26,188 bases of DNA. Source: an uncultured virus (IMG/VR IMGVR_UViG_2049941000_000092). Its lineage: Duplodnaviria > Heunggongvirae > Uroviricota > Caudoviricetes. Numbering within the stretch: position 1 is the first letter of the stretch; the number at the start of each line of letters is the position of its first letter. The notes below the pieces were generated by a model. The model saw only the letters and a list, made by a program, of their open reading frames with translations, had not been told where the DNA came from and did no database searches. This document shows positions 1 to 26,188 of the stretch, in pieces. The stretch lies in IMG/VR virus record IMGVR_UViG_2049941000_000092; one strand, 5' to 3'. The translations under genes and the position numbers were made by a program.

Positions 1-261
1 TTCAACCGTCTGATTACTGTATAGTTCTTCGGCATAAAGATAATAACCTCCGTTTAATATACAATAAGAAAATCCATTTTTCTTTAGAATTTCTGGAGTA
101 AGAAGAATCGGCTCAACTGACGAACATAATACTAAATTTCCATTGATTTCGGCTTCAATAGCACCACTTGATAATAGAGCTGTAACCTTACCGTAGTGTG
201 ACGCTTTTCCGTTATGTTGGATGTACACCCAATCATCAATCATTAACTCTTTAGATTTCAT
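1..261 (-). CDS. Hypothetical phage protein, runs off window edge (MKSKELMIDDWVY...VEPILLTPEILKKNGF)
   Basis: Manual translation from ATG 261, open to position 1; motif pattern resembles common small Bacteroidota-phage ORFs (from recall). Confidence 0.7.
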   Translation of the reverse strand, partial: MKSKELMIDDWVYIQHNGKASHYGKVTALLSSGAIEAEINGNLVLCSSVEPILLTPEILKKNGFSYCILNGGYYLYAEELYSNQTVE

Positions 262-263
262 AG

Positions 264-401
264 TTAACCTTGTTTCTTGTATTTATCTTTAAGGACGATA
301 TCTTTACACCATCCATAATTAGCAGACGTTCTACGGTTCCAATGTTCACAGAAATGTCCTTTGTAACTTGACAATCTGCACATTTTACAGCACTGATACA
401 T
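264..401 (-). CDS. Small Cys-rich hypothetical protein (45 aa, MYQCCKMCRLS...)
   Basis: Manual translation; tightly packed between neighbours, ends TAA. Confidence 0.55.
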   Translation of the reverse strand: MYQCCKMCRLSSYKGHFCEHWNRRTSANYGWCKDIVLKDKYKKQG

Positions 402-910
402 TATGGTTTATAATATTTATGCAATACGTCTTTTGAATAAAAAGTTACTACTTCGCCAACTTTGCCGTCATTCGTTTCAAGATGAANNNNNNNNNNNNNN
501 NNNNNNNNNNNNNNNNNNNNNNNNNNNNNNNNNNNNNNNNNNNNNNNNNNNNNNNNNNNNNNNNNNNNNNNNNNNNNNNNNNNNNNNNNNNNNNNNNNNN
601 NNNNNNNNNNNNNNNNNNNNNNNNNNNNNNNNNNNNNNNNNNNNNNNNNNNNNNNNNNNNNNNNNNNNNNNNNNNNNNNNNNNNNNNNNNNNNNNNNNNN
701 NNNNNNNNNNNNNNNNNNNNNNNNNNNNNNNNNNNNNNNNNNNNNNNNNNNNNNNNNNNNNNNNNNNNNNNNNNNNNNNNNNNNNNNNNNNNNNNNNNNN
801 NNNNNNNNNNNNNNNNNNNNNNNNNNNNNNNNNNNNNNNNNNNNNNNNNNNNNNNNNNNNNNNNNNNNNNNNNNNNNNNNNNNNNNNNNNNNNNNNNNNN
901 NNNNNNNNNN

Positions 911-1104
911 TTAATACCTTCAAAGCAAGTATCAGTTAATGATTTTAAGTTTGTTATTTCTTCCCAGTCTTTTTTAAATCTTTCGGCGGATTCTTTAGAT
1001 GGGAATATTTCTGTATATGTTCCACGCCAGTCTTTATGACCATATTCGTCATCAACACTATAAAATGTAATTGAATATACCCATACTTTTTTAATTGTTG
1101 TCAT
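911..1104 (-). CDS. Hypothetical protein, truncated by gap (MTTIKKVWVY...)
   Basis: Part of ORF 448..1140; start overlaps the end of the upstream gene. Confidence 0.55.
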
Positions 1105-1515
1105 GATCAATTCGTTTATACATTCCTTCTGGTAGTTCAAGAGCCAGACCGTTTTTGATGAAGTTGTTGTCGTCGAGATGATGCGAATAGATGAAGTTCA
1201 GGTATTCGCGGAACCGTTCTTTGTTGATGCAAGTAATTGTGGTTCCGTCGTAGTCATTATGGGACCATTTTTAGTGCCCGTTTGTCANNNNNNNNNNTAT
1301 TCTTCTTCAGTCATGGAAGACATTGGACGGAGATATGGCTTGACATCATCAATGCCGAATACAGGACCAACGTCTTTCAGAAAAATCAACGCTATTGTCC
1401 CGATGTTTATTGATGATATGGTACTAATATATTTGTCCGCCGCATTAACTTTCACCCCATAAGGAAACCTTGCACAAAGGTNNNNNNNNNNTAGTTCTTT
1501 ATTTTCTTGTGTCAT
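1091..1515 (-). CDS. Hypothetical phage protein (LCARFPYGV...KPYLRPMSSMTEEE...HHLDDNNFIKNGLALE), gapped
   Basis: ORF track plus manual translation after the gap; one apparent 1-nt homopolymer frameshift near 1270; paralog of 1499..1797. Confidence 0.6.
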
Positions 1516-1797
1516 AAGGATCGTTTTTTAAAGTTACACGAATTGCAAGACCCTGTTCGATTAGATGCCTCCAATCGATATGTTTCGAGAGAACAAATTC
1601 CATATAACCCTCGATATCATGTCTAAACTCTAGATATTCGAGTGTATTTATTTCATCATCTTCAAGCAAGTCCATTTGCTGGANNNNNNNNNNGGCATAT
1701 CATCTTCGGTTGTTTTTCCCTTCCAATGATATGCCACTCCATAAGGAACTCTACTGCATAGGTCTTTATAAACTAGTTCTGTTTGTTCGTATGTCAT
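1499..1797 (-). CDS. Hypothetical phage protein, tandem paralog of 1091..1515 (DLCSRVPYGV...KHIDWRHLIEQGLAI)
   Basis: Manual translation across a 10-N gap; shared N- and C-terminal motifs. Confidence 0.6.
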
Positions 1798-1970
1798 AAT
1801 CTTTTTAATTTATACTCACAATCAAGCCAATCTGCTCTTGCTTCTCTTTTAGCAAAATATTTAGCTTTCTTAGCTCTTTTATGTGATTTGTAAATTCCTA
1901 TACACTGATCATTCTCATAAAGTCCCCAATTATGAGGTTTGTATTGTTCTCTCTTATCTTCTTTAGTCAT
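1794..1970 (-). CDS. Small hypothetical protein (58 aa, MTKEDKREQYKPHNWGLY...)
   Basis: Manual translation; ends in TGA overlapping the next ATG (ATGA). Confidence 0.55.
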   Translation of the reverse strand: MTKEDKREQYKPHNWGLYENDQCIGIYKSHKRAKKAKYFAKREARADWLDCEYKLKRL

Positions 1971-2104
1971 TCCAGGATATTGTTATAAGTAGAGGTGAAA
2001 TCTTACTTTTAGTAACAGTAAAACCCTCCGACTCAAAGAAATTAACTATTTTGGAAACACCTTCTGTTATAACGNNNNNNNNNNGCTAACATAATATTGA
2101 ATTA

Positions 2105-2299
2105 TTAATCTAGTTCTAGGTAAATTCAAGCGAGATGTTTCTGTTCTCCGTCATCCACGATTATTTCTTCAACAGCCACATCGTCATAACCGTCTCTTAT
2201 TCAATCCCTTGCAAGGTTAACGGCAGTCTCTATACTTTCTATGAGATAATCGTTTATTTCTTGATCACCAACTCACACAGAATACGCTACATAGTACAT
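2105..2299 (-). CDS. 64-aa phage protein needing TGA->Trp: MYYVAYSVWVGDQEINDYLIESIETAVNLARDWIRDGYDDVAVEEIIVDDGEQKHLAWIYLELD
   Basis: Starts 2 nt after the upstream TAA with AAGGAG at 2310-2305; in-frame TGA at 2275-2273, 2203-2201, 2128-2126; ends TAA; fills an otherwise empty gene slot. Confidence 0.8.
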
Positions 2300-2301
2300 T
2301 T

Positions 2302-2819
2302 TTACTCCTTATTAATACATTTTATAATATAATCAATAAGTGCCTTAGTACCTCCTACGATAAGTCTGTAGATTAAATACATAATTCCACATGGAACTTC
2401 AAGAGGCCATAGAATTATAAGAAGAAAGTNNNNNNNNNNAAATCATCAAGACATGTTATGACATCAATTCCAGTTTTATACTTTGCATACGCATACTTTT
2501 CAGCAGCTTCAGCATCACTAGTATCTCCTCTATTTTCAAGAAATGAATACATAGCTCTGTACGCACNNNNNNNNNNNNNNNNNNNNNNNNNNNNNNNNNN
2601 NNNNNNNNNNNNNNNNNNNNNNNNNNNNNNNNNNNNNNNNNNNNNNNNNNNNNNNNNNNNNNNNNNNNNNNNNNNNNNNNNNNNNNNNNNNNNNNNNNNN
2701 NNNNNNNNNNNNNNNNNNNNNNNNNNNNNNNNNNNCGCAATACATTGATACGTATAGAATGATATTGCACCAATGAAAATATACGCTAAAATACTGAGAA
2801 AAATCCAAAGAAAAAGCAT
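2302..2819 (-). CDS. Membrane protein(s), gap-interrupted; may be more than one gene
   Basis: Hydrophobic N-terminus MLFLWIFLSILAYIFIGAISF and C-terminal LLIILWPLEVPCGIMYLIY...INKE*. Confidence 0.45.
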
Positions 2820-2928
2820 ATGTTTAAAATTTAATATAAAATAATCCCACTGCGACAAATGCAGCAAATAAAAAAATGAATAGAAGCACAAACTTCAGTG
2901 TTTCATCTCTGTCGTTTTGTTCCATAAT

Positions 2929-2963
2929 AAAAAAAATAAGCCCCTACATTTTCATGTAGGGGC
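2929..2963 (-). terminator. Rho-independent terminator downstream of tRNA(UCA)
   Basis: Perfect 10-bp stem GCCCCTACAT-GAAA-ATGTAGGGGC followed by TTATTTTTTT. Confidence 0.85.
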
Positions 2964-2976
2964 AATAATTGTTTAG

Positions 2977-3047
2977 CCGGATTGCAAGGACTCGAACCCT
3001 GACAGGCGGTTTTGAAGACCGCTAGCCTACCATTAACTGACAATCCG
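2977..3047 (-). tRNA. Opal-suppressor tRNA, anticodon UCA (Trp-like)
   Basis: Cloverleaf: acceptor CGGATTG/CAATCCG, discriminator G, anticodon arm GCGGT-CTTCAAA-ACCGC, T arm CAGGG-TTCGAGT-CCTTG; short variable loop, so not tRNA-Sec. Confidence 0.9.
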
Positions 3048-3104
3048 AAACATATCTGACTATAAATACATCATAAACATTATTCCCCAAATCGTATATT
3101 TATA

Positions 3105-3135
3105 CAAATATACAAAAAATACATCAGATTTCAAA
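3105..3135 (-). promoter_or_regulatory. Bacteroidota housekeeping-sigma promoter upstream of tRNA(UCA)
   Basis: TTTG (3135-3132), 19-nt spacer, TATATTTG (3112-3105); matches the -33 TTTG / -7 TAnnTTTG consensus. Confidence 0.7.
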
Positions 3136-3136
3136 A

Positions 3137-3718
3137 TTATCCCTCCGAATATTGACTCAAATATGACTCAATATTTCTATCTATCTTCTCCTTTACTTCT
3201 TTCCAAGATACTGGTGTATAATCATTGTTATCTACGCCAACATCATACTGTGTGGGAAAGGTATAAACTAATCTCTTAATGTCTGATCCACTAGATACAG
3301 GACCTGAATGAACGTGCCCGTATAACTGAATGGAATAATCTTTGTGTGTAGGATTTTGATGTGCAAAACACAAATAAGGAAAATGGTTAAGATAGACAGT
3401 TTGTCCATCAACCAAAATTCTTGCTTGCGATACACAATCGTCAAATAACTGTTTCGAACCGGCAGTTAAGTTCTTCCAATCATGGTTTCCTATAACAAGA
3501 ATAATATGCCCATTTAATTGATCTCTGATCTCTTTCCAGAATGGAAATCCACCAAAACCAAAATNNNNNNNNNNAACACTGTTCCAATTTTCGATTAAAG
3601 CCGCATCGTGTTCTTCTATAGAAGAATACGGGCGGTGGCAAAACTCCAAAATATGTCGATGTCCGAAATGTGTGTCAGATGTAAAAAATAACCTATCTCC
3701 GCTATACTTTGTTATCAT
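3137..3718 (-). CDS. Calcineurin-like metallophosphoesterase
   Basis: FTSDTHFGH, GNHD, LNHFP and LYGHVH motifs; likely start MITKY at 3718. Confidence 0.9.
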   Translation of the reverse strand: MITKYSGDRLFFTSDTHFGHRHILEFCHRPYSSIEEHDAALIENWNSVXXXXFGFGGFPFWKEIRDQLNGHIILVIGNHDWKNLTAGSKQLFDDCVSQARILVDGQTVYLNHFPYLCFAHQNPTHKDYSIQLYGHVHSGPVSSGSDIKRLVYTFPTQYDVGVDNNDYTPVSWKEVKEKIDRNIESYLSQYSEG

Positions 3719-3719
3719 A

Positions 3720-4016
3720 CTACAATTCTGCGGGCTCATTACAATAAAGTACTTTATCGCCCTNNNNNNNNNNTTCAATAGATTCTACTACCAATGGTCG
3801 TGGTAGACGAAATTTGTAATCAAACTGGCCGTGGTTATAGAGAATTGTTATACATCTTCTACTGATGTCAAAGACCCAGCCTTTATAAACCACGCCATCA
3901 TCTCTAACCCAAACGTCGTCAAAAATATCTAAATCTTTGATGGTTCTTGGGCTCTTCTTAGTTTCAACTTGCAGGTTACTTGTTAGTAACTTGCGTATAC
4001 ACTTTGTCCACCACAT
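3720..4016 (-). CDS. Hypothetical protein
   Basis: ORF track; abuts the phosphoesterase start. Confidence 0.55.
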   Translation of the reverse strand: MWWTKCIRKLLTSNLQVETKKSPRTIKDLDIFDDVWVRDDGVVYKGWVFDISRRCITILYNHGQFDYKFRLPRPLVVESIEXXXXGDKVLYCNEPAEL

Positions 4017-4183
4017 TAATTATCTTACCTCCTAAATATAAACATAAGCAAACTACTAATGTCAANNNNNNNNNNNNNNNNNNNNNNNNNNNNNNNNNNN
4101 NNNNNNNNNNNNNNNNNNNNNNNNNNNNNNNNNNNNNNNNNNNNNNNNNNNNNNNNNNNNNNNNNNNNNNNNNNNNNNNNNNN

Positions 4184-4222
4184 ATTAACAGTCCACTGCT
4201 CTATCCCTTGAGCTACACACCC
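4184..4222 (-). tRNA. tRNA-Asn(GUU), 3' half lost in gap
   Basis: GGGTGTG-TA-GCTCAAGGGATAGAGC-A-GTGGA-CTGTTAA-T then Ns. Confidence 0.75.
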
Positions 4223-4240
4223 GTTATAGATTAATACTTT

Positions 4241-4315
4241 TGGTTGAACTACCAGACTCGAACTGGTGTAAACTAGAGCCACAATCTAGTGCATAACCAC
4301 TCTGCCAAGTCCAAC
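4241..4315 (-). tRNA. tRNA-His(GUG)
   Basis: G-1:C73, anticodon arm CTAGA-TTGTGGC-TCTAG, T loop TTCGAGT. Confidence 0.9.
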
Positions 4316-4318
4316 ATA

Positions 4319-4612
4319 AACCAGACTACCATGCCGTCTGGTTAGGCACCTGATTACAGTGTTACAGGATAAGAACTACTCATTTCTTATATGCTACTTA
4401 TACGTTTTTAGTCATAAGACTGGGTGTAGCTTACGTTATCCGTACTATTCGCGAATTATACCCTAAAAGTTCCTCAGTTTTTTAATGGTTGAGAATTAGA
4501 ACCATACCAGTCTCTGCCACTGGATTGAAAGTCATTCTATTATTGACTTACAGAAATACGCAGACAGGTTCCATCCATTTATAGTGTTAGTCCTGTCCAA
4601 CCCGACACTAAG
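4319..4612 (-). ncRNA. Candidate structured ncRNA with several hairpins and pseudoknots
   Basis: No substantial ORF; many complementary segments (see findings). Confidence 0.5.
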
Positions 4613-4746
4613 AATATTACTATNNNNNNNNNNTATGGAAAATTTCTACCGCGACAATACTTTGCAAATATAGCATCTTTTTTGGACATGTCCAAATTGA
4701 CAACTTCATATCCAAAGCGATTGTCATAGATAACTTNNNNNNNNNN

Positions 4747-4939
4747 CAACATCTGGATCGGAATTACTTTCGAGCAACTCTCTAGCTTTTTGTTGCTTTT
4801 TTCAATTCTCCCGATGACTCTTTTTATCCAAATGTTTCTGCTCTTTTACCTGTTTCTTTTTGCGGTGGATTTTTTGAGTAACCCTAAAATCGGAATCATC
4901 GCTAAAATGTTCCAATTCATAATCTGGAACTTTAGGCAT
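4747..4939 (-). CDS. Basic hypothetical protein with one in-frame TGA (MPKVPDYELEHF...SHREN[TGA]KKQQKARELLESNSDPDV, then gap)
   Basis: Frame stays open with similar composition for 18 codons after the TGA at 4804-4802. Confidence 0.55.
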
Positions 4940-5026
4940 AGAAATCAATTTCTTTCATTGTGTTACACTTTAAAATTCATCATCTTCGTGTACCTTGTAG
5001 TACTTCTACCGCGTAGAAGGAATAAT

Positions 5027-5050
5027 AGTCCACCACCGAAGTGGTGGACT
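5027..5050 (-). terminator. Perfect 10-bp cUUCGg hairpin downstream of amidoligase (terminator or stabiliser)
   Basis: AGTCCACCAC-TTCG-GTGGTGGACT; no clear U-tract. Confidence 0.5.
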
Positions 5051-5092
5051 TATCATATATTATCCTTTTCCCATCAACAGTTAAGAAGATTC

Positions 5093-6190
5093 CTAGATTA
5101 TCTTGTTCGGATCGAAAATCTCATCATCGATATCGGTTCTCATACCAATATAATCACAAATGCTATCTTGTTCTGCGACACACACTTCTAACTTGTAAAG
5201 TTGTGTTTCAAGTATATCATAAAGATCTGCCGGATATACAGCTTTAAGTATCTGAAAGATGTTTAATCTTTCATTACCCGAAACATCGTGTGTTTCAGCA
5301 TAGACAAGAATTGCATTAAATACATACATCCAAGTTAGAATCTTTTCAAGATTATAAGAAGGACGTAGTAAGCGAAATTCTACGGTCTTATTGACTCGAT
5401 AACAGATAAGATTTAGTAGATTCACCCAATAATAACGCTGGGGAATATTCCATTTGCGAGCCCGATCAATATCCAATGGATGAGGTTGCTGTAAGCTACC
5501 AAAGAACCGAAGTCCGGTAAAACCTGCATAGAAATCCTCAAAGCGAGTATATGGACTGCCGAGAGCATTACAATAGTCTTTTCCCGAACTCTTATACTGC
5601 GATGTTCTGAAAGTATATTTCGGAACAAGTGCAGCAATGGAACGTTGTACTATACAACAAAGATTAAAAAGCGATAAAATTCGCTTAGGCTCTAATGGAA
5701 AACCGCCGAAATGAATATGAAGTGAACATTCTTTATCAAAACGAGTATATTTACGAAGTGTTTCCAATTGTTGGTAAAGCAGGTTAAAACCTTTATGCCC
5801 CTGTAAAACTACAGTGGAATATTCATTACCGCTAATGGAGCCATCTCGTAGAGGAATCAACCCATCCGCGAAACATATTTCCTCTGGAATGATTCCATTG
5901 GAAGTTTCAAATTCCAAACCGAAACTGTACTTGATAAAATTCTCAATAGGGAATTCAAAATCATAACGTACTTTCTGTCGATCTTTGAATGTTTCCAGAT
6001 TGTTTACNNNNNNNNNNGGTACGCTGAACATTTGTGGCGAGCCGTGCCATAAAAATGTGCACACCTTTACTGGCGTAGTAGTATAACCAAAAATAAAACA
6101 GTCATCAATTTTGTTGACAACAACACTGTGTGCATCACTTACATATATACGTTCACCAGTTACGCAATCGATTGTAGATATACTTGCCAT
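5093..6190 (-). CDS. Putative amidoligase (glutamine-synthetase-like COOH-NH2 ligase), copy 1
   Basis: FGLEFE, DGSI..EY, CSLHIH, RYYWVNL and KTVEFR motifs. Confidence 0.85.
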   Translation of the reverse strand: MASISTIDCVTGERIYVSDAHSVVVNKIDDCFIFGYTTTPVKVCTFLWHGSPQMFSVXXXXVNNLETFKDRQKVRYDFEFPIENFIKYSFGLEFETSNGIIPEEICFADGLIPLRDGSISGNEYSTVVLQGHKGFNLLYQQLETLRKYTRFDKECSLHIHFGGFPLEPKRILSLFNLCCIVQRSIAALVPKYTFRTSQYKSSGKDYCNALGSPYTRFEDFYAGFTGLRFFGSLQQPHPLDIDRARKWNIPQRYYWVNLLNLICYRVNKTVEFRLLRPSYNLEKILTWMYVFNAILVYAETHDVSGNERLNIFQILKAVYPADLYDILETQLYKLEVCVAEQDSICDYIGMRTDIDDEIFDPNKII

Positions 6191-7662
6191 AATGCGTCAT
6201 AATCAGTATTATCTTCGACATTAAATAATGCATCAAACTGTTTACTGGCATCGCCTCCAATAACTCCAGTTTTTCTTCTCACGAATTGTCCATTAGCATA
6301 GATATCAATGCTTGCTTGGAATAAAACCTGTCGATCGCCAGTGAAATTCTCCCATTTGAAAGGTTCTATGGCGTGTAACAAGTGATTATCTTCGAAATAA
6401 ACTGGATCTGCACTCAAATACCGAATGAAATTTTCGTTTTTGGAGAAGAATGGTTCCCAAGAATTAGGACTCTCCGTAAACATTCTTGTTACAAAGTCCC
6501 ACGCATTCTTACTTTTCATTGGAATACCATGATAGAACCAAACTTCCCTAATGGTAACATACTCGGAATTTTTCTCCTTAGGATCAGTAACGACCCTACC
6601 ATAGCCGGTCATACGATAGCCACCGCTCATCGGCCTGGCGTTGTATTCGAAAATATTCTTTCCAGGAAGATGTCTAACATATGCACTTCCCTGAGTATAA
6701 CCAGTTCCTACACTCTGATTAGGGGTTGCAACTTCATCGTCATCCCAGTAACGATTTTCAGATGGAACACCATAGTTATAGCCATAACCATAACTGGTAA
6801 CTGCACATCTTGCCTGAGTTGCCTTAGATCTATCGATTTCCTTTATCATATAGAGCTTGGAATCACGATACTCAATGATTTCATTGGCGGGGAGAATGTA
6901 ATAACGTCCTCCGTCAAGAATTGGAATATAAGAATGAACGGAACTGAAAACCAGCCTTCCATTCTTATAATTCAAAAACAGCGGACGTTCTTCTTCAGCC
7001 GCAGCACTAGTACTGTATTTCTTACTTTCGCCTCGGTATAGGAAAACTCTTGGTCTTCCACTTCTATAATCGACTGCAACAAATGCTGCACCACCCTGAT
7101 ATTCCTTTAATACGTCATATCCGGTATGATACAGTATTTGTGCAAGANNNNNNNNNNNNNNNNNNNNNNNNNNNNNNNNNNNNNNNNNNNNNNNNNNNNN
7201 NNNNNNNNNNNNNNNNNNNNNNNNNNNNNNNNNNNNNNNNNNNNNNNNNNNNNNNNNNNNNNNNTGCGAATCGGACATTCCGAAAACGTTTGTGTTTGGA
7301 ATATATTTCTTCGCAAGTTCTTCATAATTATAAATTGTGCCGTTATGAATAAGTACGAACTTTGTTTCCTCATTCTCCTTGATTATAACGGGCTGCGCTT
7401 TTTCGAGGCTAACTCCACCAGAAGACGCTTTTCTGTCGTGTCCGATGGCAATCTTACACCGTTTCGTTTGACGCAGCAGCTTGCTGCCAGGATAAAATGC
7501 TTCGAACAGAGCCGTTTTTGTAATACCATATTCTACGTTTCCATCGATGAAAATTCCGCATGAATCTCCACCACGTTTGTCATTTGCAACACCTAATACA
7601 CAAAACGTTTTATAGTCAAACGGTGCGTATTCTGTATTAATTATACCCCAAATTCCACACAT
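6160..7662 (-). CDS. Class II (Ntn) glutamine amidotransferase with C-terminal extension, copy 1
   Basis: N-terminal MCGIWG, RGGDSCG, GHDRKAS, HNGTI, SDS. Confidence 0.9.
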   Translation of the reverse strand: MCGIWGIINTEYAPFDYKTFCVLGVANDKRGGDSCGIFIDGNVEYGITKTALFEAFYPGSKLLRQTKRCKIAIGHDRKASSGGVSLEKAQPVIIKENEETKFVLIHNGTIYNYEELAKKYIPNTNVFGMSDSXXXXXXXXXXXXXXXXXXXXXXXXXXXXXXXXXXXXXXXXLAQILYHTGYDVLKEYQGGAAFVAVDYRSGRPRVFLYRGESKKYSTSAAAEEERPLFLNYKNGRLVFSSVHSYIPILDGGRYYILPANEIIEYRDSKLYMIKEIDRSKATQARCAVTSYGYGYNYGVPSENRYWDDDEVATPNQSVGTGYTQGSAYVRHLPGKNIFEYNARPMSGGYRMTGYGRVVTDPKEKNSEYVTIREVWFYHGIPMKSKNAWDFVTRMFTESPNSWEPFFSKNENFIRYLSADPVYFEDNHLLHAIEPFKWENFTGDRQVLFQASIDIYANGQFVRRKTGVIGGDASKQFDALFNVEDNTDYDALWQVYLQSIA

Positions 7663-7665
7663 AAT

Positions 7666-8463
7666 TTACATTATCAGATATTTTTTGATGAGTGTCCTAG
7701 CCAGTTGCTCATCACTATTATTGATGGCCTTGACAACAAGACCAGAATCAGCAAGTGGAGCACCCGTGTTACACGCATCAATAGCGTTCATTAATTGATC
7801 CCAAACGAGACCCATCAATTCGTCATTGGCGTACATTGCTGAGGACAGACAACGGTACTCTAAGCCATATGGCGTCAGCCGGAATGCACCAGCTTTACCA
7901 TATAAGCTACGACGGCGTGTGTCTTTATCGTAGAGAATAGACGGCAGTCCAAGGAACATGTCCATATAACGAATCATTTTCAGAGACGTATCGACATTGT
8001 TGCGGGCATACCCGAGATGGATATGGAAACCGCTGGATCTACCATTTGTTTGTGTGCCCTTAGGCGCAGGATTTTCGGATTCCGTATAAACGTTATAATC
8101 CGGCATACAGCCGAACAATTTTGCCTGATCACTTTGCAGTTGATCAGCGTCAACGACTTCATATGCGGAACACTTAATTCCATAGTCTGGATTAATCTTC
8201 TTAACAAATGCATCAATGTACCGTTTCATGTAATTGATACTGTTAATGAAATCCAGTCGTGATCTCACCGGAGGAATATTGAACTCGGCGAGAATATTGT
8301 CGGTTTCCAACCCGAACCCGTCTGGCATGTCGTCAGCTACATAAGGATTTCCTTTTTCACCAGGAATAAGTCCTACAGAAGATACAACTTTGCCAGTTTT
8401 CGTATTGATGATAAAGAGTTCGGGATCGGAACCAACAGTGATGTTATCGACAAGTATTCTCAT
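7666..8463 (-). CDS. Phage phiEco32-like COOH-NH2 ligase type 2
   Basis: GSDPELF, DNILAEFNIPP, FGCMPDYN, GFHIHLG, RRSLYGKAGAFR, YGLEYR. Confidence 0.9.
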   Translation of the reverse strand: MRILVDNITVGSDPELFIINTKTGKVVSSVGLIPGEKGNPYVADDMPDGFGLETDNILAEFNIPPVRSRLDFINSINYMKRYIDAFVKKINPDYGIKCSAYEVVDADQLQSDQAKLFGCMPDYNVYTESENPAPKGTQTNGRSSGFHIHLGYARNNVDTSLKMIRYMDMFLGLPSILYDKDTRRRSLYGKAGAFRLTPYGLEYRCLSSAMYANDELMGLVWDQLMNAIDACNTGAPLADSGLVVKAINNSDEQLARTLIKKYLIM

Positions 8464-9088
8464 TTATTAGTTCTGCTAAAACTCTAAGTGGATAATTGAG
8501 AAGTTCCTCTTCGTAAACTGTAGGAAGAAATTGGACGGCAATACATTTCGGCTTTTCAGGATTATCATAGACAACAATCTCGGGATTTCCCTTATTATAG
8601 TTGAGATGATAATCGATCTCACCGTTTCTCTCACTATAATATTTGATGTTAGTAGAGTATGCAATAACCCTGTGCTTAGTATACCACGGATACAGTGCTT
8701 GGTGATGTCTTTGAATCTTCGGATAAACAAAAATGCCATCCTTAGTTTCTACAAACAAATCGTGTGAAATGTTCGAAGCATCACGCCATCTGCATTCCTG
8801 AATTAATTTTCCTCCGTTCATCACAGTAAGAAACTGTGCACCTCTGCCAAATCCAATTACCAATTTATCCTTTGGAATATTGTTAAATNNNNNNNNNNCC
8901 ATGTCTGATATGTCACGGCTACCATCATACATTGTGGTAGGTTCGCAACGAGCACCATATAACATGGGATTAACGTCAGGTCCATCAGTAAATATGATAA
9001 CATCGGCAGTGTCCATCTTTTTTACGAGAGTGGCATCAGGAAGAAAGTTCGTATAATTCTTCCCACCTTTTACAACGAAAACATTCAT
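8444..9088 (-). CDS. Class I GATase (peptidase C26-like) paralog lacking catalytic Cys and His
   Basis: FTDGPDVNPMLYG, GFGRGAQFL, HHQ, QFLP. Confidence 0.8.
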   Translation of the reverse strand: MNVFVVKGGKNYTNFLPDATLVKKMDTADVIIFTDGPDVNPMLYGARCEPTTMYDGSRDISDMXXXXFNNIPKDKLVIGFGRGAQFLTVMNGGKLIQECRWRDASNISHDLFVETKDGIFVYPKIQRHHQALYPWYTKHRVIAYSTNIKYYSERNGEIDYHLNYNKGNPEIVVYDNPEKPKCIAVQFLPTVYEEELLNYPLRVLAELINENTCR

Positions 9089-9820
9089 TTATCGTGCTTT
9101 TAGTATGCGATAATTGTTAATATACTGAGGAAGATGCTTTTCGAAAAGTGCGTTTTCCGTAATATACTCAGTTTTATAATCTGGAACTTGATGTACTTTC
9201 AGATTATAGTACTTAGTATAGTCAGGATATAGTTGTCGTGCGTAAGTAATATGTTCTATTCGCTTACGCATTTGATCTATAGTTAAGAACTTACGGCAAA
9301 TTCCAAATACATGATCTCTATCACCTTCAGATTCATAACAAGATGCAACTGCCATAAACAGATTCTGAATATTATCGAATCTAAATTTAGGCAGATGTTG
9401 CATCTTATATGCTTGTGCGAGATAGTAATTCTGAGGAAATTCGTATAATTTCTTAATGCTTTGCACAATAATCGTCGTAACGGCACGAGTTGCCATTATA
9501 TCAAGATGGACGATATAACAAGGATGATTATAATACGATCCGTTTCGTACATTATACTTAAACGGATAAATCTTTGTTAATTGGTGCAAATAGCTAGAAA
9601 CCTGAACTCTAGATAAAAAGCACTGATTGTTATGACGTGCAGTTAGAGGTTGATATGAATCCGTACAAAGTTTTATGGAGATATCAGAATGATACTTTTT
9701 AGATCGATTGGTCANNNNNNNNNNAGCATCACACATAATTCTACCATTTACCCAAATATTTCTACCATCCAGTGTACCACCGAAAACAGTGCAATAATTG
9801 AGAAATCTACTGTACTGCAT
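9089..9820 (-). CDS. Hypothetical protein X (free-standing paralog of the intron-encoded ORF)
   Basis: ORF track; overlaps GATase exon 2 stop; motif-by-motif similarity to 10253..10832. Confidence 0.8.
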   Translation of the reverse strand: MQYSRFLNYCTVFGGTLDGRNIWVNGRIMCDAXXXXTNRSKKYHSDISIKLCTDSYQPLTARHNNQCFLSRVQVSSYLHQLTKIYPFKYNVRNGSYYNHPCYIVHLDIMATRAVTTIIVQSIKKLYEFPQNYYLAQAYKMQHLPKFRFDNIQNLFMAVASCYESEGDRDHVFGICRKFLTIDQMRKRIEHITYARQLYPDYTKYYNLKVHQVPDYKTEYITENALFEKHLPQYINNYRILKAR

Positions 9821-11242
9821 ATTTCAAAATCAGGTCGTTTAACATATCGTGCAATTCGCCATAGTTCATCATCTCAGGATGACCCTGTACACCAAGGCAT
9901 ACAGGCAATCCTTCTTTATGAAAAACAGCTATTTCTGGTTCACGAATAATACGCTCAGGATTAATTTTGTCTCCGTGATAATAAGAACAACGCTTTATGG
10001 TAGACCAATATAGAATATCATAATCACGTTTGTTCAAATTAAACGGATAAATCATTTGATGATGAAGAGAAGTAATTGTAAAGGTTTCTCTGCCGTTAGT
10101 AATTCCATGATTACATCCAGCATGATTATCACAATCTTGAACAAGCAAACCACCATTCAGTACACATAGGAATTGTACATTTTGTTATCGTAGGGGCTCT
10201 TTATCCTCTACTTCTGAACATTCAATTCTGCCCAGTTCGGACTATCTCTTCATTAAAACTTAGTACCTTTTAGAATCTTATAATTTTTGACATATTTCTC
10301 AACACGTTTGTCAAAAGTTTCCAGNNNNNNNNNNNNNNNNNNNNNNNNNNNNNNNNNNNNNNNNNNNNNNNNNNNNNNNNNNNNNNNNNNTAGCGTACTT
10401 CTTTAGACGAAACGCTTCTAGAAGAATCATATTGTACGGAAACTCATAAGCATATCTTAACCAAGTTAAGAGATACCTATGATAGAAATGATTGGCGTCA
10501 ACGTCAAACGTAACTTTAAACGCTGGACACACTCCAACCCCACTACGTACTTCCGGCTCTTCTTCAACATTATAGTTAAATTTGAATATTCTTCTAGCTT
10601 GTTTAATATGATAGATTAATTCTTCTTTTGTTAAAGGACAGAAATTACTCTGATGTTTTTTTGCAACTTTCAGATCCTTAAAAAGATAGATTATATAAGA
10701 TTCTTTTCTGATCGTTTTTCGATTAATAGCGTTTGCAAAACACGCATGTGATCCAAGAGGAACATGAATATCGCCATTTGCTTCGAAATACGAGCAGTAG
10801 CTCATAAAGTTTAGTTTAATTTCATTAGCCATAAAGATCTATGATTTTAATGTGGGGTACTCGTGGAAACATTATCAACTCAAAGAGTCTCAGTTTCTAG
10901 TCTCTGAACTTTCAAGGACATCACTGCCCAAGCTTAGCTGCTGATTAACATCTCAGTCTTCCAGCAATTCACCCCATTTAACGTGAGCTACGACGTTAAC
11001 CCACGACATGTACCAAATGCCAACTGATCGGGTCTCATCTTTCGGAAAGCGAGAACTTCCTGCTCGTCTCTCCTTGGACTACTATAGACAGTTGGGTCTT
11101 TAGCACAACCATATAAGGAGGGGCTTACATCAGCCCCTCCTGTGAATAATACGATTTGTGCGTCTTCTATGTTGTGAACAAACTCGACGTCTTTGATCCA
11201 GTTAGCATAATCCCAACTTGGACCAACCACATAAATCTTCAT
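9807..11242 (-). CDS. Class I glutamine amidotransferase / gamma-glutamyl hydrolase (C26-like), spliced: exon 1 11242-10999, exon 2 10177-9807, 204 aa
   Basis: Joining restores GTCRG-L-QFLCVLNGG; FTGGADVSPSLYG, HHQM and QGHPE complete the Cys-His-Glu triad. Confidence 0.9.
10178..10998 (-). mobile_element. Group I intron (IA-like, extra P7 insert) in the class I GATase
   Basis: P1 exon CGTGGGT/IGS GCTCACG with U.G; P GAATTGCTGGAA, Q AATCAGCAGC, R GTTCAGAGACTA, S AAGAGATAGTCC; P3 TGGGGT/ACCCCA; P8 CATTAAAAT/GTTTTAATG; terminal G at 10178. Confidence 0.92.
10253..10832 (-). CDS. Intron P8-encoded protein, paralog of 9089..9820, no recognisable endonuclease motif
   Basis: ORF track N-terminal part; post-gap frame LETFDKRVEKYVKNYKILKGTKF* with its stop inside the P8 3' strand. 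Confidence 0.8.
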
Positions 11243-11288
11243 TTCTTAATAATTTAAAAAGAAGTATCCACAGTACTTCTTTTGTTAA

Positions 11289-12365
11289 TTATTCAGCAGA
11301 TTCAGGGGTTTCGACGGGAGCAACAGCCGGTGCAGCTGCAGGAGCAGCAGCCGGAGCAGCGGCGACAGGGGCGGCGAGACCTCCGAAGAGGTTACCGAAG
11401 GCGTTCTGGCCGCTGAGGGCGGAGTACATGAGAAGGTCCTTGATGTCGAACTTGTCGCCACCAGCGAGGGCCATCATCATCATCGGATTGGCCTGAAGGG
11501 CACCGCCGTTCTGGGACAGCAGCATCAGGGGAAGCAGGCTGTCGTTGTCCTTCTTGTCGGAGAGGGCAAGAAGCATCAGCGGATTCATCTGGCCGCCGAG
11601 GTTACCAGCGAGGGAAACCACGACACGGACAGTGGTCTGGCCGAGGAAGAAGTCCTTGATCGGATACACGTTGGAACCAGCACCGGTATAACCAACGACA
11701 GTGATGCGACCTTCCTTGATGGCCTTCACCTTCGCGTAGCTCTTCTCACGGGCGATGATATCGCCAACCTTCAGCTGCTCGACAGGCTTCGGAATGGTGT
11801 AAGCCGGGAGGTTGATCACCATCTCGTCCGGATAGGACGTGAGGTGGAAGTTCTCGTCGATGGTTACGTAACCGTTAGAGGTTGCAACACAAATGTTACC
11901 GTCCATAGCAATACGGACATCCTTTGCCTCGGTGGGGATCAGGTTGGCTTTGAGGCGCTCGCCAAAATTCTTGATGGAGTTCATACTCGTTGTTTTAGGG
12001 GTTGAGGCAGATTCGGAATTGAGAAGGGGCCGAGCCTCACGGCACCACGTCTCAAATTTGATACGATTGGCGACGCTCGTGATGTTAACTTTCTTAACAT
12101 CGTAGTTACGAGCGAGATCGTCGATGTAAGCGCGGTCTTCACCGGACAGGTCCTCAATGGACTTATCGAAGGTCCGGATAACGAAGATGCTATTTCCCTT
12201 CTTAGTGATGAGGTTGTCACCAGCCTTCACAGAAGCGAGATAGTCGTTAAGACCACATTCAGCGATGCGGAACTTGCAATTCTTTTTCGCGAATGCAACA
12301 ACGTCCGCAAGAGTCTTCGGAGTAAATCCGAGATTCGAAGTGTAAACAATTAATTTGTTACCCAT
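11289..12365 (-). CDS. Hypothetical phage protein with Met-rich NPLMLLAL-type repeats and an Ala/Pro tail
   Basis: 358-aa ORF with strongly C-ending codons, unlike its neighbours. Confidence 0.85.
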   Translation of the reverse strand: MGNKLIVYTSNLGFTPKTLADVVAFAKKNCKFRIAECGLNDYLASVKAGDNLITKKGNSIFVIRTFDKSIEDLSGEDRAYIDDLARNYDVKKVNITSVANRIKFETWCREARPLLNSESASTPKTTSMNSIKNFGERLKANLIPTEAKDVRIAMDGNICVATSNGYVTIDENFHLTSYPDEMVINLPAYTIPKPVEQLKVGDIIAREKSYAKVKAIKEGRITVVGYTGAGSNVYPIKDFFLGQTTVRVVVSLAGNLGGQMNPLMLLALSDKKDNDSLLPLMLLSQNGGALQANPMMMMALAGGDKFDIKDLLMYSALSGQNAFGNLFGGLAAPVAAAPAAAPAAAPAVAPVETPESAE

Positions 12366-12471
12366 TGTGTTAAAGAGATTTTAAACAGTACTGTGGATAC
12401 TGTGTATAGTGAATAACCAAACGGTTAGGAAGTTTTTGGAAAAATCCATAACTACAACCGCCATAATAAAG

Positions 12472-12546
12472 TGGAGCCGGATGAGAATTCTGAGATCTCG
12501 ACCTGAGGCTTACAAAGCCCCCGCTCTGCCGCTGAGCTAATCCGGC
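12472..12546 (-). tRNA. tRNA-Thr(UGU) with encoded CCA and a non-canonical T loop
   Basis: Acceptor GCCGGAT/ATCCGGC; anticodon arm GGGGC-TTTGTAA-GCCTC; T arm GAGATCTCAGAATTCTC. Confidence 0.8.
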
Positions 12547-12552
12547 TTTATA

Positions 12553-12795
12553 TTATTTACTAAACATTTCAGTAAATATTCGAAACACTTTCACCATACT
12601 GTAAACACACAATACAACAAGTGTTAATGGCCATACAACACCGACAGGAATTGCATTTTTAATAAGTGTTTCTGCATTTTCCTTAGAAAGAAAACGTAAG
12701 TCTTCTGCGTGGCAATCAAATGCTAAAGTACCACTAATGAGAATCGCAATTACAATGTAAATAACCGTAAATACGATTGTTAAAAAGATCTTCAT
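12553..12795 (-). CDS. Small two-TM membrane protein
   Basis: Two hydrophobic segments, second with WP motif. Confidence 0.65.
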   Translation of the reverse strand: MKIFLTIVFTVIYIVIAILISGTLAFDCHAEDLRFLSKENAETLIKNAIPVGVVWPLTLVVLCVYSMVKVFRIFTEMFSK

Positions 12796-12797
12796 GT

Positions 12798-13235
12798 TTA
12801 CTTTTGTTCTGTTTCTGTTCTTAATGGAAACATGGTTTCCCAATTATATCCTGCCAATTCATCTAAACCACGAACTGTAGCATAACGACCATTAGCAACC
12901 ATGAGTGACATGATATTATCTGTCATTTCAACAATTATGACTTTCTTTCCTATTCCAAAAGCAAAACCAGCTTCCCAAGTGACACCACTTGTATCTTCTG
13001 TTCTACCATAAGAAAGTACTACGACAATATCGCAATTCTGAATTGCAGCAATATCATTTTCGAACACCATTAATCCCCATTCTGTATTAGGATAATCCCA
13101 AGCGTTATGAATTTGATGTTCTACTGGTGCATAAACTTCTAAGCCTGCGTTACGAAGTATTTCAATAGCAGACTGCATGTTCTCCCGTTTCTCGAGATTA
13201 AATGTAGACGCAAGATAAACTTTATTTTTCCTCAT
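12798..13235 (-). CDS. Nucleoside 2-deoxyribosyltransferase-family protein
   Basis: VYLASTF, D...I..CDIVV and DTSGVTWEAGFAFG motifs. Confidence 0.85.
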   Translation of the reverse strand: MRKNKVYLASTFNLEKRENMQSAIEILRNAGLEVYAPVEHQIHNAWDYPNTEWGLMVFENDIAAIQNCDIVVVLSYGRTEDTSGVTWEAGFAFGIGKKVIIVEMTDNIMSLMVANGRYATVRGLDELAGYNWETMFPLRTETEQK

Positions 13236-13426
13236 ATGTATAAGGCGATTTTTTATCTCTGGAATAAGCTATATAATATAGCTTTTNNNNNNNNNNNNNN
13301 NNNNNNNNNNNNNNNNNNNNNNNNNNNNNNNNNNNNNNNNNNNNNNNNNNNNNNNNNNNNNNNNNNNNNNNNNNNNNNNNNNNNNNNNNNNNNNNCTTAA
13401 ATATTCTTCCATATAAACAGGTTTTG

Positions 13427-13501
13427 TAGAGATAGTAAGATTCGAACTTACGACCCTCTGAATGTAAGTCAGATACTCTAAACCAACTGAGCTATATCTC
13501 C
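13427..13501 (-). tRNA. tRNA-Val(UAC)
   Basis: Canonical cloverleaf; TCTGA-CTTACAT-TCAGA. Confidence 0.92.
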
Positions 13502-13508
13502 ATCAAAT

Positions 13509-13908
13509 TTAATCAAATTGCCTATATTGTCTTGGGGTAATTTGTTTTTCTGCGCAATATTCTGTATAATCATTTAAATGTTGAAAAATGATAAGTTTCT
13601 CTGAAACAATATCGTTATTACGTCCAACATAAAATGTAGTTCCTTCTGGAATTATTGCATAATTAAAATAATAGCGCATAGAACGGTATGAATGAATGCC
13701 AGGACCTATGATTCGATCTCTGTGCCATTTTGTAGCAACACTCCATCGAGACTTCTCAACTTCAATAGTAGCTTNNNNNNNNNNTAATATATTGTCCATT
13801 AGTCTGTAACAAAAGACGTTTGAAAACAAGAATGTCTCTTTTTGCTACTTTTGGTATATAATGATTGAACCAGAATACATGTTCTTTAGGATTAATTGTA
13901 AGACACAT
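13509..13908 (-). CDS. Hypothetical phage protein (MCL...AKRDILVFK...GIHSY...IIPEGTTFYVG..DIVS), gapped
   Basis: Joined across a 10-N gap; paralog of 15039..15472. Confidence 0.7.
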
Positions 13909-13938
13909 AGTTTTAATGTTAATTGTTCTGATTTCTTG

Positions 13939-14020
13939 TGCAGCAGGAGAGATTCGAACTCTCACGGACTTAATCCACCAGCTCCTAAGGCTGGCGCGGC
14001 TACCTTTTCGCCACTGCTGC
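13939..14020 (-). tRNA. tRNA-Leu(UAG)
   Basis: CCAGC-CTTAGGA-GCTGG, long variable arm, discriminator A. Confidence 0.92.
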
Positions 14021-14100
14021 AAGCTATCTCCTGTTAAGAACTTACGGCAAATTNNNNNNNNNNNNNNNNNNNNNNNNNNNNNNNNNNNNNNNNNNNNNNN

Positions 14101-14419
14101 ATTCTTCTTTCTTGGTAACTTCATACGAATCAATAAAATCCTCATCGTTACTAAAACATTCCATAGAAAGATATAAGTCATATTCATCATTGGCAAACCA
14201 ACCCTTACCTATATTTGTACCATTGCCATGGATACAAACAAACCGCCAGGTACTAGGAAGTATCTTATTAACTACCGATTCTGCTTCAGCTTTGTCTTTT
14301 GCATCATTCGGTGCCCAATTAAAGAACCAAGCGTCAATAGTTCCAAGCATTACTGCAAGATCCATAATCGCTCGTACTTCTCTAAAAATAGCATTGCGTT
14401 CTTCTTCTGTATGTTTCAT
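14101..14419 (-). CDS. Hypothetical protein, C-terminus in gap
   Basis: ORF track 14042..14419. Confidence 0.6.
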
Positions 14420-14591
14420 ATGATTATTTTAAGCAGAAATTCAATTAAAAAATTATACGCGTGCTGGCTAGACAATTACGAACAATCCAATAGGACCTTT
14501 TTACCCACTGACGGGGCCCCGAGATCTATATGCGCAGCCAACGCAGGGATGAGTGACGGGGTGCAGATATGTCGTGTATAATTTTTTTGAG

Positions 14592-14666
14592 CAGTGCCGA
14601 CGGGATTCGAACCCGCGACCCCCACAGTGACAGTGTGATATTCTAACCAGGCTGAACTACGGCACT
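14592..14666 (-). tRNA. tRNA-Asp(GUC)
   Basis: TCACA-CTGTCAC-TGTGG, discriminator G. Confidence 0.92.
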
Positions 14667-14841
14667 ATAAATCCATTATCCTTCGAGCATAAGTAGTATA
14701 AGAGGATTGATGTTTGGCATTTTCTCCAACAATCTTTTACTATGTAACTCCTTTTGCTCTTTAGTTTTGGCATTAATTAAATTCACAGTCTCGTTACCAA
14801 TGTCTTGAAACTGTTTGAATGGATTTTCCATAATGAAGCAC

Positions 14842-15032
14842 TTATTTTTTAACTTTTACAAAAGAAATAACCTCAATTGGTGCACTAGTATCTTCTAGTT
14901 TTCTAGTTTGGCCANNNNNNNNNNTGTGTTGTTCGGATAATAGATTTTGTAAGTGATTGTTGTTTCATAATCACTTTTACACGATGTTGCTGCAATTACA
15001 AGAAGAATGATTAAGATAATAAACTTTTTCAT
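14842..15032 (-). CDS. Putative lipoprotein (MKKFIILIILLVIAATSC), gapped
   Basis: Manual translation; signal peptide with lipobox-like Cys. Confidence 0.6.
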
Positions 15033-15038
15033 GATAAA

Positions 15039-15472
15039 TTACTTGAATGAATCGGCATAAATTGGAGCACGACGTCTCTTGGACATATATCTTCTAAACG
15101 CTTCATCGTTTTCGAAAATACGTATTCTGTTTGCAACAATATCTCCACCTTTTCCGATGTAATAAAACGTTCCTTTTGGAATTACAGCGCGAAAATTGTA
15201 GAACTTGGCAAAATCAAGTTCTCTGCGATATGCATGAATACCTTGATCGATATCATACACATTAACAGTTCCAATTTTTGTACAGTTTTGTCTCAAAACG
15301 CTAAAGAGAGAAGCGATTCCATTCTTAAATACAACCGGTGTGTGCATATAGAATGTAGTATATCGCGTAGGTCCCCAGCGCATAAGTTCCTTACTTATAA
15401 CAATATCCCTTATCGAAAATCTTGGGAGAAAGCGACCTATAAAGAACTTATGATACTTCTCGTTAATTACTA
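15039..15472 (-). CDS. Hypothetical phage protein, paralog of 13509..13908, N-terminus in gap
   Basis: GIHAY...VIPKGTFYYIG..DIVA; frame open up to the gap. Confidence 0.7.
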
Positions 15473-15768
15473 NNNNNNNNNNNNNNNNNNNNNNNNNNNN
15501 NNNNNNNNNNNNNNNNNNNNNNNNNNNNNNNNNNNNNNNNNNNNNNNNNNNNNNNNNNNNNNNNNNNNNNNNNNNNNNNNNNNNNNNNNNNNNNNNNNNN
15601 NNNNNNNNNNNNNNNNNNNNNNNNNNNNNNNNNNNNNNNNNNNNNNNNNNNNNNNNNNNNNNNNNNNNNNNNNNNNNNNNNNNNNNNNNNNNNNNNNNNN
15701 NNNNNNNNNNNNNNNNNNNNNNNNNNNNNNNNNNNNNNNNNNNNNNNNNNNNNNTATATTTAAAATTG

Positions 15769-15841
15769 TGGTACCTACCAGGTTTGAACTAGTGACGCTC
15801 GGCTCTTCAGGCCGACGCTCTACCAACTGAGCTATTGTCGC
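15769..15841 (-). tRNA. tRNA-Phe(GAA); 5' acceptor strand does not pair (pseudogene or assembly chimera)
   Basis: D, anticodon (TCGGC-CTGAAGA-GCCGA) and T arms intact; 3' AGGTACC faces GCGACAA. Confidence 0.7.
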
Positions 15842-15927
15842 TTAAATGGGACAGTTGGGTCTTTAGNNNNNNNNNNCTAACTTTTAAACAGGTTGTTGGA
15901 TACGAAACTCTGTATCTAAAAGATTAG

Positions 15928-16000
15928 AGCGAGAAACGGGGCTCAAACCCGCGACCCTTAGCTTGGAAGGCTAATGCTCTATCAACTGAGCTACTCTCGC
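15928..16000 (-). tRNA. tRNA-Gly(UCC)
   Basis: TTAGC-CTTCCAA-GCTAA, discriminator U. Confidence 0.92.
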
Positions 16001-16083
16001 TTAACAGGAAGACTCTATCGGTCTATCTCCCTACGGACCGTCCGACTTTACGGAACTTGCATTATCCATTCAGCAAGTATTTG

Positions 16084-16157
16084 TCGGGGTGATGTGACTC
16101 GAACACACGACCCTCTGCTCCCAAAGCAGATGCGCTAGCCAACTGCGCCACACCCCG
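16084..16157 (-). tRNA. tRNA-Pro(UGG)
   Basis: TCTGC-TTTGGGA-GCAGA; acceptor CGGGGTG/CACCCCG. Confidence 0.92.
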
Positions 16158-16812
16158 AAGGCCCCAAGAGCAGGACTGTTTACCTGCAACTATCCATACT
16201 TTCCACCTAATAGGCAGCCTGGTGTTTTAATTATTACTATCTTGGGATACTGTTAGAGTTTCACCTCGGTTTATTAAAGTGATTAACTCTTCAGGTGTGA
16301 CATCAATTTCCTCCCAATAATATCCAAGAGGCTCGCACTCAACTGTGAGGGGAGGCACTTCTCTTTTTATTCGTATTTTCATACTAATATTAAGTGTTGC
16401 GTTTCTTGAATTTCACTGTTTGAATATCTGTTCGGTGTAACCGGATTTTTTGAATCTCTGAATGGTGATGTCCTCCATTTGGACCCAATACCGGACGAAC
16501 AGTTTCGTAAACAATGTTAACAGCATCGTTATTGAACTCGAACAAAATAAACCTATCTGGNNNNNNNNNNNNNNNNNNNNNNNNNNNNNNNNNNNNNNNN
16601 NNNNNNNNNNNNNNNNNNNNNNNNNNNNNNNNNNNNNNNNNNNNNNNNNNNNNNNNNNNNNNNNNCCACCAATTTTTTTAAGAATAAAATTGGAAACTAA
16701 AAAATACGATTTTTGCAGCTTTACTCTTGGAAGTGGAGGGAAATCGAACCGCTCTTTCATCGTGAGCATCTTCCATCAATGCTTTCCTCCCAAGAACTGC
16801 GTAGCTATTAAC

Positions 16813-18388
16813 CTAAATGATGCTGTCGTAACCGAAGAAATCGTTCTCAATTTCAGTTGTTGCACCAATCATATCGTTGTACAACGATTTTTGTTGAGCA
16901 GTAGTCCAGTATTGCTTATAATACTCTTCTTCAAGCATATCGGCAACCTCGCTTGGATAAATATGCCGATATATCTCGATTAGACTATCACAAGGATTTC
17001 CATCTTGTTCTGCATATAACATGATGGCGTTGAATGTATAAATCCAGAATAGAATTCTTTCCAAATTATACGTAGGTCTAAGAAACCTAAACTCAACGGT
17101 TTTACTAGACTTATAACAGAGAAGATTAATAAGATTCAACCAGTAATAGCGAGTTGCAATATTCCACTTGTGTCCGCGATTTTTATCGTTAGGATGAGGA
17201 ACTGTTAAATCGCCATTATATTCTAAACCGACTAAATTGCGATATAGAACTGTAAAACTGGGATACTTATTCAGTTTGTTACAGTAATCCTTCCCACTTT
17301 GCTTATACTTAGATGTATAGAAAGTGTATAACGGAAGAATTGCAGACAAATNNNNNNNNNNNNNNNNNNNNNNNNNNNNNNNNNNNNNNNNNNNNNNNNN
17401 NNNNNNNNNNNNNNNNNNNNNNNNNNNNNNNNNNNNGCAGACAAATCTGATTCGAGTCTAAGACAGACAAGATACAATTGATAAATCTTTTGGGGATCCA
17501 ATGGGTATCCACCAAAATGCATGTGAAGTGAACACTCTTTATTAAAATGAGTGTACTTGCGAAGTGTTTGTAACTGCTGATACAGTAGTGACAACCCTTC
17601 ATTTCCGCGCATGACTACAGTAGAGTATTCATTACCGGAAATTGAACCATCACGTAATGGAATCAATCCGTCTCGAAAACACAGTTCCTCGGGAATAATT
17701 CCTACACACGTTTCAAATTCAATACCAAATGTGTACTTAAGATATTTAGCCAGAGGGAATTCGTGACTTACGATAACAGATTGTTTTCCCGAAAAAAGTC
17801 TAAAATTCTCTGCAGCTTCATATTTCTTCTCAAACCTATAAGGAAATCCGGATTTAAGCATATATTTCAGCTCAATGAAATCCGATTTAGTTCCCCGTAG
17901 ATAAAGAACGTACTTATTGTCTTGAGAACTCCAGAAGTATTTTCCCTCGAATCCCTGAGGTGCGATACGAGTAGTATACCTCTTACCATTATCAAGAACA
18001 ATTACAACTCGCTCTTCTCCCCTTTTGACAAAACCGTTAATGAAAACACCATTATAGTAGTCAATAGCANNNNNNNNNNCGACATTGCATTGTCCATTAG
18101 CAACGCTACTAATGGCAAATGCTTCTTCAGGTTGCCCAATAAGTCCGAACTTTTCAGTTACGAACTTAATCTCACCTAAAGTAGTAGCAAGTGCTTCATA
18201 CCTTTGCTTGGCGAGATTGGCAAGATGATTCGCACTAGTCGAAGTAATGCCATCGGGGCCAAAGAATGACTCGCTAATAGGAAGATAGTTAATCATTGTT
18301 GTGCTTTTTAAAAAACATAAACGCAATTCTTGGAGGAACACCACACCACNNNNNNNNNNAAAGAGTGTATTGCTTTAACTGCTTCCAT
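16813..18388 (-). CDS. Putative amidoligase, copy 2 (start MEAVKAIHS at 18388; interrupted by gaps and a misplaced contig 18080-18349)
   Basis: FGIEFE, DGLIPLRDGSISGNEYSTVV (identical to copy 1), CSLHMH, RYYWLNL, KTVEFR; the gap at 17352-17436 is flanked by a duplicated gcagacaaat, so it is an overlap. Confidence 0.8.
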
Positions 18389-19526
18389 ACTTTCTTATAG
18401 TCTAAATTGGGATAGAGTCGTTTATAAATACTCTCATACGGCTGGCCATTGTGAAACTCATGAGTAGAGTAGCCGTTCTTAATACATAGTCCTTGCGCAA
18501 GACCAATCATTTGAAGTAATCCCGTAAACGGTTTTCTATCATCAACAGCAGTTGCAATATAATAGACTCCTTGATCATTATAAACACGATCGAGACTATA
18601 ATACCGTATCAAATTCTGATACCATGCTGCAAATTCTTCAGGAGTATTGAATATTGATTTCTTACAGAGATGTTCGAGATATCCGAATATTTCAGAAGAA
18701 ACCAAAGGAATACCTTGATAGAAATAGATTGGATACATACCAGCGGGAAGTTTTCTGCCAAAACAATCTTCGATTATTCTTCCAAAAGTACTGATAATAT
18801 ACTTACCATGAAGTGGTTTACCACCAAAGTTATAAAGATTATTTACATGATCTTTAGCCAGGTAAATGTACTCGTCCTCTTCTTCAGAATCAGATCCTTT
18901 ATAGATAACATTGGCTTTTGCAACCTTTTCTGGTCTTACAACTTTAGGTTCGCTTTTGGGTTTTTCTTCTTTTGCCTTGGTCTGAACACAGTTAGACCTG
19001 TCGATAATCTTGTATTCCTCAAGTACCCCGTCCTCATACTTGTAAACTACATTCTTCTTCATAAGAGAAGTATTGTCTCTCTGTACAAACAAGAAAGACA
19101 ATATAGAAGAAAATACTAGTTCACCAGTCTCAGGAGAATAAGCAAGATACAGTGGACGCTCTTCGGTTTCCTCTTTAGAAGAACGAGAGAGTTTCGACGC
19201 ACCTTTATAAAGAAATACAATCGGTTTACCTTCTTGATAATGAACGCAACAGAACGCAGTGCCACCCATATACTTAGATAATACATCAAATCCCTTATGA
19301 TAGAGAATTAACGCAANNNNNNNNNNCCGGCGTTATTTAACAGTTCGCTTTCCCAGAAAAAGTCTTCAAATCTAGCAGTTTCTTTGATGCCATACTCGGT
19401 TTTACCATCAAAAAATATACCACAACTGTCTCCACCTCTTAGATCATTAGCTAATCCAAGGCAGCAAAATGTTGCATAGTCTAAGGTTTCTGGGTCCTTA
19501 TTAATTATGCCATAAATTCCACACAT
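18360..19526 (-). CDS. Class II (Ntn) glutamine amidotransferase, copy 2, split by a gap
   Basis: MCGIYG, RGGDSCG; post-gap ALILYHKGFDVL..YMGG and EERPLY match copy 1. Confidence 0.85.
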
Positions 19527-20209
19527 TACTGAATATACTTTTTAATTCGTGAGACTAATTTGGGTATGATTGGTGCTTTAGGGTAGAAATCAGGAAAAAA
19601 CTGAAACGCAACACATTTCGGTCCATTAGCTGGTTTGAAATAAATCATTTCAGCTTCACCATATTGATTAACCGTATTCGTATCAAATCCTTTCAAAAAA
19701 GTCTTTAGATGAGACTCCGATTTAGCAATAATAGTGCCAGCTTTACCGTTTGCTAAGATAACAGAAGCCTGATTTCCAACAACATTATACATATACCCAC
19801 CAAGTTTAATAGAGTACGATGCCATCTGGTTTCTATCGGTAACACCAATGGTAAGGTCGTGTAAGCTTGCATACGCTCCAGCAAAACCGCCACAGACGAT
19901 AAGCAGTTGATCCTGAGACATCTGAGCCAGGATTTCATTGAGTTGTCCTCTTAAATCTTCATTATAAGCGACTTCTCTATGAGGTTCCTTATCTCGAGCT
20001 TCTATCAATTTCTTGATTTCAGCATAACGATCGTACGTTGAACCATAAGTTCCAAACGAATCGTTAGTAACAGGAAAATAATAAGAATCGTTCCTCGTTG
20101 CGAATTGTGTATCTGTAACAAGATACACGACCTTAGCATCTTTAATATTCTCTACGTACTCACATTTTGGAAATAGAATTTCCAATCCTTTATTTCCGTA
20201 AACTTTCAT
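19526..20209 (-). CDS. Highly diverged class I GATase-like protein, likely inactive
   Basis: N-terminal VENIKDAKVVYL and C-terminal EAEMIYF...PKCVAFQFFPD align with the other two class I paralogs. Confidence 0.6.
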   Translation of the reverse strand: MKVYGNKGLEILFPKCEYVENIKDAKVVYLVTDTQFATRNDSYYFPVTNDSFGTYGSTYDRYAEIKKLIEARDKEPHREVAYNEDLRGQLNEILAQMSQDQLLIVCGGFAGAYASLHDLTIGVTDRNQMASYSIKLGGYMYNVVGNQASVILANGKAGTIIAKSESHLKTFLKGFDTNTVNQYGEAEMIYFKPANGPKCVAFQFFPDFYPKAPIIPKLVSRIKKYIQ

Positions 20210-20329
20210 ATTATGCAGCAACAGTAATCANNNNNNNNNNTGTTCTTCGGATGGGTACATTAAATTAAATAATTCACAGGTCTCAGACCAAAAACAATCA
20301 TAACAATGTTCCATAATATTGTCATCTTG

Positions 20330-20402
20330 TGGAGCATGGGAGGATCGAACTCCCGACCCCATGCTTGCAAAGCATGTGCTCTACCGACTGAGCTAATACC
20401 CC
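20330..20402 (-). tRNA. tRNA-Ala(UGC)
   Basis: G3.U70; CATGC-TTTGCAA-GCATG. Confidence 0.92.
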
Positions 20403-20412
20403 GTTAAACAGA

Positions 20413-21438
20413 TTAGATTTTAATCTGTTTTATCTCCTTTGTTTCCATATCCAGTTCAAAAATAGCTCTAGAGTCTACACAATAACCATTACCCTTATTT
20501 CCTATAGAACCAGTGATTTCTCTTTGTGAATGAGAGAAGATTTGAATGGTATTCCATCCTTCTGGATCACGATACTCATCAAAATCATTCCNNNNNNNNN
20601 NNNNNNNNNNNNNNNNNNNNNNNNNNNNNNNNNNNNNNNNNNNNNNNNNNNNNNNNNNNNNNNNNNNNNNNNNNNNNNNNNNNNNNNNNNNNNNNNNNNN
20701 NNNNNNNNNNNNNNNNNNNNNNNNNNNNNNNNNNNNNNNNNNNNNNNNNNNNNNNNNNNNNNNNNNNNNNNNNNNNNNNNNNNNNNNNNNNNNNNNNNNN
20801 NNNNNNNNNNNNNNNNNNNNNNNNNNNNNNNNNNNNNNNNNNNNNNNNNNNNNNNNNNNNNCTCCATGTGGAGCATAACCGCCTCTATAACGACCTACAC
20901 AGAAAATTGGCGATTCTAGATCACGATTTAGAAAATTCCCAAGTACTCCATCTCGTTGAAGTTCTTTTTCAAATTCATTACCAATATAGGAAACAATGTT
21001 ATTTTCATTTAGAGTAAAGTTTGTTTCGTTTATTTCAAATATACGATTCATCGTATTTATCCATCCCGCACTAACTCCAGCATGAGTAAATAACACATTA
21101 TCAACTTTTAAGCATGGCTTAAACAATTGTATGTTTTCCCTATAAAGTGTGTGTAAATCATGATACCAATAATATGAAGTTCTTTCGAATCCCAATGCAT
21201 TCCAAATCCAAGATTCGTCATGATTTCCACATAACAAAGTTACATTGGTATTTGTTTTGGCAAAATCAATGATTTCTTCAAGATTTGCAAAACCATCGTG
21301 GTCATTAGTTCCTTCATAAGAATAAGGGTCCATATAGTCTCCTAAAAAAACTATTGGTGTGTCTTTGACATTTAAAACTGGTTTATAGAAATTTCTGCAA
21401 TGAACATCTGGAACAATAATTATTTTATTTGTCATCAA
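20413..21438 (-). CDS. Calcineurin-like metallophosphoesterase, gapped
   Basis: PDVH, LGDYMD, GNHD, THAG, QIFSHS. Confidence 0.88.
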   Translation of the reverse strand: MMTNKIIIVPDVHCRNFYKPVLNVKDTPIVFLGDYMDPYSYEGTNDHDGFANLEEIIDFAKTNTNVTLLCGNHDESWIWNALGFERTSYYWYHDLHTLYRENIQLFKPCLKVDNVLFTHAGVSAGWINTMNRIFEINETNFTLNENNIVSYIGNEFEKELQRDGVLGNFLNRDLESPIFCVGRYRGGYAPHGXXXXXXXXXXXXXXXXXXXXXXXXXXXXXXXXXXXXXXXXXXXXXXXXXXXXXXXXXXXXXXXXXXXXXXXXXXXXXXXXXXXXXXXXXXXNDFDEYRDPEGWNTIQIFSHSQREITGSIGNKGNGYCVDSRAIFELDMETKEIKQIKI

Positions 21439-21643
21439 TACGTTTAAACGTCGTTAAGAATCTTAAAAGAGGCATTGTCCTTCTAAATCCATCATCTGAA
21501 TAAGAATAAACAACACCTTCATCTTTGCTATAGTGATGAACATAATAATACTCTTCTTCAAGCATATCNNNNNNNNNNATCATTGTTATAAAGATACCCA
21601 TTGAAACCAACACACTTACAATATAAAATATAAGAAATACCAT
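21425..21643 (-). CDS. Small membrane-anchored hypothetical protein, gapped
   Basis: Hydrophobic N-terminus. Confidence 0.5.
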   Translation of the reverse strand: MVFLIFYIVSVLVSMGIFITMXXXXDMLEEEYYYVHHYSKDEGVVYSYSDDGFRRTMPLLRFLTTFKRIDDK

Positions 21644-22251
21644 AACAATCGTTTTAAATTCCCGCTACTTACCAGCAGCCAGTGTTCGCGGGAAGTTAAT
21701 TTTAAATGGAGTTATCCATCGAAGTTCCATTTTAGCATGTACACACAAATGGTTCACCTCAGCCTAATGCAGTGGCCTCTCTGTTTTATCAGTAAGCTGC
21801 ATTCTATACTGACTTATCAGGGTTTGTTTTTCTAGAGATAGAGTAAATACGCTCTTCTTCTATCGATCAATTCCAGAATAAACTTTTCGTAGGTATAACC
21901 ACGAGCATCCAGTATATCGTCGGCACCAACGCCATCATCAACACGCTCGATACAGAAATACCTCATTACAAAATTCTTCTTACGAACTGATCCAAACTTT
22001 TTAAAGTACTCTAAGTAAAGTCGNNNNNNNNNNAGAACTGTCCTAAAGACACAATCAATGGCAATGTCGAAGACTTCCCTGCCAGCGAGGACTAGGACAA
22101 CGTAAGAAAAAATTGGAAACGTTTCGGCAGGGAACCATTGTTGGGGGGGACCGAATCCCCATTGATTGATTAACTTGATTAACTTTACAGAAGTTAAGTA
22201 ATAACAATCCTTATACAGTATTCACTAGAGTTTCGTGTAAACACTCAGTCT

Positions 22252-22903
22252 CTAGTTAGTCTTTTGAGTAAGTTCGTAATAGATTTCCTTATATTTATTC
22301 GGAATCTGGATTTTCAAATTGCGAATCAGTTCGAGACGCTCCTTATGAGACTCTTCTTCGGCAAGAAGAATAGCACGCATTTTAGCGTTATGTTCCTCAT
22401 TTGCCTTACGATATTCGGCCAGGTCATCATTATACTTCTTCAGGATATTCTGTTCAATGGTAGATTTAATACCATTAAACTCAGCCTCTGCGGCACGATG
22501 AATTGCCTGAAGACGATCGAGAACTTGGTCAACATGTTCGATGGGATAGGTGGGTTCAACAATCTTGATGATTGTGTCCTTACCATTATAATCGACATGG
22601 CGAGGCTCAGCGAGAGCTTTGAGAAGTTTCTTTCTTCCGATATAGAACGGTCCATCCGGATGAATGAACTTACCATATGTTGCACATTTGGCCTCGAGAG
22701 AAAGATAGTGTTCCCTTTCCTTGATAGGAAGTCGGAGAAGATACTCCGAAACATCCATTTTAGAAGGAAAGTCCTTGGTGGGAATGTTCTTTATTTCAGG
22801 ATCGCGTGCAGCAACAGCATCCTGTTCAAGATCACGTTTGTGCTTGATAGCTTCCCGAAGGAATGCGATAAAACCTTTATAGGTAGAAATTTTGTCGAGA
22901 ATA
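22252..22903 (-). CDS. Coiled-coil-rich phage protein; N-terminus in gap (probably the misplaced segment 18080-18296)
   Basis: Frame open to the gap: ILDKISTYKGFIAFLREAIKHKR...LEAKCATYGKFIHPDG...LKIQIP. Confidence 0.75.
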
Positions 22904-23800
22904 NNNNNNNNNNNNNNNNNNNNNNNNNNNNNNNNNNNNNNNNNNNNNNNNNNNNNNNNNNNNNNNNNNNNNNNNNNNNNNNNNNNNNNNNNNNNNNNNN
23001 NNNNNNNNNNNNNNNNNNNNNNNNNNNNNNNNNNNNNNNNNNNNNNNNNNNNNNNNNNNNNNNNNNNNNNNNNNNNNNNNNNNNNNNNNNNNNNNNNNNN
23101 NNNNNNNNNNNNNNNNNNNNNNNNNNNNNNNNNNNNNNNNNNNNNNNNNNNNNNNNNNNNNNNNNNNNNNNNNNNNNNNNNNNNNNNNNNNNNNNNNNNN
23201 NNNNNNNNNNNNNNNNNNNNNNNNNNNNNNNNNNNNNNNNNNNNNNNNNNNNNNNNNNNNNNNNNNNNNNNNNNNNNNNNNNNNNNNNNNNNNNNNNNNN
23301 NNNNNNNNNNNNNNNNNNNNNNNNNNNNNNNNNNNNNNNNNNNNNNNNNNNNNNNNNNNNNNNNNNNNNNNNNNNNNNNNNNNNNNNNNNNNNNNNNNNN
23401 NNNNNNNNNNNNNNNNNNNNNNNNNNNNNNNNNNNNNNNNNNNNNNNNNNNNNNNNNNNNNNNNNNNNNNNNNNNNNNNNNNNNNNNNNNNNNNNNNNNN
23501 NNNNNNNNNNNNNNNNNNNNNNNNNNNNNNNNNNTGGTAACATAGTTGTAAAAATGAATAGTAGAACGCAGAGAAACTACTATTCGCTCAGAGTATGCTT
23601 AAATTCAGAATAACCGATCATGAAGAAGAAGGAGGTGTTGTTTCTGCGTTTTTAATACCGTTGTTCAATGACCACGTAAGGTGGCTTATTAGCCACCATA
23701 GATAATAAAGCAAGATAGTTTAAGTTACCTCTATAAAAGGTTAACGCTTGCTCGATGTTAGTAAAAGATCGATATTTTCCACATCCTGGAAATGGAACTG

Positions 23801-24091
23801 CTACGTAAGACATTCTATTGCTCCTAACTCTTTAAAGTACTTGATTTTATTATGGGTTTCTTCAATTGCTTCTTTAAGTGTCGGAGTTGAACTAACTTGA
23901 AAAAGACTTAGTTTTTTTACTGTTGCCTGATTCGGTTTAATGTTAGTTACAAGAATCTTATCACGAGTATCATCCGGTTTGACATAGGCTACACCTAAAT
24001 CACCATTAAGATAAACATATATACGAAATTCGTAAATCTGTTGATTATGTCCGGTTTTAATTCGCCTAGGTAATTCTTCTATTCGTTTCAT
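23801..24091 (-). CDS. Hypothetical protein
   Basis: ORF track, 96 aa. Confidence 0.65.
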   Translation of the reverse strand: MKRIEELPRRIKTGHNQQIYEFRIYVYLNGDLGVAYVKPDDTRDKILVTNIKPNQATVKKLSLFQVSSTPTLKEAIEETHNKIKYFKELGAIECLT

Positions 24092-24105
24092 ACCATAAAA
24101 TTTTA

Positions 24106-24138
24106 GAAAAGGGAGGAAAAATTATGAAAACCTCCCTT
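24106..24138 (-). terminator. Probable rho-independent terminator
   Basis: AAGGGAGG...CCTCCCTT followed by TTCT. Confidence 0.5.
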
Positions 24139-24175
24139 ATTATTAACGAGAACTCGTTATGCCCTATGGAGAAAT

Positions 24176-24445
24176 TTATAATTTTTTATCAATCTTATTA
24201 ACACGTTGAACGTAACCTTCAGCTTCTACAGCATCCATAAAGAATGCTGTATTAATGTTTAGTTCGTCGCTAATGTTTTGACAAATCTTCATTGGAGATT
24301 CATCAACTGGTACTTCGTGCGATACTACTTTCTCGCACACATCTTGAAACGAACAAAGACTACAAAACTCAGTGAGTGTATCCTCAACAACATGTGCGTA
24401 ATCTTTGCCCTTCCAGTTAATAATTCTATCTATACGAGCTTTCAT
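24176..24445 (-). CDS. Hypothetical protein with a CxxC-type Cys cluster
   Basis: ORF track; FCSLCSFQDVC...C. Confidence 0.65.
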   Translation of the reverse strand: MKARIDRIINWKGKDYAHVVEDTLTEFCSLCSFQDVCEKVVSHEVPVDESPMKICQNISDELNINTAFFMDAVEAEGYVQRVNKIDKKL

Positions 24446-24462
24446 AGTGTTTTAATTATTTG

Positions 24463-25092
24463 TAGCCCGGGCGGGAATCGAACCCGCACGACCTTTCAGG
24501 TCAGGGGATTTTTGTACCACTATAGTTTTCACTANNNNNNNNNNAACATGGCTGTAGAATCTCACTACAGAACTAAGACTCCCATCATTTCTGACTGTCT
24601 TCGTTTTATATAAACTACCCATACTTGTATTTATTTGTGGTCTGGACTCTATCTTAACCATATTGAAATCTTGCAAGATGCATATCTGCTTGAACCGAAG
24701 TAACCGCAAATATACAATTCCAACTTAGGTTCCTCCTGTAATAGTCTCTACACACTGTCTAACAATCAATATACTCGCAGTAACATTGTTAATATCCTTG
24801 TCAGGGATAAATTGTCAGTGACATTGGCTCGGTATCGGCATATTGTAATGTGAGACTTCCCTTGGTTCTCACCCCCATATACTGATGCTCTGTAATCTGA
24901 GCTATACATAATACAACTTTAGCTTTCACCGAATTAGGGAGGTTCTACATCTCAGGTTATCCCTGAGTGCACTCAAATTTTTCATTAAGCAGTGATATGC
25001 GTCTCACGACGAATATCACCATAATCAATGTCTAGTGATTATTATGAAAAAATTATTTAAGTCCCCAGTGTCTACCATTTCACCACCAGGCC
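24463..25092 (-). tRNA. tRNA-Leu(UAA), intron-containing: exon 1 25092-25059, exon 2 24512-24463
   Basis: Splicing restores GGGGA-CTTAAAA-TCCCC, variable arm GACC-TGAAA-GGTC, T arm GCGGG-TTCGATT-CCCGC. Confidence 0.88.
24513..25058 (-). mobile_element. Group I intron (IC3-like) in the tRNA-Leu(UAA) anticodon, no convincing ORF
   Basis: P1 ACTT|AAAT...ATTTGAGT with U.G; P2 CTCAGG/CCTGAG; P AATTCGGTGAAA; Q ATACCGAGCC; R GTAGAGACTA; P3 CCTCC/GGAGG; S AAGATAGAGTCC; P9.0 ACCAC/GTGGT. Confidence 0.88.
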
Positions 25093-25098
25093 ATAGTG

Positions 25099-25183
25099 CG
25101 GTGGATGTAGGATTCGAACCCACGGTACCTTACGGTACGGCTGATTTCAAGTCAGCTGGTATAAACCACTCACCCAACCCACC
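25099..25183 (-). tRNA. tRNA-Ser(UGA)
   Basis: GCTGA-CTTGAAA-TCAGC, long variable arm GTACC-GTAA-GGTAC, discriminator G. Confidence 0.92.
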
Positions 25184-25187
25184 ATTG

Positions 25188-25258
25188 TAACGCATGGGAG
25201 ATTCGAACTCCCGCTGACAGACTGAAAATCTGCTGTCCTACCCCTAGACGAATGCGTC
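25188..25258 (-). tRNA. tRNA-Glu(UUC)
   Basis: GCAGA-TTTTCAG-TCTGT; acceptor GACGCAT/ATGCGTT. Confidence 0.88.
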
Positions 25259-25717
25259 ACGTAATTTTGCACACAACATATTCTTAATTACCAAGCAGTC
25301 TTCATCTGTCAATCCAACTTGATAATCAACAATATATACGTGTTCTTTTTGACTTTCAAAGAAATCTCGTATGTCATCGATGATAACATAATTATTACAA
25401 GAGTTTGCATTTAGCCATGCTTGAATTTCCATCCCTCGACAATAATCGTCTCCTGTAATAAATACAAACGTCGGTGTTACATCAATGATGTTATTAAGAC
25501 CTGCTTTTTCAAGTCGTGTTATGCAATAAGCATCTACTTTCCAAGACGAAGATATTACTATCTTTGCTCCAGTCTGTTCTGTTAGATCATTCAATCTTTT
25601 CACAACAGCCGGATCTATATCCGGGTCTATAAATACATTATTGTAATAGTCTGCGCCTTTATACCAAGCATTATGATTGATAACACCGTCGCAATCCAAA
25701 AAAATGATTTTATTCAT
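25244..25717 (-). CDS. HAD-superfamily phosphatase, RNA-repair (Swiss-army-knife type) family
   Basis: IFLDCDGVIN, IVISSSW, RGMEIQAWL, YVIIDD. Confidence 0.85.
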   Translation of the reverse strand: MNKIIFLDCDGVINHNAWYKGADYYNNVFIDPDIDPAVVKRLNDLTEQTGAKIVISSSWKVDAYCITRLEKAGLNNIIDVTPTFVFITGDDYCRGMEIQAWLNANSCNNYVIIDDIRDFFESQKEHVYIVDYQVGLTDEDCLVIKNMLCAKLRDAFV

Positions 25718-26188
25718 GCTTGAAATAAAGTAATGTAGGATTATCCTTATGTATTGCTACTTTCGGAAAAGCTGTTTCAAATGCGTCTGAATCAAATTTA
25801 TAAGTGATTAAATGTACACCATGTATAGTAGGTACTTCGAATTTTATTAGATTCACTCGATAGAATGTAGCAAACCATTGAACAATTCTAGATTCTAAAG
25901 TTGTCCAATTGTCTTTATCATCTGTGTCAACATCTATTAACCACAATCTATCTTCTTTCTTTTCAGAACAGACATTACCAGCAGCAGAAGGAACAAGATT
26001 CTTTAGATGCTGAAAATTCTTATCCTGCAACAATTGTGCAAGATCTTTATTTACCTGCAATGCAACGTGTTCATAAGAACGTCTGTTCAAACGAATATAA
26101 ACCCTACTTTTGGTTTCATCAGATAATCTCTTTATCTCTGATTCTAATGCGTCATATTCTTGTAGTGAACCGATAAAGAATGTCTTTA
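25710..26188 (-). CDS. Conserved hypothetical phage protein, N-terminus beyond the window
   Basis: Frame open to the window edge; RVYIRLNRRS, WLIDVD, PTIHGVHLIT, HKDNPTLLY. Confidence 0.75.
   Translation of the reverse strand, partial: KTFFIGSLQEYDALESEIKRLSDETKSRVYIRLNRRSYEHVALQVNKDLAQLLQDKNFQHLKNLVPSAAGNVCSEKKEDRLWLIDVDTDDKDNWTTLESRIVQWFATFYRVNLIKFEVPTIHGVHLITYKFDSDAFETAFPKVAIHKDNPTLLYFKHE

Follow-up and report, generated by a model that had tools for sequence, protein, structure and literature searches.

The question raised by this locus is whether a short minus-strand frame with three internal TGA codons is a true gene in which TGA is read as Trp and, if so, whether this reading is restricted to part of the genes of the phage. 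The locus was found in a stretch of 26,188 nucleotides from an uncultured virus of the Caudoviricetes (IMG/VR record IMGVR_UViG_2049941000_000092), which was analysed at its full length and is hereafter named the window. The analyses described below make it very probable that the window belongs to a cattle-gut (rumen-type) phage lineage, which reads TGA as Trp in some of its genes and carries its own tRNA with anticodon UCA, tRNA(UCA).

Identification of the TGA-containing frame

The frame under study (hereafter named the focal gene) extends on the minus strand from an ATG (2299-2297) to a TAA (2107-2105) and has 64 sense codons, the stop codon being included in the span 2105..2299. Three TGA are present in frame (codons 9, 33 and 58) and TGG is absent. 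The preceding frame is closed by a TAA (2304-2302) and the ATG of the focal gene follows after 2 nt, in agreement with an earlier description of the locus made by inspection of the letters (the sequence-only reading), which had given the same limits, the TAA end, the three TGA and the lack of TGG. One strong ribosome-binding site, AAGGAG, is located at 2305..2310 (minus strand), 5 nt before the ATG. Upstream lies a hydrophobic open frame (2302..2429, minus strand), the start of which is masked by an N run. TGAs also occur at the start of 2302-2454 and of 2415-2906; they stand behind N runs and are not assignable.

The focal gene is not listed under table 11 and is listed under table 4, with three codons read differently; that it is missed by the ORF track had been noticed before. 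The table-4 ORF list of the window also includes many spurious TGA-containing frames that overlap better genes, and an open frame of the size of the focal gene is at chance level under this table in the AT-rich window. Since a table-4 frame of such length is not unusual here, the case for the focal gene rests on homology and variation.

The focal gene encodes a member of a family of small phage proteins

A phmmer scan of 1.84 billion representative proteins with the focal protein as query retrieved 101 proteins at E<=1e-3, the best of them with E=2e-11 and 1.4e-10; the best relative is only 46-60% identical. Nineteen hits longer than 125 aa, mostly multi-stretch matches in long proteins, were left out of the column counts, although two of the nineteen, with 141 and 162 aa, could be genuine fusions. 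The query was aligned with 82 short relatives (including P0002). The family core, taken from the alignment of 65 of the 83 sequences, is YTVWVGGxEVNDYxL..A..LA..W...GYDDVxIE, with V8, W9, V10, G11, G12, E14, N16, A26, A30, G37, Y38, D40 and V41 near-invariant in VWVGG...GYDDV proteins. The window protein fits this pattern except for a D at position 12, and it has both the conserved core motif and the length (about 45-70 aa) that define the family. A resemblance to a small phage family with VWVG...NDY...GYDDV had been pointed out by the sequence-only reading; such a family does exist and was found in the protein-library search as well as in IMG/VR.

The three TGA codons were then compared with the corresponding columns of the 82 relatives, in which Trp had been anticipated. 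This was borne out at codon 9 (2273..2275, minus strand), where Trp is present in 79 relatives and Phe in 3, and also at codon 58 (2126..2128, minus strand), the weakest of the three columns, which is aligned in only 15 of the 82 relatives (Trp in 13, Tyr in 2). The column of codon 33 (2201..2203, minus strand) is mostly Trp or Tyr (Trp 43, Tyr 37, Cys 1, Phe 1). As judged from this alignment, the three TGAs of the focal gene stand where the relatives have Trp. It is the homology, together with the match between TGA and Trp columns, that raises the frame above the chance level, and by this measure the focal gene is genuine and conserved, its product belonging to a family of small phage proteins that is widespread.

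In IMG/VR, 291 relatives of the VWVGG...GYDDV family were confirmed, and 80 homologue loci were kept for comparison. None of the 80 has a TGA in the core. At column 33 these loci have TGG-encoded Trp (47), Tyr (27), Phe (5) or Leu (1); the retrieval pattern presumed a TGG at column 9, and therefore column 9 is biased and column 33 unbiased in this set. The first stop after the core is a TGA in 49 of these 80 standard-code loci. With no core TGA in any of them, the window copy is the odd one, and it is the only VWVGG...GYDDV copy seen with TGA for Trp in comparison with the 80 IMG/VR loci.

Searches related to the structure and function of the focal protein

The fold predicted for the focal protein comprises a strand, a short strand, a helix and two further strands, with a mean pLDDT of 91.7, and according to this model it is a small alpha/beta protein. 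Foldseek with the model gave no match at E<=0.001 against PDB, the best one being a Rubisco small-subunit-like domain (E=0.1, TM 0.52). Against BFVD no match at E<=0.001 was obtained either, and only uncharacterised phage proteins were returned. Pfam has no family for the focal protein, PHROG gave only phrog_8929 (E=0.032), and the Atlas gave only hypothetical viral clusters, below 0.9. Phage GenBank records provided no match by tblastn with the focal protein or with the 326-aa protein, nor by blastn with the region 1700-3100. Neither the focal protein as a single query nor the 326-aa protein retrieved a confirmed relative from IMG/VR, and an exact 40-mer sought in viral and metagenome contigs had no match.

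The TGA codons are maintained in other samples

The stretch occurs in 18 sequencing runs from 10 studies, which are bovine and other animal gut metagenomes. Contigs of four runs belonging to four studies (X5, X9, X10 and X16) were aligned to positions 2085-2429. Twelve variable sites were observed in this region, none of which falls in the TGA codons, and these codons are covered by the contigs. The codon 9 TGA is unchanged in contigs of X5, X9, X10 and X16, the codon 33 TGA in X5 and in two X10 contigs, and the codon 58 TGA in X5 and X10. Independent data from other studies therefore show TGA at these positions and not TGG. Seven synonymous third-position variants (codons 4, 5, 28, 41, 42, 48 and 50) and three non-synonymous ones (two in codon 22 and one in codon 23) were found inside the focal gene, and the upstream frame at 2302..2429 has two conservative changes in other strains (V to I and L to I). 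The X9 contig, which comes from an RNA library, spans 2221-2429; RNA libraries can contain DNA, and for this reason it does not show transcription. The variation seen in these contigs is what a translated gene shows when purifying selection acts on it, and the TGAs of the focal gene are kept.

These data bear directly on the possibility that the frame is a decaying pseudogene or a non-coding stretch and that the TGAs are knock-outs, as the absence of a table-11 ORF might indicate. In that case it would have to be accepted that stops had arisen at each of the three Trp codons and nowhere else in the frame, that a strong ribosome-binding site had remained in place, that synonymous sites outnumber non-synonymous ones by 7 to 3 with the TGAs kept in four studies, and that the product still gives a confident structure model (pLDDT 91.7). 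We find this explanation hardly credible.

A tRNA with anticodon UCA is encoded upstream of the focal gene

The suppressor tRNA that the sequence-only reading had presumed is present in the window. It is located at 2977..3047 on the minus strand, 678 nt upstream of the focal gene and on the same strand, and was detected by ARAGORN and by Rfam (tRNA, 52.9 bits). This putative opal suppressor has the anticodon UCA on a Trp-type body; it is 71 nt long and forms an ordinary cloverleaf in which every pair is standard, and its variable loop has 4 nt. When it was compared by blastn with phage records (n=28), the matches were 17 tRNA-Trp, 3 tRNA-Arg and 8 with no annotation or unannotated. Altogether 10 tRNA genes were detected in the window by ARAGORN and 12 by Rfam, all of them on the minus strand, and no tRNA-Trp(CCA) is found among those detected by either program. 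Two tRNAs are missed by ARAGORN and found by Rfam, one at 12475-12546 (minus strand; anticodon UGU, odd T arm) and a partial one at 15777-15834 (minus strand), which is beside an N run.

ARAGORN labels the tRNA(UCA) as 'SeC', a label that reflects the anticodon only and that is the point in favour of TGA being read as selenocysteine; a reading as glycine (table 25) belongs to the same type of explanation. A tRNA-Sec has about 90 nt and a long extra arm, in contrast with the 71 nt, 4-nt variable loop and ordinary cloverleaf found here. The closest tRNAs are tRNA-Trp, the columns of the 82 relatives are occupied by Trp, Tyr or Phe (with a single Cys, at column 33), and no Gly occurs at columns 9, 33 or 58 in these relatives. 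Practically no weight can be given to either of the two readings.

One terminator-like hairpin (10 pairs followed by a T run; 2940..2963, minus strand) is located directly 3' of the tRNA(UCA), and three terminator-like sites are present in the tRNA region, versus 0.4 expected. Ahead of the tRNA(UCA) there is a weak promoter-like site (TTGAAA-16 nt-TATATT; 3107..3134, minus strand). Promoter-like sites are, however, as frequent as in shuffled sequences (6 vs 5.7), and the 3107..3134 site is not conserved in the relatives described in the next section.

Conservation of the tRNA(UCA) and distribution of TGA in related rumen contigs

The phosphoesterase gene at 3137-3778, which adjoins the tRNA(UCA), found 37 related metagenome loci, and the closest of these, with 64-73% identity, have several window genes in common. 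A syntenic tRNA(UCA) is present downstream of the phosphoesterase in L084, L089, L090 and L097, as in the window. The tRNAs of the relatives have the same anticodon loop (CUUCAAA) and a G discriminator, and the substitutions in their acceptor and anticodon stems are compensatory. No more than about 10 nt separate the tRNA from a terminator-like hairpin downstream of it in L084, L089 and L097. The tRNA(UCA) is the end of a block of TGG-only genes terminated by TAA or TAG, which is closed by the hairpin in 4/4 lineages, and TGA-bearing genes stand directly behind the tRNA(UCA) in the window and in three relatives. In L089 (1196-2783) and in L090 the phosphoesterase is split by a LAGLIDADG-type endonuclease (phrog_4645, E=1.7e-42), which itself carries one in-frame TGA.

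Internal TGA codons were counted in ATG frames of at least 60 aa in the contigs L081, L084, L089 and L097, which are unmasked. They were present in 1 of 11 genes of L081, 2 of 10 of L084, 8 of 18 of L089 and 8 of 23 of L097, that is, in 19 of the 62 genes of the four contigs, and only in 2 of the 62 are they confined to the last ten codons. The DNA polymerase of L097 matches phrog_1252 over residues 4-622 (E=6e-148) across 9 TGA, and that of L089 has 7 TGA. The helicase of the relatives has 9 TGA and no TGG. In-frame TGA also occurs in an HNH endonuclease and, as mentioned, in the LAGLIDADG-type endonuclease, and GroEL, a lipoprotein and a dehydrogenase are free of TGA. As read from these alignments, the DNA polymerase, helicase and RNase H of the relatives are full-length genes interrupted by TGA only. 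The RNase H (phrog_531) has 5 TGA and 1 TGG in L097 (11459-11929) versus no TGA and 4 TGG in L089 (6875-7432), and this difference in TGA counts indicates that the recoding state of the gene changes between relatives. One gene of L084 that uses only TGG is closed at 1576-1581 by TGA with TAA immediately after it, in overlap with the start of the following gene; with these two stops in tandem, translation would end under either code.

The genes downstream of the tRNA(UCA) differ between the window and its relatives, so synteny breaks after the tRNA, and no homologue of the focal gene was found in the parts of the relatives examined. Both observations would be expected if the focal gene, perhaps with the tRNA, had been recently imported from a fully TGA-recoded phage or from a code-4 organism, in which case its TGAs would reflect the code of the donor and not regulation in the window phage. 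We regard such an import as improbable. The composition of the focal gene (GC 0.379, GC3 0.292) is typical of the window, there is no close donor (the best relative being 46-60% identical), and 80 of the 80 homologue loci examined use TGG. In addition, the position of the tRNA is conserved across the lineage, and other genes of the lineage carry TGA. An origin of the gene from a fully recoded relative had been put forward as the alternative in the sequence-only reading, and it receives no support from the window-typical composition or from the distance to the best relative.

Use of TGA and stop codons across the window

For the counts of stop codons and TGG, minus-strand table-11 ORFs of the window were selected greedily; 29 of them end in TAA, 12 in TAG and 10 in TGA. 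The 41 ORFs ending in TAA or TAG contain 68 TGG, which is in line with the earlier remark on the presence of TGG and on TAA or TAG ends in the long genes. The focal gene (3 TGA, 0 TGG) differs from these ORFs (0 TGA, 68 TGG) with a Fisher p=1.7e-5. The use of TGA is also uneven among the genes of L089 and of L097 (permutation p<=5e-5 in each), and the gene selectivity proposed for the recoding thus holds both in the window and in the relatives, where 19 of 62 genes are affected.

Among the 10 ends at TGA, two overlap tRNAs, one is the probable sense TGA of the MPKV gene (see below), three are behind N runs and four (1794-1970, 16413, 22055 and 24766) are unexplained. The window contains 34 N runs. 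At the 10311 end, the visible part has an identical counterpart in the database that goes on in another frame and is terminated by TAA or TAG. The database protein matching the visible part of the ORF that starts at 10832 crosses an N run, emerges in another frame and has far more residues there than the run has room for. The N runs thus preserve neither length nor frame, and ORF ends just behind them are unreliable; the TGA ends at 10311, 1285, 17271 and near 20226, all of them just behind N runs, were not counted as stops. Of the unexplained ends, 1794-1970 is the best candidate for a gene that still terminates at TGA. Its end overlaps the following start as ATGA, and its database form, of 58 aa, has no other relatives; if this TGA were a true stop, its suppression would add 7 residues. 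A single TGA separates the ORF at 16413-16769 from 16227-16382, which is in the same frame. Few if any genes of the window are therefore terminated by TGA, and in the relatives only 2 of 62 genes have a TGA solely in their tail, versus 49 of 80 standard-code homologue loci with TGA as the first stop after the core.

A second window gene, MPKV (4748..4939, minus strand, with its end masked by an N run), probably has a sense TGA at codon 46 (4802-4804). The column of this TGA is invariant in 5/5 lineages, and the frame behind it is open and acidic.

The near lack of TGA as a terminator would also be found if the host itself read TGA as Trp (table 4), in which case the phage would simply mirror its host and nothing would be selective. 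This is very improbable in view of the fact that about two thirds of the genes are TGA-free in a genome of 30-38% GC, that many TGG are kept (68 in the window, 24 in L089 and 37 in L097) and that TGA use is so strongly uneven among genes. Furthermore, the phage carries its own tRNA(UCA), and published code-matched phages have in-frame TGA in about 90% of their genes (accessible text of 10.1101/2021.08.26.457843). From the uneven TGA use, and from nothing else, we infer that the host uses the standard code.

Other features of the window were recorded during the gene survey. The cluster at 5093-9088 (minus strand) encodes an amidoligase, a class-II glutamine amidotransferase, a phiEco32-type COOH-NH2 ligase and a peptidase C26, all of them TGA-free. 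At 9807-11242 (minus strand) a glutamine amidotransferase (phrog_7218) is split, 10988-11242 corresponding to profile positions 2-89 and 9807-10148 to positions 100-198. The ORF starting at 10832 sits between the two halves; it is unrelated to them, has 260 aa in its database form and no family match, and the arrangement looks like an intron or a mobile insertion. At 16813-18344 (minus strand) an amidoligase-like gene is broken up into the ORFs 17271-18344 and 16813-17349, of which the second matches phrog_2443; the frame changes inside an N run, and the two ORFs are probably one gene. Two paralogous small genes at 1094-1797 (minus strand), with N-terminal LCxRxPYGV and C-terminal GLA[IL], each change frame where a run of 10 N interrupts them, 1648-1797 being continued by 1499-1675 and 1285-1515 by 1094-1270. 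Finally, the 358-aa gene at 11289-12365 (minus strand) has a GC of 0.53 and a GC3 of 0.64 in a window of 0.38 GC, and an Ala/Pro-rich tail. No match was found for it in Pfam or PHROG, and relatives with 30-35% identity are present in L081 and L097.

Proposed model for the partial recoding

Each of the alternative explanations fits the data worse than partial TGA-to-Trp recoding. A gene-selective recoding that would depend on the phage suppressor tRNA is supported by the genomic comparisons described above. According to this model, the Trp-tRNA synthetase of the host would charge the tRNA(UCA), which would then compete with release factor 2 at TGA, and full-length protein would be obtained from the TGA-bearing genes only after the tRNA(UCA) had been made. 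In an AT-rich genome, TGG would drift to TGA in those genes in which expression after tRNA production is tolerated, and genes that need to be translated by the naive host would keep TGG and avoid TGA, also as a stop. The position of the tRNA(UCA), at the end of the TGG-only block and directly ahead of TGA-bearing genes, fits a timing switch and does not prove timing, and an AT-biased drift from TGG to TGA in tolerant genes would lead to the same arrangement even if it served no regulation.

A more specific proposal is that the code switch is a compact, hard-wired cassette and that the recoding is a fast-evolving, gene-by-gene dependency on the phage tRNA; this we put forward tentatively, as a possibility with the balance against it. 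The recoded set seen here is made up of genes for replication, of selfish endonucleases and of small accessory genes, and not of lysis genes, in a window and examined parts of relatives that contain no structural or lysis genes. If the cassette proposal were true, accessory and selfish genes could stay silent in cells or co-infecting phages without the tRNA, and the recoding would not act only as a lysis timer.

In practical terms, true genes of this phage lineage are overlooked when genes are called with the standard code, and the annotation of rumen phages needs a gene-by-gene check for TGA as Trp. The focal gene, with three TGAs in 64 codons and near the tRNA(UCA), offers a small and well-conserved test gene for suppression.

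Comparison with known recoded systems

In table-4 organisms such as Mycoplasma and Spiroplasma, a tRNA-Trp(UCA) reads TGA as Trp throughout the genome and TGA is more frequent than TGG. The window resembles them in that TGA would be read as Trp by means of a tRNA with anticodon UCA; unlike in these organisms, a minority of genes is affected and the decoder is viral. The classical opal-suppressor tRNA-Trp of E. coli has a Trp-type body and competes with release factor 2 for UGA. The Trp-type body and the predicted UGA reading are common to both systems, whereas the tRNA of the window has UCA as the anticodon itself and is encoded by a conserved gene of the phage.

The nearest parallels are found in phages. 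The accessible text of the report on recoded gut phages (10.1101/2021.08.26.457843) describes the TGA-recoded Jade, Sapphire and Agate phages, some of them from cattle samples, with suppressor tRNAs, as well as some crAss-like phages with TGA-to-Trp (code 4) recoding. According to the same text, in-frame stops occur in 26-71% of the genes of partially recoded phages, replication genes are variably recoded, structural and lysis genes are stressed, and a model is proposed in which the standard code is switched to the alternative one during infection (10.1101/2021.08.26.457843). A 2026 survey of jumbo phages, which includes rumen samples, also reports recoding and suppressor tRNAs in its accessible part (PMC13037316). 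Since partial recoding, suppressor tRNAs and TGA-recoded cattle phages have been published to this extent, the present case is of a known kind, and what is known of phage recoding is left unchanged by it. What is added is a lineage whose dependence on the suppressor tRNA would include genes for replication and small accessory genes, and not only late genes.

As far as those phages are described there, the likeness to Jade, Sapphire and Agate comprises a phage tRNA that reads TGA, TGA at Trp positions, an origin in the cattle gut and in-frame TGA in only part of the genes, and it extends to mobile endonuclease genes that are also recoded. The difference concerns the genes involved: the emphasis in the accessible text of Borges et al. 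is on structural and lysis genes, whereas the TGA-rich genes seen here are replication and small accessory genes.

Follow-up and report, generated by a model that had tools for sequence, protein, structure and literature searches.

UGA is read as tryptophan in Mycoplasma and Spiroplasma by a tRNA-Trp(UCA), and the laboratory opal suppressor derived from E. coli tRNA-Trp is built in the same way, with a Trp body in which U34 replaces C34. Among phages, the zeta crAss-like phages Lera and ct1yV3 carry a tRNA-SUP-TCA and show opal recoding (PMC12386605), and the gut phages Agate and Jade are TGA-recoded and have a UGA suppressor tRNA of their own (Borges et al., bioRxiv 10.1101/2021.08.26.457843). 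In gut phages, suppressor tRNAs have also been found flanked by theta (HDV-like) ribozymes, which cleave at most 5 nt from the tRNA 3' end (PMC10879173). The reading of TGA as tryptophan by means of a phage tRNA is thus biology already published for crAss-like phages. The recoding papers searched are silent on a suppressor tRNA with its own host-type promoter and terminator, the promoter being of a class common to recoded operons: PMC12386605 contains neither the word "promoter" nor the word "terminator" and does not describe the anatomy of such a unit, and neither word occurs in the preprint 10.1101/2021.08.26.457843.

Here, a tRNA(UCA) gene from an uncultured virus was studied. The window, that is, the whole stretch of DNA analysed (26,188 nt), is part of a 177,170-bp virus record, designated G001. 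This was the nearest virus record; it was used unmasked for genome-wide counts. It contained 100% of the sampled words of the window, so the two sequences are probably not independent.

Results

The tRNA(UCA) gene and its flanking signals

The features of the locus are listed in Table 1. ARAGORN placed a tRNA at 2976..3047 (-) and gave its anticodon as tca; the label "SeC" that the program attached to it derives solely from the anticodon. The Rfam tRNA model matched 2977..3047 (-) over its full length (1-71 of 71) with 52.9 bits (gathering score 29) and an E value of 6.5e-9. The 71-nt tRNA has the anticodon loop CTTCAAA, a 7-bp acceptor stem with a C1-G72 pair, a variable loop of 4 nt and the discriminator G73 (G at 2977); CCA is not encoded.

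Table 1. Features of the tRNA(UCA) locus (window coordinates)
Feature	Position	Strand	Remarks
Small gene (MPKVPDYELEHF...)	4747..4939	(-)	one in-frame TGA, 4804..4802
Metallophosphoesterase gene, upstream	3137..3778	(-)	phrog_547, E 9.2e-37; no in-frame TGA
Overlapping promoter-like match TTTG-N18-TAATTTTG	3132..3161	(-)	coding fraction 0.83; mostly within the end of the phosphoesterase gene
Bacteroidota-type promoter motif TTTG-N19-TATATTTG	3105..3135	(-)	exact pattern match
tRNA(UCA) gene	2977..3047	(-)	ARAGORN and Rfam; anticodon 3015..3013
Intrinsic terminator	2929..2963	(-)	10-bp hairpin 2963..2940, then U-tract 2939..2929
First gene past the terminator (start)	2736..2906	(-)	in-frame TGA 2897..2895; 111 aa in G001
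64-aa gene	2105..2299	(-)	TGA at 2275..2273, 2203..2201 and 2128..2126; no TGG

Downstream of the tRNA, a hairpin of 10 pairs (6 of them G-C) with a 4-nt loop begins 13 nt past G73 and is followed by TTATTTTTTTT. This arrangement, a G+C-rich hairpin directly before a U-tract, is that of an intrinsic terminator, and its fold (-19.2 kcal/mol, z = -5.98) was equalled by none of 200 shuffles. The trailer of the tRNA folds as a simple hairpin only, and of the ribozyme families in Rfam none gave a match in 2737-3300 at E up to 10.

Upstream of the tRNA, a -33 box TTTG (3135..3132), which begins 2 nt past the phosphoesterase stop codon, is separated by a 19-nt spacer from a -7 box TATATTTG (3112..3105), whose last base lies 57 nt from the tRNA 5' end. 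The two boxes bound by sigma-ABfr are spaced by 19-21 nt. The motif agrees in sequence with the consensus of sigma-ABfr promoters, which consists of TAnnTTTG at -7 and TTTG at -33 (PMC7366714). No promoter or terminator signal adjoined any other tRNA of the window, and no exact intergenic motif was found upstream of the other tRNAs in G001 (17 tRNA matches in the unmasked record).

The initial annotation had described this locus as a self-contained transcription unit comprising a 71-nt cloverleaf with the loop CTTCAAA, a discriminator G and a short variable loop, an exact Bacteroidota-type promoter about 57 nt upstream and a strong terminator directly downstream, an arrangement noticed at no other tRNA. 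The agreement of ARAGORN and Rfam, the pattern match, the hairpin with its U-tract and the absence of both signals at the other tRNAs of the window bear out each of these elements. The term "self-contained" stood only in part: promoter motif and terminator are present, but the unit is open to transcription from upstream, with no terminator before the tRNA. The claim that the promoter and terminator are the tRNA's own and of host type gained indirect support from motif enrichment, from the orientation of the motifs toward genes and from their recurrence in a relative, as given below.

The promoter motif and transcription from upstream

The composite motif occurred 5 times in the window versus 1.34 +/- 1.06 times in shuffles, and 5 was reached in 0 of 100 of them; TAnnTTTG alone was not enriched in the window (29 vs 26). 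Of 17 matches in G001, 11 were wholly intergenic, where intergenic DNA amounts to 12.4 kb (7% of the genome) and 1000 shuffles gave 0.29 +/- 0.53 such matches (at most 3). In G001 the promoter motif forms a genuine class. When 9 other gene-facing intergenic motifs were checked, TGA was present in the first downstream gene for 8 of them, and for the ninth the second downstream gene contained 13 TGA. The motif before tRNA(UCA) was the sole intergenic match in a 27-kb TGA-poor tRNA block. Another stretch, 4696..4665, had been considered as an operon-start promoter and was dropped because it is located within the amidoligase gene in G001.

Searches for the tRNA with exact and degenerate patterns in viral and metagenome contigs yielded one relative contig only (L037 = L040 = L041). 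In L037, TTTG-N20-TATCTTTG is found 89 nt upstream of tRNA(UCA), and an 8-bp terminator is found 10 nt downstream of it. Promoter motif, tRNA and terminator are thus retained in this contig, its flanks do not align with the window, and an extra 155-aa ORF separates the phosphoesterase gene from the tRNA. The motif was absent from all 8 unrelated phage tRNA(UCA) loci, which were found by a looser anticodon-arm pattern and served as controls only. No nucleotide match of 2737-4065 was found in a collection of 50,697 phage records, in which the sequence of this phage was not found. Amber suppressors (CTA) were present in the relatives L002, L003 and L005.

The block upstream of tRNA(UCA) consists of a small TGA gene, tRNA-His, tRNA-Asn, tRNA-Arg, two small genes and the phosphoesterase gene. 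No terminator-like site was found from the phosphoesterase stop codon (3137) to tRNA(UCA); read-through from upstream is therefore possible, and the promoter may be secondary. On such an explanation, tRNA(UCA) would be made mainly as the last cistron of this block, between the terminators at 5050..5027 and 2963..2940, and the promoter motif would add little or nothing. The only two 10-bp, 6-GC hairpins of the strand bracket the block in just this way, and the other tRNAs of G001 have no promoter of their own. Against this stand the exact membership of the motif in an intergenic-enriched, gene-facing class, its recurrence before the L037 tRNA despite the intervening 155-aa ORF, and its position as the only intergenic motif of the TGA-poor block. 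A predominant origin from the upstream block appears unlikely, and the motif rather probably works as a promoter belonging to the tRNA itself.

Four sequencing runs, of DNA and RNA, were available as assembled contigs. Contigs of both kinds broke in or beside tRNA(UCA), at 2999, 3024, 3027, 3029 and 3054; the RNA contigs X5 and X9 extended from the phosphoesterase gene through the promoter motif and ended at 3027 and 3054, and the breaks at 2999, 3024 and 3029 were those of DNA contigs within the tRNA. These ends were read as assembly breaks at letters common to tRNAs rather than RNA ends. Coverage of the anticodon came solely from a 40-nt piece of another tRNA(UCA). Because the breaks fall in or beside the tRNA, the contigs were uninformative on the transcript ends and the anticodon.

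The phage and its genetic code

At 26-46% identity, the G001 terminase matched 109 records, every one of which was a crAss-like phage or a gut phage without a name. Bacteroides, Azobacteroides and Cellulophaga were the hosts named among these records, 68 of which carried no host name. In the terminase/portal test of G001, phrog_6681 and phrog_6547 were matched, and a ligase cassette was syntenic with cr108_1. As a further pointer to the host phylum, only 5 of 32 gene starts had a Shine-Dalgarno-like motif. G001 is accordingly a crAss-like phage; its source is the bovine gut.

With code 11, ORFs of 150 aa or more covered 0.609 of G001, compared with 0.841 for code 4 and 0.637 for code 15; in a naive control in which TAA was opened, the coverage was 0.797. 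A greedy code-4 gene set (a crude ORF call with ATG starts only) comprised 192 genes and 92.5% of the genome. In-frame TGA occurred in 97 of these 192 gene calls, at 308 codons versus 562 TGG, and was distributed along the genes of G001. The portal, terminase, DNA polymerase, helicase and primase gave near end-to-end family matches only when TGA was read through.

The residues aligned with TGA were considered in two families. For the terminase, W was the commonest residue at all six TGA positions among 59 homologues (59, 27, 58, 53, 24 and 59 of 59). For the 64-aa gene, in which all three Trp codons are TGA and for which no family was found in Pfam or PHROGs, W was present at the TGA positions in 74/76, 41/76 and 12/16 ungapped homologues. 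An independent DNA contig of this gene kept all three TGA and differed by 6 substitutions, 5 of them at the third codon position and 4 synonymous. The L037 homologue of the gene at 4747..4939 likewise has one in-frame TGA, and its sole W is at the matching place.

Within the window, only three or four genes have in-frame TGA. The gene at 2736..2906 is membrane-protein-like, and in the window N runs and a misplaced piece interrupt it; an independent contig connects 2429 directly to 2736. The distance from the 64-aa gene to the tRNA was given in the initial annotation as about 0.7 kb, which corresponds to the 678 nt found in the window but not to the 409 nt found in G001, because the misplaced piece sits between them in the window. 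An N run also shortly precedes each of three apparent TGA stops of window ORFs (17271, 10311 and 16413). The TGA at 17271 was rejected as a stop, as the amidoligase reading goes on in another frame, and the frame of the TGA at 10311 is uncertain because the N run lies 14 nt before it.

No other suppressor tRNA, CTA included, and no tRNA-Trp(CCA) were found in the 177-kb G001. The search of the genome for RF1 and TrpRS that the initial annotation had proposed revealed neither a release-factor domain nor a TrpRS-type synthetase: RF-1, PCRF and tRNA-synt_1b domains were absent from G001, and the control genomes were positive. tRNA(UCA) is the only recognisable code-change part of G001. The earlier suggestion that this tRNA supplies TGA-to-Trp decoding is strongly supported by sequence, through the alignment of TGA with Trp in two families, the full-length genes obtained with code 4 and the presence of a sole suppressor, and a functional role of tRNA(UCA) in this decoding is very probable.

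The tRNA could instead serve mainly to damage the host, through read-through of host UGA stops or weakened defence proteins, with phage decoding secondary. Such a role has been proposed for zeta crAss-like phages that have suppressors but no recoding (PMC12386605), and it would accord with a tRNA(UCA) gene that has its own host-type promoter motif. However, decoding of the phage's own genes is indispensable because 97 of 192 genes, including those for terminase, portal and DNA polymerase, depend on TGA decoding. Host damage as the main role is therefore very unlikely; host read-through may occur as a side effect.

Amino acid identity of tRNA(UCA)

In bacteria, G73 is an identity element for TrpRS, and U34 is able to read both UGA and UGG. 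The identity set of bacterial tRNA-Trp, as established in work with E. coli, comprises G73, A1-U72, G5-C68 and the anticodon CCA. tRNA(UCA) has G73 and retains C35 and A36; A1-U72 and C34 are absent, the latter replaced by U34. A test pattern composed of the D-loop, anticodon-arm and T-arm letters of tRNA(UCA), with T34 changed to C, matched at least 120 bacterial genomes, and all 120 matches listed were tRNA-Trp(CCA) according to ARAGORN. Among the matches listed, G73 was present in 119 of 119 full-length cellular tRNA-Trp and A1-U72 in 117 of 119. The G73 argument for TrpRS made in the initial annotation thus holds, but C1-G72 is atypical. The orthologous tRNA(UCA) of L037, which is syntenic, has A1-U72. 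Between the two tRNAs, compensatory changes were found at 10 of 21 pairs with 42 of 42 cells paired, and all three loops were the same. From its sequence, tRNA(UCA) has a Trp-like body, and the single change of C34 to U34 is predicted to make it a suppressor.

Insertion of a residue other than tryptophan at UGA (Arg, Cys or Gly) was also considered. When tRNA(UCA) was compared by BLAST with the 50,697 phage records, 28 records were matched, 20 of them with an annotated feature under the match; 17 of these features were tRNA-Trp and 3 were tRNA-Arg. For the SUP-TCA of Lera, the assignment by tRNAscan-SE was likewise "Trp or arginine" (PMC12386605). In a comparison with 129 phage tRNAs with the anticodon masked, the closest tRNAs other than UCA were Met and Thr, followed by Trp and Cys, an outcome that did not decide the isotype, and the anticodon arm is that of the relatives' tRNA-Cys(GCA) except for base 34. 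The atypical C1-G72 would also fit a non-Trp tRNA. Arginine is opposed by position 20 of the D-loop, which is U (in the numbering used here) and not A20, an ArgRS element. Cysteine is opposed by G73, as in the cellular tRNA-Trp listed, whereas the relatives' tRNA-Cys have T at this position. TGA is aligned with invariant or majority Trp in two families and never mainly with R, C or G. In a selenocysteine tRNA (selC), the variable arm is long and the acceptor/T stems are of the 8/5 or 9/4 kind, and tRNA(UCA), with its 4-nt variable loop, 7 + 5 acceptor/T pairs and match to the general tRNA model in Rfam, does not have this form; together, a non-Trp residue or selenocysteine is most improbable.

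Discussion

It is likely that tRNA(UCA) is the opal suppressor of a 177-kb code-4 crAss-like phage and that it acts through the following sequence of steps, from promoter and processing to charging and timing. Host RNA polymerase would start a few bases past TATATTTG; the precursor would be about 170 nt long, including some 50 nt of leader, and transcripts of the upstream block of tRNAs and small genes may add to it by read-through. Maturation would be carried out by host RNase P, 3' trimming enzymes and the CCA-adding enzyme, the last being invoked because CCA is not encoded. Host TrpRS would charge the tRNA through G73, C35 and A36, and U34 would compete with host RF2 in reading UGA and would probably read UGG as well. 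Under this competition, the recoded structural, lysis and replication genes would be translated only after the tRNA had accumulated.

A broader interpretation would regard promoter, tRNA and terminator as an autonomous "code-switch cassette" that is switched together with the TGA operons by a host-sigma promoter class. This is a tentative proposal and, as a whole, somewhat doubtful. If it were true, the 207-bp unit would be the entire code-change machinery (with no RF1, TrpRS or ribozyme), the TGA-poor block of tRNA and auxiliary genes around it would be transcribed in another way, and the unit would be small enough to spread between phages and seed recoding. Confirmation that the tRNA has its own promoter, of one class with those of the recoded operons, would show the timing and the polymerase of the code switch and would provide a minimal 207-bp unit for UGA suppression tests in Bacteroides.

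The opal suppressor proposed here differs from those of Mycoplasma and Spiroplasma, which are cellular genes in organisms without RF2, and from that of E. coli, which is a laboratory mutant, in that a virus tRNA enters a standard-code, RF2-bearing cell. With the suppressor tRNAs flanked by theta ribozymes (PMC10879173), it has in common a dedicated element directly past the tRNA that defines the 3' end; in G001, however, a simple 10-bp hairpin and its U-tract, 13 nt past G73, take this place. Agate and Jade likewise use code 4 in a host for which the standard code is predicted; TGA stops are depleted, and recoding has been proposed as a timing device. In contrast to G001, the Jade phages have an operon of TrpRS and RF1, and in G001, unlike in Agate and Jade, the replication genes are recoded too (10.1101/2021.08.26.457843).

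Lera and ct1yV3 resemble G001 in genome size (about 155-190 kb), in a cluster of roughly 20-30 tRNA genes, in the use of TGA for Trp in terminase, RNA polymerase, helicase, structural and lysis genes, and in having a single UCA suppressor, predicted Bacteroidota hosts and relatives with CTA suppressors, although Lera has both UCA and CTA suppressors and G001 is without CTA (PMC12386605). G001 is set apart from Lera and ct1yV3 by a sequence that was not found in the 50,697-record collection and by its bovine-gut source, and with it a complete 177-kb TGA-recoded crAss-like phage of cattle joins a class mostly known from the human gut.

Use of TGA as a tryptophan codon

The coding capacity of the phage pointed to a genome in which TGA is used as Trp. 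This was studied in G001, a 177,170-bp virus record that is rated 100% complete, has a single 10-N run and contains all of the window's sampled words. The window corresponds to positions 122,299-148,885 of G001 reversed, with 2737-3564 present exactly; the two sequences are probably not independent. The fraction of G001 covered by ORFs of 150 aa or more was 0.609 with code 11, 0.841 with code 4 (TGA read as Trp) and 0.637 with code 15; in a naive control in which TAA was opened, the coverage was 0.797. A crude greedy ORF call (code 4, ATG starts only) gave 192 genes on 92.5% of the genome. TGA was found inside 97 of these genes and in all deciles of gene length, with totals of 308 TGA versus 562 TGG. 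Two adjacent giant ORFs were open across their TGA codons, and the 3197-aa ORF matched no PHROG family. Code-4 translations of the portal, terminase, DNA polymerase, helicase and primase matched their PHROG families (for the DNA polymerase, E 2e-138 over profile positions 50-655 of 663).

The strongest argument for Trp at UGA is the pairing of TGA positions with Trp in homologues. The terminase was aligned with 59 homologues chosen from the best 120 of 577 passing E 1e-20; W was the most frequent residue at each of the six TGA sites (59, 27, 58, 53, 24 and 59 of 59), with a spread of the same kind at eight TGG sites, and some of these homologues may themselves be translations across TGA. Several terminase homologues of 990-1135 aa (P0143, P0186, P0213, P0216, P0219 and P0221) carried intein/homing-endonuclease Pfam domains. 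An HMMER search with the 64-aa gene beside the tRNA and an E limit of 0.001 returned 101 proteins. In an alignment of 76 homologues (P0002 and 75 short ones, with long multi-stretch ones left out), W stood at the TGA sites in 74/76, 41/76 (Y in 33) and 12/16 ungapped sequences. Both alignments support the TGA-to-Trp decoding put forward in the initial annotation. X7, a DNA contig from another study, differed from the 64-aa gene at 6 positions, 5 of them third positions and 4 synonymous; all lay after the first TGA and three after the second, and no TGA was touched. A single in-frame TGA also occurs in the first gene past the terminator, and in the homologue of another small gene (4939..4747) on L037, the contig of a relative, the only W lies at the matching place.

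The 27-kb block around the tRNA was poor in TGA (10/58 genes in three bins versus 87/134 elsewhere). Thirteen G001 genes carried Trp almost only as TGA (3 or more TGA, no more than 1 TGG), for example those at 420-797, 71868-72737, 74196-75656, 171721-172500 and 175741-176370. They include a 486-aa protein (6 TGA, 1 TGG) and the 64-aa gene, and their dependence on the suppressor would be the strictest.

Reading frames across the 34 N runs of the window cannot be trusted. These runs are not length-preserving (e.g., 3565-3574, 4066-4183 and 6008-6017). The phosphoesterase GD motif, present in G001 and L037, was lost across the 10-N run 3565-3574, and the run 4066-4183 conceals tRNA-Asn(GTT) and tRNA-Arg(TCT). 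Displaced pieces were also found: according to G001, the place of 2440-2566 is in a gene near 148 kb and that of 4579-4736 is within the amidoligase gene. In an independent contig, 2429 is joined directly to 2736, with 37 letters between.

Features of the window and of G001 (positions refer to the window unless G001 is named)
Feature	Position	Strand	Remark
tRNA, 71 nt	3047..2977	-	ARAGORN and Rfam
Promoter motif TTTG-N19-TATATTTG	3135..3105	-	pattern match; ends 57 nt before the tRNA
Terminator hairpin, 10 bp, 6 G-C pairs, then TTATTTTTTTT	13 nt after G73	-	
64-aa gene, all three Trp codons TGA	2299..2105	-	the TGA-containing gene of the initial annotation
Small gene with in-frame TGA	4939..4747	-	L037 homologue also with one in-frame TGA
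Cassette: amidoligase, class-II glutamine amidotransferase, phiEco32-type COOH-NH2 ligase, peptidase C26-like amidotransferase	5093-9820 and 16813-18344	-	
Giant ORF, 3471 aa, 18 in-frame TGA	G001 15997-26412	-	
Giant ORF, 3197 aa, 15 in-frame TGA	G001 26427-36020	-	

Structure and identity of the suppressor tRNA

ARAGORN assigned the anticodon tca to the tRNA, and the Rfam tRNA model matched it end to end with 52.9 bits (gathering score 29). These calls and the sequence itself agreed with its original description as a 71-nt tRNA with loop CTTCAAA, discriminator G and a short variable loop. The acceptor stem has 7 bp and a first pair C1-G72; the D-loop is AATGGTA, the T-loop TTCGAGT and the variable loop 4 nt long. 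The discriminator is followed directly by CTA; therefore, no CCA is encoded in the gene. The ARAGORN label "SeC" reflected the anticodon only; the long variable arm and 8/5 stems of tRNA-Sec are missing.

L037 (33.5 kb) carries a syntenic tRNA(UCA) downstream of a phosphoesterase 72% identical to that of the window, and is also recoded, e.g., in an RNase H-like ORF with 5 in-frame TGA. The D, anticodon and T loops of the two tRNA genes are identical. Both sides were changed in 10 of the 21 base pairs, and 42/42 cells were paired, versus 33-57% in a control in which the pairing partners were slid by one to three columns. As judged from these paired positions, tRNA(UCA) is under selection.

In its own features, too, tRNA(UCA) resembles a Trp tRNA. 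In a BLAST search of all phage records it matched 28, of which 20 had an annotated feature under the match (17 tRNA-Trp and 3 tRNA-Arg, the latter weakest), in a test biased by an anticodon loop that is one base from the Trp loop. A pattern that retained its D-loop, T-arm and whole anticodon arm, with C in place of T34, matched at least 120 bacterial genomes, mostly Clostridia and several Bacteroidota. All 120 among the matches listed were called tRNA-Trp(CCA), the best of those listed having 54/71 bases in common with the window tRNA, variable loop included. Among the matches listed, full-length tRNA-Trp(CCA) had G73 in 119/119, as expected from the earlier view of G73 as a Trp-type discriminator, and A1-U72 in 117/119; the window tRNA has G73 but C1-G72, whereas A1-U72 is present in the L037 orthologue. 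As points against Trp, a neighbour ranking that covered 129 phage tRNAs gave no decisive isotype, and the anticodon arm is common to tRNA-Cys genes of relatives, which, however, carry T73.

G001 gave 17 tRNA matches with Rfam and 15 with ARAGORN. Only one of its tRNAs (UCA) has a stop anticodon, and ARAGORN called neither tRNA-Trp(CCA) nor a CTA suppressor. RF1 and TrpRS, for which a search of the rest of the genome had been proposed, were represented by no Pfam RF-1, PCRF or tRNA-synt_1b domain in six-frame searches of G001, with control genomes positive. At the level of sequence, tRNA(UCA) is the only recognizable code-change component of G001. Because no RF or TrpRS domain was found, charging and competition with RF2 would have to rest on host factors.

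Other tRNA-like sequences were observed. At 12475-12546 (-), a tRNA found by Rfam (48 bits) and missed by ARAGORN has the anticodon loop TTTGTAA (UGU, Thr) and an irregular T-arm. The stretch at ~25040-25095 (-), which resembles a tRNA 5' half (D-arm-like GGTGAAATGGTAGAC, loop ACTTAAA) without a matching 3' half and sits immediately downstream of tRNA-Ser 25098-25183, may be a tRNA remnant. ARAGORN called a tmRNA with a 30-residue tag outside the window (G001 120299-120691, +) and another in the relative L005. X12, a contig from another bovine-gut study, has at its loose end beside window 3024 a different tRNA(UCA) with anticodon stem CCAGT/ACTGG and a T-arm common with the window tRNA; therefore, other opal-suppressor phages co-occur in the bovine gut.

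Proposed transcription unit of the suppressor tRNA

The promoter motif fits the sigma-ABfr consensus quoted in PMC7366714. The terminator hairpin had a folding energy of -19.2 kcal/mol (z = -5.98), and 0/200 shuffles folded as well. The promoter about 57 nt upstream and the strong terminator of the initial annotation were thus both recovered, and from the positions of the motif, the tRNA and the downstream hairpin with its U-tract, it follows that 2929-3135 frames all three exactly.

The pattern TTTG-N18-21-TAnnTTTG had 17 matches in G001. Eleven lay wholly within intergenic DNA, which makes up 7% of the genome, against 0.29 +/- 0.53 expected (largest 3) when the intergenic segments were shuffled 1000 times. 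In an alignment anchored at the -7 box, these matches had ATTTTG at -33 and a T-run before a -7 box that was mostly TATATTTG. A gene or tRNA was faced within 23-198 nt by 10/11. Where protein genes were faced, the first gene contained TGA in 8/9 cases, and in the ninth, the second gene contained 13 TGA. In the TGA-poor block (122-149 kb of G001), the sole intergenic match precedes the suppressor tRNA; another promoter-type match overlaps it from the end of the upstream gene.

In L037, TTTG-N20-TATCTTTG lies 89 nt before the tRNA(UCA), which is followed after 10 nt by a hairpin of 8 bp and a U-tract; the tRNA flanks do not align with those of the window, and L037 has an additional, inserted ORF of 155 aa upstream. 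At eight unrelated phage tRNA(UCA) loci, the motif was found within 200 nt in none and a clear terminator-like hairpin in one.

The -33 box starts 2 nt past the stop codon of the phosphoesterase gene, with no terminator between this codon and the box or tRNA; farther upstream, the nearest strong hairpin is at 5050..5027. The unit, originally called self-contained, has its own promoter motif and terminator but is not insulated. In our reading, the tRNA promoter would be an internal promoter at the operon end, closed by the terminator. The available run contigs, all assembled, are broken within or next to the tRNA, whether the library was DNA or RNA; therefore, they provide neither transcript ends nor an independent reading of the anticodon. 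Expression, processing and charging of tRNA(UCA), as well as suppression and host read-through by it, are all inferred.

Relatives and comparison with known systems

Besides the phiEco32-type COOH-NH2 ligase, amidoligase and glutamine amidotransferases of the cassette, the window encodes a nucleoside deoxyribosyltransferase, an RNA-repair HAD domain and a second amidoligase paralogue split by an N run. The cassette is syntenic with that of Crassvirales phage cr108_1. Searched against 50,697 phage records, the G001 terminase (code 4) had matches in 109, with identities of 26-46%; each of these was either a crAss-like phage or an unnamed gut phage. The hosts given were Bacteroides, Azobacteroides and Cellulophaga, with the host blank in 68 records. 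A Shine-Dalgarno-like motif preceded 5/32 gene starts, and the runs containing the stretch were labelled bovine gut. Relatives found through the ligase were mostly contigs of ~94-305 kb, several with tRNA blocks. The loci L002, L003 and L005, whose ligase cassette is ~63% identical, carry tRNA(CTA) amber suppressors (18812-18891, 18370-18449 and 3951-4028, respectively), and tRNA-Trp(CCA) occurs in L001 and L005. From the tRNA genes called, the suppressor kind varies within this lineage.

Zeta crAss-like phages are described in PMC12386605 as having genomes of 155-190 kb, a block of tRNA genes and suppression of opal or amber codons, including TGA recoding with UCA suppressor tRNAs; the G001 phage, by its predicted features, fits them. 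Borges et al. (bioRxiv 10.1101/2021.08.26.457843) reported gut phages recoded at TGA that carry UCA suppressor tRNAs and combine early genes in the standard code with recoded late genes. Thus, tRNA(UCA) belongs to a known kind. The words "promoter" and "terminator" are absent from the available texts of these two sources, and a full-text search of a limited literature collection found no paper on the transcription of such suppressor tRNAs. According to PMC10879173, theta ribozymes flank many phage suppressor tRNAs, whereas the tRNA studied here matched no Rfam ribozyme family at E up to 10 and its trailer is a plain terminator. The modest addition made here is the tRNA's own promoter and terminator, with a promoter class common to its client operons.

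Follow-up and report, generated by a model that had tools for sequence, protein, structure and literature searches.

The locus considered here lies in a window of 26,188 nucleotides (the whole stretch of DNA that was analysed) from an uncultured virus, IMG/VR record IMGVR_UViG_2049941000_000092, and comprises the class-I glutamine amidotransferase gene of a gut phage, GAT1a, split in two by a group I intron (10178..10998), together with its neighbouring operon genes, all of them on the minus strand. Exon 1 of GAT1a (10999..11242) has 81 codons plus 1 nt, ends in ...FGTCRG followed by a T, and matches Pfam Peptidase_C26 (E 4.3e-5) and phrog_7218 (E 3.1e-9); exon 2 (9807..10177) starts TA CAA TTC, encodes the His/Glu motif GVQGHPEMM and matches phrog_7218 again (E 3.5e-13). 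The intron, which measures 821 nt in the window, interrupts the gene one base past the Cys-Arg-Gly codons, and the 787-nt loop of its P8 helix is filled by an open reading frame, X_intron (10253..10832), whose UAA stop codon lies within the 3' strand of P8. A run of 66 N at 10325-10390 falls inside this frame; it replaces 269 nt and preserves neither length nor frame. In the nearest unmasked record (G001, locus L002) the intron is 1024 nt long (L002:1314..2337) and X_intron is an uninterrupted frame of 260 aa (L002:1480..2262).

Beside GAT1a are found a free-standing paralogue of the intronic gene, X_free (9089..9820), which is 248 aa in G001 and belongs to a diverged X subclade, and a second class-I GATase-like gene, GAT1b (8444..9088). 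The Cys/His/Glu triad is kept in 29 of 30 aligned GAT1 proteins and is lost in the remaining one, GAT1b (GFGRGAQ; VQFLPT), which makes the intron-bearing GAT1a the only intact copy. They are accompanied by a phiEco32-like COOH-NH2 ligase type 2 (7666..8463; Pfam PF14395, E 1.1e-11; phrog_3815, E 8.1e-65) and a protein with a class-II (Ntn-type) glutamine amidotransferase domain, GAT2 (6160..7662; Pfam GATase_6, E 2.1e-10, and GATase_7, E 4.3e-7). The preliminary description of this DNA, made from the letters alone, had proposed that X_intron matches X_free from end to end, and the two are indeed significantly related by BLASTP, at E 2e-7 on the masked part and at E 5e-12 with 22% identity, end to end, when the full-length protein is used.

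Ribozyme core, sister introns and splicing

The 5' splice site is placed after exon 1 ...TGT CGT GGG T (the last T at 10999), with the intron beginning at 10998 on the U of UAACG, and the 3' splice site follows the terminal G of the intron at 10178 (10178..10178). An internal guide sequence, GCUCACG (10982..10988), pairs with the exon sequence CGUGGGU (11005..10999) to form P1, which has a U.G pair at the 5' splice site. The 5' strand of P3, UGGGGU (10971..10976), has its partner in ACCCCA (10858..10853), and the 5' strand of P7, GACUA (10898..10902), contained within the conserved GUUCAGAGACUA, pairs across the reading frame with UAGUC (10244..10240). The two strands of P8, CAUUAAAAU (10844..10852) and GUUUUAAUG (10251..10259), form the 9-bp stem that encloses X_intron, the second being followed by J8/7 (AAGAGA) and the 3' strand of P7. 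Between P7 and the 3' strand of P3 there is an insert of the P7.1/P7.2 type, which we take to be typical of subgroup IA.

In contigs of related phages, six sister introns are found at the same GAT1 site (L016, L067, L068, L074, L077 and the ORF-less L075), and the seven introns align over the whole core. Across them P1 is paired in 48/49 cells, with two positions changed on both sides and with covariation between guide and exon codon (CGU/ACG vs CGA/UCG), and P3 is paired in 42/42 cells, with four of its six positions variable and double changes present. P7 has an extra pair that covaries G-C <-> A-U across the ORF, and P7.1 is paired in 35/35 cells among the same-site introns; these counts cover P1, P3, P7 and P7.1, the pairing of P8 having been read in each sequence separately. 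The complete core, the U.G pair, the terminal G and the 9-bp P8 with a stop codon in its 3' strand, all of which the preliminary description had listed, were thus recovered, and the alignment argues for a conserved group I catalytic core (P3-P4-P6-P7-P8, with the J6/7 and J8/7 consensus). Among the group I covariance models, which it had suggested as a check, Rfam RF00028 matches the window intron at 36.4 bits (E 1.8e-7). This is short of the gathering score of 50, as the 787-nt ORF breaks the model in two; the ORF-less sister L075 is matched by the same model at 67.6 bits (E 2.9e-16), over the gathering score.

The sisters resemble the window intron in being inserted one base past the CRG codons, in having a homologous core and in holding any cargo within the P8 loop, but they differ in what that cargo is. 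Five of them carry an antisense ORF of 241-244 aa encoding an HNH/EndoVII-like endonuclease (three were scanned, and all match phrog_3322, 'endonuclease', with E-values from 1e-27 to 2e-29, as well as HNH and EndoVII families) and L075 carries nothing, whereas the window intron carries the operon gene X in the sense orientation. The P7.1/P7.2 region is also shorter in the window, where no antisense ORF overlaps it. An octamer, ATGAAGAT, occurs at the start of GAT1a and in the J8/7 of the sisters, the window J8/7 reading AUGAAGAG; it could mark the right-hand joint of a recombination, although as a post-hoc match of 7-8 nt it is given little weight.

Left unspliced, the exon 1 frame would run three codons into the intron and then meet a stop (LTS*). 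In RNA libraries X1 and X2, both from one study, contigs join L002:1313 directly to 2338 and skip exactly the predicted 1024 nt, whose ends read TA..TG. The expected junction GGG T|TA CAA is therefore present, and the joined product reads C-R-G-L-Q-F-L-C-V-L-N-G-G, restoring the GxCRGxQ motif of uninterrupted homologues. Contigs spanning each unspliced junction also occur in RNA libraries, one crossing from exon 1 through the intron to the start of X (L002:1286-1772) and another from the end of X through the intron into exon 2 (1969-2364). The exon-exon joint was also looked for in runs X3 and X4, and none was seen there. The depth of these contigs cannot rank exons against intron, and nothing is concluded from it. 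The joint is what precise exon ligation in RNA would produce, but, coming from one study, it could instead stem from the DNA of a variant in those samples that lacks the intron.

The cargo gene and the amidoligase cassette

X_intron belongs to a family of proteins of about 250 aa, of which an exhaustive HMM search recovered 484 cluster representatives at E<=1e-3; the size of the family had been hidden from a word-indexed protein search, which returned just two to three relatives each for X_free and X_intron. The intronic protein, recorded in identical form from two contigs, fits the family HMM from end to end (positions 2-247, E 3.4e-93) and keeps all ten residues that are invariant or nearly so in a 123-member alignment (C31, F32, N63, C65, R126, Y129, E130, P132, R244 and Y248). 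In a quick tree it falls within the canonical X clade (aLRT 91, unstarred).

No recognisable endonuclease motif had been seen in the visible part of the ORF at the outset, and profile searches of X_intron and X_free agree with that observation, finding no family at a meaningful level in Pfam, PHROGs, NCBIfam or PADLOC; Pfam run over 123 X members gave no family common to more than one of them. The same libraries do pick up the endonucleases of the sister introns. The structure of X_intron was predicted with AF2 from 123 sequences at high confidence (pLDDT 91.5, pTM 0.90), a model built from 5 sequences (pLDDT 55) having been dropped in its favour. The structural comparison that had been recommended, with Foldseek against the PDB, gave 0 matches at E<=1e-3, to a known homing nuclease or to anything else, and a sequence search of the PDB likewise gave no match. 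The ESM Atlas returned no usable match to X, and a phage GenBank collection returned no DNA match and, with X_free and X_intron as tblastn queries, no protein match. X thus appears to have neither an endonuclease family nor a known fold, and as judged by detectable motifs and domains X_intron does not look like a homing endonuclease.

The position of X in intron-less relatives was a further point to be settled, and it was found to be a standing member of a cassette ordered X - GAT1 - COOH-NH2 ligase - GAT2, in which it lies directly upstream of GAT1. This arrangement is seen in 22/27 ligase-seeded viral loci, which form the unbiased set, and in 6/6 viral and 30/31 metagenome loci seeded with X (using an 11-row X alignment, A3), which are biased toward finding it. 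Of the five ligase-seeded loci without X, one is a degraded operon and the other four have distant ligases, with some of them lying at contig ends. The crAss-like phage cr108_1 also has X at this place (HMM E 3.9e-18 and 1.1e-20; BFVD TM about 0.69). An extension to phiEco32-like phages by way of GAP52 is not supported: the two hypothetical genes that precede the ligase there gave no X HMM match, and the BFVD match for GAP52 is weak (TM 0.40). The sporadic, insertion-like distribution expected of a homing endonuclease is accordingly not what these gene orders suggest.

Nesting of the form GAT1-X-GAT1 was found in L002 alone among the 65 loci tabulated: X_intron does not stand free upstream of GAT1, which is the usual place of the family, but lies inside GAT1a. 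The un-nested arrangement is represented by two short contigs of 1.4-1.8 kb, L053 and L054, each with an X that is 45-47% identical to X_intron, an uninterrupted GAT1 that is 58% identical to GAT1a, and a second X gene, which in L054 falls in the X_free clade. X stands out as a core component, as yet uncharacterised, of an amidoligase cassette that is widespread among phages; its model is confident, and no relative of it has a solved structure.

Weighing the explanations

The explanation that we regard as very probable is that a group I intron interrupts the sole intact GATase gene, GAT1a, carries the operon gene X in its P8 loop, and by splicing restores the GAT1a frame. It could be countered that X is itself a new family of homing endonucleases or maturases, in which case the intron copy would be ordinary selfish cargo and the operon copies free-standing homing genes beside their target. 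X does sit in the very loop where the sisters carry an endonuclease, and X_free lies just past the target gene on its downstream side, the position that free-standing endonuclease genes take. Duplicated or tandem copies of X are common, its sequence diverges more quickly than those of the surrounding genes (22-47% identity, where GAT1 and the ligase keep 50-65%), and its fold, which matches no solved structure, could still be that of a nuclease. Against this, X is fixed in position and strand, abutting GAT1 in the great majority of ligase- and X-seeded loci, nearly all of which have no GAT1 intron; it is present even in the distant cr108_1; and no nuclease motif or family emerges among its 123 aligned members. 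Its near-invariant residues form no nuclease motif known to us, which counts in the same direction, and a maturase would fit poorly with the intron-less operons. The alternative of a new endonuclease or maturase family, which the preliminary description had left standing, is on this evidence disfavoured, and we consider it quite unlikely.

More improbable again is that the intron is a decaying insertion that no longer splices, GAT1a a pseudogene, and the RNA junction a product of DNA or RNA from an intron-less relative. The absence of any endonuclease from this intron, its score below the Rfam gathering threshold, the presence of a second GAT1 gene and the origin of the junction in one study, where DNA carry-over is possible, would all fit such decay. 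Yet all core helices pair and show compensatory changes when compared with the sisters, the U.G pair and terminal G are both in place, and the skipped interval in RNA is exactly the predicted one; both GAT1a exons keep the catalytic motifs that GAT1b has lost, and the X frame is intact with all of its family-conserved residues. That the nesting is an artefact of assembly or masking might be suspected from the N run inside the ORF and the shift of frame across it, but the unmasked record has a single continuous frame of 260 aa between both intron halves, as anticipated when the gap was first judged not to create the nesting. Independently assembled RNA contigs span both intron-X borders and the identical protein comes from two contigs, so that an artefact is extremely improbable. 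The main reading of the preliminary description, a complete group I intron with operon-gene cargo in P8, is supported.

Under this reading of an operon gene carried by a functional intron, the operon would be transcribed through the intron, after which the ribozyme would excise itself and ligate the exons, and the GAT1a frame would be regained. Translation of X would take place on the precursor or on the intron RNA once excised, and the expression of X may thereby be coupled to the splicing of the GATase. X_intron would represent the canonical X, with the neighbouring X_free and triad-less GAT1b forming a diverged pair. Precise loss of the intron would then remove the only canonical X of the phage, so that the intron would be protected by its cargo, being kept because the host presumably needs that gene. 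A joint role of X and GAT1 in the amidoligase pathway is most likely, given that X-GAT1 pairs are duplicated as a unit and that the two genes abut or overlap. As to origin, X may have been relocated to the P8 loop from its place directly before GAT1a, with an endonuclease gene replaced or lost.

A more ambitious proposal, which we hold to be possible but rather unlikely as a whole, is that X is an obligate partner of the GATase that hosts it and that the nesting has been selected for three reasons. Each splicing event would give rise to a single GAT1a mRNA and a single intron RNA bearing X, fixing their ratio; loss of the intron would mean loss of the only canonical X, favouring its retention; and, as the homing site is common to sister introns with an HNH-type endonuclease, the X intron could be copied, during mixed infections, into GAT1 alleles that lack an intron, with the enzyme supplied in trans.

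Precedents and significance

Classical examples of phage group I introns whose ORFs are homing endonucleases are those of T4 (td, nrdB and sunY), SPO1 and Twort, and to our knowledge the ORFs of phage introns are generally treated as homing endonucleases. The window intron is like these, and like the introns of Delta and Zeta crAss-like phages (PMC7886860), in being a putative self-splicing intron set in an enzyme gene of the phage at a conserved catalytic motif, in having its ORF looped out of a peripheral helix, and in belonging to an intron-rich and tRNA-rich genome of 177 kb, but it differs in that their ORFs are endonucleases. The crAss-like introns were located by their endonuclease domains (Yutin et al. 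2021), and introns with other cargo would therefore be missed by that route. A word-based, non-exhaustive search of the literature by title gave no phage precedent for operon-gene cargo.

The closest parallels come from organelles, where a functional intron holds, in one of its peripheral loops, a non-endonuclease gene of the host genome, and the window intron is of this type. The mitochondrial ND5-717 group I intron of hexacorals and corallimorphs (Chi et al. 2019, PMC6545197) likewise holds functional host-genome genes within its P8 segment, though it is organellar, contains from several genes to nearly the whole genome, and undergoes back-splicing in corallimorphs, whereas the cargo here is one viral gene from the very operon that hosts the intron. 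The fungal mitochondrial rnl intron mL2449 (U11) encodes rps3, a gene suggested (PMC5626475) to secure retention of the intron. There too a host gene is free-standing or intronic depending on lineage, but the setting is an organellar rRNA gene with ribosomal-protein cargo, while the window intron lies in a phage protein-coding gene and has the free-standing paralogue of its cargo next door.

Operon-gene cargo of this kind, otherwise known from organelle introns, is here found in a virus, and the locus would represent a viral group I intron in which a working gene from the host operon has taken the place of the endonuclease, parallel to ND5-717 and mL2449 rps3, which are cited in arguing that cargo can lock an intron in place. 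As endonuclease-bearing and ORF-less sisters, un-nested relatives and ligated-exon evidence from RNA are all available, the shift from parasite to fixture is directly testable. If the X-bearing intron were indeed passed on to intron-less alleles with the help of a sister endonuclease, a ribozyme would be moving a metabolic gene between phages.

The split amidotransferase gene and its ribozyme

This part of the window has genes on the minus strand only, among them GAT1a, a class-I glutamine-amidotransferase-like gene that matches Pfam Peptidase_C26 and phrog_7218 and is split in two. Exon 1 (10999..11242, minus) ends in FGTCRG plus one base and exon 2 (9807..10177, minus) begins with TA CAA TTC; splicing gives C-R-G-L-Q-F-L-C-V-L-N-G-G, which restores the nucleophile motif GxCRGxQ that uninterrupted homologues have, and the unspliced exon-1 frame meets a stop three codons into the insert. 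The intron (10998..10178, minus) is preceded by U and has G at its 3' end. Its P1 is a 7 bp helix (CGUGGGU/GCUCACG) in which the U before the insert pairs with G, and its 9 bp P8 (CAUUAAAAU/GUUUUAAUG) surrounds an ORF at 10832..10253, X_intron, the UAA stop of which lies within the 3' strand of P8. Rechecked on the window, the coordinates in the preliminary description were all correct.

N runs in the window are not length-true, and the 66 N at 10325-10390 shift the frame of X_intron. G001, the nearest and unmasked virus record (177,170 bp, rated complete), has 100% of the window's sampled words in common, and at its locus L002 the ORF is a single open frame of 260 aa (L002:1480..2262) within a 1024 nt intron (L002:1314..2337). 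The gap thus hides 269 nt of an intact ORF and, in line with the preliminary description, is not the source of the nesting, and frames across the window's N runs are untrustworthy. Ten N (9715..9724) in X_free, the free-standing paralogue at 9089..9820, correspond to 5 further residues in G001; further runs lie at about 7150..7270 and about 13290..13400.

In the suggested search with a group I covariance model, Rfam RF00028 covered the P3-P7 half of the insert. The match has 36.4 bits (E 1.8e-7) and falls short of the gathering score, 50, since the model does not reach across the ORF. Homologous inserts occupy the identical GAT1 site in six more contigs (L016, L067, L068, L074, L075 and L077) and in the cut contig L073, and that of L075, which has no ORF, a length of 262 nt and a P8 loop of 7 nt, scores 67.6 bits (E 2.9e-16). 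The cores of the window intron and its six sisters can be aligned throughout. P1 is paired in 48 of 49 cells, and its guide sequence varies in step with the synonymous Arg codons in the exon; P3 is paired in all 42, with four of six positions varying, and P7.1 in 35/35, and one P7 pair covaries between G-C and A-U across a loop of 726-787 nt. The alignment indicates helices that are maintained by two-sided changes. Extra helices are formed by the stretch between P7 and P3', which we take to be a trait of subgroup IA. The window insert is a group I intron from a mobile lineage.

An exact copy of its P4-P5 sequence is present in introns that interrupt family-A DNA polymerase genes on five phage contigs of 50-104 kb (L042-L046, matching at 2501..2537, minus strand), where the adjoining ORFs have LAGLIDADG-like motifs as judged by eye; the ribozyme lineage has thus moved between genes and phage groups. 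Three sisters have A in place of the window's terminal G (...AAAUA|C; L068:5480..5492, L074:5480..5491, L075:2488..2499), and an upstream G (..ACG|AUAA..), a candidate for their 3' splice site, would preserve the frame but place five more residues (Y-N-I/K-N-T) in the nucleophile motif.

Cargo of the window intron and of its relatives

The five ORF-bearing sisters each carry a P8 ORF of 241-244 aa on the strand opposite to intron and host gene (L016:4716..5447, L067:4045..4770, L068:4574..5299, L074:4571..5296, L077:5267..6001). The three that were scanned match phrog_3322 'endonuclease' (E 1.3e-27, 1.8e-29 and 7.7e-28) as well as HNH-endonuclease and endonuclease-VII PHROGs, and against Pfam the sister ORFs gave only sub-threshold HTH matches. 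The 3' end of the endonuclease gene runs antisense across the P8 5' strand, P3' and the P7.1/P7.2 region, so that the same bases are constrained by protein and ribozyme. In the COOH-NH2 ligase gene of relatives, introns carry LAGLIDADG ORFs (L029 and L031; PF14528, E 9.4e-12 and 2.2e-9); this gene is split after residue 118 and/or 145 in L029:6451..7583, L031:6427..7494, L030, L032, L034, L048, L050 and L051 by inserts of 207 to about 1130 nt, among which the long inserts encode LAGLIDADG endonucleases, and is uninterrupted in the window. Endonuclease introns in both genes make the operon a regular target, and the window intron is exceptional by its cargo.

X_intron and X_free, the latter 248 aa in G001, are paralogous from end to end, as first described (BLASTP E 5e-12, 22% identity), and neither matches Pfam, PHROGs, NCBIfam or PADLOC. 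Almost all of the 484 cluster representatives that an exhaustive profile search placed in their family, X, at E<=1e-3 are 230-290 aa long, and 328 reach 1e-10; when 123 members were compared with Pfam, every family was matched by at most one of them. The profile found no significant match among PDB sequences, and an AlphaFold2 model from a 123-row alignment (pLDDT 91.5, pTM 0.90) had no Foldseek match in the PDB at E<=1e-3. In BFVD the model matched two proteins each in the crAss-like phages cr108_1 and ctelJ1 (E 4e-11 to 1e-7, TM 0.63-0.72). Eleven residues are near-invariant (C31, F32, N63, C65, L122, R126, Y129, E130, P132, R244 and Y248), and X_intron has them all. By profile family and PDB sequence, X_intron is no recognisable endonuclease, which bears out the initial reading of the cargo.

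X regularly forms part of the operon, as its description as an operon gene implied. Its stop abuts or overlaps the GAT1 start, and all six X-seeded viral loci have the order X, GAT1, ligase, GAT2 (a class-II amidotransferase gene) on a single strand. X immediately precedes GAT1 in 22 of 27 ligase-seeded viral loci, the other five being L019, with a truncated GAT1, and four whose ligases are distant (33-36% identity), some of these loci being cut by contig ends. GAT1 directly follows X in 30 of 31 X-seeded metagenome loci, a contig end intervening at the last, and X lies inside GAT1 in none of the 31; among 65 loci tabulated, with some contigs listed twice, only L002 has the layout GAT1-X-GAT1. 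The annotation of cr108_1 (Crassvirales) lists an ATP-grasp gene, then two hypothetical proteins, followed by GATase, COOH-NH2 ligase and GATase-II; the X profile matches both of the hypothetical ones (E 3.9e-18 and 1.1e-20). An ATP-grasp (RimK-like) gene also lies upstream of the cassette in relatives (L003:64..3196, L078:1694..2452), in L003 with ORFs that by eye resemble nicotinate phosphoribosyltransferase, NUDIX and NAD synthetase; the window's upstream gene differs (11289..12365, with an Ala/Pro-rich C-terminus) and is common to L048.

Size, 12 tRNAs in the window, introns and cr108_1 as nearest named relative of the ligase suggest that the phage belongs to the intron-dense crAss-like group, described as having genomes of 145-192 kb, many tRNAs and introns located via endonuclease domains (PMC7886860). 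A tRNA-Leu(UAA)-like gene directly after tRNA-Glu and tRNA-Ser (window 24463..25092, minus; L005:1432..2084), not called by ARAGORN, is apparently split in the anticodon loop, with GGCCUGG...GGGGACUUAAA in the 5' half and variable arm, T arm and acceptor in the 3' half; its insert of about 570 nt scores 36.1 bits as an Rfam group I intron, under the gathering score. Functional genes inside P8 are described for the corallimorph intron ND5-717 (PMC6545197), and fungal rps3 as free-standing or within the mL2449 intron (PMC5626475). No phage intron carrying an operon gene other than an endonuclease came up in non-exhaustive word searches of the literature.

Origin of the nested gene

In L034, L048 and L051, and in the fragments L047, L050 and L052-L054, X and GAT1 have been duplicated together as a pair. 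A quick ML tree built on 53 X sequences puts X_intron in a clade (aLRT 91) with X genes lying between two GAT1 genes in duplicated arrays, and X_free joins P0002/P0003 (aLRT 99) and then the second X of L054 (aLRT 96). L053 and L054 run X, uninterrupted GAT1, second X (in the X_free clade for L054, the one of the two that the tree includes), as in the window except that the first X lies outside GAT1. Their first X is 45-47% identical to X_intron and their GAT1 58% identical to spliced GAT1a, the highest of all; a 347-aa upstream gene is common to L048 and the window. The ancestral order would have been X - GAT1a - X_free - GAT1b - ligase - GAT2, GAT1b being the second class-I gene, and X would have been relocated to the P8 loop, with the endonuclease gene replaced or lost. 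The GAT1 start (ATGAAGAT) and J8/7 of the sisters (AUGAAGAU) are identical over 7-8 nt, which may faintly hint at one recombination joint.

Splicing evidence and proposed working of the nested pair

Parts of the locus occur in ten RNA libraries from three studies, labelled bovine gut metagenome, four of which were compared with L002:900-3500. Contigs from X1 and X2, libraries of a single study, contain the exon junction that had been predicted, connecting 1313 to 2338 of L002. The stretch between them has exactly the expected length of 1024 nt and the ends TA..TG. Such a joint is expected from splicing; an intron-less allele present as DNA in the same libraries is a possible alternative source. 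RNA-library contigs also span the unspliced exon 1-intron-X and X-intron-exon 2 borders, independent assemblies that confirm the nesting.

Set beside the observed anatomy, homology, synteny and ligated junction, the proposed working is that the operon transcript would traverse the intron, the ribozyme would restore GAT1a, and X would have either the precursor or the excised intron as its mRNA. Ribosomes that reach the end of X would unfold P8 and occupy J8/7-P7, so that folding could compete with translation. Co-duplication and abutting genes suggest that X works together with GAT1, and perhaps, as we tentatively propose, as its physical partner. GAT1 is similar to gamma-glutamyl hydrolases (Peptidase_C26) and shows a weak match to the NCBIfam gamma-glutamyl-CDP-amidate hydrolase (E 1e-5) that is far under the family cut-off.

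The Cys of GxCRGxQ and the His and Glu of QGHPE are kept in 29 of 30 aligned GAT1 proteins. GAT1a keeps both motifs; GAT1b (8444..9088, minus) has GFGRGAQ and VQFLPT and has lost all three residues of the catalytic triad. X_free and its relatives have K at R126 and H/Q at R244. The GAT1b frame is still open beside the diverged X_free, and the two are likely a pseudoenzyme pair. With these changes, the nested pair is the phage's only intact GATase and only canonical X, and loss of the intron would forfeit the canonical X.
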